Part shown: positions 1 through 64,000 of the stretch, one piece after another
How positions within the stretch are numbered: the stretch's first letter is position 1
Layout of the letters: the number at the start of each line of letters is the position of its first letter
Assembly (NCBI GenBank): GCA_944388585.1
Contig: CALXJI010000007.1
Span: 7,276-71,275, forward strand
Length of the DNA stretch: 64,000 nt
Direction of reading: 5' to 3'
Origin: an uncultured Clostridia bacterium
GTDB taxonomy: Bacteria > Bacillota > Clostridia > TANB77 > CAG-465
Translations under genes and position numbers: made by a program
The notes under the pieces: generated by a model
Databases searched by the model: none
What the model was told of the DNA's origin: nothing
What the model saw: the letters and a program-made list of their open reading frames with translations, nothing else

Positions 1-34
1 TTTGCTTTACAAATAATACTAATATGGTGATAGT

Positions 35-472
35 ATGAATGATGAAATTGATCTTTTAAAATATTTACTTAATAATTTAAAAATGCAACAAACATTGTTA
101 TATAAAATAATGAAAAAGAAAGAAGTAAAAGATGAAATATATAATATTATGCATTATGAAATAAATGGATATAGAAGATTTATTATTTCATTAAAAAGAA
201 TGCTACAAAATAGACTTAGAAAATATGATAAAGAGCTAAATGTTTTGTTAGGAGTTGCAAGTAGTATAAATGCTAATACAAATAGAATAGATAAAAATAG
301 TGATTATTATTTATTATTGAAGGAAAGTAGTAAAGTTAATTTAATGGATATAGAAAGGATAAAAAAAGAATATAATATAAAAAGTAAAACAATAATAAAA
401 TTAATAGATAGATTAGAAGAATTTGAAAAAGAAAATATTAATAAAATAAATACAATAATGAGTAAACAATAA
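35..472 (+). CDS. hypothetical protein (alpha-helical, K/E/N-rich)
   Basis: 145-aa ORF with no recognisable motif; it lies upstream of the rimP operon promoter. Confidence 0.4.
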   Translation: MNDEIDLLKYLLNNLKMQQTLLYKIMKKKEVKDEIYNIMHYEINGYRRFIISLKRMLQNRLRKYDKELNVLLGVASSINANTNRIDKNSDYYLLLKESSKVNLMDIERIKKEYNIKSKTIIKLIDRLEEFEKENINKINTIMSKQ

Positions 473-507
473 AATATAAGTTTACGATAAAAAAATCAAA
501 TAAAATG

Positions 508-536
508 TTGCATTTTATAAATAAATATAGTATAAT
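508..536 (+). promoter_or_regulatory. sigma-A type promoter for the rimP-nusA-infB operon
   Basis: TTGCAT at 508-513, a 17-nt spacer, then TATAAT at 531-536. Confidence 0.55.
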
Positions 537-553
537 AATATTACTGTGAACTA

Positions 554-584
554 AGGTGAGAGGGTGCTAGAGATCCTCTCACTT
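554..584 (+). promoter_or_regulatory. leader stem-loop in the rimP/nusA operon 5'UTR (possible attenuator)
   Basis: GTGAGAGG at 556-563 pairs with CCTCTCAC at 575-582 around an 11-nt loop, followed by a U-containing tract; it sits between the promoter and the rimP RBS. Confidence 0.4.
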
Positions 585-606
585 ATGTTTAGAAGCGAGG
601 TATTTA

Positions 607-1134
607 ATGAAAATTGAAAATAAAGTGGAAGAACTTATAAATCCAATTGTAAAAGATTTAGGATTTGAAATTGAATATGTGGAATTTGTAAAGGAAGGTA
701 CAAATAATGTTTTAAGAATTGTAATTGACAAGCATGGAGAAGCAATGTGGGTTGAAGACTGTGAAAAAGTAAGTAGATCGATAGAAGATGTTGTGGATAA
801 AAATATTAATCAAGAATATGTCTTAGAAGTTTCTTCGCCAGGTCTTGAAAGGCAACTGAAAAATATAAAATTATATAAAAAATATACAGGGCAAAATATA
901 CATGTTAAATTATTTACAAAAATTGAAGGAAAAAAAGAATTTGATGGCATAATAAATGATGTAGATGAAGAGCAAGAAAAAATAGTTTTAGAATTAGAAA
1001 ATAAAAATAAACTAGAATTATTATTAAAAGAAATATCTTCTGCATATACTACATATGATTTTGATACTGCTTTAAAAGGCAATACAGATAATGTAAATTT
1101 AAATAAATTAAATAAATTTAATAAGAATAATTAA
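607..1134 (+). CDS. rimP: ribosome maturation factor RimP
   Basis: Position immediately upstream of nusA; size and sequence are typical of RimP (EYVLEVSSPGLER motif); a GAGG RBS precedes the start. Confidence 0.85.
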   Translation: MKIENKVEELINPIVKDLGFEIEYVEFVKEGTNNVLRIVIDKHGEAMWVEDCEKVSRSIEDVVDKNINQEYVLEVSSPGLERQLKNIKLYKKYTGQNIHVKLFTKIEGKKEFDGIINDVDEEQEKIVLELENKNKLELLLKEISSAYTTYDFDTALKGNTDNVNLNKLNKFNKNN

Positions 1135-1147
1135 TGGGGGAAAAGAA

Positions 1148-2278
1148 ATGAAGAGTGAAAAAATTAGTTCAAAAGAATTGTTTAATGCAATTGATCAGAT
1201 CTATCAAGAAAAAGGTATAACAAAAGAATATTTAATTGATTCTTTAAAAACAGCATTAAAAGCGGCTTATAAAAAGGATTTTGAAAATACTCACAATAAT
1301 AATGGTGAAAATAGTGAAAATGAAACTAAAGTAAATGTTATAGTGCCAGAAGAAGTTGACGTAGATATAACTGAGCAAGCTATAAAGGTTTATGCAGTAA
1401 AAGAGGTTTGTGAAGAAATTTTACCAGAAGAAGTTGGTATAAAGATATCATTAGATGACGCTAAAAAAATTACAAAGAAAGCAAAAGTAGGAGACAAAAT
1501 AAAAGTAGAAGTTACTCCTAAAAATTTTGGAAGAATTGCTGCATCAACAGGTAAGCAAATATTAGTACAAAAAATTGTAGAAGCAGAAAAAGATTTAGTT
1601 TATACACAATATGCAGATAAAGTTGGACAAATAATAACTGGTACTGTTCAAAAAACCGAAAAATTTGGTGTAATTGTTGATTTAGGTAGAGTGGAAGCGT
1701 TAATACCAGCAAACGAGCAAATAAAAACTGAAAAATTACAACCTCATCAAAAGATAAAGGCATTAGTATTGAATGTTGTAAATGAATCAGGAAATTCTTT
1801 ACCAAAAATAACTTTATCAAGAAAAAGTCCAAATTTTGTAAGAAAACTATTTGAAAATGAAGTACCAGAAATAATGGATGGAATAGTTGAAATTAAAGAT
1901 ATAGCTAGAGAAGCTGGAAGTAGAACTAAAATATCAGTATGGTCAAATGATGAAAATGTAGATCCAGTTGGAAGTTTAGTAGGTAAAAAGGGAATGAGAA
2001 TTCAACCTATAATAGATGAACTAAATGGTGAAAAAATTGATGTTATACCATATAGTGATGATATACCAAGTTATATTATAAATGCTATATCACCAGCACC
2101 AATACTTGCAATAGATATTAATGATGAGGAAAAAATAGCAACAGTAGTTGTTCCAGATGATGCGTTAGTTTTTGCAATAGGAGCAGGTGGACAGAACGTT
2201 AGACTTGCAGCTATATTAACTGGATGGAAAATAGATATTAAAACTGAAACACAAATAAAAGAGAATGTCGTTGAATAG
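1148..2278 (+). CDS. nusA: transcription termination/antitermination factor NusA
   Basis: 376 aa with S1 and KH domains (GRIAASTGKQ..., GSLVGKKGMRIQ, ALVFAIGAGGQNVRLAA); conserved operon context. Confidence 0.93.
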   Translation: MKSEKISSKELFNAIDQIYQEKGITKEYLIDSLKTALKAAYKKDFENTHNNNGENSENETKVNVIVPEEVDVDITEQAIKVYAVKEVCEEILPEEVGIKISLDDAKKITKKAKVGDKIKVEVTPKNFGRIAASTGKQILVQKIVEAEKDLVYTQYADKVGQIITGTVQKTEKFGVIVDLGRVEALIPANEQIKTEKLQPHQKIKALVLNVVNESGNSLPKITLSRKSPNFVRKLFENEVPEIMDGIVEIKDIAREAGSRTKISVWSNDENVDPVGSLVGKKGMRIQPIIDELNGEKIDVIPYSDDIPSYIINAISPAPILAIDINDEEKIATVVVPDDALVFAIGAGGQNVRLAAILTGWKIDIKTETQIKENVVE

Positions 2279-2296
2279 AAAATGGTGATGGTATAA

Positions 2297-2566
2297 ATGA
2301 ATCCTATTAGATGCTGTATAGCATGTAAGAGTAGAAAGAATAAGTCTGAATTAACTAGAATAGTTATAAATGAGGATGGAAAACCAATAATAGATAGAGA
2401 ACAAAAGATAAATAGTAGAGGAATTTATATTTGCAAAGATAAAAAATGTATTGAAAATATAAAGAAAGCTATAAAAAAGAAAAAATTAAAATTAAAAATA
2501 AATATAGATGAAGATAGTTTGTTAAAATTATTAGAAGAATTGGGGGAAGAAATTTGGGAAAATTAA
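2297..2566 (+). CDS. ylxR: YlxR/DUF448 family RNA-binding protein
   Basis: 89 aa with RCCIACK...GRGIYIC motif; conserved position between nusA and infB. Confidence 0.85.
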
Positions 2567-5475
2567 AAGTTTATGAATTAGCGAAAGAATTAGGATTATC
2601 AAATACAGAAATGCTAGAAAAAATTAAAAGTATGGGAATAGATGTTAAATCACATTTATCAACACTTGACGAAAAAGATATAGAAAAAATAAGGGGAAAT
2701 AAAAAGAAAAATAATAAAGAAGAGAAAAAGGCAGAGCAAATACATATTATTAGAAGAAATGTCAGAGTAATTAATACTAATGAAGAAGGAAAAGAAATTA
2801 ATGAAATAACAACAAATATAGCAGGAGATATTAAGAAGATTCATAAAGAAACAGGAAATGCTAATAATAGAAATAATCGTGATAATAAAAACGATACACA
2901 GCCTAGAAGCAATTATTATGATAGAAAAAGTAGATTTGCAGGAAATCGAATTAAAAATATTGTTATAACAAGAAATGGAAAGCCAGTTGAGAAAAAAGTC
3001 GAAGATAAAAAAGAAGAAGCAAAAGTAGAAAAAGAAAGTGTAAAAAATATGGAAGAAAAAGTTATCGTTAATAATAAAGTTGATACAAATAAAGCAGAAA
3101 ATAATGTTACTGAAAATAAGAATAATATTAAGAATGTAATCAGTAATAATTCAAGTATTAATACAGCTAACAACGTAAAAGAAGAATTTAATAATAAGAA
3201 TGCAAAAAATAATAAGGAAAATTATAAAAAGAGTAATTATAATTCCCAAACATCTAACCCAAATTATAATAAGAATTCTAACAATAAAGATTATGGAAAA
3301 AGAAATAATTTTAATAAGCGTGATCAACAAAATGGTGATAGACCTCAAAGAAATAATTTTAGAAAAGATCAAAAAAGAACTGGAGATAATACTTCATATC
3401 AGGTTAATAAATTTATAAAACAAGCTGAAAAAGCTCCAATAGAACAAAAAGAAACAAGAGAGTATAGTTCTGCTAATATTGATAAAGACAAAAAGAAGTA
3501 TATAGAGAAAAATACAGCTAATCTTGAGAATAGAAAAGAAAAAATAGATAAAAATAAGTTAAGAGAAGAGCATTCTAGAGTAGCTACCTCAAGATTGAGA
3601 GGAATGGAAATAAGCTCAGAAGGACTTATGGATTTATATGAAAGAGAAAGTGATTTATCTAGAAAATCATATGGTAAAAAGAAAAATAAGACTCAAAAAA
3701 CAGAAATGAAGCAAACCAAGATAATACCAATGACTGAAGTTAAGTTACCTGAAACTATGACTGTAAAGGAATTTGCAGAAGCTATAAAAAAACAAGTATC
3801 TGAAGTAATCAAAAAATTATTTTCAATGGGAATAATGGCAACTGTAAATCAAGATATAGATTTTGATACAGCATATTTAATAGCATCAGAGTTTGGTATA
3901 ACAGCAGAAAAAGAAGTTGTCGTTACAGAAGAGGATATTCTTTTTGATGATAGTGAAGATAAAGAAGAAGATTTAGTACCAAGACCTCCAATAGTTGTTG
4001 TTATGGGACACGTAGATCATGGTAAAACTTCACTTTTAGATAGACTTAGAAAGACAAATGTTGTTGAGGGAGAAGCAGGTGGTATAACACAACATATAGG
4101 TGCTTATAAAGTAAAGGTAAAAGATAGAGAAGTGTGTTTCTTAGATACGCCAGGACATGAAGCATTTACAGCAATGAGAGCAAGAGGAGCACAAATTACA
4201 GATATAGCTATAATTATTGTGGCCGCAGATGATGGAATTAAACCTCAAACAATAGAAGCTATAGATCACGCTAAGGCTGCAGGAGTATCAATTCTTGTTG
4301 CTATAAATAAAATAGATAAGCCAGGAGCAAATGTTGAAAGAGTAAAACAAGAGTTATTAGAAGTTGGATTAGTTCCAGAAGAATGGGGTGGAGATACAAT
4401 ATGTGTACCTATTTCTGCAAGAACTGGTGAAGGTATCGATACGTTACTTGAAATGTTACTATTAATAGCAGATATGAAAGATTTAAAAGCTAATCCAAAT
4501 AAGCAAGCTAAAGGTACTGTAATTGAAGCGAGATTAGATCAAAAAAGAGGAACAGTTGTTTCTATGCTTGTTCAAAGGGGCCAATTGAATGTGGGAGATA
4601 CAATTGTTGTAGGAGATATGGTATCTAAAATTCGTGCTATGAAAGACGATAAAGGAAGATCAGTAAAAAGCGCAGGACCATCTACACCAGTTGAAATACT
4701 TGGATTATCTCATGTACCTGAAACAGGTGAAGTTTTCTATGAGGTAGAAAATGAAAAAGTTGCTAAACAATTAATTGAAAAAAGAATAGCAAAACATAGA
4801 ATGGAGCTTATAAAGCAAGGAAGTAAAATTACATTAGATGATCTTTTCGGTCAAATTAAAGAAGGAAAGATTAAAGAGCTAAATATCATTATAAAAGCAG
4901 ATGTTCAAGGATCAGTTGAAGCTTTAAAAGATTCACTTTTAAAACTATCAAATGATGAAGTTAGAGTAAGAATAATACACGCTTCTACAGGTGGAATTAA
5001 AGAGTCAGATGTTACACTTGCTTCTGTATCAAATGCTATAATAATTGGATTTAATGTAAGACCGGAAAGTGCTGCTGAAGCACAAGCTAAAAAAGAAAAA
5101 GTAGATATGAGACTTTATAGCGTTATATATGATGCAATAAATGATGTGGAAACAGCACTAAAAGGTCTGATGCCTAAAAAATATAAAGAAGTATTATATG
5201 GTAGAGCAGAAGTTAGAAAAATCTTTAAAATTACAGGTGTTGGAACTGTTGCAGGATGCTATGTAAAATCTGGAAAAATAGTAAGGGGAGCAATGGTTAG
5301 ACTTGTTAGAGATTCTATAGTGTTACTTGAGATTAAAATTGATTCTTTAAAAAGAGAAAAAGACGATGTAAAAGAAGTTGCAGAAGGATATGAGTGTGGA
5401 ATAAAACTTGAAAATTATAGTGATATTAAAGAAGGCGATATATTCGAATGCTTTGTTATGGAAGAAGAAAAGTAG
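2554..5475 (+). CDS. infB: translation initiation factor IF-2, with a long N/K-rich low-complexity N-terminal region
   Basis: TTG start with a GGGGGA RBS; G-domain motifs [17 protein letters not shown] and NKID; C-terminal beta-barrels; 973 aa. Confidence 0.95.
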
Positions 5476-5485
5476 GAGGAGTATT

Positions 5486-5833
5486 ATGCAAAGACATGAA
5501 AGACTACAGCAGGACGTAAAAATAGCACTTAGTGATATAATTAGAAATGATGTTAAAGAACCATCAGTTACAGGTCTTATATCTGTAACTGATGTAAAAA
5601 TAACACCAGATCAAAAATATGCTAAAGTATATGTTAGTATTTTTGGTAAGTGTAATAAAAATAAAGTATTAGAAGCTTTGAAAAAAGCTACTGGTTTTAT
5701 AAAAATGGAACTTGGAAAGAGAGTTAGAATGAAAAATATGCCTGATATTACATTTGAACTTGATGATTCAATGGAATATGGAGCTCATATGGATAAAGTT
5801 ATAAAAGAAGTCATGGAAAAAGATAATAAATAA
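5486..5833 (+). CDS. rbfA: ribosome-binding factor A
   Basis: The ATG at 5486 is preceded by AGGAGGAG; RbfA-like sequence; conserved position after infB. Confidence 0.88.
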   Translation: MQRHERLQQDVKIALSDIIRNDVKEPSVTGLISVTDVKITPDQKYAKVYVSIFGKCNKNKVLEALKKATGFIKMELGKRVRMKNMPDITFELDDSMEYGAHMDKVIKEVMEKDNK

Positions 5834-5851
5834 AGAAATGGAGGGATTGTA

Positions 5852-6799
5852 TTGTTTAACGAAGCAATTAAGATGGTAAAGGAAGCAAATTTAATATATA
5901 TATCAGCACATATAAATCCAGATGGAGATGCTATAGGATCTACTTTTGCTGTATATTTTGCATTAAAGCAATTAGGAAAAGATGTGCATGTAGTTATGCC
6001 TTCTTATTCGGAAGTATTTGAATTTTTACCTGGAGTAGAAGATAGAGTAGATAGTATTAAGGAAGATAGTTATGATTTACTTATTGCTTTAGACTCTAGT
6101 GATCATACAAGGCTTGTTATTAGTGATGACGAATATGAAAGAGCAAAAAAAGTAATTATGCTTGATCACCATCAAATCGCAAGACCGTATGGGGATTTTA
6201 GATATATAAATGATAATAAATCTTCAGCAAGTGAAATTGCATATCTATTTATTAAAGAACTAGGTGTTGAGTTTGATTCTAATATAGCTACTTTGCTATA
6301 TACTGGAATAATGACTGATACAGGAAGTTTTAATTATTCTAATACAAGCTCAGATACACTTAGAGTTACTGCACAGCTTGTAGATTATGGTGCAAAAACA
6401 GTTGAAGTCTGTAAAAGGTTAAATGATACAATTAAAGAGTCAAAATTAAAATTATTAGCTAAATCTATAGATAATATGGAAGTTTTTTATGATGGAAAGG
6501 TAAGATATACATATGTAGATTATCTTACTATTAATGGGCTTGGAATTCATGATGAAGATGCAGAGGGTATGACTAATTATTTAAGATCAGTTGAAGGTAC
6601 AGAAGTGGCGGTATATGTTAGAGGAAAAAGTGATGGAAGTATTAAAGTAAGTATGCGTTCTAATGGAAATGTAGACATTTCTAAAATAGCTATATCGTTT
6701 GGTGGAGGTGGACATCCTAGAGCAGCAGGTTATACAATGCAAGATAATATAGATGTTGGAAAAGAGAAACTAATAAAAGCAATAGGAGAGATGTTATAA
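5852..6799 (+). CDS. nrnA: DHH/DHHA1 family phosphoesterase (bifunctional oligoribonuclease / pAp phosphatase NrnA)
   Basis: DHH motifs DGDAIGS and LDHHQ plus a DHHA1 GGGGH motif; TTG start with a GGAGGG RBS; conserved position between rbfA and truB. Confidence 0.85.
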   Translation: MFNEAIKMVKEANLIYISAHINPDGDAIGSTFAVYFALKQLGKDVHVVMPSYSEVFEFLPGVEDRVDSIKEDSYDLLIALDSSDHTRLVISDDEYERAKKVIMLDHHQIARPYGDFRYINDNKSSASEIAYLFIKELGVEFDSNIATLLYTGIMTDTGSFNYSNTSSDTLRVTAQLVDYGAKTVEVCKRLNDTIKESKLKLLAKSIDNMEVFYDGKVRYTYVDYLTINGLGIHDEDAEGMTNYLRSVEGTEVAVYVRGKSDGSIKVSMRSNGNVDISKIAISFGGGGHPRAAGYTMQDNIDVGKEKLIKAIGEML

Positions 6800-7677
6800 T
6801 GATTGTACCTCAAACAAAAAATGGTATATTAAATATAGATAAGCCACAAGGAATTACATCACATGATGTAGTAGATGCAATAAGAAAAATTTTTCCAGAT
6901 CAAAAAGTAGGACATACTGGAACACTGGATCCTTTAGCGACAGGAGTATTACCAATTTGTATTGGTGAAGCTACAAAGTTAAGTGATAATTTAACTAGTG
7001 AAATAAAAAAGTATAGTGTAAAAATGCTACTTGGAGTAGAAACAGATACTTATGATATTACTGGAAGAATAGTATTTGCTAGTGTATTTAATAAAGATGA
7101 AATTTATATAAAAGAAAGAATAAAAAGATTTATTGGAAAACAACAGCAAATGCCTCCTAAATATAGCGCTATAAAAGTCGAAGGAAAAAAGCTCTATCAA
7201 TATGCTAGAGAAAATAAGGATGTAGAAATAAAACCTAGAGATATAGAAATATATAATATAGATAATATAAAAATAGATTTAGAATCAAAAGAGGTAGCTT
7301 TTGATGTAGAGTGTTCTAAGGGTACATATGTAAGAAGTTTAGTGAATGATATTGGTAAAAAAATAGGATGTGGAGCTACAATGACTGAGCTTAGAAGAAT
7401 ACGAACAGGTAATTTTAAAATTGAAGATAGTATTCCTTTGTATGACTTTTTAAAATTAGATTACATAGATATGCTTAATAAAGTAATAACAATAGAAGAT
7501 TATTATATTGAAAATAAAAAAATAACTTTATCAGATGATGAGCTTGGAAGATTTTTAAATGGAGTAAAATTTGAAGTTCAGTCTTCTGATCAAATTGTTA
7601 GAGTATATAATAAAGGAAAATATATAGGCCTTGGAATAGTAGAAAATAAAATATTAAAAAGATTTATTATTGAATAG
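6799..7677 (+). CDS. truB: tRNA pseudouridine(55) synthase TruB
   Basis: GHTGTLDP catalytic motif with a PUA-like C-terminus; operon context. Confidence 0.92.
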   Translation: MIVPQTKNGILNIDKPQGITSHDVVDAIRKIFPDQKVGHTGTLDPLATGVLPICIGEATKLSDNLTSEIKKYSVKMLLGVETDTYDITGRIVFASVFNKDEIYIKERIKRFIGKQQQMPPKYSAIKVEGKKLYQYARENKDVEIKPRDIEIYNIDNIKIDLESKEVAFDVECSKGTYVRSLVNDIGKKIGCGATMTELRRIRTGNFKIEDSIPLYDFLKLDYIDMLNKVITIEDYYIENKKITLSDDELGRFLNGVKFEVQSSDQIVRVYNKGKYIGLGIVENKILKRFIIE

Positions 7678-7712
7678 TACATTGTATATTTATTTGTGAA
7701 TAAAAAAATAAG

Positions 7713-7745
7713 CAATGCTCATATTATATAATATGAGCATTATTT
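7713..7745. terminator. bidirectional rho-independent terminator between truB and the convergent minus-strand gene
   Basis: AATGCTCATA at 7713-7722 pairs with TATGAGCATT at 7731-7740, with A/T runs on both sides. Confidence 0.6.
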
Positions 7746-8533
7746 TAATCTTTATTTTTCTTTTTTAACTTTTTTTGAATTTTTAAATCTTCTTTAAATT
7801 TATGAAGATCTAATTTAAATTCCTCTAATTGTTTTTTAAAATCTTTGAATTCAAAATTTGGAAATGCATCTAGTAATCTTTCTATTTGAATGTTTCTTTT
7901 AGAAATCAAATTTTTTCTAAATTCACTAAGTTCTTTATATAAATAAAAATCAGATAATTTGTGTTGTAAATGATTTTGACTTTTTATTTTTTCTGCTAAA
8001 TCATATAATAAAGATAATTTCTCTTTTAGATTTAATAAAGAAATTACAGTAGAGCATGTATCTATGGTCATTATAATAAGTAATACTGTAGAAATTAATT
8101 GTATTAAATCTGATGGTATTTTTGAGATTAATGTAGATATTATAGGATGAATTCCATATAGAATTACTAAACCTAAAATTCCAAATTCTAATGTATTTAA
8201 AAGGCATATTCTACCTTTAATATTAAATTTCATATTTGAATAATCCCACCATTTAGCATTAAATATTTTTTCTAAAATAAAACTTGTTATATATTCAAGA
8301 ATTGAAGTAGCTAGCATTCCGAGTACAAATACATATATTGGAGAATAAATGAAATATCCTAAAGTATATATTACAATTAGTGCTCCAAATCCATAGATTG
8401 GACAATATGGACCAAATAAAAATCCTCTATTTGTCCATCTGCCGTCTCCTATTCTACAATATAACGTTTCTACAATCCAACCTAATACACTATATATAAA
8501 AAAATATAAAAAAAGAATAAAAAAATTATTCAT
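7745..8533 (-). CDS. PF06541-type ('putative ABC-transporter type IV') polytopic membrane protein with a C-terminal K/E-rich coiled-coil tail
   Basis: GWIVETLY...GPYCPIYGFGAL signature shared with the paralog at 36432-37043; multiple TM helices. Confidence 0.7.
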   Translation of the reverse strand: MNNFFILFLYFFIYSVLGWIVETLYCRIGDGRWTNRGFLFGPYCPIYGFGALIVIYTLGYFIYSPIYVFVLGMLATSILEYITSFILEKIFNAKWWDYSNMKFNIKGRICLLNTLEFGILGLVILYGIHPIISTLISKIPSDLIQLISTVLLIIMTIDTCSTVISLLNLKEKLSLLYDLAEKIKSQNHLQHKLSDFYLYKELSEFRKNLISKRNIQIERLLDAFPNFEFKDFKKQLEEFKLDLHKFKEDLKIQKKLKKKNKD

Positions 8534-8662
8534 TTAATCACCTTAAAATTATTATATTAAATAGAATTATAAAAGTCAAATTTAAAATTGGATAAAAATT
8601 ACTGTATAAAAAAATATCTTGGTGAAAAAATAATAATGAAATAGAAAAATGGAGGAAAATGT

Positions 8663-11600
8663 ATGAAAACCAAGAAAAAGATTTTTTTATTAATTTTGAT
8701 TTTTTTATTTATATTAGCTCCTAAAAATATTATAGCACTTACTTCAGGAGCTTATATGTATGATAGAATATATGTTGGTGTACCAGAACATGATGAGGAA
8801 TTTGGATATCCCGCATTTTTTTGTTGTACATTAGATGGTGAAGAAGTATATTGTATTGAAATGGGAGTTAGCTTACATAAAGCTGAATACGCTGAATATG
8901 ATTATGATGATCCAAGCATAGGCTATGCATTAGTAGCTGATCATGGATATACAGATAATGATGCAGCAAATTATCAAATTAGGCAGGCAGTTATTTGGGC
9001 TTTGCTTGGTCAAATTGATATTGAAGGAATATATGCAGGTGATTCTGGGTGTGTTAGAGCTGCTAAAAAGTTGTATTATGATGCAAAAGAATATAAGGGG
9101 ACAGTTGAAAAGCCAAAAGTCTCAACAAGTTCTATAGAATTTGAAATAGATGGAAGTGAGTATGTATCAAATGCAATATCAGTTAGTAAATCAGAAGGAA
9201 ATGAATATTATGATATTAATTTAGGTGGATTCCCAGATGGAACCTATATTACAGATATGGATGGAGACAAAATGCAAACGGATGATATAACTTGGAATAG
9301 TGAATTCCAAATTAGGATTCCTCTTGAAGTTATAAAATATGATATAACAAATATAAACATGAAAGTAACAAGTACAGGAACTGTATATAATACCACTAAA
9401 GCATATCATGCACCAAAAGATGAAGCTTCACAAGAAGTACTATCTTCAAAGGCTGAATCTTCTAAAAAAACTAGTTCTGTATCATTTAAATTAGTTAAGC
9501 CAATAAAAGCGCAAGGAAGTTTAGAAGTTAAAAAATTAGATGAATATGGTAAAACAATAGCAGGAACTGTATTTAAAATAACTAATGGAACTGAAACTTT
9601 TACACAAAGTACAGGATCTGATGGTATTGCAAGATTTATAGATTTACCAGTTGGTAAGTATACTATAACTGAAACTAGTGCAACAGATGGTTATTTTAAT
9701 GATAAAGTAGATATAACAGCAAATGTAATAGCAGGACTTACAGTAAATGTAGAAAAAACGAACAAGGAAAGTAATGGAAATGTTAAAATTATAAAAAGAG
9801 ATGCTGAAACTGGAGAAATACCTCAAGGTGATGCAAAATTATCTGGAGCAGTATACAAAGTATATGCAAATGAGGATATATATGCAGCAAATAAAATAAA
9901 TAAATTATTTTCTAAAGGTGATGAGGTAGGAACATGTACTACTGGTGAAGATGGAACTACAAATTCTATACAATTACCTTTGGGAAAATATAAATATAGA
10001 GAAGTTTCAGCTTCTGAAGGATATATTTTAAATGATGAAGAAATTGAATTTACAATTGAATATGATAATCAATATGTTGAGCTCGTAGATAAGACTTTTA
10101 CTAGTAAAGAAAATGTTAAAAGAAATAGTATAGAAATTATAAAAAAATTACAAGCAACAGATTCGACTCCACAGCAAAATCTTGCTGGTGCAAAGTTTTC
10201 AGCAACTTTAAAAAGTGATAGAAGTAAAGTATACTATTCAACTGTAACAGACAATAATGGATATTGTATAATTGAAAATTTACCTTATGGAACATATGAA
10301 ATCGAAGAAGTTGAAGTACCTGTAAATGCTTTAAAAATAGAAAATTTTGATGTTTTTATAGAAGAAGATTCATCAGAAAGAGAACCATATAGATATACTA
10401 AAGAAGATGTAGCTAAAAAAATGCAAATAACAATATATAAAGAAGATAGAGAAACTGGAACAGAAACTCAAGGTGATGCAAGACTTGAAGAAGCAGAATA
10501 TACTATATATAGAGATGAGGCATTAACAGATGCTATTGAAACTGTAAAAATAAGTAAACAAGATGATGGAACATATAGTGCAAAAACTGGATATTATTTA
10601 ATAGGAAAATATTATATAAAGGAGACTAAAAGGCCTGAAGGATATTTAGCAGACGAAGAAATTCATATTATAGAACAATTAGGAGAAAATCAAACAGAGG
10701 AAATATCTTATCATGAAATTACATCTACAGAACCTGTAGAAAGGGGAAATATATATATAGTAAAATATCAAGAAAATAATACAAATGAAGGAGAAGGATC
10801 AACTACTAAACCACCTGCAACAGGAGTTGAACTTACATTGACATTAAATTCAGATCCTTCAGTTTCATATAAATCAGTAGTAAATGATATTGGATATGCA
10901 GAATTTATAGATATACCTTATGGATGGTATACGATAACTGAAACAAAAAGCTTAGAATTTGTAGACATCATGGATCCACAAGCAGTATATGTATCATATG
11001 AAGGTCAAACTCTACATTATATTGTAGAAGACCCAAGATATGAAAGAAAATTAAAAATAGTAAAAAAAGATTCTGAGACAGAAAATACAATACCGCTTGC
11101 TGGCGCAACTTTTAAAGTATGGGATGTAGCTACAAAGCAATATATTAGTCAAGTAGTAAACTATCCTACACAAACACAAATTGACGAATTTATAACATCA
11201 AATGATGGAACACTGACTTTACCAGAAGGATTAATACCTGGAGAGTATGAATTAGAAGAAGTATCAGCACCTTATGGATATGTTTTAAATACATCTAGAG
11301 TGCCGTTTACAATTGATGCGACAACTCCAGAAGAACCAGAATATATAGAACTTACAACAGTAGAATTTCCAGATACTCCTCAAAAAGCAAGGATCATAGT
11401 ATATAAAAAAGGTGAAGTTGTTACATCTTCTAAGAAAGAAGATGATATGATAAGACCTGTATATGAAGAAATGGGATTACAAGGTGTAGAATATACAATA
11501 AAAGCAGTAGAAAATATAACAACACCAGATGGATCTGTTAGAATGTATGAAGGAGATACAATCACTTTTGTAACAGATAAGGATGGAATAGGAAAATCAC

Positions 11601-13144
11601 CAGAATTATATTTGGGATCATATACAATAAGGGAAAGTAAAACAGTTAATGGATATTTAATTCAATCTGAAGAAATACCGTTTGTGTTAGACTATAAAGG
11701 CCAAGAATTAGCAATTTATGATAAAAATTTAGACTATGTAGACGTAAGGCAAAAAATGAAATTAAAGATTAAGAAAAATATGGAAGATTCTAGTTTCTTA
11801 GATTTATTACAAGATGCATATAAAGACGTAGTATTAGGAATATATACAAGAGAAGACATGATTAATTATAATGGAGAAAAAATTATAGATGCAGATACAT
11901 TAGTAGATAAACTTTATATAACTGCTGAGGGAGTAAATACATCAAATTATGATTTGCCACTTGGAAAATATTATATAAAAGAAATTGCTACTAATGAAAA
12001 TTATATTTTAAATGACAATGAATATGATTTTGAATTTGCAAGTAATGATGATATAACATCAGTAATAACTATAAATTTATCAGATACTATACAAAATGAT
12101 CTTACAGATTTAGGAAAATTTAAATTATATAAATATACAAAAGAGGAGAGAAATTTATTACAAAGAATAGGTGATTTATTTACAGGATATGATTCTGATG
12201 TAAAAACTCATGCATTAAGTAATGTAAAGTTTAAATTATATTATGATGATAATGGTGTAGCTAAAGAATTATATACAGAAAGTGGCCCAGCTGAATATGT
12301 AACAGATGAAAATGGAATAATAGAAGTTAATGATCTACCTTTTGGAAAATATTATTATCAGGAGATAGAAGCGCCATATGGCTATGAGATAGATAATAAA
12401 TTATATGAATTTAATATTACAGATCAAAATGTAGAAAAACCTTTTTATGTAGAAGTAAATAATAAGTTAAAAGAAATAAAAGTATTTACAAAAATTGATG
12501 CATTTAATTCAGAGAAGATACCAGATTGTACTTTTGAAATTAGAGATGAATCAGATAAGGTAATATTTACGGGTACAACTAATAATGATGGAGATTTTTA
12601 TATGCCGATTGATCTACTTGATGTTGGTAAAAAGTATTATTATGTAGAGATAAGTGCTCCAGATATTTATGAGTTAAATACAGATAAACATGAATTTAGC
12701 ATGAATGAAGATATGACATTTACAATTACAAATGTTGAAAATTTAAGAAAAACATCAAAAGTAAAGCTAAATAAAACAGATTTATTAGGAGGAAATAAAA
12801 TACCAAATTGTACATTTGAACTTAGAAGTGAGGAAACAGATTTTGTTGTTACAGCAACAACAGATGAAAATGGTGAATGCTACTTTGAAAATATACCATA
12901 TGGAACATATATATATACAGAAATAAGTGCACCAGATGGATATATAATAGATACAACACCACATAGATTTACTGTAGATAGTGAAGAAGAAGAGATAAAT
13001 GTAATAAATGAAAGTATTGTTAATACATCAGATATAAATCTAATATTATTTACTATGGTCTTAATAGCAAGTGTAATAGGAATAAGTTACGTTGTATATA
13101 AAAATAGAGAAATGATTTTAGAAAAAATAAGAAAAGATAAATAA
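8663..13144 (+). CDS. giant cell-surface adhesin: signal peptide, thioester-domain-like N-terminal region, about 10 Cna-B/SpaA-type repeats, C-terminal TM anchor
   Basis: 1493 aa with an N-terminal signal peptide. It carries YCIEMG and QAVIW motifs. Repeats of the form K..DAETGE..QGDA.L.GA.Y.VY...LP.GKY...E..AP.GY recur roughly 10 times. The C-terminus is a hydrophobic stretch followed by basic residues. Confidence 0.85.
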   Translation: MKTKKKIFLLILIFLFILAPKNIIALTSGAYMYDRIYVGVPEHDEEFGYPAFFCCTLDGEEVYCIEMGVSLHKAEYAEYDYDDPSIGYALVADHGYTDNDAANYQIRQAVIWALLGQIDIEGIYAGDSGCVRAAKKLYYDAKEYKGTVEKPKVSTSSIEFEIDGSEYVSNAISVSKSEGNEYYDINLGGFPDGTYITDMDGDKMQTDDITWNSEFQIRIPLEVIKYDITNINMKVTSTGTVYNTTKAYHAPKDEASQEVLSSKAESSKKTSSVSFKLVKPIKAQGSLEVKKLDEYGKTIAGTVFKITNGTETFTQSTGSDGIARFIDLPVGKYTITETSATDGYFNDKVDITANVIAGLTVNVEKTNKESNGNVKIIKRDAETGEIPQGDAKLSGAVYKVYANEDIYAANKINKLFSKGDEVGTCTTGEDGTTNSIQLPLGKYKYREVSASEGYILNDEEIEFTIEYDNQYVELVDKTFTSKENVKRNSIEIIKKLQATDSTPQQNLAGAKFSATLKSDRSKVYYSTVTDNNGYCIIENLPYGTYEIEEVEVPVNALKIENFDVFIEEDSSEREPYRYTKEDVAKKMQITIYKEDRETGTETQGDARLEEAEYTIYRDEALTDAIETVKISKQDDGTYSAKTGYYLIGKYYIKETKRPEGYLADEEIHIIEQLGENQTEEISYHEITSTEPVERGNIYIVKYQENNTNEGEGSTTKPPATGVELTLTLNSDPSVSYKSVVNDIGYAEFIDIPYGWYTITETKSLEFVDIMDPQAVYVSYEGQTLHYIVEDPRYERKLKIVKKDSETENTIPLAGATFKVWDVATKQYISQVVNYPTQTQIDEFITSNDGTLTLPEGLIPGEYELEEVSAPYGYVLNTSRVPFTIDATTPEEPEYIELTTVEFPDTPQKARIIVYKKGEVVTSSKKEDDMIRPVYEEMGLQGVEYTIKAVENITTPDGSVRMYEGDTITFVTDKDGIGKSPELYLGSYTIRESKTVNGYLIQSEEIPFVLDYKGQELAIYDKNLDYVDVRQKMKLKIKKNMEDSSFLDLLQDAYKDVVLGIYTREDMINYNGEKIIDADTLVDKLYITAEGVNTSNYDLPLGKYYIKEIATNENYILNDNEYDFEFASNDDITSVITINLSDTIQNDLTDLGKFKLYKYTKEERNLLQRIGDLFTGYDSDVKTHALSNVKFKLYYDDNGVAKELYTESGPAEYVTDENGIIEVNDLPFGKYYYQEIEAPYGYEIDNKLYEFNITDQNVEKPFYVEVNNKLKEIKVFTKIDAFNSEKIPDCTFEIRDESDKVIFTGTTNNDGDFYMPIDLLDVGKKYYYVEISAPDIYELNTDKHEFSMNEDMTFTITNVENLRKTSKVKLNKTDLLGGNKIPNCTFELRSEETDFVVTATTDENGECYFENIPYGTYIYTEISAPDGYIIDTTPHRFTVDSEEEEINVINESIVNTSDINLILFTMVLIASVIGISYVVYKNREMILEKIRKDK

Positions 13145-13146
13145 AC

Positions 13147-13178
13147 AAAATATCCCTAGATTTAGGGATATTTTGTTG
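13147..13178 (+). terminator. rho-independent terminator after adhesin gene 1
   Basis: AAAATATCCCTA-GATT-TAGGGATATTTT hairpin followed by a GTTGTG/T-rich tail. Confidence 0.6.
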
Positions 13179-13364
13179 TGTAGAAAAGTGTGTGAAATAA
13201 TAGTGAAATTTTTTTGTAATATTTAATAAAAAAATCTAGAAAAAAGTAAATTTTTATTTTTTTATTGTTGAAATTAAAATTTCTTAATGATATTATTTTA
13301 TTATCAGAAAATAAAATAAAATTTTATTTTTTTGAAAAAATAAAAGGAGAGAGGGAGAGGATAT

Positions 13365-16300
13365 ATGAAAATAAGTAAGCTTAAATATGTATTTGCTTTT
13401 ATATTAATGGTAGCTGTAGCTACTGTAACTAATAGTGCAAAAGCAGTTACAATGCCAAATAATGGTCAAATTACAATAAGTACTATTATTGCATCACAGC
13501 TTGCTGCAATAGAAGATGGCGATGAACCATCAGATAGTACATATCAAAATTTAGTTTACCTTTTCAATTCCGGTTATTCTACAAGTGGTAGTGCACTTGG
13601 ACCTGCTATGAATCCAGTTTATTCATATTCAGTAGAAGATACTACAACTGGAATATACTCTAAAGTTTATGGCTTAAATTATGGAAATTCTGCAATTAAC
13701 AGAGAGGGAGTAGAGTATACAGGAATCGGAAATGGCAGCTATGCAGATAATAAAATTGGTCTTGGTTTAGCTTTCGGTTTAAATTATTTAAGCTCAGAAC
13801 AAGCTTCTAATCAGGAAGTTGTAGGCGCAGATGTACAAGCTTCATCAATCGCTACACAAATGTATATATGGATAGTAAATGCAGGTTTATTAGGAACTCC
13901 TGCTGAAACAGAAGTTGTTAATGCAAACTTAACAGGAAATGCATTAGCAAGATATTATAATATTAGAAATTCAGTAGAACAAGCTTCTGCTAACCCATCA
14001 TATACATATTCTTCAGTAGAAGAAGCTAAACAACATCCAATTGAAATGAATTGGAATGATGCAATGGGTAGATACGAATATACAGTAACTGATTCAAATG
14101 GACTTGAAACAATGGCTTTAGTTGCTTTATATATTGATGAAAACCCAAATATTTCTTATAGTAAGAATGGAGATTCAGTAACATTCTTTACAACTGAACA
14201 AGTTGGAACAATAGATAATCCAGAATGTATAACAGTTCGTAAATCTATAAATAATGGTCGTTGGGTACCAGGATATGCAACAACTGTAGATAATGGTCAA
14301 CAACTAGTATATTTATCTGGTAGACAAAATGCTAATAGCGATACTTATGTTAGTTTCTATACTAATGCTTTAAGAGTTCAAGTAACAAAAACACTTGGAG
14401 ATATTGATGCAAATCATAATACAGGAGATGCTACAGTAGCAGGTGCTGTATATGGAATATATACTGATTATGATTGTACTCAATTAGTACAAGAAATAAC
14501 AACAGATGCTAATGGTATTGCAACATCTAGACCATTAGAAGATAGAGATTACTATGTAAAAGAAATATCTCAACCAGAAGGAACAAAAATAGATGGAACA
14601 ACATATACAGCTAGAGCAGCAGATGCTCAAGATGTAAATGGTCAAAAAATTGTAAACGTTAATTCTAAAAACCAAGTAATTTATGGTGGATTTAGAATGA
14701 TTGTTTCAATTAGTGATTTAACTGGTGATACTACTAAAGAACCAGCAGTTGGATCAGTAATGAAATTAACATTAAATTCAAATCCAGATGAATATTATAC
14801 AGAAACTGTTGATGAGCATGGATATGTTGATTTTACAGACATACCATATGGTCATTATACATGTACTGAAATAGAAAAAGTAAAACCAGAATTAGACTTT
14901 ATGGATCCATTACCAATATATATTAACTCTGAAGAAACATTTATTTATTCAAAATTAGTAAATACTGAAGTAGCACAAAGATATGTAAGAATAGAAAAAC
15001 AAGATGCTGAATCTGGAAAAATAATTCCAATGGCTAACACAGTATTCCAAGTTAGAGATTCAGAGGGAAATCTTGTAATTCAAAGTATTAAATATCCAGA
15101 AGTACAAGAATTATCTTATTATACAACAGATGAAAAAGGATATTTAGTAATGCCTGAAAAACTTCCATATGGAGAATATACTGTTTATGAAGTAACTGCT
15201 CCAGATGGGTATTATAATGAGCATGCAACAGATGGACAACCTTCTGCAACATTTAATGTTGAATCTAATACTGTTGAAAATCCAGATAAAGATGCTCAAG
15301 TTGTAACTATAGTTAAAAATATGCCACAAAAGGTTAATTTAACTATAAGAACAACAGGACAAGTATTAGTAAATCCTAATGAACAACAATCTAACGGATA
15401 TACAATACAAGCTCCAGCATATGGATCAGGTGCTATACCAGGAGCAAAATATGAATTAACTGCTAAAACAGATATAAAAACTGGTGACGGAGAAATCCAT
15501 ATGGCAGCTGGGGAAACAGTAACTCTTACTGCAAATGAAAATGGTGTAATAACAACAAAATTATATTTAGGTAGTTATACATTAAAACAAGTATCTGTTC
15601 CAGAAGGATATGTTTTAGATTCTACACCAAGAGATCTAACATATACTTATAAAGGACAAACTATTCTTGAACAAAATGATACAATAACATATTCTAATGT
15701 AAGACAGGAATATGAAGTACATCTTAAAAAAGAATTTGCAGATCTTAACTTCTATAGACAAAATGAAAATGAGCCATCTATAGAATCTGCAGAATTAGAA
15801 GAATATGCAGATGTAATAATTGGAATTTATGCTGCTGAAGATATCACAGATTTACAAGGTAATGTTAGAATTGAAGAAGGCGATTTAGTAGATATTGTAA
15901 CTGTAAATAATGATGGAACTGCAATGGTTAATGTAAGTTTACCAACAGGAAACTTCTATGCTAAAGAGCTTGAAACTAATGAAAATTATGTTGTAAGTGA
16001 AAAAGAGTATCCAATTGTTGCAAAACCACAAGATAATGTAAATCAACTATTTAGAATAGATGTTGAGACTATAGTAAATGAAGCTAAAAAGGTTACTAAA
16101 TTTACTTTAGTTAAAGTAGAAGATACAGGAATTGAAGCAAATCAAGAAAATGAGAGATCTTTACTTGAAGCTGTAGAAGAATTTGCTGAAGGCGTTTTAG
16201 AAGGCGTATTTGGTAATACAGATGAAACAGTAGATGTTACAAGACTTGAGGGTGCTAAATATGCTGTATACTATGTAGGTAATGGCGGAGATTATCCTTT

Positions 16301-17138
16301 ACTTGAAAAAGTAAATGGAGAATTAGTTGAAGTTGTTCGTACAACAGACGAAAACGGAGAAATTGTTCTTGAAGGTCTACCTTATGGTAAATATACAGTA
16401 AAAGAATTAGAAGCTCCTAAATACTATGATTTAGATGAAACTAAATATGGATTTGAAGTAACAACTGAAGAGCCAGAGGCAGGATTAGTACTTGAAAATA
16501 CACGTACTTTAGTAGACATTGCAATAACTGTAAAAGATGAAGATGGAAATCTATTAAAAGATGCTCAAGTAGATTTAGTAGATCCAGAAACAAATAAAGT
16601 TGTTTATACTCAAGTAACAGATGAAAATGGTGTTGCTCAATTTGATCAAATTAGAGCAGGAAGATACATAAGAAAAGTAAGTGCTTTAAGTGCACAATAT
16701 GTATTACCAGAAGATCAAGAACTTTATGCTGAAGAAGATTCAGAAGTTTCAGCTGAAGTTGAAGTTAAATTTGTAAAAGGTAATATCTTAGTATATAAAA
16801 CTGATGCAGAAACAGGAGAGCCTGTTGCAGGATGTAAATTTAAAGTTACTAATGAACTAGGTGAAGTAGTAGCTGAAGGTACAAGTGATGAAAATGGATA
16901 CTATCAAGTTAATGATTTAAGATATGGTGTTTACTATGTTGAAGAGACAGAAGCTGCTGAAGGATATGAAAAGGATGCAACTATCTTCCAAGTAACAATT
17001 GAAGAAGATGGTGTAACTTTAGAAGTTAACTTTACAAATGTTCCTACTGGAGATATTGCAGTAGCAGCATATGTTGTAATGGCTTTAGTATCTTTAGGAG
17101 TAATTGCTAAAACAGTTAAAAAACTAAGAATGAACTAA
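13365..17138 (+). CDS. giant cell-surface adhesin paralog: signal peptide, TQ-motif N-terminal domain, Cna-B/SpaA-type repeats, C-terminal VPTGD followed by a hydrophobic stretch and basic tail
   Basis: 1257 aa with strong AAGGAGAGAGGGAGAGG RBS; ATQMYIW motif; repeats such as ILVYKTDAETGEPVAGCKFKV...YGVYYVEETEAAEGY; codon usage looks like a highly expressed gene. Confidence 0.85.
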   Translation: MKISKLKYVFAFILMVAVATVTNSAKAVTMPNNGQITISTIIASQLAAIEDGDEPSDSTYQNLVYLFNSGYSTSGSALGPAMNPVYSYSVEDTTTGIYSKVYGLNYGNSAINREGVEYTGIGNGSYADNKIGLGLAFGLNYLSSEQASNQEVVGADVQASSIATQMYIWIVNAGLLGTPAETEVVNANLTGNALARYYNIRNSVEQASANPSYTYSSVEEAKQHPIEMNWNDAMGRYEYTVTDSNGLETMALVALYIDENPNISYSKNGDSVTFFTTEQVGTIDNPECITVRKSINNGRWVPGYATTVDNGQQLVYLSGRQNANSDTYVSFYTNALRVQVTKTLGDIDANHNTGDATVAGAVYGIYTDYDCTQLVQEITTDANGIATSRPLEDRDYYVKEISQPEGTKIDGTTYTARAADAQDVNGQKIVNVNSKNQVIYGGFRMIVSISDLTGDTTKEPAVGSVMKLTLNSNPDEYYTETVDEHGYVDFTDIPYGHYTCTEIEKVKPELDFMDPLPIYINSEETFIYSKLVNTEVAQRYVRIEKQDAESGKIIPMANTVFQVRDSEGNLVIQSIKYPEVQELSYYTTDEKGYLVMPEKLPYGEYTVYEVTAPDGYYNEHATDGQPSATFNVESNTVENPDKDAQVVTIVKNMPQKVNLTIRTTGQVLVNPNEQQSNGYTIQAPAYGSGAIPGAKYELTAKTDIKTGDGEIHMAAGETVTLTANENGVITTKLYLGSYTLKQVSVPEGYVLDSTPRDLTYTYKGQTILEQNDTITYSNVRQEYEVHLKKEFADLNFYRQNENEPSIESAELEEYADVIIGIYAAEDITDLQGNVRIEEGDLVDIVTVNNDGTAMVNVSLPTGNFYAKELETNENYVVSEKEYPIVAKPQDNVNQLFRIDVETIVNEAKKVTKFTLVKVEDTGIEANQENERSLLEAVEEFAEGVLEGVFGNTDETVDVTRLEGAKYAVYYVGNGGDYPLLEKVNGELVEVVRTTDENGEIVLEGLPYGKYTVKELEAPKYYDLDETKYGFEVTTEEPEAGLVLENTRTLVDIAITVKDEDGNLLKDAQVDLVDPETNKVVYTQVTDENGVAQFDQIRAGRYIRKVSALSAQYVLPEDQELYAEEDSEVSAEVEVKFVKGNILVYKTDAETGEPVAGCKFKVTNELGEVVAEGTSDENGYYQVNDLRYGVYYVEETEAAEGYEKDATIFQVTIEEDGVTLEVNFTNVPTGDIAVAAYVVMALVSLGVIAKTVKKLRMN

Positions 17139-17164
17139 TTATAAATATTAGATTATTTTAAATA

Positions 17165-17200
17165 AGTATAGTCATATAGAAATGTGGCTATACTTTTTTA
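17165..17200 (+). terminator. rho-independent terminator after adhesin gene 2
   Basis: AGTATAGTCA pairs with TGGCTATACT (one G-U pair), followed by TTTTTTA. Confidence 0.65.
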
Positions 17201-17263
17201 TTTATGTAATTATGTATATATTATTTACATATAAATATAATTATATTAGATTGGAGGAGTTTA

Positions 17264-18331
17264 ATGCTTAACATAGATATAAAAAGGACAAATAACTATA
17301 AGCCAAAACCTAATATTGATGACAGTTTAGAATTTGGTACTGTTTTTACAGATCATATGTTTATAATGGATTATACAAGTGAAGATGGATGGAAAAATCC
17401 AAGAATAGAAGAATTTAAAGATATTTCAATATCACCTGCAGCAATGGTATTTCATTATGGACAATCATTATTTGAAGGAATGAAAGCATATAAAACAGAA
17501 GAAGGAGATGTACAATTATTTAGACCTCTAAAGCATATTAAAAGAGCTAATAGCTCTGCAAAAAGACTTTGTATGCCACAAATTAATGAAGAAGATTTTT
17601 TGCAAGCTATAAAAACATTAGTGGATATAGATAGAGATTGGATACCTCGAAAAAGAGGAGCAGCATTATATATAAGACCATTTATGATTGCAACTGATCC
17701 ATCTGTAAATGTTAAACCTTCAACAAAGTTTAAGTTTATTATTATACTTTCTCCTGTATTTTCATATTATAAAGAGGGATTAAATCCGGTAAAAATTTGG
17801 ATAGAAGATGAATATGTAAGAGCAATAAGAGGTGGAATAGGAGAGGCAAAAACAGGAGGAAACTATGCGGCAGCTATGTTATCACAACAAAAGGCACATG
17901 AGGCAGGATTTTCTCAAGTATTATGGCTTGATGGAATTGAGCATAAATATGTAGAAGAAGTGGGTGCAATGAATATATTTTTTAAAATAGATAATAAAGT
18001 TATAACTCCTAGTTTAAGTGGAAGTATATTAGATGGTGTTACAAGAAGCTCTGTAATTGATTTATGTAGATATTTTGGATATGAGGTAGAAGAAAGAAGA
18101 ATATCTGTAGATGAACTGGAAAAAGCAGCTTGTGAAAAAAGATTACAAGAAGTATTTGGAACAGGAACAGCAGCAGTTATATCACCTATTGGTACTTTAA
18201 AATTTGGAGATAATATATACACTATAAACTCTTCAAAAATTGGTAATCTTACTCAGAAAATATATGATACTTTAACTGGTATACAATCTGGAAAAGAAAA
18301 GGATATATTTAATTGGACACAAAAAGTATAA
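17264..18331 (+). CDS. ilvE: branched-chain amino acid aminotransferase
   Basis: 355 aa; class IV aminotransferase features (FGTVFTDHM, YIRPF, GEAKTGGNY, QVLWLDG). Confidence 0.9.
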   Translation: MLNIDIKRTNNYKPKPNIDDSLEFGTVFTDHMFIMDYTSEDGWKNPRIEEFKDISISPAAMVFHYGQSLFEGMKAYKTEEGDVQLFRPLKHIKRANSSAKRLCMPQINEEDFLQAIKTLVDIDRDWIPRKRGAALYIRPFMIATDPSVNVKPSTKFKFIIILSPVFSYYKEGLNPVKIWIEDEYVRAIRGGIGEAKTGGNYAAAMLSQQKAHEAGFSQVLWLDGIEHKYVEEVGAMNIFFKIDNKVITPSLSGSILDGVTRSSVIDLCRYFGYEVEERRISVDELEKAACEKRLQEVFGTGTAAVISPIGTLKFGDNIYTINSSKIGNLTQKIYDTLTGIQSGKEKDIFNWTQKV

Positions 18332-18346
18332 AATAAAGAAGATAAT

Positions 18347-19087
18347 TTAATTATCTTCTATTTTTATACTTTTAAAAACATTTCCTATTGAGTCATTAAT
18401 AACCAGAGTTGCTCTACTATCAAAAGGAGTTTTTTCTTTATTGATTAATACAATATATTTTCCTTTAAAGTATTGTATAAGATAAGAGGCAGGATATACT
18501 ACAAGAGAGGTTCCACCAATAATTAGCATATCACATGATGAAATATCTTTTATCGCTTGCGAATATATATTCTCATCTAAAGGTTCTTCATAAAGTACAA
18601 CGTCTGGCTTTATTATTCCACCACAGTTGCATTTTGGTATATTGCCATTATAATTAAATACATATTCTGCACTATAAAATTTATTACATCTTGTACAAAA
18701 GTTCCTTAAAACGCTACCATGGAGCTCTAATACATGTTTTGATCCTGCTTTTTGATGTAGCCCATCTATATTTTGGGTAATTACAGATTTAAGTTTCCCT
18801 TTTTCTTCTAATTTAGCAAGTGTATAGTGAGTAATATTTGGCATATATTTTAAAGAATTTAATTTATCTTTATAAAATTTAAAAAATTCTTCTGTATTAT
18901 TTATAAAGAAAGTATGGTTTAAAATTTCTTCAGGTGGATATTTATATTTCATGTTATAAAGTCCATCTTTACTTCTAAAATCTGGTATCCCACTTTCTGT
19001 AGATACTCCTGCTCCACCAAAAAACACAATAGAATTAGATTCTTTTATCATTTGATTTAATTTTAATATTTTTTCTTTGTTATTCAT
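18347..19087 (-). CDS. cobB: NAD-dependent protein deacylase, Sir2 family
   Basis: GAGVSTESGIPDFR Rossmann motif with a CTRC...CNCGG zinc-binding pair; 246 aa. Confidence 0.88.
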   Translation of the reverse strand: MNNKEKILKLNQMIKESNSIVFFGGAGVSTESGIPDFRSKDGLYNMKYKYPPEEILNHTFFINNTEEFFKFYKDKLNSLKYMPNITHYTLAKLEEKGKLKSVITQNIDGLHQKAGSKHVLELHGSVLRNFCTRCNKFYSAEYVFNYNGNIPKCNCGGIIKPDVVLYEEPLDENIYSQAIKDISSCDMLIIGGTSLVVYPASYLIQYFKGKYIVLINKEKTPFDSRATLVINDSIGNVFKSIKIEDN

Positions 19088-19151
19088 ATTATCACCATAT
19101 AAATTATATCATAAAAAACACACCTTAATATAAATTAAGATGTGTCAAATT

Positions 19152-19808
19152 TTAGTATGATTGTATTTGTATATTTACGTCAAAATTTTTTGAGCAAGTA
19201 TTCAAAAAGTTTTCTAAATTAATTTTTGCTTGCAAAATGTTTTTTTCATTATTTGAATTTTCAAATATTCTATCTCTTGCTATCTGTTCAAGTGCAAGTG
19301 TTTGATCTGGTGTATAGGTACTACCAAATATACTTTTATTTTCAGATGAGTAAATATCTGTTATATCAACAAAAGATAATTTTATATCGTTTATATTGTA
19401 GTATATTAGTACATTTGCACTTTCATCTATTTTAGTAGTTATATTACTACATTCAATTGTAAATGCTGTAGTATAATTTGCATATACTTTTATATCTGAG
19501 TTAAATAACCATTCTGTCCATGCATTATTTTGTGGTGTTTTATCATGACTTAAAGTTATTTTCCCAGAAGTTCTAAGTAATGTTAATGCTACGTTATTAT
19601 TTATACTTTCAACAAAATTTTCTGCTTTTTCAATTTCTTTATTTAATATTTCTTTTTCTAAATTTATATTTGTTTGAGCTTGTACTTCTTCTTTTAGTTC
19701 ATCTGTTTGTTGGTTATTATATTGAATATATTGGCATATTAAAGACATTAATGCACCTAGCATTACAAAAATTAAAATAAAAAGTAATTTTTTTAAAAAA
19801 ACTTTCAT
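19152..19808 (-). CDS. hypothetical membrane-anchored (signal/TM) coiled-coil protein
   Basis: N-terminal hydrophobic segment; no catalytic motifs; 218 aa. Confidence 0.5.
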   Translation of the reverse strand: MKVFLKKLLFILIFVMLGALMSLICQYIQYNNQQTDELKEEVQAQTNINLEKEILNKEIEKAENFVESINNNVALTLLRTSGKITLSHDKTPQNNAWTEWLFNSDIKVYANYTTAFTIECSNITTKIDESANVLIYYNINDIKLSFVDITDIYSSENKSIFGSTYTPDQTLALEQIARDRIFENSNNEKNILQAKINLENFLNTCSKNFDVNIQIQSY

Positions 19809-20007
19809 AAAATAACCTCCTTTTAAATTTAAAAGAAATAAAAATATACAAGCGTATTTGTATTATATCACACTTTACATAAAAAGTAAATATGACAATA
19901 TCTAGTATTTTGTATAAAAGATGTGAAAAATTGAATAATAGATTGAATAATGTTTTTTTTATTGATACAATTAAAGTGTAAATATGTTTTACAAAGGAGG
20001 AATTTAT

Positions 20008-21174
20008 ATGTTAAAATCAAATGTTGGCTGGAGCATAGACAAGTCTAGTAAAAAAGCTGGTATGGAAGCAGCTCAAAAAGCTATGTCTAACCTAACAAAA
20101 GCTAAGGTTGCATTTGTATATACTTCTGTAGATAATAATGTTGAAGAAGTATTAGAAGGAGTAAAGGAAACTTTAGGTAATGTACCTGTAGTTGGCTGTA
20201 CTTCAAGTGGAGGAATAATTGTACCTGATGGATATATTAATTCAAATAATGGATTTGTTGGTGTAATGGTACTATCAGATAGTGCAATGGAAGTTGGAGT
20301 ATATGGTAGTGCTGCAACAGGTGATGCAAGAGAGACAGGTAGAAAAATTGCTCAAGAGGCAATGAAAAATGCTGGAAAAACTTGTGCCCCTGCTTACTTT
20401 TATATGGTTGCTTCTCCAAAAGAAGAAGAAGACTATTTAAAAGGAATTGAAGATATAGTGGGAAGAATACCTATGTTTGGTGGATCAGCTGCAGATAATA
20501 CTGTTGAAGGAAAATGGGAGATATATGCTAATGATATAGTATTTTCAGATGGTTGTGCTGTTGCATTTTTCTATACAGATAAACCTGTATCAAATGTATA
20601 TACTGGAGCATATCGTGAAACAGATAATGTAGGTATAATAACTAAGGTAGAAGATAAAAGAAGATTAGTTGAAATTAATGGGATTCCTGCTCTAGAGCAA
20701 TATGCAAAATGGACAGGTAAAAAAGTTGAAAACTTAAAGGGTGGCAATTTATTAACTGAAACTATACTTGCACCTTTGGGAGTAAAAGATAGATTAGGAG
20801 ATTTAGTAGCAATACGTCATCCAATGGCTGGAAATGATGATTTATCTATGAATATTGGAAACAACTTAGCTGAAAAAACTGCTGTTATTCAAATGGAAGG
20901 AACAGTAGATGAACTTATAAATTCTACAACAGAAGCATTAAAAGATGTAAAAAAATCACTACCTAATGGCGTTGGTGCATATCTTCTTGTACATTGTGGA
21001 GGAAGAAAATTAGGTATTGGTGATAGAATAGATGAAGTGGCAAAAAGAATAAAAGAAGAAGCTGGAGATACACCATTTATTACAATATTTACTTTTGGTG
21101 AATATGGTTCAAATAATAATGATAGAAATACATGTGGAGGACTTATGTTATCATTTACTGGTCTTGGTAAATGA
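20008..21174 (+). CDS. FIST N/C domain sensory protein
   Basis: AGGAGG RBS; FIST-like sequence with conserved VGCTSSGGII and FGEYG motifs. Confidence 0.75.
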   Translation: MLKSNVGWSIDKSSKKAGMEAAQKAMSNLTKAKVAFVYTSVDNNVEEVLEGVKETLGNVPVVGCTSSGGIIVPDGYINSNNGFVGVMVLSDSAMEVGVYGSAATGDARETGRKIAQEAMKNAGKTCAPAYFYMVASPKEEEDYLKGIEDIVGRIPMFGGSAADNTVEGKWEIYANDIVFSDGCAVAFFYTDKPVSNVYTGAYRETDNVGIITKVEDKRRLVEINGIPALEQYAKWTGKKVENLKGGNLLTETILAPLGVKDRLGDLVAIRHPMAGNDDLSMNIGNNLAEKTAVIQMEGTVDELINSTTEALKDVKKSLPNGVGAYLLVHCGGRKLGIGDRIDEVAKRIKEEAGDTPFITIFTFGEYGSNNNDRNTCGGLMLSFTGLGK

Positions 21175-21366
21175 AGAGCTCCACAGGGTAATCCTAAAAA
21201 TCTAATTGGATATGAATGGAAAGATGCATCAGATGGAAATTATATTGAGGTAGTTAACCCTGCTACTCAAGAAACTATTGCAAAAGTTCCTAATTGTTCA
21301 TTAGATGATGTTGATGAGGCTGTAAATGTTGCAAAAGTAGAGCAGAAAAAATGGGCTAAAATTCCT

Positions 21367-22626
21367 ATGCACGAAAGAGGAAGAATACTAGAAAAGTTTG
21401 TGGATTTAGTTGAAGAAAACGCAGATGATCTAGCATGGCTTTTATCTAGTGAGACAGGTAAACCTATTAAAGAAGCTATTGCAGAAATTGGAAATACAAG
21501 AAATTTTGTTTATGGTTATGTTGAAAAAGCAAAACATTTATATGGTGAAAGTTTAGTTGGAGAAGCAGAACCTGGACAAGAGAAACATATGCAAATTACA
21601 GTAAGAGAACCTCTTGGTGTTGTTGCATGTATAATACCATTTAACTTCCCTTGCGACTTATTTGGTCAAAAAGTACCATCAGCTTTAATAATGGGAAATT
21701 CTGTTATAGTAAAACCATCTAATTATAATCCATTAACACTTATAGAATATGTAAGATTAATGGTAAAAGCTGGTGTTCCTGCAGGTGCTATTCAAGTATT
21801 AACAGGAGATGGACCAATAGTTGGTCAGGCACTTGCAAGACATAAAGGAGTAAGTCTTGTATCTCTTACAGGAAGTACTGCTGTTGGAATGCAAACTATG
21901 GAGACATGTTCTAAAAACTTAACACATGTTATGTTAGAGCTTGGTGGAAATGATGCATTCATTATGCTTGAAGATGGAGATATGGATTTGGCAGTAAAAG
22001 AAGTTATATGGGGTAGACTATATAATGGTGGACAAGTATGTTGTGCAAGTAAAAGATTTTTAATACATAATTCTAGAAAAAAAGAATTTATCGATAGAAT
22101 GAAAGAAGTAATTTCTAAATTAAAAGTAGGAGATCCTTCAAGATTTGATACAGATATGGGACCACTTATTAATATTCCTGCAGCAAAAAGAGTAGAGGAA
22201 TATGTAAATAAAACTGTTGAACAAGGTGCAAAGATAGTATGTGGTGGAAAAAGATATTCAGCGTACTATGGACCAACTATACTAGATAATGTTACAAAAG
22301 ATATGGATGTAGCAAAAGATATGGAAATTTTTGGACCTGTAATTCCAGTTATAGGATTTGATACAATTGATGAAGCTATTGAGATTGCAAATCAATCATC
22401 ATATGGTTTATGTGGTTGTGTAATAACTAAAGACTATAAAGTTGGAATGCAAGTTGCAGCAAGACTTGAATGTGGTGGTGTTGTAATTAATGGAGCAAGT
22501 TTCTTTAGAAGTGCTGAAATGCCATTTGGTGGTTGGAAGCATAGTGGAATAGGAAATGAAGGAATTTCAACAACATTAGAAGAAATGTCTAGAATAAAAA
22601 CAATAGTTCTAAAAGATATATTATAA
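21367..22626 (+). CDS. NAD(P)-dependent aldehyde dehydrogenase; the reading frame is open back to 21175 without a start codon, so the N-terminus is probably frameshifted
   Basis: Catalytic Glu in ELGGNDA and catalytic Cys in GQVCCAS. The upstream in-frame region encodes the typical ALDH N-terminus NLIGYEWKDASDGNYIEVVNPAT but contains no ATG, GTG or TTG. Confidence 0.8.
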   Translation: MHERGRILEKFVDLVEENADDLAWLLSSETGKPIKEAIAEIGNTRNFVYGYVEKAKHLYGESLVGEAEPGQEKHMQITVREPLGVVACIIPFNFPCDLFGQKVPSALIMGNSVIVKPSNYNPLTLIEYVRLMVKAGVPAGAIQVLTGDGPIVGQALARHKGVSLVSLTGSTAVGMQTMETCSKNLTHVMLELGGNDAFIMLEDGDMDLAVKEVIWGRLYNGGQVCCASKRFLIHNSRKKEFIDRMKEVISKLKVGDPSRFDTDMGPLINIPAAKRVEEYVNKTVEQGAKIVCGGKRYSAYYGPTILDNVTKDMDVAKDMEIFGPVIPVIGFDTIDEAIEIANQSSYGLCGCVITKDYKVGMQVAARLECGGVVINGASFFRSAEMPFGGWKHSGIGNEGISTTLEEMSRIKTIVLKDIL

Positions 22627-22668
22627 AATTAAAATAAAAGTACAAAATAAAATTAGGAGGTTATTTAA

Positions 22669-23820
22669 GTGGTAGAAAAATTTGTATTGAATGAAACATC
22701 TTATTTTGGAAAAGGTGCAAGAGAAGTTCTTGTACAAGAATTGAAAAATAGAGGCTTTAAAAAAGCTTTAGTTGTTACAGATAAATCATTATATGATGCT
22801 CACGTAACAAAAAAAGTTACAGATGAATTAGATAAAGGAAATTTTAATTATTCTGTCTATTCAGATGTAAAGCCTAATCCAACAAAGAAAAATGTATGGG
22901 ATGGTTTAAGAGCTTGTAAAGAGGCAGAAGCTGACGTTTTAGTTGCAGTAGGTGGAGGCTCAAGTATTGATACAGCTAAAGCAATATCAATAATAATGAC
23001 AAATCCAGAAAATGAAGATATAGTATCCCTAGAAGGAGCAGCTACAACAAAAAATAAAGGACTACCAATTATTGCTTTACCTACAACTGCCGGAACTGCT
23101 GCAGAGGTTACAATAAATTACGTTATAACTGATGAAGATAGAGAAGTAAAAATGGTATGTGTTGATCCACATGATATACCAATTATTGCAATTATTGATA
23201 CAGAGCTTATGGCTTCAATGCCAAAATCTATTGCTTCATCAACAGGAATGGATGCATTAACACATGCTATTGAAGGATATATTACAAAAGCACATAATAC
23301 AATGTCAGATATGTTCCATATGGAAGCAATCAAGTTAATATTTAAATATTTACCAGCTGCTGTAAATGAGAAAGATGAGGAAGCAATAAATAAAATGGGG
23401 CTTGCTCAATATATAGCTGGTATGGGATTTTCAAATGTAGGACTTGGAATAGTACATTCTATGGCACATCAACTTGGTGCAGTTTATGATACACCTCATG
23501 GACTTGCAAATGCAATATTACTACCTACAGTTATGAGATTTAATGGTGAAGTATGTTATGAAAGATTTAGAGATATTCTTATAGCTTTAGGTGTAGATGC
23601 TAAAGATATGAATAAAGAGCAAGTTATAGATAAATTTGTAGAAATGATACAAGAATTATCTAAAAAGGTTGGAATAACACAAACAGTAAAAGATACTGGA
23701 TGTAAAGAAGAAGACTTTGAAATGCTAGCACAAAAAGCAATGAATGATGCATGTAGACCTGGAAATCCAAGAGAAACTACAAAAGAAGATTTTATAGAAT
23801 TATTTAAAAAAGCAATGTAA
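22669..23820 (+). CDS. iron-containing (group III) alcohol dehydrogenase
   Basis: GTG start with an AGGAGG RBS; GGGSSIDTAKAIS motif; conserved His residues (HAIEGY, HSMAHQLG). Confidence 0.88.
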   Translation: MVEKFVLNETSYFGKGAREVLVQELKNRGFKKALVVTDKSLYDAHVTKKVTDELDKGNFNYSVYSDVKPNPTKKNVWDGLRACKEAEADVLVAVGGGSSIDTAKAISIIMTNPENEDIVSLEGAATTKNKGLPIIALPTTAGTAAEVTINYVITDEDREVKMVCVDPHDIPIIAIIDTELMASMPKSIASSTGMDALTHAIEGYITKAHNTMSDMFHMEAIKLIFKYLPAAVNEKDEEAINKMGLAQYIAGMGFSNVGLGIVHSMAHQLGAVYDTPHGLANAILLPTVMRFNGEVCYERFRDILIALGVDAKDMNKEQVIDKFVEMIQELSKKVGITQTVKDTGCKEEDFEMLAQKAMNDACRPGNPRETTKEDFIELFKKAM

Positions 23821-23825
23821 AATGA

Positions 23826-23856
23826 AAAGACAGCTCAAGCAGAGCTGTCTTTTTAG
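23826..23856. terminator. bidirectional rho-independent terminator
   Basis: AAAGACAGCTC-AAGCA-GAGCTGTCTTT hairpin with a flanking T-run; convergent genes on either side. Confidence 0.7.
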
Positions 23857-24539
23857 CTATTGGATGGTTTTCTTCTTTTGTGTTTTGAAAGAGTATTGTC
23901 TATTAATATAAGAATGTAACAAGCCGCAATGAATAATAGACTTATAAGTATAAGGTATTTAATTACACCTCCAACACCTATTTTGTCTATATCCAAAAAG
24001 AAATATGCGTATTTTCTTGATCCACCAGATCCAAAGAATTTTCCACCATGAGAGGAATAAGTGTACACATATATCAAATATAGTGATGGAAATATATACC
24101 ATAGTAAAGGATATTTTAACTTAAAATGTCCCTTATCATCAAATATTAAGTAATCTACAAAAACCATAATTGGTGTTATAAAATGTACAAAGACATTTGA
24201 AATACTAAAAATATTTGATGATGTATTTACATTTGCATCCATTATAAATCCTGTAGGATATAAGGATATTAAATAGATGGTAAATGTAAGTAGGATTATC
24301 ATTATAGTAGCACCTTTTAGAAAATAGTATACATCACACTTTTTCCAATCAGATTTGAATTGGGAGATCACAATGCTTAACAGATAAAAAGTAAGCACAA
24401 ATAGATTGCTTTGCATGGTGTAAAAAGATAAAATACTTGTTACAGAGCTTGTGTTTAGAATATTAGACAAAATACCAATTAAACAGCAAATAATTACTGC
24501 CATTTCGAACACAAAAGAAAGTCTTCTTTTGATATTCAT
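23853..24539 (-). CDS. Pr6Pr-like polytopic membrane protein (hypothetical)
   Basis: The ATG at 24539 is preceded by AAAGGTGG; about 6 TM helices; FYTMQSN motif. Confidence 0.6.
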   Translation of the reverse strand: MNIKRRLSFVFEMAVIICCLIGILSNILNTSSVTSILSFYTMQSNLFVLTFYLLSIVISQFKSDWKKCDVYYFLKGATIMIILLTFTIYLISLYPTGFIMDANVNTSSNIFSISNVFVHFITPIMVFVDYLIFDDKGHFKLKYPLLWYIFPSLYLIYVYTYSSHGGKFFGSGGSRKYAYFFLDIDKIGVGGVIKYLILISLLFIAACYILILIDNTLSKHKRRKPSNS

Positions 24540-24735
24540 ATTGCACCACCTTTCTGTATCCCATATTATACTATATTTTATACTACTTTTCAACATTATA
24601 GTTTACTATAATATTAATTGACAAGGGATTAATATGACGATATAATATAAAAAATAAAAAAAGGTGTTGAAAAATAGTGTTAATATATAAAAATACATTT
24701 TTTAGTGTATAATTTATATATCTTAGGGGGAAAAT

Positions 24736-25491
24736 ATGAAAGCTTTAGTTACAGGTGCATCATCTGGAATAGGATATAGTATTGCTAGATGTTTGAGTAA
24801 TATTGGGTATGATTTAATAGTAGTGGCAAGAAGAAAAGATTGTCTTTTAAATTTGAAAAAAGAATGTAAAACAGATGTTGAAATAATTCCAATGGATTTA
24901 AGTATAATTTCAAATGTATATAAGCTATATGAGACTACTAAAAAACATGATATAGATATTTTGGTAAATAATGCAGGGGTAGGTCTATATGGTGAGTTTT
25001 ATGATATAGATTTGCAAAAGGAAATGGACATGTTAAGGCTAAATATAGGAGCAACAAACATTTTAACTAAATTATATCTTAAGGACATGGTTAAAAAAAA
25101 TAAAGGAAAAATACTTAATGTATCTTCTATATTTGGTTTTATGCCAGGCCCTTTGATGAGTTCATATTATGCAAGTAAAGCATATATTACAAGTATTAGT
25201 AGAGCTATAAATATGGAGCTTAAAATGAAAAATATAAATGTTAGTATTTCAACACTTTGTGCAGGAGCGGTAGATACCAATTTTAATAGTGACTTAGGAA
25301 TATCATTTTTTATTCCTCCAAGTAATTCTGAAAAGGTTGCAAAATATAGTATAAATAAATTGCTTAAAAATAAAGAAATTATAGTTCCTGGTGCAATCAA
25401 TAAATTTGTATATTTTTTAAATAAAATTCTACCTAATAGAATATTAAGATATGTTGTATATATGAGCCAAAACGGAAAAAGAAATTATTAA
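24736..25491 (+). CDS. short-chain dehydrogenase/reductase (SDR) family oxidoreductase
   Basis: TGASSGIG NAD(P)-binding motif, NNAG, and the S...YxxxK catalytic triad (YYASK). Confidence 0.85.
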   Translation: MKALVTGASSGIGYSIARCLSNIGYDLIVVARRKDCLLNLKKECKTDVEIIPMDLSIISNVYKLYETTKKHDIDILVNNAGVGLYGEFYDIDLQKEMDMLRLNIGATNILTKLYLKDMVKKNKGKILNVSSIFGFMPGPLMSSYYASKAYITSISRAINMELKMKNINVSISTLCAGAVDTNFNSDLGISFFIPPSNSEKVAKYSINKLLKNKEIIVPGAINKFVYFLNKILPNRILRYVVYMSQNGKRNY

Positions 25492-25567
25492 GCTTGTAGA
25501 TTTCAATCTATGAGCTTTTTTGTATAAATTTATAAAAAAAACTCATAACAATATTAGGAGAATAGCT

Positions 25568-27055
25568 ATGAAAAATTTATTAGAATATGTAAAAAGTAGG
25601 ATTAAAGATTTAGACGATATTTTTATTAGAAGATTAAATGTAGATGATAATGAAATTAATTTAGTATATAATGAAGCTTTAGTTGATTCTACTATGATAT
25701 CTAATTTTGTTGTTAGAAGTATTGTAGAGTGTATTAGAGAAGAAAAAGTATTAAATGAAATAGATGAAAAAAATAATAGTTTAGAAGATAAAATAAATAA
25801 AAGACTTGGAAATAAAAAAGATATAAATTTAGAAGATACTATAGCGATCAATAAGATAAAAAGAGTTGATCCTGAACAAGAGAATATATTTTATTATATA
25901 ATGTCAGGATTTGTATTAATTATATATAAAGATATAGCTTATGTGGTAGAGACAAGAGGAACACTTACTAGAAGTATAAGTGAACCTACTAGCGAAAATT
26001 CTATAAGAGGAGCAAAGGACTCTTTTGTAGAAAATATAATGAAGAATATAGGACTTATAAGAAATAGGATAAAAACAGAGAATCTAGCTTATAAAGAAAA
26101 AAGGCTTGGAAGAAAAAGTAAAACAAAAGTTGGTATCATGTATATTACAGATATTTCAAAAAAAGATTTGGTAAAATATGTAGAAGAAAAAATAGATAAA
26201 ATTGATATTGATGGTATACTTGATGTAAATTATATTCAAGAATTTATAGAAGAAAAAAATGATTCAGATTTTCCAATATCAATTAATACGCAAAGACCTG
26301 ATGTTGTATCATATTATTTACTTCAAGGAAGAATAGTAATACTTGTAGATAATAGCCCTTATGCATTAGTATTACCAGCATTTTTTGAAGATTTTATTAA
26401 TAATATAGATGATTTGTATCAAAAATCAAAAAATGTTACTTTTACAAAGATAATAAGATATATATCATTAATACTTACAATTTTAACACCAGCACTATAT
26501 TTATCTTTAATAACATTTGATCAAGAATCAATACCAAGTGAACTTTTAACTGCATTTGCTACTCAAAGAGAAGGAGTACCTTTTCCAGCATTTGTAGAGG
26601 CAATAATTATGATATTTTCTTTTGAAATTTTAAGAGAAAGTGATATGAGGTCTAATAAAGTATCTGGTAATACACTCTCTATTGTAGGTGCTCTAATACT
26701 TGGAGATGCAGCTGTTAGTGCAGGTATTGTATCTCCAATTATGATAATAGTAGTAGCAATTACTACAATTTCAGGACTTAATTTTTCAGATATTAATGTT
26801 ATAAATGTACTTAGAAAATGGAGAGCTATTTTTATGCTTTTTGCAAGTTTGTGTGGAATAATAGGAATTGGAATAGCTACTATATTATTTATAGCAAGTT
26901 TGGTATCTACTGTTAGTTATACTAAGCCTTTTACTTATCCAGTATCACCTTTAAATTTTACAGAAATGAGAAAAAATTTGTTTACTAGATTAAGTATATC
27001 AAAAGATAAAAAAAGACAAAAAATTCTTACAAATAATTTAACAAAGAGTAGGTGA
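25568..27055 (+). CDS. spore germination protein, GerA (A-subunit) family
   Basis: GerA-family sequence with C-terminal membrane helices; first gene of an A-C-B operon. Confidence 0.85.
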   Translation: MKNLLEYVKSRIKDLDDIFIRRLNVDDNEINLVYNEALVDSTMISNFVVRSIVECIREEKVLNEIDEKNNSLEDKINKRLGNKKDINLEDTIAINKIKRVDPEQENIFYYIMSGFVLIIYKDIAYVVETRGTLTRSISEPTSENSIRGAKDSFVENIMKNIGLIRNRIKTENLAYKEKRLGRKSKTKVGIMYITDISKKDLVKYVEEKIDKIDIDGILDVNYIQEFIEEKNDSDFPISINTQRPDVVSYYLLQGRIVILVDNSPYALVLPAFFEDFINNIDDLYQKSKNVTFTKIIRYISLILTILTPALYLSLITFDQESIPSELLTAFATQREGVPFPAFVEAIIMIFSFEILRESDMRSNKVSGNTLSIVGALILGDAAVSAGIVSPIMIIVVAITTISGLNFSDINVINVLRKWRAIFMLFASLCGIIGIGIATILFIASLVSTVSYTKPFTYPVSPLNFTEMRKNLFTRLSISKDKKRQKILTNNLTKSR

Positions 27056-27059
27056 TTAT

Positions 27060-28133
27060 ATGAGAAAATATATAATTGCACTTTTAATAATGGTAATTGT
27101 TTTTGATGGGCTAAATAATTTAAGGGAAGTTACAGATTTAGCTATAGTTAAAGCTATAGGGATAGATATGACAGAAGATGGACAGTATAAAACAACTGCT
27201 ATAGTAATAGATACATCAAATAAAGAGGCACAAAATGAAGGAATAATATATGAGTCTATAGGGGAGTCTGTTCATGATTCTGCAAGAAAAATTGTAAATG
27301 AATCTCCTAAAAAATTATATCTTGCACAAATGGAAACTTTAGTATTATCTGAAGATATTGCTAAAAATAATTTTGAGGATACACTAGGTTTTTTTATTAG
27401 AGATAATGAAGGAAGTAATGCATTTTACTTATTTGTTGCAAATGGTTGTGCAGCAGGAGATTTAGTAAAATCAATTAATGAAGAGCAAATAAATATAAAA
27501 TCACTACTTAACACATCTGCTAAATATAGGGGAAACTGTAACTTAAATTCATTAAATGATATTTTAAAAGATAAAATGAAACCAGGAATAGATATAACAA
27601 TAAATAGTGCTACAATAGATAATGAAAATATAAAAATAAGTGATATGGCATATTTTAAGGGATGGAGTATGAAGGGCTACTTAACAGATCAAGAAAGTAT
27701 TTTATATAATTTACTATGTAATAATTTGAATAATACTATTCTTGTCGCAGGGCAAAGTGATGATAGAATAGGAGCAGAAATTATATCCAGTAAAACAAGT
27801 ATGTCTTTAGACAAAGAAAATAATAATAAAATAAATTTTAATATAAAGATAAAAGCAAATATATCTGAGACTGGGAGTAATGTGAGAATTTTAAATAGTG
27901 AACAAATTGAAGACGCACAAAACTCTTTAGAAGAGAGAGTAAAAGCTGATGTAAATGATTTTTTATTAAAGATAAAAAATGAATATGATTCAGATATTAT
28001 TGGATTTGGAAATCTTATGTATAGAAAAAAAGATGATTTATATAAAGAAGAAAATTATTTATCTCAAATAGAAACAGATGTAAATGTAGAAGTAGATATA
28101 CAAAATCAAGGAGGAGTTACTAAAAAATGGTAG
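27060..28133 (+). CDS. spore germination protein, GerC (C-subunit) family
   Basis: N-terminal signal-like segment; GerC-like sequence; operon context. Confidence 0.75.
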   Translation: MRKYIIALLIMVIVFDGLNNLREVTDLAIVKAIGIDMTEDGQYKTTAIVIDTSNKEAQNEGIIYESIGESVHDSARKIVNESPKKLYLAQMETLVLSEDIAKNNFEDTLGFFIRDNEGSNAFYLFVANGCAAGDLVKSINEEQINIKSLLNTSAKYRGNCNLNSLNDILKDKMKPGIDITINSATIDNENIKISDMAYFKGWSMKGYLTDQESILYNLLCNNLNNTILVAGQSDDRIGAEIISSKTSMSLDKENNNKINFNIKIKANISETGSNVRILNSEQIEDAQNSLEERVKADVNDFLLKIKNEYDSDIIGFGNLMYRKKDDLYKEENYLSQIETDVNVEVDIQNQGGVTKKW

Positions 28134-29233
28134 AAAAAGACTGTGAAAAAATATATAGTTTAGGTTATAGTTTTATAATGTTATCATCTTTTTTTGCTGT
28201 TTTTTTAGGGATTGGTTCATACTTAATGTTTAAGTATACAAGAAATGATACTTATTTAATTTGTATAATAGGAGCTTTAATAAGTACAGCTATTTTTTAT
28301 ATAATACGTTATATTGTAAATAATAATGATTATGATGATATTTATGAACTTAATAAAGGCATTTTTGGAAAGTTTTTAGGAAGAATTTTAAATATAATTT
28401 TGCTTTTAGGATTTATATTAATAGCAAGTATAATATTATTTAATAATGCAAATTTTTTTAATGCAGAGTATTTGCCAGATACATCAATAAATTTTTTAAA
28501 AGCAATAATTTTATTACCACTTGTATATATATCTAGTAAAAGTTTAGCAAGTATTATAAAAATGAATCAAGTCTTGTGCATTATAAATATTTTTATGCTT
28601 TTTTTAAGTATAATTGGGGTTTTTGCAGAGTTTGATATAACTAATTTGGAACCAGTATTTAATGCCTCATATGGTGAAATTTTTAAAAGCATAGTTTTAT
28701 ATGTTGTAGTATCAATTGTACCGTTAAGTATGCTACTTGTATGTTCAAGAAAAAGGATAGCTGATAGTGAAAGATTAAATGGAAATTTGTTAAAGAGCTT
28801 TGTATTTACAAATATTTTACAGTTTTTAATTGTTTTAATTACTATACTTGTATTAGGAGAAAAATTTATTTCTTTATTTAGATTTCCAGAGCATATTGCA
28901 TTAAAACAGTTTAATTTGTTTAATATTTTCCAAAGAGTAGAAAATTTTTTAGCATTGCAATTTTATTTTTCTTCTTTTTCACTTATGAGTTTTTTATTTT
29001 ATTATATTATTAAAGCTATGCCTTCTACAAAGTTTAGAAATTATTATTCAATATTGATATCTATTTTTTTATACTTTTTTACAAATATAATATTTAATAA
29101 TACAGTTATATTTACTGAAATGATAGATAAATATATTATTTATGTAATTTTAATTACTATTTTTACTCCAATATTAGCTACTTTTGCAAAATTAATTATG
29201 CAAAACAAATTTGCAAAAATAGACAAAAAATAA
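28127..29233 (+). CDS. spore germination protein, GerB (B-subunit, APC-permease-like) family
   Basis: About 10 TM helices; 368 aa; overlaps the gerC stop. Confidence 0.8.
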   Translation: MVEKDCEKIYSLGYSFIMLSSFFAVFLGIGSYLMFKYTRNDTYLICIIGALISTAIFYIIRYIVNNNDYDDIYELNKGIFGKFLGRILNIILLLGFILIASIILFNNANFFNAEYLPDTSINFLKAIILLPLVYISSKSLASIIKMNQVLCIINIFMLFLSIIGVFAEFDITNLEPVFNASYGEIFKSIVLYVVVSIVPLSMLLVCSRKRIADSERLNGNLLKSFVFTNILQFLIVLITILVLGEKFISLFRFPEHIALKQFNLFNIFQRVENFLALQFYFSSFSLMSFLFYYIIKAMPSTKFRNYYSILISIFLYFFTNIIFNNTVIFTEMIDKYIIYVILITIFTPILATFAKLIMQNKFAKIDKK

Positions 29234-29331
29234 GCTAAAAATATTGCAAAGAACTACATAAAATGGTATAATTAATAATGTACGTTTTTTTATGTAGATT
29301 TTGTAATAAATATTGGGAGGATGTAGTTTAA

Positions 29332-29937
29332 ATGAAGAAAGAAAGAGTAATAGATGCACAAAAAGCATATGAATGTAGTGAACTATTAAAAATAATAAAA
29401 GAAACAGTTTCTGCTGATAGTCTAGCAAGAATATGTTTAAATAATTACACTTTAAATACAATTGCTGGATATACACCTGACTCTAATGATGAAAATTATA
29501 ATCCATATATAAAATCTTACATAGATAAGCTTATATATGATGAACACAATAAAAAAGTTGAAAAAGCGAAAGAAGCAGGAGATAAAGAAGAATTAAAAAG
29601 ACTTTCTAGTAAGGTTATGGATATGGCGGGATATTTAAAAAATGGTGAATATTCAAAGTTTGGAAAAATAAATGAATATGCTAAAAGTTTTGTTGATAGA
29701 ACATTACTTGATAGACAAGTAAATAGATTATATAAAGCATTAGAAAGTGGAGATAAGGAAGAGTTGGATAATGCATATAGAAAAATATATCAAATGAGTT
29801 CATATAGTAATGATAGACCATATGGTGTTGTAAATGAATATGCACAGACATTTGTAGATAATAGAATGGAAAAATATATACAAATGGGAATACATACATC
29901 TAAGGAACATATTGAACCTAAAAGTGTAGCTATATAA
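29332..29937 (+). CDS. hypothetical protein with an internal duplicated module
   Basis: NEYAKSFVDRTL and NEYAQTFVDNRM repeats; GDKEEL occurs twice; GGAGG RBS. Confidence 0.5.
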   Translation: MKKERVIDAQKAYECSELLKIIKETVSADSLARICLNNYTLNTIAGYTPDSNDENYNPYIKSYIDKLIYDEHNKKVEKAKEAGDKEELKRLSSKVMDMAGYLKNGEYSKFGKINEYAKSFVDRTLLDRQVNRLYKALESGDKEELDNAYRKIYQMSSYSNDRPYGVVNEYAQTFVDNRMEKYIQMGIHTSKEHIEPKSVAI

Positions 29938-30055
29938 AGGTATAACTTAAGTTATATCTTTATTTTTTTGTTATTATTGAGATAAATATAATAATGTGAT
30001 AGAATATAGTAAATGCAGATTCTTTGATCATAAAGAAAAAGATGGAGATGATAAT

Positions 30056-32452
30056 ATGTACAAGCTTGGAGATAAAATAATAGATAACTGTGGAAATAAA
30101 GCAATGTTTCTGTCTATGTTAAAGACTAAAGGATATAATGTACCGTTAGGGGTAGTAATTGACTTTGATGAATTTAAATATATGATTAAAGAACAAAAAC
30201 TTAATTTTGAAACGATAGATAAGATAGAAATACCAGATTCAATTTTAGATAAGATATTTAGTGTAGTTCCAAGTAATAAAAGATATGCAATAAGGAGTAG
30301 TGCAAATATAGAAGATAGTAGAAATTTTTCGCTTGCTGGACGATATACTACTTTTTTAAATGTTGAATTTGAAAGAGAATGTTTAAAAGATAAAATAAAG
30401 AATTGCTTTTTATCTTTATATAATGAAGAAAATTTACAATTTTATAGGAAGAATAAAATAGATATAAATAAAGTTGAAATGAGCGTTATTGTTCAAGAAA
30501 TGATCGAAAGTAATGTAAGTGGTATATTATTTACAGTAAATCCAACAAACGGAAAAGATACAGAAGTTATAATAGAGTTTTCTAAAGGATATGGAGATGT
30601 AGTTAAAGGCAAAACTGTTCCAGAAAGAATAGTATATGATTGGATGATAGAAAAGTATGTTGAAGAACCTAAAATAAATATATTAGGAGACTTAGCAATA
30701 AAAAGAATTATTAATATATCACTTTCACTTCAGCAGGAATTGGGTTTTCCTATAGATGTAGAGTTTGGTGTATATGATTCTAAACTTTATATTTTTCAAG
30801 TAAGACCAATAACTAAAATAGAGCATAAAGATATATATTATAGATTTACTAATTGTAATTTTGAAAATATAAGTGTACTTTCTACTGTTATGACATCTTT
30901 AAATATACCATTATACGCTAATACAACAATTAGTTTTATTAAAGCTTTGAAAGTTATAAATGAATCAGATATATTAAAGCCAATTTTATTTAATAAATTT
31001 TCAAGATTATATTGGAATTTAACATTACTAAAAAAAATATTAGAAAATATACCTGGATACATAGAAAGATATTTAGACGACTATATGGGTGTAAGAATAG
31101 ACTATTTAGATAATGGATTTGAAAATTTAAATGCTTCTAAAGGATTTTTTAAATCTTTTGCTAAAAAGAATATAATAGATAATTTAAAGAAGCAGTTAAT
31201 TAATGTTGAAGAATATAGAAAAAATAAAATAGAAGAAATACATAATATAAAAGAGATTGAAAATGATGTTGAAAGAATGAAAAAATCGTTTGAAATATTT
31301 TTAGACATTAAAAGTGTATATATATGGCAATGTTTTACAAATATAATTTATAAAATAAATTTAAATAAAGATCTTAGCAATGTATTAAATAAAACAGAGT
31401 TTAGAAATTTATTTTTAGCGGTGGATGATAAATATAAAAATGGTCCATATTTACATATGTGGGACTCTTCAAGAAAAATAAGAAAAGATAAGCAAAAGAT
31501 GAAATTTTTTGAAGAAAATTTAGATGCAGAGATATTTTACTTATATAGAAAAGATAGAAATAATCCTAATATTAAAGAATTTTTAACAGATTTTATTGAT
31601 TTATTTGGATATCATTCTTTTGATGAAACAGATATAATTTATAAAACGTATGATGAAGAAATACTTAAAGTTATAAAGATGTATAGGGATATATTAGAAC
31701 TTGACGATAAATATGATCCTTTAAAAGAATTTAAAAGGCAAAATAAGCTTTATGAGCAATCTATAGAAAAGATAAATGAAAATTTAAAGAAAAATCAAAT
31801 TAAAAATATTATGAAAGAAATTGAATTTGTACGTGAGTTAATAAAAAGAGAAAATTCCTTAAAAGATTTGGTATTGTTTTCGCAAAATCTATTAAGAAAA
31901 GAACTTTTAAAACTAGGGCTAAATTACAAAAATAAATTTTATTTAGAAAATGATGAGGATATTTTTTATCTAGACTATAAAGATATATTAAATAGTATGA
32001 TAGATAATAATTTAGATGCATTAAAACAAAGAGTTAATAAGAATAAAATGTATTATAATTCATTTAGAAATTATATACCACAAAGTGAAATTTTCCCGTG
32101 TCAAAAGCAAATAATACAAGTCGATTGCAATAAAAAATTTAAAGGAATTGGAGCAAGTTTTGGAAAAACGAAAGCAAGAGCATGTATTGTTGATAGTAAG
32201 GAAGATTTAAGAAATTTAAAAAAATCAGATATACTAGTTACTAAATATATAGATCAAGAAATTTTTAAAAAGATAAATATTATGGAGCTTTCTGGTATAG
32301 TTACTGAGTTTGGTGGAATGTTGTGTCATTTAGCTATAAATGCTAGAGAAAATAGAATACCATGTGTTGTGGGATTAAAAGACGCCACTCAAGTTATAAA
32401 AACTGGAGAAGAGATAATGATAAATGGAGATACTGGAGAAGTTATAATTTAG
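30056..32452 (+). CDS. PEP-utilizing-enzyme family kinase: PPDK-N ATP-grasp domain plus C-terminal phosphohistidine swivel domain (Rph/PEP-synthase-like; no PEP-binding TIM barrel)
   Basis: N-terminal GNKAMFLSMLKTKGYNVPLGVVI. C-terminal mobile domain GGMLCHLAINARENRIPCVVG with the His. About 800 aa, matching the rifampin-phosphotransferase-like architecture. Confidence 0.75.
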   Translation: MYKLGDKIIDNCGNKAMFLSMLKTKGYNVPLGVVIDFDEFKYMIKEQKLNFETIDKIEIPDSILDKIFSVVPSNKRYAIRSSANIEDSRNFSLAGRYTTFLNVEFERECLKDKIKNCFLSLYNEENLQFYRKNKIDINKVEMSVIVQEMIESNVSGILFTVNPTNGKDTEVIIEFSKGYGDVVKGKTVPERIVYDWMIEKYVEEPKINILGDLAIKRIINISLSLQQELGFPIDVEFGVYDSKLYIFQVRPITKIEHKDIYYRFTNCNFENISVLSTVMTSLNIPLYANTTISFIKALKVINESDILKPILFNKFSRLYWNLTLLKKILENIPGYIERYLDDYMGVRIDYLDNGFENLNASKGFFKSFAKKNIIDNLKKQLINVEEYRKNKIEEIHNIKEIENDVERMKKSFEIFLDIKSVYIWQCFTNIIYKINLNKDLSNVLNKTEFRNLFLAVDDKYKNGPYLHMWDSSRKIRKDKQKMKFFEENLDAEIFYLYRKDRNNPNIKEFLTDFIDLFGYHSFDETDIIYKTYDEEILKVIKMYRDILELDDKYDPLKEFKRQNKLYEQSIEKINENLKKNQIKNIMKEIEFVRELIKRENSLKDLVLFSQNLLRKELLKLGLNYKNKFYLENDEDIFYLDYKDILNSMIDNNLDALKQRVNKNKMYYNSFRNYIPQSEIFPCQKQIIQVDCNKKFKGIGASFGKTKARACIVDSKEDLRNLKKSDILVTKYIDQEIFKKINIMELSGIVTEFGGMLCHLAINARENRIPCVVGLKDATQVIKTGEEIMINGDTGEVII

Positions 32453-32496
32453 AAAAATTATTTATTATCATATATTTTTAATAAGGAGGTTTATAT

Positions 32497-34398
32497 ATGA
32501 AAAAGAAACTTAGGAGTGGTATTTTATTTGTATTTTTGTTTATTTCTATTTCTTTTTTTAGTGATAAAATATTAGCAGCAAATTTAAAATTGAATGACTT
32601 AAAATTTGAAATAACAGTAAACGAAGATGCTAGTATGAATGTTACTGAGATATGGGATATAAAAATAAAAGATACAAATACTTTATTTAAAACTTTTAAA
32701 AAAGATATAGATAAATATACTAGAATAACTGATGTTATTGTTACTAATATGGAAACAAATACTAAATTAAAAGAAATTGATGAATATATGTACCATGTTA
32801 CTAATAATAGCTATTATGGTTTAGATACTAATAATAATGAATTTGAAATAGCATGGGGTGTTGGACTTGAAAATTCATCAGATACTAGACAATATAAAAT
32901 AGAGTATAAAGTTGAAGATGCTATAGCACTTCATGGGGATTGTGCCGAATTATATTGGCAATTGATAGGTAATGATTTTGAAATTCCTATTAAAAATATT
33001 GAAGGAAAAATAACATTGCCAGGTAATATTAATAAAAGTGATATAAGAGTATGGGGACACACAGAAACTTTAAATGGGATTATTAATGCAACAGATGATG
33101 GAAATATTGAATTTAAACTTGAAAATATTCCACAAAATAATATGGTAGAAATAAGGTCTACTTTTCCAAAAGATGTAATAGTATCTTCTAAAAGAACAGA
33201 TGACATACCTAAAATAGAGAGTATAGTTAGAGAAGAAACAGCATGGGCAAATTCAGCTAATGAACGTAGAGAAGAAAGACAAAGCTATGAAAGAAAGGTA
33301 TTAATAGGTTCTTTAATAGGTGCTTGTATAATATTTGCTATTGAAATAAGATATATGATAAAAGTTATACGCCATGCAAAAGAAAATAAACTTTTACCTA
33401 CTTTAGATGTAGACTATTATAGAGATTTACCAAGAGAAGATGCAACACCAGCTCAAGCATATTCTTTAATAGATAGAAATTTGTATAAAAATTATATAGA
33501 CTTAGAAAATGTATTTCCAGCCACATTAATGGATTTAAATATAAAAAAATATTTAATTTTTGAAGTGTTAAAAGATGAAAAAAATAAAGAAGACATAATT
33601 ATAAGATTAACAGATAATACAAATATTGATGTGTTACAAGAAGATGAAAAAGCAATATATGAATTTATTAAAGAGGCAATAGATTCAACCGCCGAAAAAC
33701 AAATTAATATTAAAAAATTACAAAATTATATAGAAAGACATACAAGTAAAATATTTAATTTAAAAGAAAAGATCTTTAAAATACTAATAGAATTCTTTAA
33801 AAAGAATGATTATATTAAAGAGCAAGAATATAAAATGGCAAAAAGAATAAATAATATGACATTGTTTACTTTTTTAAGTATGGTATATTATCCGGTAATA
33901 GTGCTAAGTTTAGAAATTACATCTTTTTTGTCAGGTAGATATGTACTTGGTGGATATTTTATAATTCAAATAATAATTTTAATTATATATGGTAAAATAA
34001 ATAAAAGATTCAATATTTTTACACAAAAAGGTGTGGACGAAGTAAATAAATGGGAAGGCTTAAAAAAATTCATGGAAGATTTTTCTCAAATGGATAAAAA
34101 AGACTTACCATCTATAGTAATATGGGAAAAATATCTTGTATATGCAACAGCTTTTGGAATGGCAGATAAAGTAATTGAACAATTAAAAATAGTATATCCA
34201 GAAATAAATGATGATGCATATTTTGCAACAACATATTCAACAATGTATCTGGCAACACATACTAATTTTAGTAGTAGTTTTTCAAATGCAGTAAGTTCAT
34301 CAATCTCAAGTGCCACTTCATCTGGTTCAGGTGGAGGTGGAGGCTTCTCCGGCGGAGGCGGCGGAGGAGGCGGAGGCGGTGGTGGTGGAGGTAGATAA
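32497..34398 (+). CDS. DUF2207 family membrane protein with a C-terminal poly-glycine tail
   Basis: Signal peptide, extracellular domain and TM segments; ends in SGSGGGGGFSGGGGGGGGGGGGGGR. Confidence 0.7.
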   Translation: MKKKLRSGILFVFLFISISFFSDKILAANLKLNDLKFEITVNEDASMNVTEIWDIKIKDTNTLFKTFKKDIDKYTRITDVIVTNMETNTKLKEIDEYMYHVTNNSYYGLDTNNNEFEIAWGVGLENSSDTRQYKIEYKVEDAIALHGDCAELYWQLIGNDFEIPIKNIEGKITLPGNINKSDIRVWGHTETLNGIINATDDGNIEFKLENIPQNNMVEIRSTFPKDVIVSSKRTDDIPKIESIVREETAWANSANERREERQSYERKVLIGSLIGACIIFAIEIRYMIKVIRHAKENKLLPTLDVDYYRDLPREDATPAQAYSLIDRNLYKNYIDLENVFPATLMDLNIKKYLIFEVLKDEKNKEDIIIRLTDNTNIDVLQEDEKAIYEFIKEAIDSTAEKQINIKKLQNYIERHTSKIFNLKEKIFKILIEFFKKNDYIKEQEYKMAKRINNMTLFTFLSMVYYPVIVLSLEITSFLSGRYVLGGYFIIQIIILIIYGKINKRFNIFTQKGVDEVNKWEGLKKFMEDFSQMDKKDLPSIVIWEKYLVYATAFGMADKVIEQLKIVYPEINDDAYFATTYSTMYLATHTNFSSSFSNAVSSSISSATSSGSGGGGGFSGGGGGGGGGGGGGGR

Positions 34399-34426
34399 TC
34401 CATCACAAGTCTCAAAAATAGTGCAT

Positions 34427-35413
34427 TTAATATGCACTATTTTTTTTGATCAAATTTTCTAAAATTTCTACTGCATTAGTTGCAGCACCTCTTCTTAGAT
34501 TGTCTGCAACACACCACAAGTTAATACCATTTTCTACGCTAAAGTCTTTACGTATTCTTCCTATATATACTTCATCATTTCCAGATACAAAAGTATTAAT
34601 AGGATATATGTTTCTTTTTGGATCATCTAAGACAATAATACCATTTGTATTATTTAGTAATGTCTTTATATCTTCAATCTTAAAGTTATATTCTAGTTCA
34701 ACATTTATACTTTCACAATGGCAATTTAAAACAGGAACTCTTGCACAAGTGGCTGTTATAGGAAGTTTTGGCTTTCTTAGAATTTTTCTCGTCTCTTCTA
34801 TCATTTTCATTTCCTCTTTTGTATAATTATTATCTAAAAATATATCAATTTGTGGTAAGCAATTGTTAACTATTGGATAGTTGAATTTTGTTGTAGTATT
34901 ATTTTGTAAATCATCTATACCTTTTTTACCAGCTCCTGATACTGCTTGATATGTAGAAAATATAACTCTTTTTAATTTGTATTTATCATCTAATATTTTT
35001 AATGGTAAAACAGCTTGTATTGTAGAACAATTTGGATTTGAAATTATATTAAAATTTTCATATGCAGTATCCATATTTACTTGTGGAACAACAAGAGGGA
35101 CACTTTTATCCATTCTAAAGCAAGAGCTATTATCTATTACTACGCATCCATTTTTAGCAGCTATCTTTGCATATTTTTCAGCTGTGCTAGCACCAGCTGA
35201 AAATAATGCATAATTAAATTTATTATTATCAAAGCTATGTTCTGTAAGTTCTTCAACAATATAATCCTTATTCATAAATTTTATCTTTTTTCCTTTTGAT
35301 TTTTTTGAGGCAAATAATACATAGTTATCTATGTTTAAATTTTTTTCTTCCAGTACTTTTAAAAACATTTGCCCTACTACACCAGTTGCACCTACAATAG
35401 CAACATTAATCAT
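34427..35413 (-). CDS. asd: aspartate-semialdehyde dehydrogenase
   Basis: VAIVGATGVVG NAD(P)-binding motif; active-site Cys in NPNCST; 328 aa. Confidence 0.9.
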   Translation of the reverse strand: MINVAIVGATGVVGQMFLKVLEEKNLNIDNYVLFASKKSKGKKIKFMNKDYIVEELTEHSFDNNKFNYALFSAGASTAEKYAKIAAKNGCVVIDNSSCFRMDKSVPLVVPQVNMDTAYENFNIISNPNCSTIQAVLPLKILDDKYKLKRVIFSTYQAVSGAGKKGIDDLQNNTTTKFNYPIVNNCLPQIDIFLDNNYTKEEMKMIEETRKILRKPKLPITATCARVPVLNCHCESINVELEYNFKIEDIKTLLNNTNGIIVLDDPKRNIYPINTFVSGNDEVYIGRIRKDFSVENGINLWCVADNLRRGAATNAVEILENLIKKNSAY

Positions 35414-35572
35414 AAAATCACCTCAATAGAGTATATTAATTAAAATATATAAATATTACTAATGAAATATATATTAAATATATTCACTTTACATAATTTT
35501 AAATATGTGATATAATATATGCAGTTTTAAAAATACAAATGATATAAAAATTTATAGGAGGTGTAAATAACT

Positions 35573-36409
35573 ATGATTATTAGTTATGAAAAAGAAAATT
35601 TTCTTAAAAGGATATGGAAAGAGATATTTCATAAAAGAGAAGCTTTACCAGTAGCATTGGAATATACACAAAAAGAAGTAACATTAAGATTAGAAGGAAT
35701 ATTAGATTATTTAAAAAATGGTTTTGATTTTAGAAATAAAAGTATTGAAAAATTCGACAATAATATAAGAAATGTAAATATGTATTTTTTTGAAAAAAAT
35801 CAAAAAGATATAGAAAATACTTTAGAAACTTATATTAAAACTGTAGGAAAAAGAAAAGTTAGATTAAATGGTAATATGAAACTTGTATTTAATGATCCAA
35901 TTTTAATACATGATAATGTATTAGAAGTTTTTCCAAATTTAAATATTCCGAAACTTTCAAGAAAAGATTATATTATGCAGATATATTTTAATGCAGTAAA
36001 ATTATTTGCTAGAAAGATGTTAAAAACTAAAAGAATAACAAAGCATACCACTAAGACTATATATTCATATGGAATTAACAGAAGAAGTGTAATAGTCTAT
36101 TGTGGTAGAATATCAAATATAAGCAAAACAGAGTATAAAATATTAAATGATATTTTTGCATATATTATTGCTCAAATTTTGTATGAAGGAAGAGAAAACG
36201 AGCCTTTTACTTTTGAGCTAAGTAATGAGCAAAATAAGCAATTAAAGATGGTAAAATATTATATTTCTAGAAGTTATGTAGATTATGGTCAATTTATACT
36301 AGACTATATGTTATGTAGTGATAGACTTGAAGAGAAAATTGTTAAAAATAATGATATAAATAATTTTAGTGATTTAGAAGAAAAATTAAAAAACAGAATT
36401 AAAAAATGA
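35573..36409 (+). CDS. hypothetical protein
   Basis: 278-aa ORF with an AGGAGG RBS; no recognised motifs. Confidence 0.5.
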   Translation: MIISYEKENFLKRIWKEIFHKREALPVALEYTQKEVTLRLEGILDYLKNGFDFRNKSIEKFDNNIRNVNMYFFEKNQKDIENTLETYIKTVGKRKVRLNGNMKLVFNDPILIHDNVLEVFPNLNIPKLSRKDYIMQIYFNAVKLFARKMLKTKRITKHTTKTIYSYGINRRSVIVYCGRISNISKTEYKILNDIFAYIIAQILYEGRENEPFTFELSNEQNKQLKMVKYYISRSYVDYGQFILDYMLCSDRLEEKIVKNNDINNFSDLEEKLKNRIKK

Positions 36410-36429
36410 GCTTATTAAGCTCATTTTTT
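36405..36429. terminator. bidirectional rho-independent terminator
   Basis: ATGAGCTT-ATT-AAGCTCAT hairpin flanked by an A-run and a T-run, between convergent genes. Confidence 0.65.
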
Positions 36430-36431
36430 TG

Positions 36432-37043
36432 TTATGATATATTTTCTGGATTTACTAGATCAGTTAATATTTTAGGATTTAAATCTATTCTTTTATTGGA
36501 AATTAACCAATCCACTAAAAAAATACAAACAATTATTATTGCTAACTTATTTATAATTTTTTTAGGAAAAAGATTAACAAATTTTTGTATTAGTGGATGA
36601 ATAAAAAATACATAAATTGTTCCAAGTATTCCCCATCCTATTAATATTGGTACAGTAGTATAATTTAATATATTTAAAAATTTACCAGAGTAATTCCACA
36701 TTTCAATACCTAGTATATATTTAAATCCTAATCCACATATAAGCTCAAAAGATCCTAACAAAAGTGAAGCAATAATAAATATAGATGGTATGTTTTTTAC
36801 TGTTGGTTTTGCATCATAAAAACAATAATATAATATTAGAGCCCCAAATCCATAAATTGGACAATAAGGACCAAGCAACATACCTCTTTTTACAATCTTA
36901 CCTACGATTAAAAATACATATCCTGTTTCAATAAAATATCCAACTACAGCTGCAAAAGCAAAAACTAAAACCATTTCAGCAAAAGAAGCTTTATATTTTT
37001 TTTCTACCTTTACTAATTGAAAATTATTTGATGATTTATTCAT
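36432..37043 (-). CDS. PF06541-type polytopic membrane protein (paralog of 7745-8533)
   Basis: Shares YFIETGY...LGPYCPIYGFGALI with the first paralog. Confidence 0.7.
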   Translation of the reverse strand: MNKSSNNFQLVKVEKKYKASFAEMVLVFAFAAVVGYFIETGYVFLIVGKIVKRGMLLGPYCPIYGFGALILYYCFYDAKPTVKNIPSIFIIASLLLGSFELICGLGFKYILGIEMWNYSGKFLNILNYTTVPILIGWGILGTIYVFFIHPLIQKFVNLFPKKIINKLAIIIVCIFLVDWLISNKRIDLNPKILTDLVNPENIS

Positions 37044-37054
37044 AATGTTCCTTT

Positions 37055-37954
37055 CTATATTTTAGCATTAAAATATGATTCGTCTAAAGTTACGCAAATA
37101 TTATTTAAATAATATAGATAATCATTTTCTTTAAAATTAAATGAGTATTTCGTTGCAAATAATAATTGTCTATATTTTCTAAACTTTTTATTTATTTCAT
37201 TTTTTCCATATTTTGAATCTCCAATAATAGGATGGTTTATACTAGAGAGTAGAGCTCTAATTTGATGAGTTTTTCCAGTATGAATCTGTACTTTTAATAT
37301 GGCATAATTTTTTTTGATATACTTTTTTTGTACATAAATATCTGTAATTATTTTTTGTGAACCATTAACAAATTTATTATATATTTTTGAAAATCCTGTT
37401 TTTTCATCTTTTAAAATATAATTTTCATAGTGATAATAATCTTTTGAAAAGTTTGAGTCATAAACATAAGCTACATATTCTTTATTAATATACCCAGTTT
37501 TAAAGGCATTTAAAATAGCATTATATGTAATTTCATTTTTAGCAAATATTATTAATCCTGCTGTATTTGTATCTAATCTATGACATATAAAGATATTATT
37601 ACCTTTAATTTTCTTTATATATTCTTCAAAGCTAGGTTCAAATGTATTAGACTCTTTTTCATAGTTTGATATAACACCTTGAGGTTTATATACAATTAAT
37701 ATATTTTCATCTTCATATGGAATGTATAGTTGTTTAGGAAGCCCAAATAAAATTTCATCAGATAGATATATACATATGATATCATTATTTTTTATTAATG
37801 TGTTATAATCAGAGATTCTTTTATTATTTATCTTTATATCTTTATTTCTAAATATTTTATATATTATGGAAGATTGCAGGTTTGGAAATTTATTTTTTAT
37901 GTAATATATTACCTTTTCTTCCTTCTTTAAATTGTATACTTTAAATTCTCTCAT
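37055..37954 (-). CDS. RluA-family pseudouridine synthase
   Basis: Catalytic motif HRLDTNTAGLIIFAK; N-terminal S4-like region; 299 aa. Confidence 0.85.
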   Translation of the reverse strand: MREFKVYNLKKEEKVIYYIKNKFPNLQSSIIYKIFRNKDIKINNKRISDYNTLIKNNDIICIYLSDEILFGLPKQLYIPYEDENILIVYKPQGVISNYEKESNTFEPSFEEYIKKIKGNNIFICHRLDTNTAGLIIFAKNEITYNAILNAFKTGYINKEYVAYVYDSNFSKDYYHYENYILKDEKTGFSKIYNKFVNGSQKIITDIYVQKKYIKKNYAILKVQIHTGKTHQIRALLSSINHPIIGDSKYGKNEINKKFRKYRQLLFATKYSFNFKENDYLYYLNNICVTLDESYFNAKI

Positions 37955-38147
37955 AGCAAAATTATAGTATAATTTGACGAAAAAATCAATATTGTATAGA
38001 AAAAGTAAGAAATTAAGGATATAATATAACTATATTTTAAACTAGTTCTAGTTAAGAGATCATTTAAAAATGTTTTAAATGTTGAATTTCATAGATTTAT
38101 ATGGTAGAATATACGTTAACATTTTTTAGAAATGGAGTGTGAATATT

Positions 38148-39800
38148 GTGAAAAAGAAAATGATTAGGGTAGCTTTTGAAGATGGAACAGAAATCATGGT
38201 AGAGCCCGAGACTAGAGTAGTAGATGCAATAAAAATGGCAAATATTAAAACTGATGAAGAAATATTAGCTGTAAAAATAAATAATAAAGAAAGATCTATA
38301 TTATATCATTTAATAGAAGATAGTAAATGTGATTTTATAACTTTTAGTACAAGAGAAGGAGAAAGAATTTATAGTAGAAGTCTTAAATTTATATTTTTGA
38401 TGGCACTACATAGATTAAATATAAAATTGCATTTTAAATTTTTAAATAAAACTGGAAGAGATTATTTTGCTTTTGTAAAAGATGGAGAAGTAACAACAAA
38501 TTTAGTAAAAGATATAAAGGCAGAAATGAAACAAATAATTTCTGAAAATATACGTATAATGAAAGAAAAGGGAAGTAGTAGGAGAATCGCCAATTATTTA
38601 GAAAACAAAGATCAAGTACAAAATATTGTCGAATTAAATTTAAATGAAAATTATACTGTATATTATGCAGATGATTTTTATACATATTTATATGGGTCAG
38701 TTGTAATGTATACTGGATGCATAAAGGGATTTGATTTAAGAAAATATAAAAACGGCGTAATTTTAATGCTTCCTGAAAAAGATAATGTAGAAAAAGTAAA
38801 ATATGATATTGAAACTAATAGAATGTTTGAACTTTCTAATAAATTCTCTGAGATATGTAAGGTTACATCTGTTGAAACTGTTAATGATTTAAATAGAAAA
38901 ATAGTAGATGATGAAATTGATACAGTTATAAGAAGATCAGAATTATATCATACAAATGAATTTTTTGAAATAACTAAAAGAATAGTAAGAACTAAAAAAG
39001 TAAAAATAGTTATGCTTGCAGGACCGTCTTCTTCAGGAAAGACAACTTCTGCTCAAAGACTTGCAGATACATTAATGGTGAAAAAGAAAAATGCCATAGT
39101 TATTAGCATGGATAATTATTTTAAAGATGAAGGAAATATACCTATTGGAGAAGATGGAAAAGAGGACTATGAATGCTTTGAAAATATTGAAATTGAATTG
39201 TTTAAAAAGCAAATGTTAGATTTACTTAGAGGTAAAAAGGTAATACTTCCTACATTTAATTTTAAGTTACAGAAAAAGGAATTCATTAATGATCCAATTA
39301 GATTAAGAGAAAATGATATTTTAATAATTGAGGGAATACATGCACTAAATCCTAAAGCATCAGAATTTATTCCAAAAGATAAAGTATTTAAATTGTATGT
39401 AGCACCTATGGTAAGCATTAGATTTGATCCTTTTACAATGCTTTCATCTAATGATTTACGACTTATGAGAAGATTTGTAAGAGACAATTCTACAAGAGGT
39501 GTAAGTGTAGAAAAAACTATGGAATTGTGGGAAAAAATAAGAAAAGGCGATGAGAAAAATATATTTCCTTATGTTGAAAGAGCAGATTACATATTAAATA
39601 CCAGTCTAATATATGAATGGGCTGCTTTAAAACCGACTGTAGAAAAATTATTACTAAAAATAAATAATACAAGTATATATTATTCAGAAGCAAGAAGATT
39701 ATTAAATATATTAAAAAATTTTATAGGAATAGGAACAGAATTAATACCAAGTACATCAATACTTAGAGAATTTATTGGCGGAGGATGTTATTTAAGATAA
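38148..39800 (+). CDS. TGS-domain / uridine-kinase-like (PRK family) fusion protein
   Basis: N-terminal ThrRS/TGS-like region; Walker A GPSSSGKTT and PRK-fold motifs (ILIIEGIHALN) in the C-terminal half; GTG start 10 nt after GGAG. Confidence 0.75.
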   Translation: MKKKMIRVAFEDGTEIMVEPETRVVDAIKMANIKTDEEILAVKINNKERSILYHLIEDSKCDFITFSTREGERIYSRSLKFIFLMALHRLNIKLHFKFLNKTGRDYFAFVKDGEVTTNLVKDIKAEMKQIISENIRIMKEKGSSRRIANYLENKDQVQNIVELNLNENYTVYYADDFYTYLYGSVVMYTGCIKGFDLRKYKNGVILMLPEKDNVEKVKYDIETNRMFELSNKFSEICKVTSVETVNDLNRKIVDDEIDTVIRRSELYHTNEFFEITKRIVRTKKVKIVMLAGPSSSGKTTSAQRLADTLMVKKKNAIVISMDNYFKDEGNIPIGEDGKEDYECFENIEIELFKKQMLDLLRGKKVILPTFNFKLQKKEFINDPIRLRENDILIIEGIHALNPKASEFIPKDKVFKLYVAPMVSIRFDPFTMLSSNDLRLMRRFVRDNSTRGVSVEKTMELWEKIRKGDEKNIFPYVERADYILNTSLIYEWAALKPTVEKLLLKINNTSIYYSEARRLLNILKNFIGIGTELIPSTSILREFIGGGCYLR

Positions 39801-39819
39801 ACTAAAGGAGGAGAAAATT

Positions 39820-41409
39820 TTGGCTGTAAAAAAGCAAACCTTTATGAAGGGAGTCTTTGTTATAATGGGCTCTCAAATACTAATAAAAATATTAGGATTT
39901 ATATATCGAATAATTCAAACTAATTTTCCACAATTTGCAGATGTTGGAAATAGTTATTATGGATCGGGATATCAAGTATATACATTTATACTTGCTATTG
40001 CAACTATGGGAATACCCAATACTATATCAAAGCTTGTATCTGAAAAAAGAACTCTTGGAGATATAAGAGGAGCTCATAAAATTTTTAAAACAGCATTTTT
40101 AGTTTTTGTAAGTATTGCAACTGCATTTTCTTTGCTATTATTTTTTGGGGCCGGATTTATATCAAATAATATATTAAATAATCCAGGTGTAAAATATACA
40201 CTTATGTCTTTATCTCCAGCAATTATTTTTGTATCAATGTCTGCTGTTTTAAGAGGATATTTTATAGGAATGGAAAATGTAAGTGAATATAGCAAAGCAC
40301 AGATTATAGAGCAAATAGTAAATTGTATTTTTTCTATAATATTTGTAGTAATGCTACTTGGAACAACTCCTGAAATAATGGCAGCAGGATCAACTCTTGC
40401 AACTACTGTTGCAACATCTACGGCATTTTTCTATTTAGTAAGATATTATAGAAAAAATAGAGATGATATTTGGAAGGAAATAAAATCATCTCAAATATTT
40501 GCTTCGGAGTCAAGAGGAAAAATTGCTAAAAAGTTAATATCATATGCAGTTCCTATTTCTTTTGGAAGTGTCGTATCTGCTCTTGCGGGACTTATAGATG
40601 TTATTACTGTTGTAAATGGACTTCAAAATTATGGATATGATTTAATAACAGCTAATGAAAAATATGGTATACTTTCTGGAAAAGTAGACATATTATTAGC
40701 AGTACCATTATCAATAAATGTTGCATTTGCAGTAGCGCTTGTTCCATTTATATCTTCTGCTATAGCAAGACACAGAAAAGATGAAGCTATAAGTAAAATA
40801 AAATATTCTTTAAAAATATCATCTCTTATAGCACTTCCATGTACTATTGGCATGTTTGTACTTGCTACTCCTATATTTAATATGTTATTTCCTAATGCAC
40901 CAGAAGGAGCATACTTATTGAAAATAGAATGTTGGTTATTATTTTTTTCAGTAGTAAGTCAAACAATTACTGGAGCATTACAAGGTGTAGGAAAACTTGC
41001 AGTTCCTGGAATTGCTTTGTTAGTAGGTGCAGTAATTAAGTATATTTTAAATGTTATATTCATACCAATGTTTGGTGAAGTTGTACCAGCAGTTACAAGT
41101 ATTATTTATAGTGGTACAGCATGTATTATATCAGCAATTATATTATATAGAACATTAAAAGAAAAAATGCCACTTAAAGAGGTTATAGTAAAGCCTTTTA
41201 TAGCAAGTGTAATAATGGGTGTATTTGTATTTTTAGCATATAAATTGTTAATGATATTAAATCTAGGAAATACTATTAGTACAATATTATCTATTGCTAT
41301 AGGAGTGTTGATATATGGTGTTTGTGTTATAATATTGAAGATTTTAAGCAAAGATGAAATATTACAATTACCTTATGGTAACAAAATATGTAAAATGCTT
41401 AAAATATAG
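39820..41409 (+). CDS. spoVB: stage V sporulation protein B / MOP-superfamily oligosaccharide flippase
   Basis: TTG start with an AAAGGAGGAG RBS; 14-TM profile; GIPNTISKLVSE motif typical of SpoVB/MurJ-like flippases. Confidence 0.75.
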   Translation: MAVKKQTFMKGVFVIMGSQILIKILGFIYRIIQTNFPQFADVGNSYYGSGYQVYTFILAIATMGIPNTISKLVSEKRTLGDIRGAHKIFKTAFLVFVSIATAFSLLLFFGAGFISNNILNNPGVKYTLMSLSPAIIFVSMSAVLRGYFIGMENVSEYSKAQIIEQIVNCIFSIIFVVMLLGTTPEIMAAGSTLATTVATSTAFFYLVRYYRKNRDDIWKEIKSSQIFASESRGKIAKKLISYAVPISFGSVVSALAGLIDVITVVNGLQNYGYDLITANEKYGILSGKVDILLAVPLSINVAFAVALVPFISSAIARHRKDEAISKIKYSLKISSLIALPCTIGMFVLATPIFNMLFPNAPEGAYLLKIECWLLFFSVVSQTITGALQGVGKLAVPGIALLVGAVIKYILNVIFIPMFGEVVPAVTSIIYSGTACIISAIILYRTLKEKMPLKEVIVKPFIASVIMGVFVFLAYKLLMILNLGNTISTILSIAIGVLIYGVCVIILKILSKDEILQLPYGNKICKMLKI

Positions 41410-41513
41410 CTAAAAAACAATACTTTTTTATCAGAAAAAAGATGAAAACTGTTGACAAGAATATCGTTTTGTAGTATATTCTAAGTGTAAACATGAAATA
41501 GGAGGGATTTATA

Positions 41514-41792
41514 ATGAATAAAGCTGAATTAATTGCTAAAATTGCTGAAGAAAGCAAATTAACAAAAAAAGCTGCTGAAACTGCTCTAGATGCTTTCGTA
41601 ACTAGTGTTGAAGAAGCACTTAAAAAAGGCGAGAAAGTTCAATTAGTTGGTTTTGGTACTTTTGAAGTTAGAGAAAGAGCAGCTAGAAAAGGTAGAAACC
41701 CACAAACTAAAGCTGAAATCAAAATACCAGCTTCTAAAGCTCCAGTTTTCAAAGCTGGAAAAGCTTTAAAAGAATTAGTAAACAAAAAATAA
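41514..41792 (+). CDS. hup: DNA-binding protein HU
   Basis: 92 aa; MNKAELI...[20 protein letters not shown] arm motif; upstream TTGACA-17-TATATT promoter. Confidence 0.95.
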
Positions 41793-41817
41793 TTAATAAA
41801 ATAATTATTTCAAAAAT

Positions 41818-41885
41818 ATCACGGGAATTTAATAGAATTATGAAAAAAATAGTTTTATTAAATTCCCGTGATTATTTATTTTTAT
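41818..41885 (+). terminator. rho-independent terminator after hup (long loop)
   Basis: ATCACGGGAATTT pairs with AAATTCCCGTGAT, followed by a T-rich tract. Confidence 0.55.
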
Positions 41886-41941
41886 TGAATTGATATTGAA
41901 AATATATAATGCATAATATATAATTTTAATTAGGTGGTATT

Positions 41942-43270
41942 ATGGAAAACTTCGTTTTTTTTAAGCTTGTTTATGGAGGATATCTTGATAGAGTAGAAGT
42001 ATATTATAAAGATAATGTTTTAACATATAAAGTTGGAACTAAAGAGGGTGAATGTGAAGATAAAGATATTTTAGCAAAATTAGATAAAATTATTGCTGAA
42101 AATAAAAAAGATTTACAAGAATATTCGGATATATTACAGAATGATCCAAAGTATATGACTATAGAAAATAGTTCATCAGATTTTATAACATTATCCTATA
42201 TTGGAAAATATATTGATATAAATAATAATAGTAGAAATAGTTGCCCACAAGAACTAATTAATAAATATAAAAAAGTAAGAAATGATATAATAAATATGGT
42301 TAAAGAACTAATAGCAGAATATAGTGAAGAAAGTATGATAAAAGATATGATAAAGTTTTTTATATATTATATTCTTTCTGTATATCAGATTGAAGATGTA
42401 TGTTTACATATAGTATCTAATGAAATGAAAAGTGTAATAGAGAAATTTGATCTTGATAAATGGGATAAATATATAAAGAGTAAATTTAAATCAATTCATC
42501 CATGTTATAGTTTGCATTTAAAACTTATGAAAGTATCAAATGATAAATATAAAGATATATTATTAAAAGCATATTATTTAGTTATAGAATTTAATACTAA
42601 TAATTGTAGAGATTTTGATTTGTTGTATTTGATTAAGAGTGATAAAGAGGTGAGTCAATCTTCATATGCAATATATTATTTTTGTAAGGACTTTAATTAT
42701 TTAACTAATATTAATATGAAAGATCTTTCACTAGAGGAACAGGCAATTATAAAATTTGTAAGAGCTTGGTACTATTATTATGGAAGAGGAGTAGAAAAGA
42801 ATAAAAAAACTGCTTTTGAAATTTGGAAGTCAATCGAAGATGATGTAGATTATGCAAAACTTATGGTTGGTGAATGTTTGTTATGTGGAAGAGGAGTAGA
42901 AAAAGATGAAAAAAAAGCTAATGAATACTTCCATAGTCTTTATAAGTCTAATTATATAGCTGCATATTATATAGCTGATATTTATTATGAAGGAATAGGG
43001 GTTGAGCAGAGCTATAAGCAAGCATTTTATTGGTATGAGTATTTATCTAAATTAAAAGGAGATTTTGCAAGTATATTTGCTATTAGAAAATTAGGAAAGA
43101 TGTATTTTTATGGACAAGGTGTAAAAGAAGATAAGGAAAAAGGGCTTGAATTGCTAGAGAAATATTGGAAAAAAGATTTTATTAGAATACGATATGAAGA
43201 GGTAAAAGAAATTTTAAAAGATTATTATACCTCTAAAAAAGGAAAAAAATTAAAGATATTTAAAAAGTAG
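41942..43270 (+). CDS. Sel1-like repeat (TPR-like) protein
   Basis: Several Sel1 repeats of the form A..WY..A...G...A...LG..Y..G.GV..D; 442 aa. Confidence 0.65.
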   Translation: MENFVFFKLVYGGYLDRVEVYYKDNVLTYKVGTKEGECEDKDILAKLDKIIAENKKDLQEYSDILQNDPKYMTIENSSSDFITLSYIGKYIDINNNSRNSCPQELINKYKKVRNDIINMVKELIAEYSEESMIKDMIKFFIYYILSVYQIEDVCLHIVSNEMKSVIEKFDLDKWDKYIKSKFKSIHPCYSLHLKLMKVSNDKYKDILLKAYYLVIEFNTNNCRDFDLLYLIKSDKEVSQSSYAIYYFCKDFNYLTNINMKDLSLEEQAIIKFVRAWYYYYGRGVEKNKKTAFEIWKSIEDDVDYAKLMVGECLLCGRGVEKDEKKANEYFHSLYKSNYIAAYYIADIYYEGIGVEQSYKQAFYWYEYLSKLKGDFASIFAIRKLGKMYFYGQGVKEDKEKGLELLEKYWKKDFIRIRYEEVKEILKDYYTSKKGKKLKIFKK

Positions 43271-43297
43271 CTTATTATTTTTAAGCTACTTAAATTT

Positions 43298-43807
43298 TTA
43301 TTCATCTTTTTTATTTTCTTCTAAAACGCTTGTACAATTAGGGCATCTTGTTGCATTTATATTTATTGTACTCATACAGTAAGGACATGTTTTCGTTGTA
43401 ATTTTTACTTGAGTATTTTTCTTTTTATTTGCTTTAGCTAGAGTTTTAACTAAAATAAAAAGTATTATGGATACAATTAAGAAATTTAATATGGCATTAA
43501 TTAAAGATCCATAGTTTAAGGTTATAGCTCCAGCAGCTTTTGCAGCTTCAAGAGTATCAAAATGGCCTCCTTTTAAAGTAATAAACAATGTAGATAGATC
43601 TACATTACTAGTTAATAAACTAATTATTGGAGTGATTGTCGAAGATACTATTGTATTTACTATATTTGTAAAAGCACTACCTAAAACAACACCTATTGCT
43701 AAATCTAGTACATTTCCTTTTAAAGCAAATGCTTTATAATCTTCAAATGCTAATTTTACTTTTTCCTTAGATATCTCTTTAATTTCTTTATTATTTATTT
43801 TTTTCAT
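43298..43807 (-). CDS. mscL: large-conductance mechanosensitive channel MscL with a C-terminal CxxC...CxxC zinc-ribbon tail
   Basis: AFALKGNVLDLAIGVVLGSAF TM1 signature, then TM2, then a C-terminal CPYC...RCPNC motif. Confidence 0.85.
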   Translation of the reverse strand: MKKINNKEIKEISKEKVKLAFEDYKAFALKGNVLDLAIGVVLGSAFTNIVNTIVSSTITPIISLLTSNVDLSTLFITLKGGHFDTLEAAKAAGAITLNYGSLINAILNFLIVSIILFILVKTLAKANKKKNTQVKITTKTCPYCMSTININATRCPNCTSVLEENKKDE

Positions 43808-43903
43808 TATAATCACCAATTAAATATTACAATAGATGTCAAATAAAATCAATAGAAATATTTTATTGACAAATAACTTTAATAAGTGTATTATTTATCA
43901 TAG

Positions 43904-44899
43904 GTGAAATTAGTGAAAAACAAATATGAAAAAACAATTTTAGAAATATTTGGAAAAAATCATAGTGGAAAAAAATATTTCCTTGCGTTCTTTTTGGTTT
44001 CTATATTTTGTCTTTCATTAGGTATAATAATAGAAAGTAGAAGATTTCCAGATGCTATAAAAGTAGAAGAAATTAGTGATTCAAATCAATATGTAGAGTG
44101 TACAGTTATTGGGATAACTGATAGTATAGCTAATTATTCTGAAAATGGAATTATAAAAGATGAATATTATTTAGCAACTGATGGAATAAATGTATATATT
44201 TTAAATCTTAGTGCATCTCAATACAATTTAATATGCAATTATTTAAATGATGAAGCTGCAAGTTCATTAATATATGGAATGAGTGAAGAGATTCCTCAAG
44301 ATTTAAAAGAAGTTGCTGTAGATATATATAATCAGTTATATCAAACAGATGAAGTAACAATAGATAATTTTAATAATTATTTAGTACCTTATTTAATAAA
44401 TTTAAAAGCTAATCCTAATAGTAGTGCACAGATATTAAGAGGTATAGGCATTTTATCTGGAATAATTGCTATTATTTTTGGAATATATTGTATTTTTGCT
44501 ATGCTAAAAAATAGAAAGAATGTAAAGAAGTTTAACAATGAATATGGTCTTAATTTAATTATTGAACAATTAAATGATTCGACAAATATAGAGTTTAAAA
44601 AATCTAAAGTCCTTTTTTTAAAAGATTATATAATTAGTTATTCATCCATAATTAATATAATAAAATATGATGATATAGTATGGATGTATCCATACGATTT
44701 TAGAGTTTATGGAATAATAACAAATAAGAGAATAATAATTATAACTAGGGATAAAAAACAATATGTTTTAGCAAACATTTCAGCTTTTGGAAAAGACAAT
44801 AAAGACCAATTTAAAAAATGTATGGATGATATTGTAAAAAGAAATCCCAATATACTTATAGGATATACTCCCGAAAATATCGCAGCAATGAATAAATAG
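43904..44899 (+). CDS. hypothetical membrane protein
   Basis: Two hydrophobic segments; GTG start; no recognised motifs. Confidence 0.5.
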   Translation: MKLVKNKYEKTILEIFGKNHSGKKYFLAFFLVSIFCLSLGIIIESRRFPDAIKVEEISDSNQYVECTVIGITDSIANYSENGIIKDEYYLATDGINVYILNLSASQYNLICNYLNDEAASSLIYGMSEEIPQDLKEVAVDIYNQLYQTDEVTIDNFNNYLVPYLINLKANPNSSAQILRGIGILSGIIAIIFGIYCIFAMLKNRKNVKKFNNEYGLNLIIEQLNDSTNIEFKKSKVLFLKDYIISYSSIINIIKYDDIVWMYPYDFRVYGIITNKRIIIITRDKKQYVLANISAFGKDNKDQFKKCMDDIVKRNPNILIGYTPENIAAMNK

Positions 44900-45009
44900 A
44901 ATTAAAAAAATAATATTTTAAAGCAGGATTTAATAAAATTTAAGTCTTGCTTTTAGTTGCTTTTTATGTAGTTTTATAGTAAAATAGGTAAAGTGAAAAG
45001 GAGAAAAAT

Positions 45010-46620
45010 ATGATAGGAACAAACGGTGTTACAGTAAGATTTGGAAAAAGAGTTTTATATGAAGATGTAAATGTAAAATTTACACCAGGAAACTGTTATG
45101 GAGTAATAGGAGCAAATGGTGCAGGAAAATCTACTTTTTTAAAAGTTTTAACTGGTGAATTAGAGCCTAGTGAAGGCGAAGTCTACATGACTAAAAATGA
45201 GATATTAGGAATATTAAAGCAAGATCATTATATGTATGATGAAGTAAAAGTATTAGATACAGTTATTAGAGGAAATGAAAGACTTTATGAGATAATGAAA
45301 GAAAAAGATGCTTTGTATGCTAAACCAGATTTTAATGATGAGGATGGAATAAAAGCTGGAGAGCTAGAAGCAGAATTTGCAGAATTGAATGGATGGATGG
45401 CAGAAACTGATGCAGCACAACTTTTATCAGGACTTGGAATAGATCTAGAGCTTCATGAGTGCTTAATGAAAGAATTAACAGGACCTCAAAAAGTTAAAGT
45501 GTTACTTGCTCAAGCTTTATTTGGTAATCCAGATGTATTAATCTTAGACGAACCTACAAATAATTTAGATATCGCTGCAATAAATTGGTTAGAGGAATTT
45601 TTAATTAATTTTGAAAATACTGTTATTGTTGTATCTCATGATAGATATTTTTTAAATAAAGTATGTACTCATATATTGGATATAGACTATGGAAAAATTA
45701 ATTTATATGTTGGAAACTATGATTTCTGGTATGAATCAAGTCAATTAGCATTAAAACAAATGAAAGATGCTAATAAGAAAAAAGAAGAAAAGATAAAAGA
45801 ATTAGAAGACTTTATTAGAAGATTTAGTGCAAATGCTTCAAAATCTAAACAAGCAACATCAAGAAAGAAAACTTTAGAAAAAATACAACTTGATGAAATT
45901 AAACCTTCAACAAGAAGATATCCTTTTATAGATTTTAAACCAGAAAGAGAATCAGGAAAAGAAATATTATCTGTTGAAGATATAAGTGTAAATATTGATG
46001 GAGAACAAATATTAAATAATGTTTCATTTAAGGTATTAAAAGGAGATAAAATAGCGCTTGTAGGCTCAAATAGTATTGCAAAGACTACTTTATTTAAAGT
46101 TATAATGGGGCAAATTAAACCAAATACAGGAAAAATTACTTTTGGACAAACAATAAAACCTTCATATGTGCCACAAGATAATGATGAATTTTTTAAAGAA
46201 GATAAAAGTATAGTTGAGTGGATTGCAGATGATTATGGAATAACAGATGAAACAGTAGTAAGAAGTTTCTTGGGAAGAATGCTATTTTCGGGAGATGAAG
46301 CATTAAAAAAATTAAATGTACTTTCTGGTGGAGAAAAAGCAAGATGTATGTTTGCTAGAGCAATGCTTGAAGCACCTAATTTATTATTTTTAGATGAACC
46401 AACAAATCATTTAGATTTGGAGAGTATTACTGCATTAAATGAAGGACTAATTAGAACAAGTGCAGAGGTTATTTTTGTATCACATGATCATCAATTTGTA
46501 CAGACTATTGCTAACAGAATAATTCAAATAACAGATAATGGTATTATGGATAAAAGATGTACATACGACGAGTATTTAGAGCAAAATGAAGAGCTTATGA
46601 AAAAAGAAACTAGTTATTAG
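45010..46620 (+). CDS. ABC-F family ATPase (tandem ABC domains, no TMD; EttA/YdiF-like)
   Basis: Two Walker A motifs (GANGAGKST, GSNSIAKTT), two signature/Walker B sets, arm insertion in NBD1, and a K/E-rich inter-domain linker. Confidence 0.85.
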   Translation: MIGTNGVTVRFGKRVLYEDVNVKFTPGNCYGVIGANGAGKSTFLKVLTGELEPSEGEVYMTKNEILGILKQDHYMYDEVKVLDTVIRGNERLYEIMKEKDALYAKPDFNDEDGIKAGELEAEFAELNGWMAETDAAQLLSGLGIDLELHECLMKELTGPQKVKVLLAQALFGNPDVLILDEPTNNLDIAAINWLEEFLINFENTVIVVSHDRYFLNKVCTHILDIDYGKINLYVGNYDFWYESSQLALKQMKDANKKKEEKIKELEDFIRRFSANASKSKQATSRKKTLEKIQLDEIKPSTRRYPFIDFKPERESGKEILSVEDISVNIDGEQILNNVSFKVLKGDKIALVGSNSIAKTTLFKVIMGQIKPNTGKITFGQTIKPSYVPQDNDEFFKEDKSIVEWIADDYGITDETVVRSFLGRMLFSGDEALKKLNVLSGGEKARCMFARAMLEAPNLLFLDEPTNHLDLESITALNEGLIRTSAEVIFVSHDHQFVQTIANRIIQITDNGIMDKRCTYDEYLEQNEELMKKETSY

Positions 46621-46629
46621 GAGGGTATA

Positions 46630-47748
46630 ATGGCAAAGTATCCAGATTATGATAATAGTATATTATCAGTGATTTCTTCAATTTTAAAGTTTTATGGATA
46701 TGATAATGGGCATAAAACGTTAGAAATTTTGGATAAAAAACTAAAAAAAGGTTATGATAATGTACTTCTTATGCTTTTTGATGGAATGGGATATTATATA
46801 TTAAATAGATATTTAGATAAAGATAAATTTTTAATAAAAAATTTATATGGCCCTATATCATCAGTATGTCCTTCCACAACAGCTTGTGCTATTCCAACTA
46901 TTGAAAGTGGAATGGCCCCTATTGAACATGGGTGGCTTGGATGGTCTATGTATTTTAAAGATTATGATGCAAATATTTGTGTATTAAAAAATACGTATGA
47001 AGATACTGGAAAAAAAATAAAAGAAGAAAATATAGCTAAAAAATATATAGGCTATGAGAATATTTTTGAAAAAATAGAAGACGTAACTAATGGCGCTGTT
47101 AAAGCACATGATATTTCATTATATTCAGATACAAATGAATATGTATATAGCTATAATCAGTTATTAAGAAAAATAATTGAAATTTCTAATAATGGAAGGA
47201 AAAATTTTATTTATGCATATTCTGAGGAACCAGATATAATAATGCATTCTACTGGCGTAGATCATGAATATGTAAAAGAAAATATAAGATTTATAAATAG
47301 TATGATATATGAATTATCTAAAAAATTAGAAAATACATTAATTATTATTACAGCAGATCATGGACTTGTAAATTGTAATGCAAAGTATTTAGATAAATAC
47401 CCAAAATTAGAAAAAATGTTAAAACGTATACCAAGCTTTGAATCCAGAGCAGTTAATTTTTTTGTAAAGGAAGAATATGTTAAAGACTTTAAAACCGAGT
47501 TCGAAAAAGTATTTAAAGATAAATTTCTCTTATTGAGTAGAGAAGAAATTTTAAAAGGAAAATTATTTGGAGAAGGAAGTCAAAATTCACATATAAGAGA
47601 AACTTTAGGGGATTATATGGCTTTTGGAATTTCTGATGTAGCTTTAGAATGGGAAGATAAAAATAAAAAAATTATAGCAAGACACGCTGGACTTACAGAA
47701 GAGGAAATGACAGTTCCTTTAATTATAATAGATACAAAAAATGTATAA
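46630..47748 (+). CDS. alkaline-phosphatase-superfamily protein (type I phosphodiesterase / nucleotide pyrophosphatase-like)
   Basis: Metal-binding motifs LMLFDGMGY and ITADHG; 372 aa. Confidence 0.7.
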   Translation: MAKYPDYDNSILSVISSILKFYGYDNGHKTLEILDKKLKKGYDNVLLMLFDGMGYYILNRYLDKDKFLIKNLYGPISSVCPSTTACAIPTIESGMAPIEHGWLGWSMYFKDYDANICVLKNTYEDTGKKIKEENIAKKYIGYENIFEKIEDVTNGAVKAHDISLYSDTNEYVYSYNQLLRKIIEISNNGRKNFIYAYSEEPDIIMHSTGVDHEYVKENIRFINSMIYELSKKLENTLIIITADHGLVNCNAKYLDKYPKLEKMLKRIPSFESRAVNFFVKEEYVKDFKTEFEKVFKDKFLLLSREEILKGKLFGEGSQNSHIRETLGDYMAFGISDVALEWEDKNKKIIARHAGLTEEEMTVPLIIIDTKNV

Positions 47749-47830
47749 AAAAATCAAAAAAAATATAAAAAAACTTGATTTTTTATAATACATATGTTAT
47801 TATATTAGAGTACTAATTATTAGTACTATT

Positions 47831-47907
<77 letters not shown>

Positions 47908-47921
47908 AAGAAAATGTATTG

Positions 47922-47959
47922 ATATCAAGCTTTTTATAGAGAAAGCTTGATATTTTTTT
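47922..47959 (+). terminator. rho-independent terminator after tRNA-Arg
   Basis: TATCAAGCTT pairs with AAGCTTGATA, followed by TTTTTTT. Confidence 0.7.
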
Positions 47960-48123
47960 GACTTTAAAAACATTACTAATTAATACTATATATTACATAT
48001 GTTTGTATAAAACTTGACAAAAATTTTAATATAATTTTTATATAATATGTCTAAATGTTTCTATATAATATTGAAAAGAATGTTGACATATTAATGATTC
48101 TATGGTAACATATATTTATATGA

Positions 48124-48141
48124 TATAACTTATAAGTTATA
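48124..48141. promoter_or_regulatory. 18-bp perfect palindrome (candidate operator) in the toxin-antitoxin-chaperone module promoter
   Basis: TATAACTTA|TAAGTTATA is a perfect inverted repeat about 20 nt downstream of the TTGACA-17-TAACAT promoter at 48085-48113. Confidence 0.45.
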
Positions 48142-48198
48142 CAAATTTATATGTATAAAGAGAGGTTGTATATTATGAAAAATTAAGGAGAATGGATT

Positions 48199-48630
48199 AT
48201 GAAAGGTATAAATCAGTCATTAATAAATGTATTGATACAAAAAGATGTTTTGATAAAAAGAAGACATATAAAGCAAATTTCTAAATTATTCTTGAATGAA
48301 AATTCTTTGAGAAACTTTATTGAAGAATTTATTAAACAAAAAGAGTATTTTTTAGAAAATCCACAGTATTATATAGATAATAATAAAAAAATAGAGCGCT
48401 TAAAATATATTAAAATAGAAGATCCAATTTACAGTTATAAGTATAGAAAGAGTGGTTCTAGAAAGAATAATAAAAATATTCGCTGCATATTTTTTATATA
48501 TGAAGGTAGAATAATAGTATTAGATATTTTTGAAGAAAATGATGATAATGGCTCTGCATATAAAGATGCTATAAAAAGAGCTGTTTCTGAATATAAAATT
48601 ATAGTAGAAGGTGGTAAAGATGAAGATTAA
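48199..48630 (+). CDS. HigB/Gp49-like (RelE/ParE superfamily) toxin
   Basis: C-terminal IRCIFFIYEGRIIVLDIFEENDDNG...AIKRA matches the Gp49/HigB fold pattern; first gene of the module; AAGGAG RBS. Confidence 0.6.
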   Translation: MKGINQSLINVLIQKDVLIKRRHIKQISKLFLNENSLRNFIEEFIKQKEYFLENPQYYIDNNKKIERLKYIKIEDPIYSYKYRKSGSRKNNKNIRCIFFIYEGRIIVLDIFEENDDNGSAYKDAIKRAVSEYKIIVEGGKDED

Positions 48631-49075
48631 TTTAAAAGATTTTGTAAAACCTACACAAGAAATTGATGAGCAATTATTAGAAAATGTTGATTACAATGAT
48701 ATGCTATTTTGTGTTTCTAAAACATTAGTAGATTATAGAAATCATTTTAATTATACTCAAGAAGATATAGCAAAAGAATTGAATATGTCTCAAGTTATGG
48801 TTTCTAAAATAGAATCAGGAAAAAATAATTTGTCATTAAAAGTATTAGTAAAAATTTGGAATAAATTATCTAGAAAAGATTATAACTTTTCTGCAATATT
48901 ATTAAATAGAATGTTGAAAAAAGCTAAAGAAAACTATGATATAAAGTATAATGTTAATAAAGTTTTTTATACTGTTATAGAAGAGAAAAAGAATGATTAT
49001 GCCAAAAGTGATTTAAAAGAGGATACAAATTGTTATAAAATATATAACTATAAAAAGTTTTCAGAAGCTATATAG
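48611..49075 (+). CDS. XRE-family HTH antitoxin with about 70 aa C-terminal extension (candidate chaperone-addiction region)
   Basis: HTH motif YTQEDIAKELNMSQVMVSKIESGKNNLSLKVL; overlaps the toxin gene by 20 nt; aromatic-rich C-terminal tail. Confidence 0.65.
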   Translation: MVKMKINLKDFVKPTQEIDEQLLENVDYNDMLFCVSKTLVDYRNHFNYTQEDIAKELNMSQVMVSKIESGKNNLSLKVLVKIWNKLSRKDYNFSAILLNRMLKKAKENYDIKYNVNKVFYTVIEEKKNDYAKSDLKEDTNCYKIYNYKKFSEAI

Positions 49076-49090
49076 AATGGGGGGAAATAT

Positions 49091-49525
49091 ATGGAAAATA
49101 ATAGTGTAAAATCTGAATTTGAAATTGGAAAATCTTGTGTTAAAGAATTTAATATAGATATTATTAATAGAAATTTTCCAAATGAAAAAAAATACGATTT
49201 TGAATTGAAGGTAGGTATTTCAGATATACAGGTTAAAGAAGAATATCAATATGCTAATATTTTTTTAGCATGTAATATAATGTTAAAAAACGAAGAAAGA
49301 GAATTTTTAAAAATTTATATAAAATATATGGGAGAATTTAGAGCTTCAGTAAAATTAGAAAAAAATAAATTTTTAGATTATTGTAAATATAATGGTGCTC
49401 CGATAATATCTCAAAACTTAAGAGCATATTTAAAAGCTGTAACAGCTTTATCAGAAATAGAACCTATAGATTTTCCAACAATTAATTTTAATAACGTTTT
49501 TAAAGAAGAAAATAAAGAAAAATAA
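49091..49525 (+). CDS. SecB-like chaperone (third component of the toxin-antitoxin-chaperone module)
   Basis: Hand alignment to E. coli SecB: FEIGK..EFN ~ FQIQR..ISFE; NGAPIISQNLRAYLKAVTA...PIDFPTINFNNVF ~ GAYCPNILFPYARECITS...PQLNLAPVNFDALF; 144 aa. Confidence 0.55.
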   Translation: MENNSVKSEFEIGKSCVKEFNIDIINRNFPNEKKYDFELKVGISDIQVKEEYQYANIFLACNIMLKNEEREFLKIYIKYMGEFRASVKLEKNKFLDYCKYNGAPIISQNLRAYLKAVTALSEIEPIDFPTINFNNVFKEENKEK

Positions 49526-49532
49526 ATAAAAA

Positions 49533-49561
49533 ATCAAGCAAATTAATTGCTTGATTTTTTC
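49533..49561. terminator. bidirectional terminator between the SecB-like gene and the convergent crp-family gene
   Basis: ATCAAGCAA-ATTAA-TTGCTTGAT hairpin followed by TTTTTT. Confidence 0.7.
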
Positions 49562-49594
49562 ATTTAACTAAGTGCAAAATATTAAATTTAAATA

Positions 49595-50236
49595 TTATTT
49601 ATATAACAATGTAATTCTTCTATCTTTAATTTCAATTAATTTTTCTTCTTTTAAATGTTTTAATTCTCTAAACATTGCTGATCTATTAATACCTAAATAA
49701 TCTGCTAAATCTCTAAAAGAAGATTGCAAATATACATAATTAAAACGACTTCTTTTATTTTCTATTTCAAAATATTCTAATAATTTTTCACGTATTTGTT
49801 TTTTTTCTAAGATTTTAACTCTCTCATTAGTTTTTTTATATTTTGTATTTATAATATCAAATAAATTTCGTAAAAACGTATTGTAATAATTATGTTTTAA
49901 ATTATTTGGATTAATTAGTCTCTCATAATCTATTACTAATACTTGAGTATTTTCTTTTGCGATTATCTGACAACTTTCGCTATTTGTCGCAGAAATATTT
50001 GTACCAAATACACTGTCTTTAAAGAGTTCTTCTACAATTATTTCGTTACCATTATATTCTATATTAATTATTTGAGCGTATCCATCTAGTATAATAGCAA
50101 TAATATTTTCATTTTTTATGGTAGGAAGTATTTCTTGATTTTCACTAAATTTATATATATGTACACCTAATAATTCACATAATTTATTTATTTGCAATGT
50201 AGATAAATCTTCGAATGGGTTTGTCATTTTTATCAC
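49595..50236 (-). CDS. Crp/Fnr family transcriptional regulator
   Basis: N-terminal cNMP-binding-like beta-roll; C-terminal HTH (RFNYVYLQSSFRDLADYLGINRSAMFRELKHL). Confidence 0.8.
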   Translation of the reverse strand: MIKMTNPFEDLSTLQINKLCELLGVHIYKFSENQEILPTIKNENIIAIILDGYAQIINIEYNGNEIIVEELFKDSVFGTNISATNSESCQIIAKENTQVLVIDYERLINPNNLKHNYYNTFLRNLFDIINTKYKKTNERVKILEKKQIREKLLEYFEIENKRSRFNYVYLQSSFRDLADYLGINRSAMFRELKHLKEEKLIEIKDRRITLLYK

Positions 50237-50345
50237 CTAAAATAATTTTAACAAAAAACACAAAAAGTTGCAAGTGCAACTTTTTTATTTTTGATATTAT
50301 TGATATAAAATATATATATAGAAAAGTAAATGAGGGGGAGTAAAA

Positions 50346-52538
50346 ATGAAAATTGTTAAAAGAGATGGGCATATAGTAGACTATGATCCAGAAAAGATAA
50401 GAGTAGCTATAGGTAAAGCTAATAATGAAGTAAAAGGAAAAGAAAAAGCTTCTAAAGAAGAGATTGAGGAAATTATAAGATATATAGAAGATTTAAATAA
50501 AAAAAGAATATTAGTTGAAGATATCCAAGATATAATAGAAGAAAAACTAATGGAATTTGATAAATATCAATTAGCTAAAAAATATATTACATATAGATAT
50601 ACTAGGGCATTAGTAAGAAAAGCAAATACTACCGACAAATCTATTAAAGAATTAATAGAAGGGGAAAATGAGTATTGGAATAGTGAAAACTCAAACAAAA
50701 ATGCACAAGTTGTAACTACACAAAGAGATTATTTAGCAGGTATTACAAGCACAGATATAACAAGAAGATTCCTATTACCAGAGGATATAGTTGAAGCTCA
50801 TGATAAGGGAATTATACATTTTCATGATGCAGATTATTTTGCACAAAATGCTCTTCATAATTGTGAATTAATTAATCTTGATGATATGCTACAAAATGGA
50901 ACTGTTATAAACGGTGTAATGATAGAAAAACCTCATAGATTTATTACTGCTGCAACAATTGCAACACAAATAATTCTTGCTGTTACATCTTCTAGTTATG
51001 GTGGAGCTACAGTTTCACTTACACATCTTGCTCCATTTGTAAGATTGAGTTATGAAAAATATTTGAAAAAATATAAAGAGAGAAATTTAAGTGAAGAAGA
51101 ATGTAAAGAATTTGCTATGCAAGATACAAGAAAAGAAGTAGAAGACGGTGTTCAAACATTTAACTATCAAGTAAATTCTATGACAAATACTAATGGTCAA
51201 GCTCCATTTTTATCTGTTTGTATGTATTTAGGTGAGACAGATGAATATAAAGAAGAACTTGCTATGGTAATAGAAGAGTTTTTAAAACAGAGAATACTTG
51301 GGTTTAAAAATGAGAAAGGTGTATATATAACACCAGCATTTCCTAAACTTTTATATATACTTGAAGAGGATAATATTCACGAAGATAGCAAATATTGGTA
51401 TTTGACAAAACTTGCTGCAGAATGTACAGCAAAAAGAATGGTACCAGACTATATTTCAGAGAAAATGATGCTTGAATTAAAGAAAAATGAACTTGGAAAT
51501 GGTGAATGTTATCCATGTATGGGATGTAGATCATTCCTTACACCAGATAGAACTATGAGTTTAGGAAATATTGCTAAAGCTAAAAATTATGTTCAAGGAA
51601 AAGGAAAATATTATGGTAGATTTAATCAAGGTGTTGTAACTATTAATTTACCAGATGTCGCTCTTTCAGCTGATGGAGATATGGATAAATTCTGGAAGAT
51701 TTTTGATGAAAGACTAGAACTATGTCATAGAGCATTACAAATTAGACATAAAAGATTAAGTAATGCTACAAGTGATGTAGCACCAATCTTATGGCAATAT
51801 GGTGCATTAGCAAGACTTGACAAAGGAGAGTCAATACATGAGCTACTGCATCATGGATATTCTACTATTTCACTTGGATATGCAGGACTTTATGAGTGTG
51901 TAAAAGTAATGACTGGGCATTCACATACAGATAATGGAGAAGGTAAAGAATTTGGATTAAAAATAATGCAACATTTAAATGATATGACAGCAAAGTGGAA
52001 AAAAGAAGAGGATATAGATTATTCAGTATATGGATCTCCTATAGAATCAACAACATATAAGTTTGCTAAATGTCTAAAAGAAAGATTTGGAACAATAAAA
52101 GGAATAACAGATAGAGGATATATCACTAATTCATATCATGTTCCAGTATTTGAAGAAATAGATGCTTTCTCTAAATTAAAATTGGAAAGTGAATTTCAAA
52201 GATTAAGTCCTGGCGGAGCAATATCTTATATAGAAACACCAAATTTACAAAACAATTTAGATGCGATTATAGAGGTAATTAAATTTATTTACGATAATAT
52301 AATGTATGCAGAGCTTAATACAAAATCAGATTATTGTCAAAAATGTGGATATACAGGAGAAATATTAATTGATGATAATTTAGAGTGGTTTTGCCCAAAT
52401 TGTGGAAATAGAGACCATAATACATTAAATGTAGCAAGACGTACATGTGGATATATTGGTACTAATTTTTGGAATAAAGGAAGAACACAAGAAATAAAAG
52501 AAAGAGTATTACATATAGATAATAAGGCGGCTGATTAA
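50346..52538 (+). CDS. nrdD: anaerobic ribonucleoside-triphosphate reductase (class III, glycyl radical)
   Basis: N-terminal ATP-cone (VKRDGHIVDYDPEKI); C-terminal Zn ribbon CQKCGY...CPNCG; glycyl-radical motif RTCGYIG; 730 aa. Confidence 0.95.
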   Translation: MKIVKRDGHIVDYDPEKIRVAIGKANNEVKGKEKASKEEIEEIIRYIEDLNKKRILVEDIQDIIEEKLMEFDKYQLAKKYITYRYTRALVRKANTTDKSIKELIEGENEYWNSENSNKNAQVVTTQRDYLAGITSTDITRRFLLPEDIVEAHDKGIIHFHDADYFAQNALHNCELINLDDMLQNGTVINGVMIEKPHRFITAATIATQIILAVTSSSYGGATVSLTHLAPFVRLSYEKYLKKYKERNLSEEECKEFAMQDTRKEVEDGVQTFNYQVNSMTNTNGQAPFLSVCMYLGETDEYKEELAMVIEEFLKQRILGFKNEKGVYITPAFPKLLYILEEDNIHEDSKYWYLTKLAAECTAKRMVPDYISEKMMLELKKNELGNGECYPCMGCRSFLTPDRTMSLGNIAKAKNYVQGKGKYYGRFNQGVVTINLPDVALSADGDMDKFWKIFDERLELCHRALQIRHKRLSNATSDVAPILWQYGALARLDKGESIHELLHHGYSTISLGYAGLYECVKVMTGHSHTDNGEGKEFGLKIMQHLNDMTAKWKKEEDIDYSVYGSPIESTTYKFAKCLKERFGTIKGITDRGYITNSYHVPVFEEIDAFSKLKLESEFQRLSPGGAISYIETPNLQNNLDAIIEVIKFIYDNIMYAELNTKSDYCQKCGYTGEILIDDNLEWFCPNCGNRDHNTLNVARRTCGYIGTNFWNKGRTQEIKERVLHIDNKAAD

Positions 52539-52539
52539 T

Positions 52540-53028
52540 ATGAGATATAATTTAATAAGAAAAATGGATATATCAGATGGACCAGGAGTAAGAGTATCTG
52601 TTTTTATGCAAGGATGTCAATTTCACTGTAAAAATTGTTTTAATTCTGAAACTTGGGATTTTAACAGTGGAAATGAATTTAATGATGAAACAATATCAAA
52701 AATATTAGAATTGTGTAAAAAAGAATATATAAATGGATTGTCAATACTTGGAGGAGAGCCAATGAATCCAGTAAATGTGGAAGGAACTACTAAACTAGCT
52801 AAAAAATTTAAAGAGACATTTCCAAAAAAAGACTTGTGGATGTGGTCTGGATATAAATATGAAGATTTAAAAGATAAAGAAGTTTTTAATTATGTAGATG
52901 TTTTAGTTGATGGGCAATATGTAGACGAGTTGCATGATCCAACATTAAAATGGAGAGGATCTTCAAATCAAAGAGTTATTGATATAAAAAAGAGTAAGCA
53001 GAGTGAGCAAGTAGTATTAATAAGATAA
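52540..53028 (+). CDS. nrdG: anaerobic ribonucleotide reductase-activating protein (radical SAM)
   Basis: CxxxCxxC cluster CQFHCKNC; 162 aa; immediately downstream of nrdD. Confidence 0.92.
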   Translation: MRYNLIRKMDISDGPGVRVSVFMQGCQFHCKNCFNSETWDFNSGNEFNDETISKILELCKKEYINGLSILGGEPMNPVNVEGTTKLAKKFKETFPKKDLWMWSGYKYEDLKDKEVFNYVDVLVDGQYVDELHDPTLKWRGSSNQRVIDIKKSKQSEQVVLIR

Positions 53029-53270
53029 ATAAAAAGTAGATAGTCTAAAAAATGAAGTGAGTCTATAAAAGGTTGGACATTTCAAAAAAGATTATCTACT
53101 TTTTGTATTAAAATGGAAATTAAATTGTATTATAAATAATGCTATAATAAAAATTACTGACGAAATTCTCATCTTTTTGTTTTACCAATATAATTATATA
53201 ATAAAATTAATCTAATGTACACTTATTGGTACACTAAAATTGACAAAATTTTTAAATATAATAACAATAG

Positions 53271-53453
53271 GTGATAATATTGGAGAAGTTAAGAATAATA
53301 TCAAACAATAAAAATAGAGATACCATAACAAGAACTATTCGAATGAGTGGTCAAACTTATGATAAAATAAGCTTATTAGCTGAACAGAATAATACTTCAT
53401 TTAATAGTGTAGTAAATCAAATATTAGAATACGGTCTTAGAAATTTGGAGTAA
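53271..53453 (+). CDS. small ribbon-helix-helix (Arc/CopG-like) DNA-binding protein
   Basis: TRTIRMSGQTYDKISLLAEQNNTSFNSVVNQILEYGL fits the RHH beta-alpha-alpha fold; the start may instead be the TTG at 53280, 5 nt after AGGTGA. Confidence 0.45.
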   Translation: MIILEKLRIISNNKNRDTITRTIRMSGQTYDKISLLAEQNNTSFNSVVNQILEYGLRNLE

Positions 53454-53525
53454 TAGGGGCAAAGCTCCTTTTTTTCTTGATAAATTCTATAAAATAATAT
53501 ATAATTTTTACATATGAGGGAAAAT

Positions 53526-55508
53526 ATGATAAAAAAAGAAAATATTAAAAATGTATTAGAATATATTTTACTAGTACTTTTATTTTTTATAGGATTAAAA
53601 AAAGGTGGTTACTATAAACAAGATGAATTAATATTGGTATATTTTATACAAATAATATTAGGTATTTATTTTTCTTTATGCTTTAGAAATTTTAAGAACA
53701 TAAAAAATACAGATATTTTATTTTTTACATTTAGTTTGAGTTATTTTTTGGCATTATTTTTTATACCTGCAACTATGTCAGGTGCTTTAAATACATCGAT
53801 TAAAATATATACTATGTATTTGATATATTTAATAGTTAGCAGGAGTAGGAATAAAGAAAAATTTATAAATGCCATTGCTATTTTTACTGTTATTTTTTCT
53901 ATTATTGGAATTGATGAAATTGGAATTAGAATATTAGATAAACCATTAAGACTAATTGGTAGCGGTTATTTGGAATACGAAGGTAAAATATCCTCTATAT
54001 TGCAGTATTCTAATTTATTAGGATTACTATGTATAATAAGTATTATATATTTAAAAGATAAGCTTTTAAAGGAAAATAGTAATAATAGTAATGTAAAAAA
54101 AGTTTTAATAAATACAATTAATTTATTTTTAGGAATAACATTAATACTTACACAATCTAAAATGGCTTTTCTATTATATATATTAAGTAGTATTTTAATT
54201 TGTATATTAAAGAAAAATTATAAATATATAATTTATACATTTTTTGAAATATTATGTGCATTCATATTATCTGTTCTTATTTTAAAGTATAATGTTTATT
54301 TAGTAATTACTTTGGGATTAATATGCTATTTTGGAATAAATTATGTAATAAACAAAATTAGAATAAAAAATGCAGATATTTATATATTAGGACTATTTAT
54401 AATTTTAAATATAGTATTTCTTTTATGTAATACTTATATTTTAAACAAAAATGAGATTATATTAAGATTTAAAGAATACTTTATAAGTTTTGATAGTACC
54501 ATTTCACGATTTACATATTATATGGATGCTTTAAAACTTAGTACAAATTCAATAATAAATTTTTTAGTAGGTCAAGGTGGAAATGCTTTTAGAACTTTAT
54601 ATGAAACCGTACAGCAACAACAATATATTTCTATGGAAATACATAGTAGTTTAATTCAAATATTATTAGAATCAGGAATTCTTGGACTTGTAAATTTTCT
54701 AGCATTAATAATATTTGTTTTAGTAAAATCTAAAAATGATATATACAAATTCATTTTAGTGATTATTTTAGCATTTAGCTGTTTTGACGTTTTTTTTACA
54801 TATACATATATGTTATTTATTTTAGCTATAATTATTGGATTATGTAGTAAGAAAGAATGTAAAATTAAAATGAATAATGTGTATTTGGGAATTAATGTAG
54901 CAGTGTATGTTATCATTTTAGTAATTAATACATCTTTAATTATTGGATATATTGTTGAGCCTGTTAAGGTAGATAACTTAAATCTCTCTTTACAAGAGCA
55001 GCAAACTGTTATGAATAGATGTGAGACAGCATTAAAGTTCGATAGGTTTGATTTAAACTATATTTCAAATTATAATGTTGCATGTAAAACTTATCTTGAA
55101 ATTATGGACATTAAAAAAGAATTATATGGTCAAGATGATGAAGAAAAGAGAAAAGAAGTTGTAAATATTATACAAGATAATATAAATAAAGAGTTAGAAT
55201 ATGAAAAGAGTAATAAATATGTATATAAAGATTATATATATTATGTTTGCGAGTATTTAGACTATATGGTACAAAATGATTATTCATATGATTTAAAACT
55301 AGGATATGAAATATATTTAGAAAATTTAATGAACATTTTAAGGAAATTAAAGTTAGAACATGGATATAATGACTATGCTATGCAAATATATTATGATGGT
55401 ATAGAAATGGTATATTATGAATATAGTAGAGTAAATTTACTAATTAATAGTGATAAAATAAATAGCATATTAACGTCAATTGAAGAAAACATAAGTATAA
55501 GCTTGTAA
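53526..55508 (+). CDS. O-antigen ligase (Wzy_C) domain polytopic membrane protein with about 200 aa C-terminal soluble extension
   Basis: Wzy_C-like block VGQGGNAFRTLYE...MEIHSSLIQILLESGILGLVNF; more than 10 TM helices; hydrophilic C-terminal tail. Confidence 0.65.
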   Translation: MIKKENIKNVLEYILLVLLFFIGLKKGGYYKQDELILVYFIQIILGIYFSLCFRNFKNIKNTDILFFTFSLSYFLALFFIPATMSGALNTSIKIYTMYLIYLIVSRSRNKEKFINAIAIFTVIFSIIGIDEIGIRILDKPLRLIGSGYLEYEGKISSILQYSNLLGLLCIISIIYLKDKLLKENSNNSNVKKVLINTINLFLGITLILTQSKMAFLLYILSSILICILKKNYKYIIYTFFEILCAFILSVLILKYNVYLVITLGLICYFGINYVINKIRIKNADIYILGLFIILNIVFLLCNTYILNKNEIILRFKEYFISFDSTISRFTYYMDALKLSTNSIINFLVGQGGNAFRTLYETVQQQQYISMEIHSSLIQILLESGILGLVNFLALIIFVLVKSKNDIYKFILVIILAFSCFDVFFTYTYMLFILAIIIGLCSKKECKIKMNNVYLGINVAVYVIILVINTSLIIGYIVEPVKVDNLNLSLQEQQTVMNRCETALKFDRFDLNYISNYNVACKTYLEIMDIKKELYGQDDEEKRKEVVNIIQDNINKELEYEKSNKYVYKDYIYYVCEYLDYMVQNDYSYDLKLGYEIYLENLMNILRKLKLEHGYNDYAMQIYYDGIEMVYYEYSRVNLLINSDKINSILTSIEENISISL

Positions 55509-55569
55509 TTTAATATTTTTTGTGTTATAATAGTCAAGTAAATTACTTGTTTTATAGGAGGAATATAAT

Positions 55570-55806
55570 ATGGGTTGGATAGATTGGACTTTAGCAATAG
55601 CAACAATTATTGTTGGAATAGTACTTACAATTGTAGTAATGCTACAATCAAGTAAGCAGCAACAATCTGCAATAACAGGAAATAATACATTTTATGGCTC
55701 AAATAAATCAAAAACATTAGATGGTATATTATCAAAATATACTGTTGTATTAGCTATAATTTTTTGTATTTTATGCTTTGCTACAACTTTTTCAATAATA
55801 AAATAA
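55570..55806 (+). CDS. secG: preprotein translocase subunit SecG
   Basis: 78 aa with two TM helices; LQSSKQQQS...GNNTFYGS motif; extended -10 promoter TGTGTTATAAT upstream. Confidence 0.88.
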   Translation: MGWIDWTLAIATIIVGIVLTIVVMLQSSKQQQSAITGNNTFYGSNKSKTLDGILSKYTVVLAIIFCILCFATTFSIIK

Positions 55807-55819
55807 TGGTAGATAGGAT

Positions 55820-57976
55820 ATGAGTAAAAAGAATATAGTTAATAGATTTCAAAATGATAAATACACTAAAAGAAAGGAAGTATTAACTTCCTTTTTTTTA
55901 AATGATCAGTATAAACTTGTAACAAGAAAACAAATAATCTCTTTATTTTCTATACCTAAAAATGATTATGATATTTTAGATAGTATTTTGAAAGAATTAC
56001 AAGAAAATGGAACAGTATATTTAGATGACAGCAAAAGATTTGTACCTATTATAAATAAAAATCTTGTAAAATGTAAATATCAAGCAAAAAGTGATAAATA
56101 TGGTTTTGGTATAGTAGAAGATGGTGAAGATGTATATATTTCTGCTAAAAATCTAAACGGAGCTATGAGCAATGATGATGTTCTAGTTGAAATAGTACAG
56201 ACTCAAGGAAAAAGTAGAGAAGGAAAGGTAATAAGAATAATCAAAAGAAATACAAAACAAGTTGTAGGAAGATTTGTGAAATCTAAAAATTTTGGATTTG
56301 TTATTCCTTTAGATGATTCTTTAAATGATATATATATATCTAAAAAAAATTCAGCTAACATTAAAGACGGACAAGTTGTACAAGTTAATATTGAGAAATA
56401 TCCTACAGAATCTAGCAAAGCTGAAGGAAGAATTATTAGAATTATAGGAAACTCTAGTGATTCTAATATTGATGCTAAGTCATTATATGTATCATATGGT
56501 TTAGATAAATTAGAAAAATTTAATGAGTCAGTTCAAAATGAAGTTAATAAAATATCACAGAATGTGTTATTTGAGCAAAAAAGAGATAGAATAGATAGAA
56601 CAAAGGAAAGAGTATATACAATAGATGCTGCAGATGCTAAAGACTTAGATGATGCAGTATGTGTAAAAAAGCAAGATGATGGTAGTTATATTTTGTCAGT
56701 ATATATAGCAGATGTGAGTTATTATGTTAAAGAAGATAGCTTTTTGGATAAAGAGGCAATATCTAGGGGAACTAGTATATATATACCAGGAAAAGTTATT
56801 CCTATGCTTCCAAAAGAATTATCTAATGGAATATGTAGTCTTAATGAAGGAGTAGATAGGTTAACTCTTGGAGTAGATATTTTTATATCTAAAGAAGGAA
56901 AAGTAGTAGATTCACAAATTTTTAAATCAGTAATAAATGTTACTAAGAAAATGAGCTATGATAAGGTATATAAAGTTATAACTAACAAGGAAAGTAGTGA
57001 GTTAAAAGCTGAATATGGAAAATATAAAAATGACTTGATGATTATGAATGAGCTTGCACTATTATTAAATAATAATAGAATAAAAAATGGATGCATCAAT
57101 TTTGATATTCCTGAAACACATATTATATTAGATGTTAATGGAAATGTAGAAAAAATAGAACCTTATTCTAAAACATTTGCAAATCAAATTATAGAGGAAT
57201 TTATGTTAATAACAAATATGGTAGTGGCAGAAAAATATTATTTTTTACAGTTACCATTTATATATCGTGTTCATGAAAAGCCAGATGAAGAAAAATTGAG
57301 AGATTTAAATTTAATATTATCTAGTTATAAACTTAGAATAAAGGGAATAAGGGATGTACATCCTAAAGCGATATCTGATATTTTAAATAATATAGATAGT
57401 CAAGATGTAAAAGATATTATATCAACTTATGTATTAAGAGCTATGAAACTTGCAAAATATAGTAATGAATGCTTAGGACATTTTGGACTTAATGCAAAAT
57501 ATTACTGTCATTTTACTTCTCCGATAAGAAGATATCCAGATTTATTTATCCATAGGATTATTTCTAAATCGATGGAAAAAAATTACTTGTTTTCAAATAA
57601 AGAACTAAGTAAATATGAAAATGAAGCTGAGCAATATTCTAAAATATCATCAGAAATGGAGAAGAATGCAACAAAAATAGAAAGAGATTTTGATGAATTA
57701 TATTCCGTTTTATATATGCAAAATTTCATAGGAGATCAATTTGAAGCTAAAATTTCATCTGTAACATCTTTTGGTGTTTTTATAAAATTAGAAAATACTA
57801 TTGAAGGATTTATTTCTTTTAGTGACATGCCAGGAGATTATTATATTTATGATGAAAAAACTAGAATGGTTGTCGGGAAAAATACATCTAAACAGTTAAA
57901 AATTGGTGATAGTATAAAAGTAAAATTAATTAAAGCAGATATATTGACAAAACAAATAGATTTTGAGATGATTTAG
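55820..57976 (+). CDS. rnr: ribonuclease R
   Basis: RNB catalytic domain (HFGL...YCHFTSPIRRYPDLFIHR), cold-shock and S1 domains; follows secG as in many Firmicutes. Confidence 0.93.
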   Translation: MSKKNIVNRFQNDKYTKRKEVLTSFFLNDQYKLVTRKQIISLFSIPKNDYDILDSILKELQENGTVYLDDSKRFVPIINKNLVKCKYQAKSDKYGFGIVEDGEDVYISAKNLNGAMSNDDVLVEIVQTQGKSREGKVIRIIKRNTKQVVGRFVKSKNFGFVIPLDDSLNDIYISKKNSANIKDGQVVQVNIEKYPTESSKAEGRIIRIIGNSSDSNIDAKSLYVSYGLDKLEKFNESVQNEVNKISQNVLFEQKRDRIDRTKERVYTIDAADAKDLDDAVCVKKQDDGSYILSVYIADVSYYVKEDSFLDKEAISRGTSIYIPGKVIPMLPKELSNGICSLNEGVDRLTLGVDIFISKEGKVVDSQIFKSVINVTKKMSYDKVYKVITNKESSELKAEYGKYKNDLMIMNELALLLNNNRIKNGCINFDIPETHIILDVNGNVEKIEPYSKTFANQIIEEFMLITNMVVAEKYYFLQLPFIYRVHEKPDEEKLRDLNLILSSYKLRIKGIRDVHPKAISDILNNIDSQDVKDIISTYVLRAMKLAKYSNECLGHFGLNAKYYCHFTSPIRRYPDLFIHRIISKSMEKNYLFSNKELSKYENEAEQYSKISSEMEKNATKIERDFDELYSVLYMQNFIGDQFEAKISSVTSFGVFIKLENTIEGFISFSDMPGDYYIYDEKTRMVVGKNTSKQLKIGDSIKVKLIKADILTKQIDFEMI

Positions 57977-57990
57977 TTAGAGGTGTTGAT

Positions 57991-58701
57991 ATGGAAAAAA
58001 AGGTAAATAAAGCTAATTTAAAAGACATTAAAAACATAAATATCAAAATGAATAATGATGGGAATATTATTGAACAATTAAAAAATATTTATAAAAAAAA
58101 CTTAGTAAAAAAACATATTATTTTATTTTTTATTATGACTATTATATTTGTATCATATTTTATATATAATATTAACTTGTATAAATCAGGAAATATTAGT
58201 ATTCCAGATGGAATTGTTACAAATAGCTTTTGGAATATGGTAAAAGAAAATTTCTTCATTTGTGCAGTTATAATATTTGCTGGAATTACGCCATATGCTT
58301 GTATATCTATAATTGGAATAATTCAGGCAGCTTTACTTGTATATGATATGATTTTAAGGTATGTATATGGAAGTAGTACTTTACCTACTTTATTTGTTGG
58401 AGGAATAATTGAAATAATTGGATTTTCTTTATGTATAGCGGTAGGATTATATTATTGTAAATTATCTACAATGAAGAGTAAATATAATAACTTTTCAAGT
58501 TTTTCTTTTAATGACATAAAAAAACAATTATATGAGTTAAGACAAAATAAAAAGAAAGTCGATGAAATTGAAAGAAAAAAAGAAAAAAAATATAAAAAAA
58601 TACAAGAATATAATGTCAAAGTACCATATGGTAAATTTGTGCTTTTTGGGTTAATTAGCTTTATTATTAGCTTCGTTGGATTGTTAATAACTAGAATTTA
58701 A
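57991..58701 (+). CDS. hypothetical polytopic membrane protein (SpoIIM/DUF95-like?)
   Basis: 4-5 TM helices with a K-rich cytoplasmic loop; family assignment uncertain. Confidence 0.5.
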   Translation: MEKKVNKANLKDIKNINIKMNNDGNIIEQLKNIYKKNLVKKHIILFFIMTIIFVSYFIYNINLYKSGNISIPDGIVTNSFWNMVKENFFICAVIIFAGITPYACISIIGIIQAALLVYDMILRYVYGSSTLPTLFVGGIIEIIGFSLCIAVGLYYCKLSTMKSKYNNFSSFSFNDIKKQLYELRQNKKKVDEIERKKEKKYKKIQEYNVKVPYGKFVLFGLISFIISFVGLLITRI

Positions 58702-58710
58702 GGAGGAAAA

Positions 58711-59349
58711 ATGAGAACAAGATACAATGCCAAAGCAATAGATGAACTAAATAGGTTTGAAAGATATATAAAAACAAAAGAAGATATACAAGAAATAATA
58801 AATAAAAAAAATAATATGAAAATATATCTTGAAATAGGAATGGGAAAAGGTGATTTTATAACAAAGCTTTCTCAATTAGACAAAGATAATATTTATATAG
58901 GAGTAGAAGTATCTCCACCAGTACTTGCTTTAGCTGTAAAAAAATTAAAAAGATACAAAAAAGAAAATAATGTTATATTAGATAATCTATATTTTATGTC
59001 TTTTGATGCAATAGATATAGCTAGCTTTTTTCAAGAGCATCAAATAGAAAAAATATATTTAAATTTTAGTGATCCATGGCCAAAGAAAAAACATGCTAAA
59101 AGAAGACTTACTAATGAAAGATTTTTAGAAGAATATAAAAAAGTTTTAAAAAAGAATGGAAGAATAGAATTTAAAACAGATAACAGAGGATTGTTTGAGT
59201 ACAGTTTAGTGAGTATGCAAAATTTCGGATTAAAATTTATAGAGGTGTATTTAGATTTACACAAAACTGATGTGTTTAATATTGAAACAGAATATGAAAA
59301 GAAGTTTTCTCCTTTTGGACCAATCTATAAAATAATAGTAGAGTATTAG
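58711..59349 (+). CDS. trmB: tRNA (guanine46-N7)-methyltransferase
   Basis: LEIGMGKGDF SAM-binding motif and FSDPWPKKKHAKRRL. Confidence 0.92.
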   Translation: MRTRYNAKAIDELNRFERYIKTKEDIQEIINKKNNMKIYLEIGMGKGDFITKLSQLDKDNIYIGVEVSPPVLALAVKKLKRYKKENNVILDNLYFMSFDAIDIASFFQEHQIEKIYLNFSDPWPKKKHAKRRLTNERFLEEYKKVLKKNGRIEFKTDNRGLFEYSLVSMQNFGLKFIEVYLDLHKTDVFNIETEYEKKFSPFGPIYKIIVEY

Positions 59350-59424
59350 GTATTTTTTGCTAAAATTTTGCACAATATATTGACAAATGATAAAAAAAAG
59401 TTTATAATGATAAAGTACTTGAAT

Positions 59425-59501
59425 GGTGGATATAGTTCAGTTGGTAGAGCGCCAGTTTGTGGCACTGGATGTCGTGGGTTCAAGTCCCACTATTCACCCC
59501 A
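59425..59501 (+). tRNA. tRNA-His (anticodon GTG) with genome-encoded G-1
   Basis: Hand fold: G-1 plus acceptor GTGGATA/TATTCAC, D-arm GTTC-AGTTGGTA-GAGC, anticodon loop TTGTGGC, T-loop TTCAAGT, discriminator C, CCA. Confidence 0.85.
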
Positions 59502-59513
59502 GTACTTATATAT

Positions 59514-59588
59514 TGGGCTGTCGCCAAGCGGTAAGGCACTAGACTTTGACTCTAGCATGCGCTGGTTCGAATCCAGCCAGCCCAGCCA
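59514..59588 (+). tRNA. tRNA-Gln (anticodon TTG)
   Basis: Hand fold: acceptor TGGGCTG/CAGCCCA, 3-bp D-stem GCC/GGC, anticodon loop CTTTGAC, T-loop TTCGAAT, CCA. Confidence 0.85.
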
Positions 59589-59593
59589 AATTT

Positions 59594-59630
59594 AAAATCA
59601 CTAGGATATTAAATATTCTAGTGATTTTTT
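59594..59630 (+). terminator. rho-independent terminator after the tRNA-His/tRNA-Gln pair
   Basis: AAAATCACTAG-GATATTAAATATT-CTAGTGATTTTTT. Confidence 0.7.
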
Positions 59631-59686
59631 ATAGACAAATTTAAATGCTATTTTTATATGAAGTATAAATAATAGGAGGATTTAAT

Positions 59687-60445
59687 GTGAGTAAATTAAA
59701 AAGAATTATTGTAAATGAAATAGAAGATTATAAAATTCTTTTAAAAAATGTTCCAATATTAACCATGATATTTTTTGTGTTATCAGTTATATATATGAAT
59801 ATTTTTGCAAGTAAAGAATTATTAAATGTAAAATATCTTGCTCTTGATTGTGGATTTCTTCTTTCTTGGATAAGTTTTTTATGCATGGATATGATTACAA
59901 AAAGATTTGGCGCTAAAGCTGCAATAAAGCTTTCATTACTAGCATTATTAATTAATCTAATATCGTGTACAACTTTTTATATTATTTCAATAGTTGGTAA
60001 TAATTGGTCAGCATTTTATACATATAATAATGATATTGCGAATTTATCTTTAAATGATACTTTTGGTGGTACATGGTACGTACTCTTAGGCTCTACAATT
60101 GCAATGGCAGTATCTTCTATTGTGAATGCTATTATTAATCAAGGAATAGGAAAAAGATTGAGAAAAAATAATTTTTTTTCATATGCAGTAAGATCATATG
60201 TTTCAACAGCATTAGGACAATTTGTAGATAATTTTGTCTTTGCACTAATTGTATCAGTAACGTTTTTTGATTGGAATATAATACAAGTTATTACTTGTTC
60301 AATTACAGGAGCTATAGCGGAATTATTAGTAGAAGTTATTTTTTCATACGTAGGTTTTAGAGTTTGTATATATTGGGAAAAAAATGAAATAGGTCAACAG
60401 TATATTGATTATATTAATGATAAAAAAAAGTATAAAATTAAATAG
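59687..60445 (+). CDS. YhhQ/DUF165 (VUT) family queuosine-precursor transporter-like membrane protein
   Basis: GTG start 7 nt after AGGAGG; 6-TM profile; ALDCGFLLSWISFLCMDMITKRFG block typical of the YhhQ family. Confidence 0.65.
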   Translation: MSKLKRIIVNEIEDYKILLKNVPILTMIFFVLSVIYMNIFASKELLNVKYLALDCGFLLSWISFLCMDMITKRFGAKAAIKLSLLALLINLISCTTFYIISIVGNNWSAFYTYNNDIANLSLNDTFGGTWYVLLGSTIAMAVSSIVNAIINQGIGKRLRKNNFFSYAVRSYVSTALGQFVDNFVFALIVSVTFFDWNIIQVITCSITGAIAELLVEVIFSYVGFRVCIYWEKNEIGQQYIDYINDKKKYKIK

Positions 60446-60458
60446 GATGGTGATAGAA

Positions 60459-61106
60459 ATGAAAGTATTAGTAACAGGAACATCAAGTGGAATAGGTAAA
60501 GCTATAGCTATTAAATTTTTATCTGAGGGGCATAATGTAGTAGGAATAGATATAAAAGATTCAACAATAAATAGTAAATTATATTCACATATAAAAAAAG
60601 ATATATGTTCTAAAGATTTACCAGAAATATTAAATGTAGATATATTAATAAATAATGCAGGAGTTCAAAATACTCAAAATGATATAGATGTTAATTTAAA
60701 AGGGACTATTAATATTACAGAAAAGTATGGAATACAGCCTAATATAAAATCTATTGTATTTATAGCTTCTGCAAGTGCTTCTACTGGAGCGGAATTTCCA
60801 GAGTATGCTGCAAGTAAAGGAGGAATAGTTACTTATATGAAAAATGTAGCTTTAAGAGTAGCTAAATATAATGCTACATCTAATAGTATATCTGCAGGAG
60901 GTGTTATAACACCTTTAAATGATCATATAATTAATGACCCAAAATTATGGCAAGAGGTTTTAAATGAAACTTTACTTAACAAATGGGCAAGTGCAGAAGA
61001 AATAGCGAATTTTACTTATTTTATTTCAGTAAATAATAAGAGTATGACAGGGCAAGATTTATTAATAGATAATGGAGAAGCATTAAAATCTAATTTTATT
61101 TGGTAA
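60459..61106 (+). CDS. SDR family oxidoreductase
   Basis: TGTSSGIGKAIA motif, NNAG, and an S...YxxxK triad (YAASK). Confidence 0.85.
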   Translation: MKVLVTGTSSGIGKAIAIKFLSEGHNVVGIDIKDSTINSKLYSHIKKDICSKDLPEILNVDILINNAGVQNTQNDIDVNLKGTINITEKYGIQPNIKSIVFIASASASTGAEFPEYAASKGGIVTYMKNVALRVAKYNATSNSISAGGVITPLNDHIINDPKLWQEVLNETLLNKWASAEEIANFTYFISVNNKSMTGQDLLIDNGEALKSNFIW

Positions 61107-61182
61107 AATAAAGATAATTATGTTAAATCATTTTTATGTGTTTTTAATAAAATTAAATATAAATTTATATGTATAAAATTTA

Positions 61183-61211
61183 TTGACTTGAAAAAAATAA
61201 TATGCTAAAAT
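61183..61211 (+). promoter_or_regulatory. sigma-A type promoter for the small RNA upstream of cas9
   Basis: TTGACT at 61183-61188, a 17-nt spacer, then TAAAAT at 61206-61211. Confidence 0.45.
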
Positions 61212-61217
61212 ATAAGT

Positions 61218-61344
61218 GTACTGTAAAGGTACAAATTATATCATAAATAAGATTAGTAGGTTAGTATAATAAGACTAATTTACGTCGTAAAGCACTGACT
61301 ATATAAGTAGTCATCTAGGACTAGCAATGCTAGTCCATTTTTTT
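61218..61344 (+). ncRNA. candidate tracrRNA (about 125 nt: promoter to hairpins to intrinsic terminator) directly upstream of cas9 on the same strand
   Basis: Hairpin TGACTA-TATAAG-TAGTCA at 61296-61313. Terminator GGACTAGC-AAT-GCTAGTCC with a 7-T run at 61318-61344. Two ATAAG motifs. The GCTAGTCC element resembles the SpCas9 tracrRNA nexus. Confidence 0.4.
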
Positions 61345-61439
61345 ATTTTTATATAAGTTTACATAAAACTAAACATTTTTATTGACTTTTGATTAAAAAA
61401 TATAGTAAAATTGCTATATAATTTCTAGGAGGATAAAAT

Positions 61440-64000
61440 ATGGATTATAAAATAGGGTTAGATTTAGGAATAAGTTCAGTAGGATGGGCAGTTATCCAAA
61501 CAGATTGTGATGGAAATCCAGTAAAAATTGAAAATCTTGGATCAAGAATTTTTGATAAAGCTGAAAATCCTAAAGATGGATCTTCTTTAGCTTTAAAAAG
61601 GCGAGAAGCAAGAGGAGTAAGGAGAAGATTAAGAAGGAGAAGACATAGAAGAGACAGAGTTTTATCTCTTCTTGAAGAATATAATATTATTTCAAAAAAA
61701 GAAGTACAAGCAATGTTTAGTAATAGTGAATATAGATTTGAAAAAAATGTATATGAACTTAGAGTTGAAGGGCTTGATACATTATTGACTGCTAAAGAAT
61801 TAGCAAGAGTTTTAATAAATTTTGTAAAAAGAAGAGGATATAAATCTAATAGTATTTCCGAGGAAAAATCAGATAAGGATATAGGTAAATTATTAACTGC
61901 TACTGTTGAAAATGATAAAATTATGAAAGAGAATGATTACAAAACAGTAGCTCAAATGTATTTAAATGATGAAAGATTTACTACAAATAAAAATTTTAAT
62001 GATGGAAGAAAAATTTTAAAAATAAGAAATACAACAGATAGTTATACTTCTACAGTAAGAAGAAGTGATCTTGTAAATGAAATAAAGTTAATATTACAAA
62101 AGCAAAAAGAGCTAAATTCTAAAATAACAGATAAATTTATAGAAAAATATTTAAATATATTTGAATCTCAAAGAAGTTTCGAAGAAGGACCTGGTGGAGA
62201 TAGCCCATATGGTGGAAATCAAATAGAAAAAATGATCGGAAGATGTACATTAGAACCTAGAGAGCCACGAGCAGTAAAAGCATCATATACTTTTGAATAT
62301 TTTAAATTATTACAAGACATTAATCATATCAAACTCGAATGTAAAGAAAATATTGACGGAAAAGTAAAAAATATATCTAAGTCGCTTTCAAATGAACAAA
62401 GAAAAGAACTGATAAATCTTGCTAAAAAAAGTGATACAATATCTTTTGATAAAATAAGAAAAGTGTTAAATTTAGATTATAATGTTACTTTTAATATGGT
62501 AAATTATAACTTGAAAAAAGTTTCAAATATAGAAGATTTATTTAGCTTATCAGAAAAAGAGACTAAACTTAGGGAGTTTCAAAGTTATCATAAAATAAGA
62601 AAAATATTAGATAAAATAGAAAAAGGTATAGTAGATAAACTTTCTATAGATACTTTAAATAAATTAGCATATGCATTGTCCGTATTTAAAAATGATAAAA
62701 GTATAAAAAAATATTTAAAAGAAAACTGTAGAGAGTTAACAGATGAACTTATAGAAAATTTATTGGAGATTAGTTTTTCAAAAGTAGGAAACTTATCTAT
62801 TAAAGCTATGGAAAAGTTAATACCATTTTTAGAACAGGGTCTAACTTATGACAAAGCTGTTGAAAAAGTGTATGGAAAAGATGTAAATATAAATGTAAAG
62901 AGAAAGAATAAACTTTCATTTAATACTATTAAAGATGATATAACAAATCCAGTAGTAAAAAGAGCTGTATCTCAAACAATAAAAGTTGTAAATGCAATTG
63001 TAAACAAATATGGTGAACCTTTATGCATAAATATTGAGCTTGCAAGGGAACTTTCTAAAACATTTGAAGAGAGAAATAGAATAAGTAAAAAAAATGAAGA
63101 GAGAAAATCAGAAAATGAGAAAGCAAAACTAGAAATTCAAGAGATGGGAAAATTCAATGTCACAGGACAAGATATTATAAAATATAGACTTTGGAAAGAA
63201 CAAGATGAAATATGTATATATTCTGGACATAAAATAACACCAGATGAATTATTTACAGAGCTTGTAGATATTGATCATATAATTCCATACAGTATTTCTT
63301 TTGATGATACGTTTAATAATAAAGTATTGGTTTTATCTTCTGAAAATAGAAAAAAAGGCAATAGAGTTCCAATTGAATATTTAAGAAAAAATGGAATGCA
63401 TGTTGATGAATACAAATTAAGAATAGAGACTACATATATAAAGAAAAACAATTATAAAAAGTTAAAAAAATTGTTGGTTGAAGGAATAACAAGAGAAGAT
63501 ATAGATAATTTTAAAGAAAGAAATATAAAAGATACTCAGTATTTAAGTAGGCTTATGTATAATTTGCTTAGAAATAATTTAAAGTTTAAGAAAAATGATG
63601 GTATAAAAATAAAAGTACAAGCTGTAAACGGAGCAATAACATCTCATATTAGAAAAAGGCTTGGTATAGAAAAAATAAGAGCTAATGGAGATAAACATCA
63701 TGCAATAGATGCAGTTATAATAGCTATAATAACTCCTAAATTAATTCAAAGTATAACTAATTTTTATAAGTATAACGAATTAAAAAATTGTAATATTAAG
63801 GAAAATAAAATAATAAATGAAGAAACAGGAGAATATGTAGATTTAAGTAAATTTCCTCAACCTTATCAAGGATTTAGAGAAGAGCTTGAAATTAGAAGCT
63901 TACAAAATGAAAATTTAATGCATGAAGCTTTAAAAAATTCTAAATTAGTAAGATATACAGATATTGAAAATGTAAAACCGATTTTTGTTTCAAGAATGCC
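61440..64000 (+). CDS. cas9: Cas9 (type II CRISPR endonuclease), 5' portion; the ORF runs off the window end
   Basis: AGGAGG RBS. MDYKIGLDLGISSVGWAV is the RuvC-I motif with the catalytic Asp. RREARGVRRRLRRRRHRR is the Arg-rich bridge helix. HNH motifs DIDHIIPYS and NKVL..ENRKKGNRVP are present, as is the RuvC-III motif HHAIDAVIIA. More than 850 aa with no stop before 64000. Confidence 0.9.
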   Translation, partial: MDYKIGLDLGISSVGWAVIQTDCDGNPVKIENLGSRIFDKAENPKDGSSLALKRREARGVRRRLRRRRHRRDRVLSLLEEYNIISKKEVQAMFSNSEYRFEKNVYELRVEGLDTLLTAKELARVLINFVKRRGYKSNSISEEKSDKDIGKLLTATVENDKIMKENDYKTVAQMYLNDERFTTNKNFNDGRKILKIRNTTDSYTSTVRRSDLVNEIKLILQKQKELNSKITDKFIEKYLNIFESQRSFEEGPGGDSPYGGNQIEKMIGRCTLEPREPRAVKASYTFEYFKLLQDINHIKLECKENIDGKVKNISKSLSNEQRKELINLAKKSDTISFDKIRKVLNLDYNVTFNMVNYNLKKVSNIEDLFSLSEKETKLREFQSYHKIRKILDKIEKGIVDKLSIDTLNKLAYALSVFKNDKSIKKYLKENCRELTDELIENLLEISFSKVGNLSIKAMEKLIPFLEQGLTYDKAVEKVYGKDVNINVKRKNKLSFNTIKDDITNPVVKRAVSQTIKVVNAIVNKYGEPLCINIELARELSKTFEERNRISKKNEERKSENEKAKLEIQEMGKFNVTGQDIIKYRLWKEQDEICIYSGHKITPDELFTELVDIDHIIPYSISFDDTFNNKVLVLSSENRKKGNRVPIEYLRKNGMHVDEYKLRIETTYIKKNNYKKLKKLLVEGITREDIDNFKERNIKDTQYLSRLMYNLLRNNLKFKKNDGIKIKVQAVNGAITSHIRKRLGIEKIRANGDKHHAIDAVIIAIITPKLIQSITNFYKYNELKNCNIKENKIINEETGEYVDLSKFPQPYQGFREELEIRSLQNENLMHEALKNSKLVRYTDIENVKPIFVSRM

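Follow-up and report, generated by a model that had tools for sequence, protein, structure and literature searches.

What do two giant genes encode that lie in tandem on a contig of an uncultured Clostridia bacterium, and whose products were predicted to be surface proteins with thioester-domain-like heads and long repeat stalks? The window analyzed here is the whole 64,000-nucleotide stretch of DNA that carries them. The answer we favor, with a probability of about 0.8, is a conserved tandem of Sec-exported fibrillar surface proteins, in which protein 1 is a TIE adhesin and protein 2 a paralog whose thioester domain (TED) lacks the cysteine. After export, the Class II TED of protein 1 would autocatalytically form an internal Cys64-Gln257 thioester, while its CnaB/SpaA domains, mostly equipped with an isopeptide triad, would build a long protease- and force-resistant stalk, held at the cell envelope by a V-N-T-S-D motif, a transmembrane (TM) helix and a basic tail. 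When the adhesin meets its target, the thioester would be opened by a nucleophilic amine, yielding a covalent intermolecular amide bond. The protein 2 head would descend from a Class II TED; without the thioester chemistry, it presumably has a non-covalent binding or structural role.

Both ORFs were found with the coordinates and lengths originally predicted. All features below are on the plus strand, with the exception of one hairpin to which no strand is assigned. Gene 1 (8663..13144) encodes protein 1, a TIE-type fibrillar adhesin of 1493 aa (169 kDa, pI 4.5), and gene 2 (13365..17138) encodes protein 2, a fibrillar surface protein of 1257 aa (139 kDa, pI 4.3). The three-part build ascribed to them, a signal peptide followed by a distinct N-terminal head and a series of SpaA/CnaB repeats, holds for both. 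The signal peptide of protein 1 (8663..8737, aa 1-25) is probably cleaved at IIA|LTSG, and the ALTSG mature N-terminus is kept in orthologs; that of protein 2 (13365..13445, aa 1-27) has a predicted cleavage site, AKA|VTMP, equally kept in orthologs. A hairpin with a perfect 15-bp stem (13144..13177) directly follows the gene 1 stop codon and is likely a terminator or attenuator between the two genes. A consensus scan places a promoter-like TTGAAA-17-TATTAT with an upstream TG at 13268..13296, 69 nt 5' of gene 2, downstream of which an intrinsic-terminator-like hairpin with a T-run is found (17164..17195). Protein 2 displays 29% identity with protein 1 over 944 aa (BLASTP, E 9e-92) and, by this alignment, is a collinear paralog of protein 1 residues 584-1482, tails included. 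The tandem pair is conserved across at least 10 MAG species of gut Clostridia. The host lineage is one of uncultured, spore-forming gut Clostridia, an abundant commensal; its source samples come from human, mouse, rabbit and deer.

Gene 2 had also been singled out as very highly expressed on account of its codon usage and ribosome-binding site. Its codon usage gives no such sign: with an Nc of 30.7 and a GC3 of 0.079, it falls within the range of the window (Nc 24-40, mostly about 30-35, for the 35 ORFs tabulated), and the shifts in individual codons are small (CGT 0.13, GCT 0.53; C-ending two-fold codons 0.127 vs 0.062 in gene 1). The purine-rich RBS of gene 2, AGGAGAGAGGGAGAGG (13345..13360), is indeed strong, but gene 1 has a strong Shine-Dalgarno sequence too, a GGAGG read directly at 8651..8655, 7 nt upstream of the ATG; the RBS therefore does not distinguish gene 2.

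The stalks occupy 9515..13015 (aa 285-1451) in protein 1 and 14373..17036 in protein 2. The Pfam SpaA model (PF17802) matches 11 stretches of the former (E 1e-129) and eight of the latter (E 7e-79), in agreement with the 11 and eight domains returned by an iterated repeat HMM. The domain type is thus as predicted, but not the uniform length of about 90 aa, as the spacing varies from 82 to 155 aa. By inspection, all protein 1 domains but one (10 of 11) possess a Lys in the first strand, a Glu in the Y.x.E strand and an Asn or Asp in the last strand, the exception being domain 4, whose last-strand residue is ambiguous. The full Lys/Glu/Asn triad is present in five of the eight domains of protein 2, with parts missing in domains 2, 4 and 7. 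All 19 repeats are covered by the SpaA model with its Lys/Glu/Asn positions; none was found to belong to another repeat family. The repeats fit the Lys-Asn/Asp isopeptide type; of the "isopeptide or ester-bond" signature first proposed, the isopeptide half agrees with the triads, while nothing in these SpaA-modelled repeats points to ester (Thr-Gln) domains like those of C. perfringens Cpe0147.

Both proteins end with a tripartite signal at their extreme C-terminus: a motif, a hydrophobic helix and a basic tail. In protein 1 (13016..13141), IVNTSD precedes a 22-residue hydrophobic TM helix and the basic KNREMILEKIRKDK; in protein 2 (17037..17135), NVPTGD precedes an 18-residue hydrophobic TM helix and KTVKKLRMN. 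As had been noted from the start, neither protein has a canonical LPXTG. The two tails are positional homologs, and their motifs are kept in relatives, as V[NFY]T[SGA]D in the orthologs of protein 1 and as [FYIVL][TA]N[VI]xT[GA]D in 21 family members for protein 2. The LPXTG-anchor model TIGR01167 did not match either tail, even at E<=10, and a search for sortase genes came up empty throughout the 64-kb window and at 11 related loci, taken with flanks of up to 10 kb on either side. Moreover, C. difficile CbpA carries a similar motif, NVQTG, that SrtB left uncleaved in vitro in two independent studies, which makes sortase anchoring of CbpA itself doubtful. Given these three results, display at the surface and covalent attachment to the wall are treated here as presumed for both proteins.

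These same results lend weight to a different view of the tails, in which sortases act on neither protein: both would simply be tail-anchored in the membrane through their TM helix at the C-terminus, and x-T-[GSA]-D would have a structural role, next to the membrane or in the last strand. In favor of it, the motif adjoins the last CnaB domain without a linker (...NFTN|VPTGD), its Asn occupies the place expected for the isopeptide Asn, and protein 1 has a Ser instead of a Gly after the Thr. Conversely, motif, TM helix and basic tail in succession make up the classic layout of a sorting signal, the T-G-D recurs in the xPxTGD signals that many related TED proteins carry, and a related VTNTGD tail, at locus L016, scores above the LPXTG-anchor cutoff; the sortase search, besides, was confined to the window and the related loci with their flanks. 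Membrane anchoring alone is hence a serious contender, to which we give somewhat less than even odds.

The adhesin reading of protein 1 depends on its head (8738..9514, aa 26-284, about 260 aa), which is recognizable as a divergent Class II TED. The Pfam TED model (PF08341) is its sole family match and covers profile positions 2-100 of 102, but the score of 16.9 bits (E 0.0086) is below the gathering cutoff of 22; among the three closest relatives, two score weaker or not at all. The homology rests instead on three comparisons, to which three conserved TED motifs add support. Aligned by hhalign with a reference of 48 independently gathered true TEDs, the head reaches a probability of 96% (E 4.5e-9), and both its Cys motif and its TQ motif fall in line with theirs. 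Foldseek gives only 6fwy and 6fwv as significant matches (E 4e-7 to 4e-6, the next at 0.17), with a poor TM-score of 0.23; both AlphaFold models are of low confidence, with a pLDDT of 47 for protein 1 and 35 for the other. Class II structures alone were retrieved, and there was no match to a Class I TED structure. Finally, the sole PDB match found by phmmer is 6fwy, the TED of EfmTIE86 (E 0.018), where the alignment reaches into the beta-sandwich: PDGTYITDMDGDKMQTDDITWNSEFQIRIPL in protein 1 faces PAGMKIYDADGKEITNNTVKLNSSFTIKVPV in 6fwy, and aa 166-198 of the mature head correspond to beta-sandwich residues 198-229. The insert typical of Class II, a beta-sandwich placed after helix 3 and before the hairpin of the Gln, is thus present.

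Both motifs pointed out in protein 1 were located, YCIE at aa 63-66, conforming to [YFL]CΦζ, and RQAVIW at aa 107-112 (8981..8998). The predicted thioester cysteine, Cys64 (codon 8852..8854), falls on the TED cysteine in the hhalign comparison and is invariant in 12 of 12 family members, including the one at L016, at 28% identity. The stretch QIRQAVIWAL is invariant in the same 12 members; compared with TQxxΦW, R replaces T, whereas Q, Φ and W are retained. The original prediction took the Cys and the Gln of RQAVIW as the bonded pair, and while the TED homology stands, Gln108 is not the probable partner. In TEDs, the Gln that bonds with the Cys belongs to a ΦQζΦΦ motif of its own, further downstream, and thioester formation does not require the Gln or the Trp of TQxxΦW (PMC6194298, PMC4450167). 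The literature further describes TQxxΦW as incompletely conserved across TEDs, the Cys and Gln of the bond being the sole universally conserved residues. RQAVIW is hence a variant of this accessory helix motif, and Gln257 (codon 9431..9433), in an SQEVL segment conforming to [S/G]QxΦΦ, the predicted partner. It is the only Gln outside the helix motif that is invariant in the 12 members, and it lies 193 aa from Cys64, as compared to 204 in EfmTIE86, 171 in SaTIE and 188 in TIEpLS20; the assignment is made from this invariance and spacing and not from alignment to a solved bonded Gln. A Cys64-Gln257 thioester is accordingly predicted in the protein 1 head. To note, this head evolves faster than the remainder of the protein and apparently recombines, and the invariance of Cys64 and Gln257 in such surroundings argues for selection on exactly these residues.

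The head of protein 2 (13446..14372, aa 28-336, about 308 aa) had been called TED-like as well, on no stated evidence. An exhaustive HMMER search of 1.84 billion proteins supplies the homology: at E<=1e-3, it returned 100 matches, most of them with YC..TQxxΦW, and all 10 relatives tested pass the Pfam TED cutoff. Comparison with TEDs by hhalign gives 99.7% (E 2e-26), and a mixed profile of this head and its TED relatives matches the SaTIE TED, 6fx6 (E 6e-8). By these measures, the head is a TED homolog, nearest to SaTIE, that lacks the thioester residues. The TQxxΦW motif is retained as TQMYIW (aa 164-169, 13854..13871). At the position of the Cys stands Gly103 (13671..13673), and this column is occupied by G, S, T, A, M or P in 13 of 13 protein-2-type clusters and in 10 MAG orthologs, whereas among the 59 further relatives with coverage at this position, 58 have a Cys. 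The column of the bond-forming Gln, placed through the SaTIE NAQKV segment in the 6fx6 alignment, falls on Gln312-Gln313 in NGQQLVY (14298..14303) and varies within the family (Q/K/N/S/T/V/D/E). Since no ortholog has the Cys and conservation of the partner Gln is lacking, protein 2 cannot form a thioester, and covalent bonding, foreseen for both proteins, is plausible for protein 1 only.

The strictly conserved combination of a thioester-competent and a thioester-dead protein may be read further, as a two-component adhesion system. Protein 2, expressed from its own promoter, may then provide a reversible first contact or a fibrillar coat, its TED fold being repurposed for non-covalent binding, after which the longer protein 1 may lock on covalently. 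In the extreme version, the pseudo-TED of protein 2 may itself be the ligand of the protein 1 thioester, so that cells or fibrils would be covalently cross-linked. We regard this division of labor as unlikely.

Another view accepts the TED fold of protein 1 and holds that the thioester is no longer formed or used, making both proteins non-covalent adhesins. The sub-threshold Pfam score, the R for T substitution in the TQ motif and the low-confidence structure models agree with it, and protein 2 shows that the lineage tolerates the loss of this chemistry. It is nevertheless decidedly unlikely in light of the invariance of Cys64 and Gln257 in 12 sequences down to 28% identity. Highly improbable is a sortase-assembled pilus in which protein 1 would be the adhesin at the tip, bearing the thioester as S. 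pyogenes Cpa does, and protein 2 the shaft or base pilin: the tandem genes, the Cpa-like head and stalk build, the non-LPXTG tails, as with pilus-specific sortase motifs, and an NCBIfam "SpaH/EbpB major pilin" match of protein 1 (120 bits, cutoff 95) speak for it, but this score is the sum over six separate CnaB-domain matches with no pilin architecture, the YPK(N) pilin motif is absent from both proteins, no sortase ORF accompanies the genes in the regions searched, 139-169 kDa with 8-11 stalk domains is far above the size of a shaft pilin, and between the two genes lie a hairpin and a promoter-like site.

On the favored reading, protein 1 adds a member to the TIE adhesins, and the modest novelty lies in its conserved pairing with a paralog whose TED has no Cys. 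Work on thioester adhesins has dealt almost wholly with pathogens, while the present pair comes from an uncultured gut commensal lineage. Protein 2 represents a natural paralog that kept the TED fold after the loss of the Cys, its Gln being no longer conserved, and the pair therefore offers a built-in comparison for the function of this fold without covalent chemistry. The fast-evolving head of protein 1 fits pressure from host or target specificity, and, with their conserved NVxTGD and VNTSD tails, the two proteins are further cases in the anchoring question of NVxTG-type clostridial surface proteins.

The Class I examples first named for comparison (Cpa, SfbI and the C. perfringens TIE protein) give way to EfmTIE86, BaTIE and SaTIE, the closest solved structures, all of Class II. 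EfmTIE86 (6fwy) and BaTIE/BasC (6fwv) share with protein 1 the order of parts from signal peptide to C-terminal anchor, a Class II TED at the N-terminus that includes the beta-sandwich insert, a CnaB isopeptide stalk and a similar Cys-Gln spacing. They differ by an identity of only about 14-19%, by TQxxΦW in place of RQAVIW, by 3-5 CnaB domains instead of 11, by LPXTG in place of VNTSD, and by their host, that of protein 1 being an uncultured gut anaerobe. The TED of S. aureus SaTIE is the best solved relative of the protein 2 head: the TQxxΦW helix and a beta-sandwich segment (..TDTNgvL..sKnGNsLt..) align, but SaTIE is bonded through Cys296-Gln467, where protein 2 has Gly103 and a Gln unconserved in its family.

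TIEpLS20 (p34), from the Bacillus subtilis plasmid pLS20, possesses a Class II TED whose Cys68 and Gln256 are numbered almost like Cys64 and Gln257 of protein 1, together with a CnaB stalk and, likewise, no canonical LPXTG. It illustrates that TED adhesins are able to target other bacteria instead of a host. Unlike the present pair, it is a single gene, encoding 778 aa, located in a plasmid-borne conjugation operon. As for the tails, C. difficile CbpA, a clostridial collagen-binding/CnaB protein, has the same succession of an NVxTG-type motif, TM helix and basic tail, although it lacks a TED head, and the C. difficile SrtB substrates ((S/P)PxTGD) have the T-G-D core in common with protein 2. 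S. pyogenes Cpa, a pilus tip subunit, and SfbI, which carries fibronectin-binding repeats, belong to the other TED class; for both, a covalent intermolecular amide bond has been demonstrated, and this is the adhesion chemistry that, by analogy, is predicted for protein 1.

Two tandem ORFs, 8663-13144 (+, protein 1, 1493 aa) and 13365-17138 (+, protein 2, 1257 aa), have exactly the bounds of the original prediction. The SpaA/CnaB repeats attributed to their products are borne out by Pfam SpaA (PF17802), which matches protein 1 in 11 stretches (E 1e-129) and protein 2 in 8 (E 7e-79). An iterated repeat HMM returns the same 11 and 8 domains, which tile the whole span between the N-terminal heads and the C-terminal tails. 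These stalk domains are 82-155 aa long in both proteins and, with a median core identity of ~37%, are old and divergent. By inspection, nearly every one combines an isopeptide-type Lys on its first strand (LEVKKLD, KIIKRD, and KIVKKD are examples) with a Glu on the Y.x.E..AP.GY strand and an Asn/Asp on the last. This set is the isopeptide triad of CnaB domains, as described for pilins and BaTIE (PMC6194298); parts of it are missing in domains 2, 4, and 7 of protein 2. The repeats had been proposed to carry isopeptide or ester bonds: the isopeptide half stands, but every repeat fits SpaA/CnaB and there is no sign of Thr-Gln ester domains. A pilin reading is rejected, as the 120 bits scored by protein 1 with the NCBIfam “SpaH/EbpB major pilin” are the sum of six CnaB matches, and the YPK pilin motif is absent from both proteins. 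“Periscope” length variation via repeat slippage is likewise rejected, since no DNA-level tandem repeats or arrays were found in the stalk genes; ortholog lengths of the pair are nearly constant.

The head of protein 1 (aa 26-284), scanned alone, has the thioester domain (TED, PF08341) as its sole Pfam match, at 16.9 bits for a cutoff of 22 bits, spanning profile positions 2-100 of 102. Its only sequence match in the PDB is the Class II TED of E. faecium TIE86 (6fwy, E 0.018), in an alignment that takes in a convincing stretch of the Class II β-sandwich insert. AlphaFold2 yields poor models of the heads (pLDDT of 47 for protein 1 and 35 for protein 2) from shallow alignments of 3 and 5 sequences. 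Using the poor protein 1 model, Foldseek identifies four significant PDB matches only, all of them chains of 6fwy or of the B. anthracis TIE protein 6fwv (E 4e-7 to 4e-6), the next match standing at 0.17. With the 11 related loci from a reference-genome scan, a 12-sequence head family is obtained (identity down to 28%) in which the Cys, the QIRQAVIWAL helix motif, and a downstream [S/G]-Q-x-Φ-Φ (SQEVL, Gln257) are invariant. Comparison of this family with 48 true TEDs, collected independently via protein 2, brings the Cys and the TQ motif of the two sets into line (hhalign, 96% probability, E 4.5e-9). On the tests made, protein 1 belongs, as a very divergent member, to the thioester-isopeptide adhesins (TIEs) with a Class II TED, and by analogy it would work like them.

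The YCIE and RQAVIW motifs originally singled out are indeed found in protein 1, at aa 63-66 and 107-112, and had been paired as the two sides of the thioester. In TEDs, the bond links the Cys of [YFL]CΦζ to a Gln in a weak ΦQζΦΦ motif located far downstream (Walden et al. 2015; Miller et al. 2018; PMC4450167, PMC6194298), while TQxxΦW is a third, accessory motif, the Gln and Trp of which are dispensable for bond formation (PMC4450167, PMC6194298). The bonded pairs are Cys88 and Gln292 in EfmTIE86, and Cys296 and Gln467 in SaTIE (PMC6194298, PMC4450167); in TIEpLS20, Cys68 is bonded to Gln256. The proposed Cys is therefore retained, but not Gln108, which is part of the accessory motif. Since the bonding Gln sits in the downstream motif, the pair predicted for protein 1 is Cys64-Gln257, with a spacing of 193 aa, rather than Cys64-Gln108. 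Gln257 is the sole invariant Gln of the head family outside the helix motif, and its invariance and spacing point to it as the probable bond partner.

The head of protein 2 (aa 28-336) returns nothing or marginal signals only from Pfam, NCBIfam, and the PDB with single sequences and small profiles, and its model has no Foldseek match. Compared directly, the two head families are collinear at a marginal score (best E 0.068), and a word-indexed homolog search found just 2 and 4 relatives. The link to TEDs is made only by an exhaustive HMMER search with the protein 2 head profile against 1.84 billion protein representatives, which gave 100 matches at E <= 1e-3. About 13 clusters among these matches are protein-2-type orthologs (1232-1265 aa, NVxTGD tails); most others harbor YC[IML]x ~59 residues upstream of TQxx[IV]W, and the ten tested all exceed the Pfam TED gathering score (29-52 bits). 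The protein 2 head aligns over its full length with these TED relatives (hhalign 99.7%, E 2e-26), and a profile combining protein 2 with them matches the Class II TED of SaTIE (6fx6, E 6e-8), with the Cys, the TQ helix, the β-sandwich, and the bonded Gln (NAQKV) in line. Of the 59 non-protein-2 relatives spanning the Cys column, 58 have Cys there; all protein-2-type sequences have G/S/T/A/M/P (Gly103 in the window), and the Gln column is variable within the protein 2 family. The TED-like N-termini predicted for both proteins thus hold as far as homology goes, but protein 2 is devoid of the bond-forming Cys and its Gln is not conserved. The protein 2 head is therefore a TED homolog unable to form the thioester.

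Protein 1 residues 584-1482 are collinear with protein 2 residues 335-1255 (29% identity, E 9e-92), and the alignment extends through the tails, with IVNTSD opposite NVPTGD. The two genes are the product of an old tandem duplication, with three more stalk domains in protein 1 and heads that have diverged. A perfect hairpin with a 15-bp stem (13144-13177, AACAAAATATCCCTA-GATT-TAGGGATATTTTGTT) takes in the final base of the gene 1 stop codon and could act as a terminator in either direction, or as an attenuator limiting read-through to gene 2. Together with a promoter-like site and a purine-rich RBS upstream of gene 2 and a terminator-like hairpin downstream of it, this suggests that gene 2 may be transcribed separately. 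The view that its codon usage and RBS mark gene 2 as very highly expressed finds no support: against the window genes, which include no ribosomal-protein reference set, gene 2 (Nc 30.7, GC3 0.079) is no outlier. Extreme AT-biased codon usage is common to all of them, CGT, GCT, and C-ending two-fold codons being only slightly enriched in gene 2, and gene 1 also has a canonical GGAGG.

Neither protein contains LPXTG, as had been noted, and an NCBIfam scan of both C-terminal tails matched no sorting-signal model, including the LPXTG-anchor model. Protein 2 ends with NVPTGD, a TM helix, and KTVKKLRMN, protein 1 with IVNTSD, a TM helix, and KNREMILEKIRKDK. The motifs are kept as [FYIVL][TA]N[VI]xT[GA]D in 21 protein-2-type sequences and as V[NFY]T[SGA]D in protein 1 orthologs, in both cases with the TM helix directly next, then a basic tail. 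Related TED proteins possess xPxTGD or VTNTGD tails, the latter passing TIGR01167. The motif Asn is located where the last-strand isopeptide Asn is expected, which would be an unusual setting for cleavage by a sortase. Several features weigh against sortase processing: the motif adjoins the last CnaB strand without a linker (17022-17054, ...LEVNFTN/VPTGD, and 13016-13033; ...FEVTN/TGD in related proteins); that of protein 1 has a Ser after the Thr; the similar NVQTG was not cleaved by C. difficile SrtB in two independent studies; and a sortase motif scan (TLxTC) yielded no sortase ORF either in the window or in 11 related loci searched out to 10 kb. On balance, wall anchoring is somewhat favored over plain membrane anchoring for protein 2, and membrane anchoring is the more likely for protein 1.

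The adhesin-pair locus is also present in several gut metagenome assemblies, and the tandem pair, with near-constant lengths, occurs in 10 species-level MAGs labelled “uncultured Clostridia bacterium”, which by sample name originate from human, mouse, rabbit, and water-deer guts. Its neighborhood is housekeeping, with nusA-infB-rbfA-nrnA-truB upstream (assigned by gene order and size) and ilvE-like, SIR2, and GerA genes downstream (GC ~26%). Two conserved ORFs with no Pfam family above threshold, 19152-19808 (-, 218 aa) and 23853-24596 (-, 247 aa), occupy the same positions in metagenome contigs L002-L005. In three species (loci L009, L012, and L014, about 7076-8962), nrnA-truB is not what precedes the pair; the upstream neighbor instead codes for a membrane protein of 614-623 aa whose N-terminus is His/Cys-rich, so the two adhesin genes seem to have relocated together from one chromosomal context to another.

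In every comparison, across all 10 orthologs, conservation within protein 1 is lowest in the TED. In MAG BRZ_FI bin34 (L013:973-5517, compared to window 8663-13144), protein 1 is a mosaic, its identity to the window protein being 51% in the TED, 69, 80, and 87% along the stalk, then 95% in the last stalk domains and tail, while its protein 2 is 84-97% identical throughout. Low TED identity beside a conserved C-terminus and protein 2 suggests that the thioester head has undergone recombination or is under diversifying selection. The water-deer MAG of L012 contains, besides its protein 1/2 pair, a second tandem pair on another contig (L016:5765-15749). Of this second pair, the first gene encodes a SpaA-stalk protein of 1321 aa whose ~220-aa N-terminal head is without Pfam match and whose VTNTGD tail is accepted by the LPXTG-anchor model; the second, a TED protein of at least 1945 aa whose head, 28% identical to that of protein 1, keeps the Cys, QIRQAVIWAL, and GQNVV. 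For one TED relative from the HMMER search (P0093), Pfam additionally gives a weak match to MobA/VirD2 relaxase, reminiscent of pLS20 and other conjugative elements that encode TED adhesins.

It is already known that Firmicute fibrillar adhesins commonly have divergent TED heads that escape Pfam (PMC9210967), and protein 1 alone would be a further case of a known adhesin type, the Class II TED TIE. A limited phrase search of the literature found no report of a Cys-less bacterial TED family. Protein 2 is, from its sequence, a clear TED homolog, yet it lacks the defining Cys and its family does not conserve the defining Gln, the two residues which the TED papers describe as the only fully conserved ones (PMC6194298, PMC4450167). 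The conserved pairing of a putatively live TED with a putatively dead one is the one notable feature of the locus.

Follow-up and report, generated by a model that had tools for sequence, protein, structure and literature searches.

How is an aldehyde dehydrogenase (ALDH) made when its gene lacks a start codon and its reading frame opens directly behind the stop codon of the upstream gene? This question is raised by a locus of an uncultured Clostridia bacterium, located within a stretch of 64,000 nt of contig CALXJI010000007.1 (hereafter the window). All features described below are on the plus strand. The upstream gene (20008..21174) encodes a FIST-domain protein (PF08495 FIST and PF10442 FIST_C), which is 388 aa long as called on other contigs and matches the NosP profile weakly (88 bits; cut-off 450). 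The FIST ORF is open from an ATG at 19984 and ends with ...CGGLMLSFTGLGK-TGA. An exact-sequence look-up of this 396-aa ORF returned no match, because gene callers place the FIST start at 20008. Downstream of the ALDH gene, the same operon contains a gene for an iron-type alcohol dehydrogenase, a lactaldehyde reductase of the FucO type (22669..23820; NF007911, 572 bits vs. cut-off 537). This synteny is kept in relatives. The best reading of the locus, which we consider somewhat more probable than all others together, is a conserved readthrough of the FIST UGA that would yield a FIST-ALDH fusion and on which, or on a related recoding event, the ALDH of the window clade would depend.

A selected ALDH N-terminus without a start codon

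From 21175 onwards, the ALDH frame reads RAPQGNPKNLIGYEWKDASDGNYIEVVNPATQE... An ORF listing confirmed what had been noticed from the letters of the window: this frame is open and contains no ATG, GTG or TTG until 21367, where the remainder of the gene would encode a 419-aa product (21367..22626; PF00171; stop TAA at 22624-26). The 59 codons in front of it (21190..21366, NPKNLIGYEW...KIP) comprise no canonical start codon and encode a real ALDH N-terminus that is under selection. ALDH profile HMMs match the frame-0 product from residues 3-21 to about 474, and membership in the ALDH superfamily PF00171 is based on a full-length profile match that includes the N-terminal segment. The best profile is that of lactaldehyde dehydrogenase with 443 bits, which is below the equivalog cut-off of 650, so that no substrate specificity is assigned. 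Across nine species-level lineages of the clade, the 59 start-less codons show a dN/dS of 0.09-0.38 at a dS of 0.34-0.89 and no stop codon. In every segment of the gene dN/dS is 0.03-0.38, and the nine lineages do not differ by any indel. At the strain level, five of six SNPs are synonymous third-position changes. The sequence-only reading had recognized the upstream frame as the true N-terminus, and this stands. It had also allowed for orthologues that start at the internal Met. Full-length orthologues begin instead with MKNLIGYEW, and their start codon, ATG or GTG, aligns with CCT 21193-95.

A sequencing error does not explain the absence of a start codon, nor does a dead gene; both explanations had been put forward together with slip-strand switching. 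It had been proposed that removal of one G from the GGG run at 21186-21188 repairs the frame. A product of 484 aa indeed results, but the run has no privileged role: one base removed anywhere between 21174 and 21189 yields the same MKSSTGNPKNLIGYEW... A homopolymer sequencing or assembly error, for which nothing speaks beyond the look of the single window, has a negligible probability. GGG was found in 26/26 contigs from nine species-level lineages; these contigs derive from independent samples, and their record names point to different assemblers, long-read ones included. The GG allele gave 0 matches in a scan of a collection with only 2 copies of the locus. Slip-strand switching would need a run of more than three Gs, and variants of its length were not observed.

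A decaying or truncated gene would produce the 419-aa protein from ATG 21367 alone, or nothing, and the upstream frame would be a leftover. In agreement with this, gene callers give 419-421 aa for the ALDH in each of the three protein clusters, which comprise 134, 67 and 9 sequences, and the exact 419-aa form is called on 19 contigs. Such a protein would miss about 60 positions at the start of the ALDH profile, and the purifying selection on the 59 upstream codons, which contain neither indel nor stop, contradicts a pseudogene as well as the short product. Truncation is therefore very improbable. Rather, annotation pipelines shorten the ALDH in at least three protein clusters.

One reading frame across the FIST stop

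FIST and ALDH ORFs are in one frame (21175-19984 = 1191 = 397x3), and therefore a single TGA (21172-74) separates them. The sequence-only reading had missed this common frame. Seven codons behind the TGA (R A P Q G N P, 21175..21195) form the linker. Elsewhere in the window, two pairs of adjacent ORFs (at 46618 and 58699) also share a frame; their junctions are ordinary ones with SD and ATG.

The continuous FIST-TGA-linker-ALDH frame is kept in about 30 species of gut Clostridia. Related Clostridia contribute 25 more distinct linkers, in which FIST likewise ends with TGA-A; the spacers to ALDH vary between 21 and 258 nt and are without exception a multiple of 3. The whole set, 26 distinct TGA-type linkers from Clostridia MAGs, comprises lengths of 18, 21, 27, 36, 39, 42, 51, 54, 60, 81, 84, 99, 117, 120, 123, 126, 129, 159, 192, 198 and 258 nt. 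Frame 0 contains no stop in 754 codons, while frames +1 and +2 contain 45 and 80 stops, respectively, in 728 codons each. Bacilli-type relatives served as control. Here, FIST ends with TAA or TAG, and the spacers of 4-15 nt are in mixed frames: 15 are out of frame, 3 are in frame with a stop, and 12 are in frame and open.

The Clostridia linkers carry a coding signature. Between the linkers of lineages L039 and L040, differences at the three codon positions number 6/5/17 (64 sites each; Fisher p = 0.002), and the single indel comprises 6 nt. Two peptide motifs, R-[AED]-[GDQ]-E-x-P and xPNSGxAE, begin directly after the TGA; the latter is preserved even with ATA or ACA as the first codon. FIST stops with TGA in all Clostridia-type lineages except L021 and L022. 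The base following this TGA (+4) is always A, and the preceding codon is AAA, AAG or GAA. When the 872-aa readthrough product was used as query, neither an orthologue with a sense codon in place of TGA nor a true FIST-ALDH fusion of this kind was found, which means that the stop itself is retained.

This in-frame conservation behind the UGA in about 30 species suggests that ribosomes read through the stop; the amino acid inserted, the efficiency and a role of the fusion are likewise inferred. UGA 21172-74 (context GGU AAA UGA AGA G) would be a conserved recoding site at which most ribosomes terminate and release FIST. A fraction would insert an amino acid, most likely via a near-cognate tRNA, and, to judge from other bacteria, the residue would be Trp. 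These ribosomes would cross the linker in the same frame and enter ALDH, and a FIST-linker-ALDH fusion of about 872 aa would be synthesized. Insertion of Trp at UGA is cited in PMC7918605, and so is a readthrough of about 6% for catA86-TGA of B. subtilis, a Firmicute in which UGA is leaky. A basal level of a few percent may, however, be low for a metabolic enzyme.

RNA structure speaks partly for and partly against readthrough. In many lineages a hairpin begins 4-10 nt 3' of the UGA (mean z -1.7 over 30 sequences), but that of the window clade is weak (predicted -2 kcal/mol, z about 0). A large hairpin around UGA and AUG (21129-21190) was found as MFE structure but is not significant (z = -0.3), and one of its stems is broken by TGT->TGC in 5 lineages without a compensating change. 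A shorter fold (21160-21240) has a z of +1.0.

A conserved in-frame UGA with a hairpin nearby downstream is also what bacterial selenoprotein genes display. Decoding as selenocysteine, or a genome-wide sense meaning of UGA in these organisms, is nonetheless highly improbable. No Rfam match to SECIS or any other known RNA family was obtained, even at E <= 10. The hairpins are small, and their sequence and distance as well as the sequence behind the UGA vary by lineage. Unlike in selenoprotein genes, the UGA is positioned in an inter-domain linker; Bacilli FIST homologues simply stop here, and no Cys-containing homologue was found. UGA as a general sense codon (tables 4/25) is ruled out by ORFs of 985-1499 codons that are intact under code 11 and by the use of TGA as a stop elsewhere in the window, in at least two genes (25514-27055 and 35567-36409).

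Translational bypass as in T4 gene 60 has to be considered, too. Peptidyl-tRNA-Lys would take off at AAA 21169-71 and land at AAA 21196-98, and 24 nt would be skipped. The codons match, the stop follows the take-off codon directly, and an SD-like AGGG is located 7 nt before the landing codon. Nothing in the sequence alone separates bypass from readthrough. The outgroup linkers, to judge from their coding signature and stop-free frame, are translated, so that bypass is unnecessary; we regard it as just as improbable as selenocysteine.

The invariant junction of the window clade

Relatives outside the window clade keep an SD and ATG or GTG for ALDH, so that both free and fused enzyme are possible there: most related species would synthesize fused ALDH in addition to free ALDH from its own start. 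The window clade has neither SD nor start codon for ALDH. Its linker measures 18 nt, and the ancestral ATG site is now CCT or CCA. Since both signals are missing, the ALDH N-terminus would have to be reached by recoding, on which the ALDH of this clade seems to depend.

The junction is identical in all 26 contigs, and SNPs between strains occur near but never inside it. An invariant 32-nt block (CTTGGTAAATGAAGAGCTCCACAGGGTAATCC, 21163..21194) is shared by all nine lineages. Within 2610 aligned nt, where 35% of the columns and 72% of the third positions vary, no other invariant run is as long. The block contains 10 consecutive invariant third positions; the second-best run elsewhere has 7. Variation 3' of the junction begins with CCT/CCA and CTA/TTA; both changes are silent in frame 0, which, like the low dN/dS behind them, is in line with readthrough. 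Readthrough alone leaves the nucleotide invariance of the 18-nt linker unexplained, as outgroup linkers evolve fast (those of L048 and L049 differ at 4/39 positions), and it would supply no free ALDH in this clade. That outgroups keep an independent start suggests that free ALDH matters.

These two points favour a programmed +1 frameshift as main rival or co-mechanism, which we consider possible but unlikely. The sequence-only reading had pointed to an ATG at 21171 that overlaps the FIST stop and opens an ORF of 6 codons ending with GGG-TAA, and this observation was confirmed. The mini-ORF (21171..21191; AUG AAG AGC UCC ACA GGG UAA) is in the -1 frame, its AUG 21171-21173 overlaps the FIST stop (AAATGA/AUGA), and its stop TAA is at 21189-91. 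Ribosomes that have terminated on FIST would re-initiate at this AUG and synthesize MKSSTG. Once GGG occupies the P site and UAA the A site, the peptidyl-tRNA-Gly would slip from GGG to GGU at the candidate shifty stop GGG_UAA (21186-21191). Decoding would resume at AAU 21190 and yield free ALDH of 484 aa starting with MKSSTGNPKNLIGYEW. Such a shift may replace readthrough or act alongside it. The 'genuine frameshift' that had been envisaged would hold in this programmed form only.

The geometry is exact: beside the A-site stop, GGG_U lets anticodon positions one and two re-pair perfectly. All nine lineages have an identical cassette, from the AUG to UAA-UCC, amid third positions that otherwise vary, and dual coding in two frames could explain this. 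In addition, the shift would make free ALDH available again in a clade that has lost the SD and ATG kept by all outgroups. On the other hand, the AUG results automatically from the conserved GGT AAA TGA, and outgroups with a normal ALDH start possess it as well. GGGTAA resembles a remnant of the ancestral SD and spacer (GGAGGTAA in L018). The cassette is present in one clade only and counts as one evolutionary event. UAA-U is regarded as a strong termination context. Furthermore, a frameshift needs no common stop-free FIST/ALDH frame, yet such a frame is present.

The +1 frameshift of prfB (RF2) and the shifty stops CCC_UGA and CCC_UAA, which are in use in bacteria and Firmicute phages, provide the precedent (PMC3082878). 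The locus shares with them a P-site codon capable of re-pairing at +1 beside an A-site stop, the end of a very short ORF and a strictly conserved cassette. Unlike prfB, it has no SD-like stimulator about 3 nt upstream of the shift codon: the sequence upstream of GGG is AAGAGCUCCACA, and the sole SD-like AGGG overlaps the shift codon. Moreover, the stop is UAA-U and not the weak UGA-C, no autoregulatory logic underlies the zero frame, and the frame entered can also be reached by readthrough.

Initiation at an in-frame near-cognate codon, for example AUU 21205, is a further rival. AUU is known as a rare bacterial start codon. An ALDH starting at AUU 21205 would be merely 4 residues shorter than its orthologues, and a residual SD-like sequence (AGGGUAAUC, with the degenerate SD AGGGU) is located upstream. 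We consider this start improbable. The spacing from GGG to AUU amounts to 16 nt, L024 has ATA at the same codon, and the 12 nt that precede AUU show the conservation pattern of a coding region. Variation upstream of AUU is synonymous only, at both variable sites in frame 0. Such a start would account for neither the invariant block nor the open frame across the family.

Readthrough of the UGA, the preferred reading, might also be combined with the shift. In that case, the clade would have a metabolic enzyme without its own initiation codon that is made only by recoding. Two overlapping signals in a cassette of ~20 nt, UGA readthrough for the fusion and the AUGA mini-ORF with the +1 shift at GGG_UAA for free ALDH, would have replaced ancestral readthrough plus an independent start. 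This scenario is put forward tentatively and is a little less probable than the frameshift as such.

Comparison with known systems

To our knowledge, viruses and eukaryotes provide well-documented cases of functional stop-codon readthrough, but very few have come from bacterial chromosomal genes. The comparative-genomic signature of FIST-ALDH is as strong as those by which readthrough was called in insects and mammals. A literature search for FIST-ALDH readthrough found no report. The coat/A1 protein of phage Qbeta is the product of programmed UGA readthrough. The FIST-ALDH junction would resemble it in a leaky UGA that is followed by a selected in-frame extension, with two products per message. 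Conserved in-frame stops in bacterial genes have been treated before (PMC7918605). Unlike in those cases and in Qbeta, the chromosomal stop described here joins two complete, separately functional genes, one for a sensor-type FIST protein and one for a metabolic enzyme. About 30 species share the arrangement, their linkers measure 18-258 nt, and one clade no longer has a start codon for the downstream gene. In eukaryotes, peroxisomal isoforms of LDH and MDH arise by readthrough at a short UGA context (PMC4207609). A short UGA context, a metabolic dehydrogenase that is extended in a minority of molecules and detection by comparative genomics would be common to both. There, the extension is a short targeting signal; here, it would be a whole 478-aa enzyme in a bacterium.

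Readthrough would join a sensor-type FIST domain to the ALDH of a lactaldehyde/propanediol-type operon in uncultured gut Clostridia. The window clade can be regarded as a natural experiment on recoding: after the loss of a start codon for the downstream enzyme, recoding would no longer be optional there. Physical coupling of FIST to the dehydrogenases of this operon has a precedent, since fusions between FucO-like Fe-ADH and FIST exist (P0169-P0171; P0169 has 584 member sequences), and this supports readthrough. These proteins link the FIST family considered here covalently to a dehydrogenase from this type of operon. Unlike the FIST-ALDH pair, for which a stop codon has to be decoded and the partner is ALDH, they are encoded by single ordinary ORFs in the order ADH then FIST.

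Layout and recurrence of the FIST-ALDH junction

The FIST ORF ends with TGA (21172-21174). This stop is overlapped by an ATG (21171-21173, AAATGA) opening the mini-ORF ATG AAG AGC TCC ACA GGG TAA, and the open ALDH frame, encoding RAPQGNPKNLIGYEWKDASDGNYIEVVNPATQE..., begins at 21175. The sequence-only reading had noticed the short TAA-terminated ORF and the lack of ATG, GTG or TTG in the ALDH frame upstream of 21367; the former is borne out by the sequence, the latter by an ORF listing of the window. It had not spotted that both ORFs share one common frame with a single TGA between them. Removal of one base from the GGG run (21186-21188) does join the ATG to ALDH, but the run is not special, as any such deletion within 21174-21189 has this effect.

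The window has a GC content of 26%, and its open stretches of 150 codons or more terminate with 27 TAA, 14 TAG and 5 TGA. Only about three of these TGA codons end real genes: FIST (TGA-A), 25514-27055 (TGA-T) and 35567-36409 (TGA-G), FIST alone being followed by A. Two other adjacent gene pairs share a frame across TAG and TAA stops (46618-46632 and 58699-58713). Considered as unusual junctions, they proved ordinary, each with a 9-nt spacer carrying a clear Shine-Dalgarno sequence and an ATG.

The suspected homopolymer sequencing error is refuted by the identical junction in independent contigs and lineages. The exact 419-aa ALDH product recurs among the gene calls of 19 contigs, which come from independent metagenomes; in the nine loci fetched for it, scattered SNPs set them apart from the window, the junction being identical. 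Two more clusters with 88% identity, P0007 (421 aa, 17 contigs) and P0017 (419 aa, 2 contigs), were likewise called truncated and have the same junction, as do 7/7 species-representative MAGs ('uncultured Clostridia bacterium', 85-99% identity). A metagenome scan yielded two additional GGG copies and no GG allele; as the locus is represented by few copies in this collection, the negative result lends weak support alone. In two loci whose contig names suggest long-read assemblies, L005 (560-1519, 3221-4373) and L003 (6370-7042), the gene calls split neighbouring genes (FIST 319 aa, Fe-ADH 209+190 aa, SDR 44+82 aa), probably due to assembly indels or strain-level pseudogenes. Despite these broken neighbours, their FIST-ALDH junction is identical to that of the window.

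Nor is ALDH a pseudogene. Across nine species-level lineages (2610 aligned nucleotides, zero indels), dN/dS is 0.09-0.38 in the 59 start-less codons (21190-21366; dS 0.34-0.89), 0.08-0.15 in FIST and 0.03-0.10 in the remaining ALDH. Of six strain-level SNPs in the start-less stretch, five hit third positions and are synonymous. In the frame-0 product, matches to ALDH family profiles start at residues 3-21, so that translation from Met 21367 would leave out the first ~60 profile positions. The finding is real and more interesting than originally proposed: judged by comparative sequence data, a conserved in-frame UGA links FIST to ALDH in uncultured gut Clostridia, and the ALDH of one clade lacks its own start codon. 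The searchable literature yielded no report of this FIST-ALDH case; that bacterial genes may tolerate in-frame stops is, as a general idea, already published (PMC7918605).

Loss of the ALDH start and open linkers

Full-length orthologues (477 aa, 79-82% identity) do not use the internal Met but begin with MKNLIGYEW or MNNLIGYEW, their ATG aligning to CCT 21193-21195 of the window. FIST lies directly 5' of ALDH in these genomes, too, with a good Shine-Dalgarno sequence in between (TGA AGAGAATTTGGAGGTAAAAGA ATG in locus L018, TGA AGAGCTCTTGAAAGGAGAAAAAATAAT ATG in L019). The window-clade spacer is shorter and devoid of ATG, but still a multiple of three, while all outgroups have kept an independent ALDH start. 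AUU 21205 as ALDH start is disfavoured, since variation 5' of this codon is confined to sites synonymous in frame 0. In some outgroups (L034, L040, L041, L053), the first linker codon is ATG (TGA ATG), for which reason gene callers extend ALDH by 43-66 N-terminal residues (e.g. P0008, 530 aa; P0013, 520 aa). In close relatives, this codon is ATA or ACA, and the linker is nonetheless open and coding.

In every fetched locus, we located the stop of FIST and the codon aligned with the ALDH start. Clostridia-type loci with a FIST TGA comprise 26 distinct linkers of 21 lengths (18-258 nt), all 26 being multiples of three. As an internal control, stops were counted in all three linker frames: 0 in 754 codons of frame 0 (the FIST/ALDH frame), 45 in 728 codons of frame +1 and 80 in 728 codons of frame +2. 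TGA is always followed by A and preceded by the codon AAA, AAG or GAA. Linker peptides are rich in E/K/P/Q, with the motifs R-[AED]-[GDQ]-E-x-P and xPNSGxAE directly after TGA. L039 and L040, the long pair that aligns best, differ by a 6-nt indel and, counted per codon position, at 6/5/17 sites (p = 0.002). A search with the 872-aa readthrough product revealed no orthologue with a sense codon replacing TGA, which means that the stop itself is kept. Combined, these linker features are the standard comparative signature expected of functional stop-codon readthrough. Bacilli/Mycoplasmatota-type relatives have FIST stops TAA or TAG and spacers of 4-15 nt in mixed frames, some with in-frame stops, and their FIST and ALDH behave as ordinary separate genes.

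Readthrough, i.e. ribosomes passing the conserved in-frame UGA of FIST into ALDH, is the reading we rank first and slightly favour. UGA is leaky in Firmicutes, and 6% readthrough has been cited for B. subtilis catA86-TGA (PMC7918605). In many outgroup lineages, the UGA is followed at a distance of 4-10 nt by a small hairpin (mean z -1.7, 30 sequences) with varying stems (GGGG/CCC, GGC/GCC, GCCUC/GAGGC, CUCUU/AGGAG, ACUCUG/CAGAGU) and loops (e.g. L034, L048, L051, L019, L046, L053). The hairpins may act as a readthrough stimulator, but this is no more than suggestive. In the window, a predicted MFE hairpin enclosing UGA and AUG (21129-21190) pairs UGUGGAG (21133-21139, stem A) with CUCCACA (21179-21185) and UCAUUUACU (21151-21159) with GGUAAAUGA (21166-21174). 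It is not significant (z = -0.3) and not maintained, stem A being disrupted by TGT->TGC in five lineages. Selenocysteine insertion at the UGA and a reassigned UGA are both disfavoured. A gene 60-like bypass from AAA 21169 to AAA 21196 is compatible with the sequence but unlikely, being unnecessary given that the outgroup linkers are translated.

An invariant block and a candidate +1 shift

A 32-nt block (21163-21194) coinciding with the mini-ORF AUG AAG AGC UCC ACA GGG UAA and its flanks is invariant in 9/9 window-clade lineages, unlike the fast-evolving outgroup linkers. The block includes ten unchanged third positions in a row; across the 2.6 kb of FIST and ALDH, in which 35% of columns and 72% of third positions are variable, it exceeds every other invariant run. 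Such constancy is not predicted by readthrough with a free linker. Of the genuine frameshift entertained earlier, the pseudogene and slip-strand versions fail. A programmed +1 shift at GGG_UAA persists as second-ranked rival, although we regard it as rather unlikely. By slipping from GGG to GGU, ribosomes would reach the ALDH frame two codons ahead of the ancestral start and produce free ALDH; this would also explain why the clade tolerates the loss of the independent start. GGG_UAA is of the same kind as the reviewed shifty stops CCC_UGA and, in Firmicute phages, CCC_UAA (PMC3082878). However, the mini-ORF AUG simply results from the conserved GGT AAA TGA and occurs in outgroups as well, GGGTAA resembles a relic of the ancestral Shine-Dalgarno sequence (GGAGGTAA), and the prfB stimulator has no counterpart at GGG_UAA. 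UAA-U is regarded as a strong terminator, which also counts against the shift, and the FIST-ALDH frame continuity kept in the clade would not be needed. Readthrough and +1 shift are compatible, and dual use would best explain the invariant block. Frame continuity, conservation and selection are direct observations; readthrough or shifting by ribosomes, and the rate of either, is inferred.

FIST and the dehydrogenases of the operon

The search with the 872-aa product also retrieved single-ORF fusions from outside the window (P0169-P0171, 779-780 aa; P0169 alone has 584 member sequences), in which a FucO-like iron alcohol dehydrogenase is N-terminal and the same FIST family C-terminal. The gene 3' of ALDH (22669-23820) encodes a FucO-type lactaldehyde reductase above the NCBIfam curated cut-off; FIST is therefore covalently linked elsewhere to dehydrogenases of this operon type. 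The fusions are Rosetta-stone evidence for FIST working physically with the operon's dehydrogenases. The best profile match of ALDH is lactaldehyde dehydrogenase, below its cut-off, and the match of FIST to the NO sensor NosP is only weak. A role of the operon in handling lactaldehyde/1,2-propanediol or a related aldehyde is possible. Its surroundings differ within the clade: Compared to the window (18347-24600), both sister lineages (L010-L015 and L016-L017) have a hexapeptide-repeat transferase gene inserted upstream, and the L010 lineage an NMN-transporter gene after FucO, the FIST-ALDH-FucO core being constant in all of them.

Follow-up and report, generated by a model that had tools for sequence, protein, structure and literature searches.

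A divergent probable HigBA-SecB-type toxin-antitoxin-chaperone operon beside a tRNA gene in a Clostridia genome

Within the 64-kb stretch of DNA analysed here (the window), three small co-oriented genes very probably constitute a type II toxin-antitoxin-chaperone (TAC) operon of the HigBA-SecB type. This reading, put forward in the original prediction, is supported by the SecB fold of the third protein, by the extended XRE-HTH protein encoded in the middle and by the finding that the three genes travel together with a conserved putative operator. The module is a self-contained operon that covers window positions 48083-49560 and consists of a promoter-like site, a palindrome, ORF1, ORF2, ORF3 and a terminator hairpin; the span of 48085-49561 proposed earlier corresponds to promoter through terminator. 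The features of the module, and the two genes that flank it, are as follows.

47831..47907, + strand: tRNA-Arg(TCT), found by ARAGORN and Rfam; context, outside the module
48083..48111, + strand: sigma70-like promoter (putative), TTGACA, 17-nt spacer, TAACAT, with TG ahead of the -10 element
48124..48141, no strand: perfect 18-bp palindrome TATAACTTATAAGTTATA, with a 16-bp core at 48125-48140
48199..48630, + strand: ORF1, 143 aa, putative Gp49/HigB-like toxin (RelE/ParE fold), with the Shine-Dalgarno sequence AAGGAG at 48184-48189
48620..49075, + strand: ORF2, 151 aa from ATG, XRE-HTH antitoxin (putative), with the HTH at about nt 48731-48856 and the tail (candidate ChAD) at nt 48905-49072
49091..49525, + strand: ORF3, 144 aa, TA-associated (SecB^TA) chaperone with the SecB fold, assigned from AF2/Foldseek and profiles
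49528..49560, no strand: hairpin between an A-run and a T-run, from a terminator scan and reading of the sequence
49595-50236, - strand: Crp-family gene, convergent to the operon and sharing the terminator 49528..49560

The three genes are tightly linked on the + strand. Open frames were found at 48199-48630 (143 aa), 48611-49075 (154 aa when read from a GTG) and 49091-49525 (144 aa), as first described, and the 15-nt gap between ORF2 and ORF3 was likewise confirmed. For ORF2, however, we dropped the GTG at 48611 in favour of the ATG at 48620. This ATG is almost certainly the true start because the GTG forms part of the Shine-Dalgarno sequence GAAGGTGG (48607-48614). All database copies and gene calls use the resulting 151-aa form, which occurs on 171 contigs. 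The antitoxin is 151 aa long rather than the 154 aa given originally, and with this start the overlap of ORF1 and ORF2 shrinks from 20 nt to 11 nt. The module has one promoter-like site and one terminator, and each of the three genes is preceded by a separate Shine-Dalgarno sequence. Within its limits the opposite strand carries no ORF of at least 40 aa. The cassette measures ~1.4 kb.

The G+C content of the module DNA is only ~21%. At this composition low-complexity protein matches are common (eL22 and CD2, described below, are examples), although long spurious ORFs are less likely. One might therefore suspect that the genes are an annotation artefact or frames that stay open by chance in AT-rich DNA. 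We find this explanation hardly credible, as it is refuted by the confident AF2 models of ORF1 and ORF3, by protein identities of 31-100% over 12 loci and by dN/dS values well below 1; a Shine-Dalgarno sequence before each gene also argues against it.

The order toxin, antitoxin, chaperone is kept at all 12 related loci that we recovered, which represent at least seven lineages and different neighbourhoods, and the recurrence of the triplet in 12 independent loci indicates that the arrangement is not due to chance. At 11 of these loci an ORF3 homologue directly follows the antitoxin gene, with a gap of 10-22 nt where gene calls exist; the twelfth (L012) is a short contig that ends before the chaperone position. 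Among the loci recovered, no ORF3 homologue was found apart from an antitoxin gene. The conserved DNA block is the cassette alone, corresponding to window positions 48118-49534. Comparison of the window with locus L004 gave dN/dS values of 0.31 for ORF1, 0.16 for ORF2 and 0.12 for ORF3, indicating purifying selection on all three genes. The exact sequences of the three proteins are each present on ~90-170 metagenomic contigs, and no listed database copy of any of them carries a name, consistent with the earlier remark that TAC systems are rarely annotated.

The site at 48083..48111 is the top promoter-like site of the region, with 10 of 12 positions matched and an extended -10 element, and probably acts as the promoter of the operon. 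It is kept in L004, and an analogous TTGACA-N17-TAnAAT is located directly 5' of the palindrome in every related locus. The palindrome TATAACTTATAAGTTATA occurs once in the 64-kb window. Its exact 16-mer is found upstream of the toxin gene in L001-L005, and the core AACTTATAAGTT is present in 12 out of 12 related loci, even in L009, where protein identity is as low as 31-41%. In each of the 12 loci the exact core lies directly 3' of the promoter, while the DNA around it upstream of the toxin gene, unlike the core itself, is not conserved. Judged from this pattern, the palindrome is a probable operator for autorepression by the HTH antitoxin, to which ORF2 would bind. At the other end of the module, the terminator scan returned two sites in the region against 0.1 expected. 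The hairpin at 49528..49560 was reported on the - strand, and its use on the + strand was read from the T-run at 49555-49560; as read from the sequence, it is a putative bidirectional intrinsic terminator, used both by the operon and by the convergent Crp-family gene.

Structure prediction identifies ORF3 as a SecB-fold protein. The AF2 model (pLDDT 88.6) is built from four strands, one long helix and a further helix at the C-terminus, and Foldseek matched it to SecB structures 1qyn, 1fx3 and 1ozb. The E. coli protein (1qyn) was matched with TM 0.74-0.80 at a probability of 1.00, the H. influenzae protein at a probability of 1.00 and M. tuberculosis Rv1957 bound to its ChAD (5mtw) with TM 0.69-0.71, again at a probability of 1.00. 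The fold search was needed because the ORF3-family profile, run against PDB sequences, did not reach SecB and gave kinesin and Cmr5 noise as its top matches. The likeness to SecB that had first been noticed by eye is also visible to Pfam, where the match runs nearly full length (residues 6-143 against positions 4-140 of the 141-position model) at a sub-threshold E of 1.5e-3, to the TIGR SecB model, which is likewise matched over its full length below threshold, and to hhalign, in which residues 105-140 of ORF3 and of E. coli SecB align with each other in the C-terminal block, with R111, N132, F133 and F137 in common. ORF3 nonetheless fails the SecB cut-offs (18.9/26 bits for PF02556, 17.4/102.8 for TIGR00809 and 14.2/143 for NF004392), and it shares the SecB fold but is not an orthologue of housekeeping SecB. 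Identity to the housekeeping proteins of E. coli and H. influenzae, with which it has the fold and the C-terminal block R...N-F-x3-F in common, is 12-16%; unlike them it is embedded in a TA operon, with no evident link to protein export. Matches were also obtained with the PADLOC model PD-T4-9_C (CmdC; 7.3e-11) and with phrog_21664 (3.4e-7).

Firmicutes sporadically carry SecB homologues as solitary genes (PMC3581621, PMC4257090), and ORF3 matches the fold of E. coli SecB slightly more closely than that of Rv1957, as one might expect of an ordinary two-gene HigBA that happens to lie beside a general-purpose chaperone, without functional coupling. We consider this very unlikely. The ORF3 homologue stands directly behind the antitoxin gene in 11 out of 12 loci despite unrelated neighbourhoods, and the three genes form one conserved cassette with a single promoter/operator in common. 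In addition, ORF3 falls below both the equivalog and the Pfam cut-offs for SecB yet matches the TAC chaperone model CmdC at 7e-11, and the antitoxin has a tail, which would be superfluous in a classical HigA. These observations favour a dedicated chaperone, as in the TAC reading.

As predicted, ORF2 combines an XRE-type HTH with a C-terminal extension. Pfam HTH_3 is matched at 1.9e-11, with the match ending near residue 80 of 151, and weak NCBIfam matches are to the HipB, HigA and MqsA antitoxin families. The original prediction of a tail beyond the HTH holds, although its length is ~55 aa (residues 96-151) rather than ~70, and the extension is present in all family members. It consists of a conserved block, NFx4Lx2MLKKxKENYDIKYN, followed by a variable stretch that is rich in Lys and Tyr and contains conserved aromatic columns. 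Of 11 family members, 10 end in A-I, V-I or A-A, and L010 ends in Y-A. The description of the tail as aromatic-rich is modestly true, as F+W+Y amount to 16.1% against 10.3% in the proteins of the window, but 15% of windows of the same length reach this value, and as a statistical signal it was discarded as not significant against this AT-rich proteome. What stands out in the tail is the set of conserved aromatic positions that the aligned sequences suggest, not bulk composition. ChADs are recognised by way of aromatic residues, and in HigA1 and CmdA the ChAD terminates in a ClpXP degron, V-A and A-A respectively (bioRxiv 10.1101/2024.02.24.581848). By analogy, the ORF2 tail is most likely a chaperone-addiction (ChAD) region.

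For ORF1 itself there is no match in Pfam, NCBIfam, PADLOC or PDB sequences and no significant match to any toxin family; direct searches of Pfam, NCBIfam, PADLOC, PHROGs and the PDB gave compositional noise only. Matches to ribosomal eL22 (E 0.008-0.5), G-alpha and DCP1 were discarded as low-complexity Lys/Glu-rich noise, as was a match between P0016, a homologue of ORF1, and human CD2 (E 2e-4). The resemblance to RelE/Gp49 noted originally is real at the level of the fold. The AF2 model (pLDDT 87.1, pTM 0.82) shows the N-terminal helices and antiparallel sheet of the RelE/ParE fold and the long C-terminal helix of its Gp49 subgroup, and the best structural match is HigB1. The Foldseek E-value for ORF1, 0.07, is not significant. 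P0016 is 47% identical to ORF1, and the ORF1-family profile finds it at E 2.9e-25. It scores 27.9 bits against PF05973 (gathering score 23.9), with 14.8 bits for the L001 homologue and no match for the ORF1 of the window. The toxin clade is extremely rare and ranks with the rarest families encountered: out of 1.84 billion cluster representatives only nine proteins matched at E <= 0.001, including a 403-aa repeat protein that is unrelated, and a metagenome scan for further toxin relatives yielded only two loci.

To compare active sites we used the HigB1 catalytic constellation K58, R68, N73, R77, F93, K95 and K99. An hhalign alignment of ORF1 with HigB1, weak alone (E 0.019, probability 2.4%) and in agreement with the predicted secondary structure of ORF1, places N91, R95 and F111 on N73, R77 and F93, which are catalytic-site residues of HigB1 (PMC9098466). 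The basic residue that ends beta2 of ORF1 was put at the R68 position by eye. In the same weak alignment, together with the secondary-structure register, HigB1 K95, Q98 and K99 correspond to E113, D116 and N117, suggesting that the beta4-alpha3 loop of ORF1 is acidic rather than basic. The K95A mutant of HigB1 is non-toxic (PMC9098466), and M. tuberculosis HigB2 and HigB3, which are without several such residues, are non-toxic as well (PMC9098466). With E113 and N117 at the K95 and K99 positions, ORF1 may be a decayed toxin that keeps the RelE fold without an active nuclease, the locus then being an autoregulated HTH regulator with a chaperone, or ORF1 may bind only. Its faster evolution (dN/dS 0.31 versus 0.16 and 0.12) and the persistence of disrupted toxin alleles beside intact antitoxin and chaperone genes point in the same direction.

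We regard decay as unlikely, as purifying selection on ORF1 continues and E66, R95, C96, F111 and Y121 are invariant across the family in the predicted active-site region. F-x-E is present in seven of eight aligned family members, which argues for a conserved role of ORF1 rather than decay, and lack of conservation in the active site is notorious among RelE-family toxins (PMC9098466). The disrupted alleles themselves comprise a nonsense codon in the toxin gene of one lineage and a frameshift in another allele, with antitoxin and chaperone genes intact in both. Such alleles are expected if ORF1 is harmful, and independent inactivating lesions are explained more easily by a harmful intact ORF1 than by decay. 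They match the toxin-less 'AC' derivatives that are known for TACs (PMC3581621).

If the module works as a HigBA-type TAC, ORF1 would most likely cleave mRNA on the ribosome and stop translation, by analogy with M. tuberculosis HigB1, and ORF2 would neutralise it. An ORF2 dimer would most likely bind the 18-bp palindrome, located just 3' of the -10 element, and so repress the operon. The tail, acting as a ChAD, would render the antitoxin aggregation-prone or protease-sensitive; its small aliphatic C-terminal dipeptide resembles the ClpXP degrons of HigA1 (V-A) and CmdA (A-A). ORF3, a tetramer by analogy with SecB, would bind this tail and keep the antitoxin functional. Should the chaperone be titrated away, the antitoxin would fail and the toxin would arrest growth or abort infection. 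The competing client could be a phage structural protein, as in the characterised E. coli TACs, or alternatively a backlog of unfolded proteins. In CmdTAC and MqsRAC, excess chaperone suppresses defence.

In gene order the module is identical to the M. tuberculosis TAC (HigB1 Rv1955, HigA1 Rv1956, SecB^TA Rv1957). The two also have in common a toxin with a Gp49-like RelE fold and a long C-terminal helix, an XRE-HTH antitoxin whose C-terminal extension ends in an aliphatic dipeptide, and a SecB-fold chaperone. Sequence identity between them is, however, only ~12-18%. In addition, ORF1 has ~35-45 extra N-terminal helix residues outside the Gp49 domain compared to HigB1, the ORF2 tail has Tyr/Phe and no Trp whereas the HigA1 ChAD has W108, Y114 and W137 (PMC5105189), and the host of the module is a low-GC monoderm anaerobe. 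The anti-phage HigBAC of E. coli NT1F31 (bioRxiv 10.1101/2024.02.24.581848) similarly combines a HigB-type toxin, a HigA with a ChAD (a candidate region in our module) and a SecB-like chaperone. Its proposed trigger, a phage protein that competes with aromatic ChAD motifs for the chaperone, is by analogy the most likely model for the module. The HigBAC ChAD, at 96 aa with four aromatic motifs ~30 aa apart, is longer than the ~55-aa ORF2 tail, and HigBAC is prophage-borne whereas the module is chromosomal beside a tRNA gene. CmdTAC / PD-T4-9 (PMC9519451, PMC11618068) resembles the module in its three-gene operon logic and in the match of the CmdC model to ORF3, but the CmdT toxin is an mRNA ADP-ribosyltransferase and ORF1 has a RelE fold. 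The PADLOC PD-T4-9 toxin and antitoxin models gave no match to ORF1 or ORF2, and membership in CmdTAC was rejected, since ORF1 is not an ADP-ribosyltransferase and the chaperone model alone matches.

Phage N15 gp49-gp48, S. pneumoniae HigBA and V. cholerae HigBA2 are pairs without a third gene and without an antitoxin tail. In contrast to such chaperone-less Gp49/HigB-HigA pairs, the ORF1 clade is accompanied by a SecB-like gene at every locus recovered except the truncated contig L012. A more far-reaching interpretation, possible though doubtful, is that the clade is a TAC-only Gp49-like lineage with a re-wired active site and that the module serves as an abortive-infection sensor in gut-type Clostridia. 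The acidic loop residues E113/D115/D116, in the region of the essential Lys95 and Lys99 of HigB1, together with the clade-specific invariant Cys96/Tyr121, could confer a catalytic mechanism, codon specificity or even target different from that of the known ribosome-dependent HigB/RelE toxins. Abortive-infection sensing could come about through titration of the SecB-like chaperone by a phage structural protein.

TACs as a class are growth-arrest and phage-defence modules, and their horizontal spread across phyla is already well described (PMC3581621, PMC4257090). The module belongs to the HigBA-type class as a very divergent member that had not been named before; the annotation is solid, but the system is not of a new kind and reveals no new principle. 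It does provide a confident functional annotation for three unnamed proteins and extends the range of HigBA-type TACs to a very divergent Clostridia lineage. The ~1.4-kb cassette, with its perfectly conserved palindrome, natural toxin-null alleles and HigB1-unlike loop, offers a clean experimental system, suited to studies of chaperone addiction, chaperone-based phage sensing and the plasticity of RelE-family active sites in a Gram-positive anaerobe.

The genomic context was also searched for links to mobile elements. We found no match to ORF1 or ORF3 by tblastn among INPHARED phages, none to ORF3 among PLSDB plasmids and no copy in two scans of IMG/VR viral contigs. As there is no copy on these phages, plasmids and viral contigs, a defence-island or prophage context is only weakly supported. 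Rfam over 47000-50500 detected the tRNA and no other RNA element. The module is chromosomal, adjoining a tRNA integration site and not lying inside a prophage. The tRNA-Arg(TCT) gene directly upstream is an integration hot spot: different elements occupy the tRNA-side position in other strains, and in L004 homology to the window begins inside the tRNA at 47863, so that only the 3' 45 nt of the tRNA are present, with foreign DNA upstream.

The original prediction of a toxin-antitoxin-chaperone (TAC) module at 48085-49561 corresponds to an operon running from promoter through terminator, since a promoter-like site lies at 48083-48111 and a hairpin at 49528-49560. The region contains the following features:

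47831-47907: tRNA-Arg(TCT), upstream of the module, with its own terminator-like hairpin
48083-48111: promoter-like site, TTGACA-17-TAACAT with extended -10, the best such site in the region
48124-48141: perfect 18-bp palindrome, TATAACTTATAAGTTATA
48199-48630, + strand: ORF1, putative toxin, 143 aa
48620-49075 from the ATG, + strand: ORF2, XRE-HTH antitoxin, 151 aa (alternative GTG at 48611, 154 aa)
49091-49525, + strand: ORF3, SecB-like chaperone, 144 aa
49528-49560: hairpin between an A-run and a T-run, 3' of ORF3

The hairpin separates the operon from nrdD and from a convergent gene for a Crp/Fnr-type regulator, and the opposite strand within the module holds no ORF of at least 40 aa. ORF2 had been read as 154 aa with a 20-nt overlap with ORF1; we dropped the GTG start and assigned 151 aa and an 11-nt overlap from ATG 48620, because the GTG falls within the Shine-Dalgarno GAAGGTGG 5' of that ATG and the 151-aa form is used by all database copies and gene calls. 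The ORF coordinates bear out the 15-nt gap between ORF2 and ORF3. The Shine-Dalgarno sequences of ORF1 and ORF3 are AAGGAG and GGGGGG, respectively. A three-codon mini-ORF (ATG AAA AAT TAA, 48175-48186) overlaps the ORF1 Shine-Dalgarno region; its counterpart in L004, a related locus from a Clostridia MAG, differs by one substitution (ATG TAA AAT TAA), and in such AT-rich DNA it is probably a chance occurrence. Another TTGACA box, at 48014-48045, about 70 bp 5' of the main promoter, is accompanied by A/T-rich sequences resembling a -10 element; L004 keeps part of it, more distant loci lack it, and it could be either an additional promoter or a piece of the DNA flanking the tRNA.

Matches of ORF3 to the SecB models of Pfam (E 1.5e-3, 18.9 bits, cut-off 26) and TIGR00809 (17.4 bits, under the cut-off of 102.8) were full-length and sub-threshold. 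We obtained a clear match (7.3e-11) to the PADLOC model PD-T4-9_C, the model of CmdC; in the CmdTAC defence system, CmdC is the chaperone resembling SecB (PMC9519451). The AlphaFold2 model of ORF3, built on an alignment of 13 sequences (pLDDT 88.6, pTM 0.79), has a predicted topology that combines four long strands with two helices, one long and one short and C-terminal. Foldseek comparison of this model with the PDB, a check proposed at the outset, matched the SecB fold (TM up to 0.80); the top matches were exclusively SecB proteins, each at probability 1.00, namely E. coli SecB 1qyn (TM 0.74-0.80), H. influenzae 1fx3 and 1ozb, and M. tuberculosis Rv1957 with ChAD peptide, 5mtw (TM 0.64-0.71). 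The C-terminal SecB block first noted by eye was recovered by hhalign against the verified E. coli SecB sequence, with residues 105-140 in register and R111, N132, F133 and F137 in common. The relationship is remote, since a plain ORF3-family sequence profile did not reach SecB in the PDB. We rejected ORF3 as a housekeeping SecB orthologue.

In ORF2, Pfam HTH_3 matched residues 38-79 (1.9e-11, 151-aa numbering), and the antitoxin families HipB, HigA and MqsA matched weakly. Four regions emerge from the family alignments. The N-terminal segment is conserved, and the HTH has a recognition region, SQVMISKIESGK, that barely varies; about residues 89-111 form another conserved block, NFx4Lx2MLKKxKENYDIKYN, and the last region is a variable stretch rich in Lys and Tyr, in which a few aromatic columns are conserved. 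The tail beyond the HTH is ~55 aa, not ~70 aa as first estimated, and its description as aromatic-rich is not independent evidence, because 15% of the windows of that length in this proteome reach its aromatic content (16.1% vs 10.3% background). TA-associated SecB recognises the chaperone-addiction region (ChAD) of the antitoxin tail through aromatic residues, and the termini of the M. tuberculosis HigA1 ChAD (V-A) and of CmdA (A-A) are ClpXP degrons (bioRxiv 10.1101/2024.02.24.581848; PMC5105189). The ORF2 family ends in A-I, V-I or A-A in 10 of 11 members and in Y-A in locus L010, a suggestive resemblance of the tail to these two ChADs.

ORF1 itself had no significant match in Pfam, NCBIfam, PADLOC, PHROGs or PDB sequences. 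Its family is extremely rare: a word-indexed search of 5.8 billion proteins gave three clusters, and a full HMMER scan of 1.84 billion cluster representatives gave nine proteins at E <= 0.001. Because one of the nine, P0022, is clearly unrelated (a 403-aa repeat protein matching only over residues 18-70), the family has at most eight representatives. One family member, P0016 (47% identical to ORF1; family profile match E 2.9e-25), exceeds the Pfam Gp49 (PF05973) cut-off (27.9 vs 23.9 bits) over nearly the whole model, and the Foldseek ranking of ORF1 agrees with Gp49/RelE at probability 0.95-0.97, but with an E-value of 0.07-0.1. On the strength of the P0016 match and the Foldseek rank, ORF1 is a divergent Gp49-like member of the RelE/ParE superfamily; the RelE/Gp49/HigB assignment originally proposed stands in this form.

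We aligned ORF1 by hhalign with M. tuberculosis HigB1, using the sequence of PDB 7awk except for the K95A mutation in that entry. The alignment was weak (E 0.019, probability 2.4%), was consistent with predicted secondary structure, and paired HigB1 N73, R77, F93, K95, Q98 and K99 with ORF1 N91, R95, F111, E113, D116 and N117, respectively; by eye, the basic residue that closes beta2 (R83; K elsewhere in the family) was placed at the position of HigB1 R68. HigB1 K95A is non-toxic and K99A likewise inhibits toxicity, and catalytic sites are poorly conserved across the superfamily (PMC9098466). The predicted active-site loop of ORF1 appears to be re-wired, not decayed, because R95 and F111 are invariant in the family, F-x-E is kept in seven of eight aligned members (F-E-H in P0016), and E66, C96 and Y121 are likewise conserved. 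It is chiefly in this re-wiring that the module would differ from its closest relative. The only unusual element of the module is the toxin clade, which is rare, restricted to TACs and predicted to have an acidic catalytic loop.

Toxin-disrupted alleles provide indirect evidence that ORF1 may be harmful when intact. The toxin gene of the lineage comprising L002, L003, L005 and L012 has a TAA stop at codon 82, in an A-run, and the rest of the gene is still in frame; the TAA (L002:5128-5130, inside an A10 run) is seen in several independent assemblies, and a related allele, P0019, has a frameshift at the same A-run instead. Both kinds of allele are accompanied by intact antitoxin and chaperone genes and mirror the known toxin-less 'AC' systems of Sala et al. 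(PMC3581621). They could reflect either plain decay towards an 'AC' system or on/off switching of the toxin through the homopolymer.

From contigs encoding ORF1- or ORF3-family proteins and from genome and metagenome scans, we collected 12 loci in at least seven lineages. The order toxin, HTH antitoxin, SecB-like protein is common to all, the short contig L012 stopping before the chaperone position. Neighbours vary by locus (ABC transporters, a radical-SAM gene, a YitT-family membrane protein, RNase III, CTP synthase), and DNA similarity to the window is limited to 48118-49534, the cassette itself. Every locus has exactly one copy of the palindrome core AACTTATAAGTT upstream of the toxin gene, always immediately 3' of a TTGACA-N17-TAnAAT promoter. 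The core persists even in L009, where protein identity to the window is 31-41% and the remaining upstream DNA is unalignable. This is strong comparative evidence for the palindrome as the predicted operator of the conserved HTH, as would be expected of a type II TA operon under autoregulation. Between the window and L004, dN/dS was 0.31 for ORF1 (dS 0.375), 0.16 for ORF2 (dS 0.423), 0.12 for ORF3 (dS 0.364) and 0.01 for the neighbouring nrdD (dS 0.371). All three module genes are under selection and are co-inherited with their flanks.

The gene order and all three folds or domains agree with M. tuberculosis HigB1-HigA1-Rv1957, the architecture originally proposed. By analogy, the established TAC mechanism (PMC5105189, PMC6377645, PMC9519451, bioRxiv 10.1101/2024.02.24.581848) would be the best-supported model. 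ORF3 would bind the C-terminal tail of ORF2 and so keep it soluble and protected; ORF2 would then neutralise the HigB-like ORF1 and repress the operon at the palindrome. Competing clients, which in E. coli are phage tail or capsid proteins, would deplete free chaperone, releasing the toxin to shut down translation. Identity with CmdTAC was ruled out because the toxin type differs. Since horizontal transfer is known to have given TACs a patchy distribution, and SecB-like chaperones are known to pair with several TA families (PMC3581621, PMC4257090), the module is a very divergent addition to an already known class. The annotation is sound and the system attractive for experiments, with little surprise for a specialist.

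The host is low-GC and Clostridia-type (related MAGs are labelled uncultured Clostridia bacterium and uncultured Clostridium sp.), with a G+C of ~21% in the module and 25-30% in the flanks. The position of the cassette, with tRNA-Arg on one side and the crp/nrdD genes on the other, is fixed within the species, and tRNA-Arg(TCT) is an integration hot spot. Similarity of L004 to the window starts at 47863, inside the tRNA, covering only its 3' 45 nt (L004:4798-4842); upstream of this remnant is foreign DNA with a glucosaminidase-3xLysM lysin (L004:622-1578) just upstream of a Panacea gene pair. At the tRNA-side position, two other strains of the window's species carry an Amidase_2/SPOR lysin (L015) and an M78 peptidase (L013), and the site in the window is empty of any integrated element. 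Because the cassette is fixed while the tRNA-side elements differ, the TAC is a resident gene set abutting a prophage/island attachment site rather than being carried by these elements. No copy of the module was found in phage, plasmid or IMG/VR collections, and a defence role is compatible with the context.

The Panacea pair (L004:1613-2909) comprises a 285-aa protein, without a Pfam match, overlapping a 151-aa SocA/Panacea antitoxin-domain protein (PF13274, E 6.7e-12), and is a possible second, PanAT-like TA pair adjoining the TAC. The position downstream of the TAC is also variable, since L004 carries a 1.28-kb insertion (L004:6445-7726), absent from the window, between the TAC terminator and the crp-like gene; it holds three small ORFs of 88 aa (- strand), 65 aa and 136 aa, the first and last without a Pfam match. 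Upstream of the tRNA in the window, the gene at 46630-47748 encodes a phosphodiesterase/alkaline-phosphatase-superfamily protein that exceeds the Pfam threshold for PglZ (30.0 bits, cut-off 25), a BREX/DISARM-associated domain. This gene is probably housekeeping, since its neighbour encodes an ABC-F ATPase and every strain keeps it.

What the first reader, a model, noticed from the sequence alone, without database searches (positions are those of the whole stretch)
61183..61344. Promoter-to-terminator small RNA unit directly upstream of cas9, a candidate tracrRNA
A roughly 125-nt unit on the cas9 strand contains, in order:
- A TTGACT-17-TAAAAT promoter.
- A 5' GTAC...GTAC hairpin.
- Two ATAAG motifs.
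- A 6-bp hairpin (TGACTA/TAGTCA).
- An 8-bp GC-containing terminator hairpin, GGACTAGC-AAT-GCTAGTCC, with 7 Ts.

The GCTAGTCC element is reminiscent of the SpCas9 tracrRNA nexus (GGCUAGUCCG). Position and architecture fit a tracrRNA. The 5' portion (about 61218-61250) would be the anti-repeat and predicts the sequence of the unseen CRISPR repeat. The unit could alternatively be a cas9 leader or attenuator.
Basis: partly seen in the sequence, partly recalled or inferred. Interest (0 to 1): 0.7.

Follow-up and report, generated by a model that had tools for sequence, protein, structure and literature searches.

The report
tracrRNA gene upstream of type II-C cas9
The small promoter-to-terminator unit just upstream of cas9 is the tracrRNA of an uncharacterised type II-C CRISPR-Cas9 system from an uncultured gut Bacilli bacterium; it is built like the known GeoCas9 tracrRNA, so it is a useful annotation but not a new kind of element.

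Summary
It has a TTGACT-17-TAAAAT promoter with a TG extension, a 5' hairpin, a 7-bp hairpin, and an 8-bp terminator followed by T7.

The CRISPR array lies outside the window. I recovered it from other contigs that encode the identical Cas9. It sits after cas2 and has 36-nt repeats and 30-nt spacers.

Window 61235-61270 is the anti-repeat:
- It pairs with 34 of the 36 repeat nucleotides (-34.9 kcal/mol; shuffled repeats average -10.9).
- It is the unique best site in the whole window and in a complete locus.
- Pairing requires the tracrRNA on the cas9 strand and the crRNA on the opposite strand.
- Every transition difference from the repeat gives a G:U pair in that orientation only.

In eight further Cas9 lineages (46-77% identity to this Cas9) whose arrays were recovered, the anti-repeat changes together with that locus's own repeat. 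The second hairpin shows compensatory changes, and the promoter is conserved.

The architecture matches GeoCas9. Both have the tracrRNA upstream of cas9, an array transcribed in the opposite direction, and the same 8-bp stem with a UC/UU internal loop.

The anti-repeat starts at 61235, not 61218. The "nexus-like" GCTAGTCC is only the terminator and is not conserved.

Verdict: a new member of a known kind.

The parts
61183..61211 (+). tracrRNA promoter: -35 TTGACT (61183-61188), 17-nt spacer, extended -10 TGcTAAAAT (61203-61211). The predicted transcription start is about 61217-61219.
   Evidence: One search gives 10 of 12 matches with a TG extension. A TTGAC(A/T)-17-TAnnAT promoter sits at the same distance before the hairpin in L016, L020, L022, L024, L026, L028, L030 and L032; in L034 only a -10-like TGGTACTAT is recognisable (read directly).
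61217..61233 (+). 5' leader hairpin (UGUACU-GUAAA-GGUACA), upstream of the anti-repeat.
   Evidence: A hairpin occurs at this position in the leaders of the window and of eight related lineages (not L034), with different stem sequences.
61235..61270 (+). Anti-repeat: ATTATATCATAAATAAGATTAGTAGGTTAGTATAAT. It pairs with the crRNA repeat GUUAUACUUCUCUAUUAAUUUUAUUUAUGAUAUAAU, which is transcribed from the opposite strand of the array.
   Evidence: One search finds a single site in the window, with 6 of 36 differences from the repeat read on the same strand. One search gives -34.9 kcal/mol with 34 of 36 nt paired. One search shows it is the unique best site. One search covers the wobble pattern and covariation with the repeat in 9 lineages.
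61273..61286 (+). Nexus-equivalent stem-loop: GAC-UAAUUUAC-GUC. It follows the AAG that comes directly after the anti-repeat.
   Evidence: Searches show three pairs invariant in 9 of 9 lineages, so there is no covariation for or against. The GeoCas9 sgRNA has AAGG at the same place.
61296..61313 (+). Hairpin 2: UGACUAU-AUAA-GUAGUCA. It is flanked by the conserved sequences AAAGCNCU and UCU.
   Evidence: 5 of 7 pairs show changes on both sides, 96.8% of cells in this helix are paired, 0 of 500 shuffles reach the covariation score of the tested structure, and slid controls collapse.
61318..61344 (+). Rho-independent terminator: GGACUAGC-AAU-GCUAGUCC, then A and U7.
   Evidence: Seven of the nine close lineages have a GC-rich hairpin plus a U-tract here, each with an unrelated stem sequence.
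61382..61439 (+). Separate cas9 promoter-like sites (TTGACT-18-TAAAAT at 61382-61411 and TTAAAA-18-TATAAT at 61393-61422) and the ribosome-binding site AGGAGG (61428-61433).
61440..64000 (+). cas9, the first 853 of 1128 codons. This is the effector that the tracrRNA serves.
   Evidence: TIGR01865, E 1e-206; the full gene followed by cas1 and cas2 in L001; the closest solved structures are all type II-C.

Best explanation
Window 61183-61344 is an independent gene for the trans-activating CRISPR RNA (tracrRNA) of a type II-C CRISPR-Cas9 system.

A sigma-70-type promoter with an extended -10 starts a primary transcript of about 126 nt near 61217. An intrinsic terminator ends it at the U-tract, 61338-61344.

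Nucleotides 61235-61270 form the anti-repeat. They anneal to each 36-nt repeat of the crRNAs. The array lies downstream of cas2 and outside the window, and its crRNAs are transcribed towards cas2 from the opposite strand. Each repeat ends in TGaTATAAT, an extended -10 box, so transcription probably starts from a promoter inside every repeat.

The duplex has an 8-bp lower stem, a 2x2 internal loop (crRNA UC opposite tracrRNA UU) and a 26-bp upper stem.

The 3' tail is AAG, a GAC...GUC stem-loop, hairpin 2 and the terminator hairpin. It is the scaffold that Cas9 binds.

By analogy with GeoCas9 and NmeCas9, RNase III probably cuts within the upper stem. That would remove the 5' leader hairpin and leave a mature tracrRNA of roughly 85-95 nt.

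Shown by computation: the complementarity, its uniqueness, the orientation, covariation with the repeat, covariation in hairpin 2, conservation of position and strand, and the gene content of the locus.

Inferred only: expression, processing, Cas9 binding and the repeat-internal promoters.
For: 1. The array exists. Contigs encoding the identical 1128-aa Cas9 carry, about 100 nt after cas2, 3 to 13 copies of one 36-nt repeat at a 66-nt period, separated by different spacers.

2. The pairing is strong. RNAduplex gives -34.9 kcal/mol with 34 of 36 nt paired. Five hundred shuffled repeats average -10.9 (sd 2.9), with a best value of -24.4.

3. The site is unique. In a scan of both strands of the whole window and of locus L009, it ranks first and the next unrelated site scores -22.9. 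A mismatch search finds only this one site in the window.

4. The orientation is settled. The reverse orientation gives only -23.5. In nine lineages, 2 to 6 differences per anti-repeat are tracrRNA G for A or T for C, which give G:U pairs only if the tracrRNA is on the + strand. None goes the other way. The promoter and terminator are on the + strand.

5. The anti-repeat covaries with the repeat. In L022, L024, L026, L028, L030, L032 and L034, changes in the repeat are mirrored in that locus's anti-repeat. The UU/UC mismatch at positions 27-28 is invariant.

6. The scaffold is conserved. Hairpin 2 has 5 of 7 pairs with compensatory changes, and 0 of 500 shuffles reach its covariation score.

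7. There is one copy per locus. A covariance model gives exactly one strong hit (82-141 bits) per locus, always just upstream of cas9 on the cas9 strand. The only other hits are the CRISPR repeats themselves, at 20-34 bits.

8. The locus is type II-C. It has cas9-cas1-cas2 and then the array, with no csn2 or cas4. The closest solved Cas9s are AtCas9, GeoCas9-length chains and NmeCas9-length chains.

9. The closest characterised system has the same layout. In GeoCas9 the tracrRNA lies upstream of cas9 and the array is transcribed opposite to the cas genes (PMC5681539). Its sgRNA has the same 8-bp stem, the same UC/UU loop and AAG after the anti-repeat.

10. Spacer polarity fits. The spacers far from cas2 are shared between strains and those near cas2 differ. 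That matches the type II-C rule that new spacers enter at the last transcribed repeat (PMC12080349).
Against: There is no expression data, so the transcript ends and the processing are predictions.

No Rfam family matches the unit, even at E up to 10.

The array itself is not in the window. It is taken from other assemblies of the same organism. Their Cas9 is 100% identical, and the tracrRNA unit gives the same covariance-model score in L001, L004, L006, L008 and L009.

No protospacer was found, so the PAM, and with it a PAM-side check of crRNA orientation, is missing.

The GAC...GUC stem is invariant, so it carries no covariation evidence.
Confidence: 0.92

Rival explanations
1. The unit is a cis-acting 5' leader or attenuator of cas9. 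Transcription from the 61183 promoter would read into cas9, and the 61318-61344 terminator would gate how much does so.
For: The unit lies 95 nt upstream of cas9 on the same strand. In two related lineages (L030 and L032) the homologous RNA has no terminator and ends 10-20 nt before the cas9 ribosome-binding site, so in those loci it must be co-transcribed with cas9. The tracrRNA promoter and the cas9 promoter-like site at 61382 share the sequence TTATTGACTT.
Against: In the window the terminator is strong, with 8 bp, 5 GC pairs and U7, and promoter-like sites precede cas9. Attenuation explains neither the 36-nt complementarity to the repeat nor its covariation with the repeat across lineages. 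No alternative antiterminator fold was seen. Some read-through could occur alongside the tracrRNA function, but it cannot replace it.
Confidence: 0.05
2. The tracrRNA is transcribed from the - strand and the array from the + strand, in the same direction as the cas genes.
For: Complementarity between two DNA segments is symmetric. The reverse pairing still gives -23.5 kcal/mol, and a few - strand promoter-like hexamers fall inside the unit.
Against: Across nine lineages, every transition difference gives a G:U pair in the + orientation and an A-C or C-A mismatch in the - orientation. The reverse pairing loses 11 kcal/mol. No - strand terminator was found in the region scanned. The conserved promoter, the covarying hairpin 2 and the U-tract terminator are all 3' of the anti-repeat only on the + strand. 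The repeat ends in TGnTATAAT only when read on the - strand.
Confidence: 0.02
3. The element is a silent, degenerate solitary repeat left over from an old array. It is not a functional RNA gene.
For: At the DNA level it is a diverged same-strand copy of the repeat, with 6 of 36 differences. In related loci a partial second repeat fragment lies directly before it, as would be expected of an array remnant.
Against: A decaying relic would not keep a promoter and a terminator. It would not restrict its substitutions to wobble-compatible ones. It would not track changes in the repeat, or show compensatory changes in a downstream hairpin, across Cas9 lineages of 46-77% identity.
Confidence: 0.01

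Closest known systems
GeoCas9 tracrRNA (Geobacillus stearothermophilus, type II-C; Harrington et al. 2017, PMC5681539)
   Same: The tracrRNA is encoded upstream of the cas9 ORF, and the array is transcribed opposite to the cas genes. The guide duplex has the same design: an 8-bp lower stem, a 2x2 internal loop with crRNA UC opposite tracrRNA UU, then an upper stem. AAG follows the anti-repeat directly, and a ...AAGC(A)..CUGAC motif follows further on. PDB chains of GeoCas9 length are among the best Cas9 matches, at E about 1e-212.
   Different: The primary sequence is very AT-rich and diverged. The 3' tail is shorter, about 75 nt after the anti-repeat, whereas GeoCas9 needs 91 nt or more. It has two simple hairpins instead of the long GC-rich 3' structure. 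A 5' leader hairpin precedes the anti-repeat. The host is an uncultured gut Bacilli MAG rather than a thermophile.
AtCas9 (Alicyclobacillus tengchongensis, type II-C), PDB 21dz/9wac
   Same: It is the closest solved Cas9 by sequence: E 1.9e-236 over residues 1-1119. The entry was identified as AtCas9 through bioRxiv 10.64898/2026.01.30.702744.
   Different: Only the proteins were compared. I did not retrieve or compare its guide RNA.
Neisseria meningitidis and Campylobacter jejuni type II-C tracrRNA/crRNA systems
   Same: The operon is cas9-cas1-cas2. The array is transcribed opposite to the cas operon (PMC3737331). Each repeat is said to carry its own promoter, and spacers enter at the last transcribed repeat (PMC12080349). 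Here the repeat ends in TGaTATAAT, and the spacers nearest cas2 are the variable ones.
   Different: I did not verify where the tracrRNA gene lies in those species. PMC3737331 lists four typical positions, of which upstream of cas9 is one. NmeCas9-length chains are a more distant match, at E about 4e-170.
Streptococcus pyogenes tracrRNA (type II-A)
   Same: The logic is the same: an anti-repeat, then AAG, then a nexus stem-loop, then hairpins and a terminator.
   Different: The Cas9 is only distantly related, at E about 1e-20 over part of the protein. No Rfam family matches this unit. The GCUAGUCC string that recalled the Sp nexus lies here in the terminator and is not conserved in related lineages.

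Membership tests
tracrRNA (trans-activating CRISPR RNA of type II systems) | Contains an anti-repeat able to base-pair with the repeats of the associated CRISPR array | tested here: met
   34 of 36 nt pair, at -34.9 kcal/mol against -10.9 (sd 2.9) for shuffled repeats. It is the unique best site in the window and in the full locus.
tracrRNA (trans-activating CRISPR RNA of type II systems) | Encoded in an intergenic region within or next to a cas9 locus | tested here: met
   It lies 95 nt upstream of cas9, between an SDR-family gene and cas9, with no ORF of 20 aa or more in between. cas1, cas2 and the array follow in L001 and L006-L015.
tracrRNA (trans-activating CRISPR RNA of type II systems) | Own promoter and Rho-independent terminator flanking the anti-repeat (a supportive criterion in Chylinski et al. 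2013) | tested here: met
   An extended -10 promoter at 61183-61211 and a terminator at 61318-61344. The promoter is conserved in eight related loci and the terminator in seven of the nine close lineages, not in L030 or L032. These are in-silico predictions only.
tracrRNA (trans-activating CRISPR RNA of type II systems) | The anti-repeat co-evolves with the cognate repeat across orthologous loci | tested here: met
   Repeat changes are mirrored in the anti-repeat in seven lineages with diverged repeats. All transition differences are G:U-compatible in one orientation.
tracrRNA (trans-activating CRISPR RNA of type II systems) | Structured 3' tail (nexus plus hairpins) that binds Cas9 | tested here: inconclusive
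   Hairpin 2 is supported by compensatory changes in 5 of 7 pairs. The nexus-like GAC...GUC stem is invariant, so it is uninformative. Cas9 binding cannot be tested here.
tracrRNA (trans-activating CRISPR RNA of type II systems) | Expressed, co-processed with pre-crRNA by RNase III, and required for Cas9 interference | not testable with these tools
   This needs RNA-seq or a northern blot, plus cleavage or interference assays.
tracrRNA (trans-activating CRISPR RNA of type II systems) | Match to a curated Rfam covariance model | tested here: not met
   No Rfam 15 family matches 61000-61500, either at gathering score or at E up to 10. The only hits are chance matches to FourU and psRNA6. tracrRNAs are highly diverse in sequence (PMC3737331), so this does not weigh against the function.
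Type II-C CRISPR-Cas | cas9-cas1-cas2 operon without csn2 or cas4 | tested here: met
   The gene tables of L006-L015 show Cas9, Cas1 and Cas2, then the array. The definition is taken from PMC3737331.
Type II-C CRISPR-Cas | Cas9 groups with type II-C orthologues | tested here: met
   The best PDB matches are AtCas9, chains of GeoCas9 length and chains of NmeCas9 length, at E 1e-236 to 1e-170. The next tier, which includes the chains labelled Streptococcus thermophilus Cas9 1, reaches only about 1e-70.
Type II-C CRISPR-Cas | Array transcribed opposite to the cas operon, from promoters inside the repeats | tested here: inconclusive
   Orientation is inferred from the wobble pattern. A TGnTATAA(T/C) box sits at the repeat's 3' end in all lineages. 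A hairpin plus U-tract follows the last repeat on the - strand. Transcription itself was not observed.
Type II-C CRISPR-Cas | New spacers enter at the transcriptionally last repeat | tested here: met
   L008 and L009 share the four spacers furthest from cas2 (s06-s09) and differ at the end nearest cas2. The rule is quoted from PMC12080349.

The most novel reading that the evidence does not exclude
In relatives of this locus, the tracrRNA 5' leader hairpin displays a 7-11-nt exact copy of the anti-repeat segment that spans the internal loop. This copy is complementary to crRNA repeat nucleotides 7-15.

The copy changes together with the repeat across lineages, from AGAGAAG to ATGGAAC to AGGGAAT, while the stem sequence changes by compensation.

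This could be a functional second contact with the crRNA, for example a kissing loop that starts crRNA:tracrRNA annealing or bridges neighbouring repeats. The alternative is that it is only a relic of a repeat-repeat junction.

The window's own copy has lost the match: its longest shared stretch with the repeat is 4 nt. If there is a function, it is dispensable in this organism.
Probability: 0.15. Interest if true: 0.5.

Novelty: new member of a known kind. Interest (0 to 1): 0.25.

Why it matters
The result completes the guide-RNA parts list for an uncharacterised 1128-aa type II-C Cas9 from an uncultured gut Bacilli lineage. The list now has the repeat, crRNA orientation, anti-repeat and scaffold, so an sgRNA can be designed directly and the enzyme tested.

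It also shows that the GeoCas9-type guide design is kept in very AT-rich mesophilic relatives. That design is an 8-bp stem, a UC/UU internal loop and AAG after the anti-repeat.

It does not change how tracrRNAs are understood.

Tried and rejected
1. Rfam, at gathering score over the whole window and at E up to 10 over 61000-61500, gave only tRNAs and chance hits.

2. There is no CRISPR array in the window, so the array had to come from elsewhere.

3. Looking up the upstream SDR protein, with either start codon, found no contigs. The route that worked went from L001 to the Cas9 homologue search and then to the contigs encoding the identical Cas9.

4. A protospacer and PAM search found nothing, so the PAM and a PAM-side orientation check are missing. 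I ran 29 spacers against the GenBank phage collection and three spacer cores against IMG/VR.

5. The repeat and the Cas9 family are absent from IMG/VR.

6. My first guess for the nexus, a UUUAC-GUC-GUAAA mini-hairpin, was dropped. L016, L020 and L022 have GAAGA or GAAAA there and break it. The invariant GAC...GUC closure is what RNAalifold returns.

8. The RNAalifold pairing of AUUAUAU with AUAUAAU inside the anti-repeat is set aside, because both arms pair with the crRNA in the duplex.

9. No paper in the library contains this repeat, and none describes a second anti-repeat in a Cas9 tracrRNA leader.

10. The consensus terminator scan missed the hairpin between cas2 and the array. Folding recovered it.

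Full report
OBSERVATION

The region was read directly.
- The -35 box TTGACT is at 61183-61188. A 17-nt spacer follows, then the -10 box TAAAAT at 61206-61211, preceded by TG.
- A 5' hairpin pairs 61217-61222 with 61228-61233.
- A second hairpin, TGACTAT/GTAGTCA, is at 61296-61313.
- The stem GGACTAGC-AAT-GCTAGTCC is at 61318-61336, followed by A and seven T.

The 130-nt RNA folds well beyond shuffled controls, with a z-score of -4.19 and 0 of 200 shuffles folding as well.

cas9 starts at 61440 and runs off the window end. No ORF of 20 aa or more lies between the upstream SDR-family gene and cas9.

Promoter-like hexamers on their own are not above chance in this AT-rich DNA, with 35 found and 30 expected. 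The case for the promoter therefore rests on its conservation, described below.

FINDING THE ARRAY

The window holds no CRISPR array, so I looked for the same locus in other assemblies.

A scan of reference genomes returned L001, a 6.7-kb contig of an uncultured Bacilli MAG whose Cas9 is 100% identical over the 853 residues in the window. L001 shows the complete cas9 (1128 aa), then cas1 and cas2. The contig ends exactly after a 36-nt sequence that resembles window 61235-61270 on the same strand.

Three metagenome contigs also begin or end exactly at the borders of that 36-mer. This is how assemblies break at a repeat.

The homologue search returned the identical Cas9 as P0001. Contigs encoding it include full arrays.
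- L008 has 8 copies and L009 has 13 copies of ATTATATCATAAATAAAATTAATAGAGAAGTATAAC, read on the cas9 strand.
- The period is 66 nt, with different 30-nt spacers.
- The arrays start about 100 nt after cas2.

THE ANTI-REPEAT AND ITS ORIENTATION

Window 61235-61270 (ATTATATCATAAATAAGATTAGTAGGTTAGTATAAT) differs from the repeat, read on the same strand, at 6 of 36 positions. It is the only such site in the window.

Same-strand similarity means that an RNA made from the cas9 strand is complementary to crRNA made from the opposite strand. On that strand the repeat reads GTTATACTTCTCTATTAATTTTATTTATGATATAAT.

- RNAduplex gives -34.9 kcal/mol with 34 of 36 nt paired: an 8-bp stem, a 2x2 internal loop and a 26-bp stem.
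- The opposite orientation gives -23.5.
- Shuffled repeats average -10.9 (sd 2.9), with a best value of -24.4.
- A sliding scan of both strands of the whole window and of locus L009 puts this site first. The next unrelated site scores -22.9.

The unit passes it.

COMPARATIVE EVIDENCE

I fetched loci for Cas9 relatives of 46-77% identity. Wherever the contig reached an array, I read its repeat.

All nine fetched lineages carry the homologous unit directly upstream of cas9, on the cas9 strand. Eight of them show a TTGAC(A/T)-17-TAnnAT promoter at a fixed distance from a 5' hairpin. L034 shows only a -10-like box and no clean hairpin.

The repeats differ between lineages, and each anti-repeat follows its own repeat.
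- In L022, position 7 is C instead of T in both.
- In L024, L026 and L028, positions 17-22 change together.
- In L030 and L032, AAT becomes TCA and G becomes C or T in both.
- L034 is diverged throughout, and its anti-repeat still matches.

Across the nine lineages with a known repeat, 2 to 6 differences per anti-repeat are tracrRNA G for A or T for C. These give G:U pairs only if the tracrRNA is on the cas9 strand. None is of the type that would suit the opposite orientation. The two-nucleotide mismatch at anti-repeat positions 27-28 is invariant.

An alignment of nine lineages (A1) gives an RNAalifold consensus with two elements.
- An invariant GAC...GUC closure sits right after the anti-repeat.
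- Hairpin 2 has 5 of 7 pairs changed on both sides. For the tested structure, 97.8% of cells are paired, 0 of 500 shuffles reach the covariation score, and all slid controls collapse.

A covariance model built from A1 finds exactly one strong match per locus (82-141 bits), always at this position and on this strand. The only weaker matches (20-34 bits) are the CRISPR repeats themselves.

The terminator stem has a different sequence in every lineage.

WHAT KIND OF SYSTEM THIS IS

The locus is cas9-cas1-cas2-array, with no csn2 or cas4. That is the type II-C gene set (PMC3737331).

The nearest solved Cas9 structures are all type II-C.
- AtCas9, entries 21dz and 9wac, identified through the preprint found: E 1.9e-236.
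- Chains of GeoCas9 length: E about 1e-212.
- Chains of NmeCas9 length: E about 1e-170.
- The next tier, which includes the chains labelled Streptococcus thermophilus Cas9 1, reaches only about 1e-70.

Read on the crRNA strand, the repeat ends in TGATATAAT. The equivalent box is TGGTATAAT or TGATATAAT in seven relatives and TGGTATAAC in L034. This is an extended -10 box at the place where type II-C repeats are reported to carry their own promoters (PMC12080349).

On that strand, a 14-bp hairpin with a U-tract follows the repeat nearest cas2. It would stop transcripts before they run antisense into cas2.

Between strains, the four spacers furthest from cas2 are shared and those nearest cas2 differ. 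That is the type II-C rule of acquisition at the last transcribed repeat.

The closest characterised system, GeoCas9, has the same layout. Its tracrRNA lies upstream of the cas9 ORF, its array is transcribed opposite to the cas genes, and its crRNAs carry 23 nt of spacer plus 18 nt of repeat (PMC5681539).

The GeoCas9 sgRNA (sequence from PMC12514136) has the same 8-bp lower stem, the same internal loop of crRNA UC opposite tracrRNA UU, and AAG directly after the anti-repeat. An sgRNA designed from the window sequence folds into the same 5' architecture.

MECHANISM

Steps shown here by computation:
- complementarity to the repeat;
- uniqueness of the site;
- orientation;
- covariation of the anti-repeat with the repeat;
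- covariation in hairpin 2;
- conserved position and strand;
- gene content of the locus.

Steps inferred only:
- A primary transcript of about 126 nt runs from about 61217 to the U-tract.
- It anneals to each repeat of crRNAs that start inside the spacers.
- RNase III cuts in the upper stem, removing the leader hairpin and the distal half of the duplex.
- Cas9 binds the lower stem, the internal loop, the GAC...GUC stem-loop and the two 3' hairpins.

RIVAL EXPLANATIONS

- A pure cas9 leader or attenuator explains none of the repeat complementarity. In this locus it is also unnecessary, because of the strong terminator and the promoter-like sites before cas9. Two relatives, L030 and L032, lack the terminator and must co-transcribe the tracrRNA with cas9. 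Some read-through here therefore cannot be excluded.
- A tracrRNA on the - strand is excluded by the wobble pattern and by the placement of the promoter, scaffold and terminator.
- A silent array relic is excluded by the conservation and covariation.

NOVELTY

This is a new member of a known kind. No paper in the searchable library contains this repeat, and no Rfam model matches the unit. Its design is nevertheless that of GeoCas9-type type II-C tracrRNAs.

The one feature I could not match to the literature is seen in relatives. The loop of the 5' leader hairpin holds a 7-11-nt exact copy of the anti-repeat segment around the internal loop, and it changes with the repeat across lineages. In the window's own copy that match is lost, with a longest common stretch of 4 nt. 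It is therefore a side observation here, not a property of this locus.

LIMITS

- There is no expression data.
- The array comes from other assemblies of the same organism.
- No protospacers were found, so the PAM is unknown.

Noticed in passing
L016:5778-5803, L020:5764-5789, L022:5785-5808, L024:5761-5787, L026:5765-5793, L028:5747-5775, L030:5871-5903, L032:5854-5877; window 61217-61233 for comparison: In relatives, the tracrRNA 5' leader hairpin carries in its loop (and, in some, its 3' arm) a 7-11-nt exact copy of the anti-repeat segment that spans the internal loop. The sequence is ATAGAGAAG(TA), ATATGGAAC or AGGGAAT, each matching that locus's own repeat. The stems differ by compensation. 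The window's copy has lost the match (longest shared stretch 4 nt). It could be a relic of a repeat-repeat junction or a second contact with the crRNA.
   Followed up: partly
L030:5871-6003 and L032:5854-6003: In these two lineages (Cas9 54-55% identical) the tracrRNA has no terminator hairpin or U-tract. It ends 10-20 nt before the cas9 ribosome-binding site, so the tracrRNA must be the 5' part of the cas9 transcript there. L032 also has an extra hairpin inserted in the nexus loop.
   Followed up: no
window 61357-61366 (GTTTACATAA): The motif (A/T)(A/G)GTT(T/G)ACATAA is conserved 10-25 nt after the tracrRNA terminator in seven lineages (window, L016, L020, L022, L024, L026, L028). In the window it does not line up as the -35 box of a cas9 promoter; spacing in the other loci was only partly checked. 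It may be an operator. Its function is unknown.
   Followed up: no
window 61180-61189 and 61379-61388: The tracrRNA promoter and the cas9 promoter-like site share the 10-mer TTATTGACTT around the -35 box, which suggests a duplicated or co-regulated promoter.
   Followed up: no
L008:7186-8680 and L009:7506-9000 (also L003:37-1525): A 1495-bp segment sits exactly between two repeats at the end of the array far from cas2, in the place of a spacer. It encodes small - strand genes (DpnD/PcfM-like, DUF3848, DUF1287) of the kind found on mobile elements. After it come one more repeat, one spacer and a degenerate terminal repeat.
   Followed up: partly
L008: about 8747-8781; L005:10053-10088: The repeat furthest from cas2, which is the first one transcribed, is degenerate with about 4-7 differences. 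Several fall in the part that pairs with the tracrRNA lower stem. This fits the 'mutated extra repeat' way of suppressing an extraneous crRNA described for type II-C systems in PMC12080349.
   Followed up: partly
L008:6790-6819 and L010 first spacer (s04), versus L009:7044-7073 (s15): Spacer s04 (GCAAGTACAATTTTTAATATCGCAAGAATT) is the exact 30-nt reverse complement of spacer s15 in another strain. The same protospacer, with identical borders, was stored in both orientations.
   Followed up: no
L009:6611-6650 (between cas2 and the first repeat): A 14-bp hairpin, AAAAAAGCTTGAAA/TTTCAAGCTTTTTT, is flanked by an A-run on one side and T-runs on the other. It looks like a two-way terminator that ends the cas operon on one strand and transcripts leaving the last repeat on the other. 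The consensus terminator scan missed it, apparently because of its 9-nt loop.
   Followed up: partly
L034:246-340 and 3692-4260: In the 46%-identical lineage, cas1 is absent and only a stretch that appears (by eye, not translated) to be a cas2 3' remnant precedes the array. The tracrRNA leader holds a tandem, wobble-bearing partial copy of the 5' half of the anti-repeat (TTATATCACTACGAGAGAATGCAG) ahead of the full anti-repeat.
   Followed up: no
L006:14898-15032 and L011:6999-7133: A 44-aa 'Omega_Repress' gene is called on the - strand across the CRISPR repeats. It is most likely a gene-calling artefact.
   Followed up: no
window 59426-59585 and 47831-47904: Three tRNA genes are present. Two of them lie in tandem between the Methyltransf_4-family (PF02390) gene and the Vut_1-family (PF02592) gene, about 1.6 kb upstream of the tracrRNA unit. 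In L016 (Cas9 77% identical) the Vut_1 and SDR genes are missing and the CRISPR locus follows the Methyltransf_4 gene directly.
   Followed up: no
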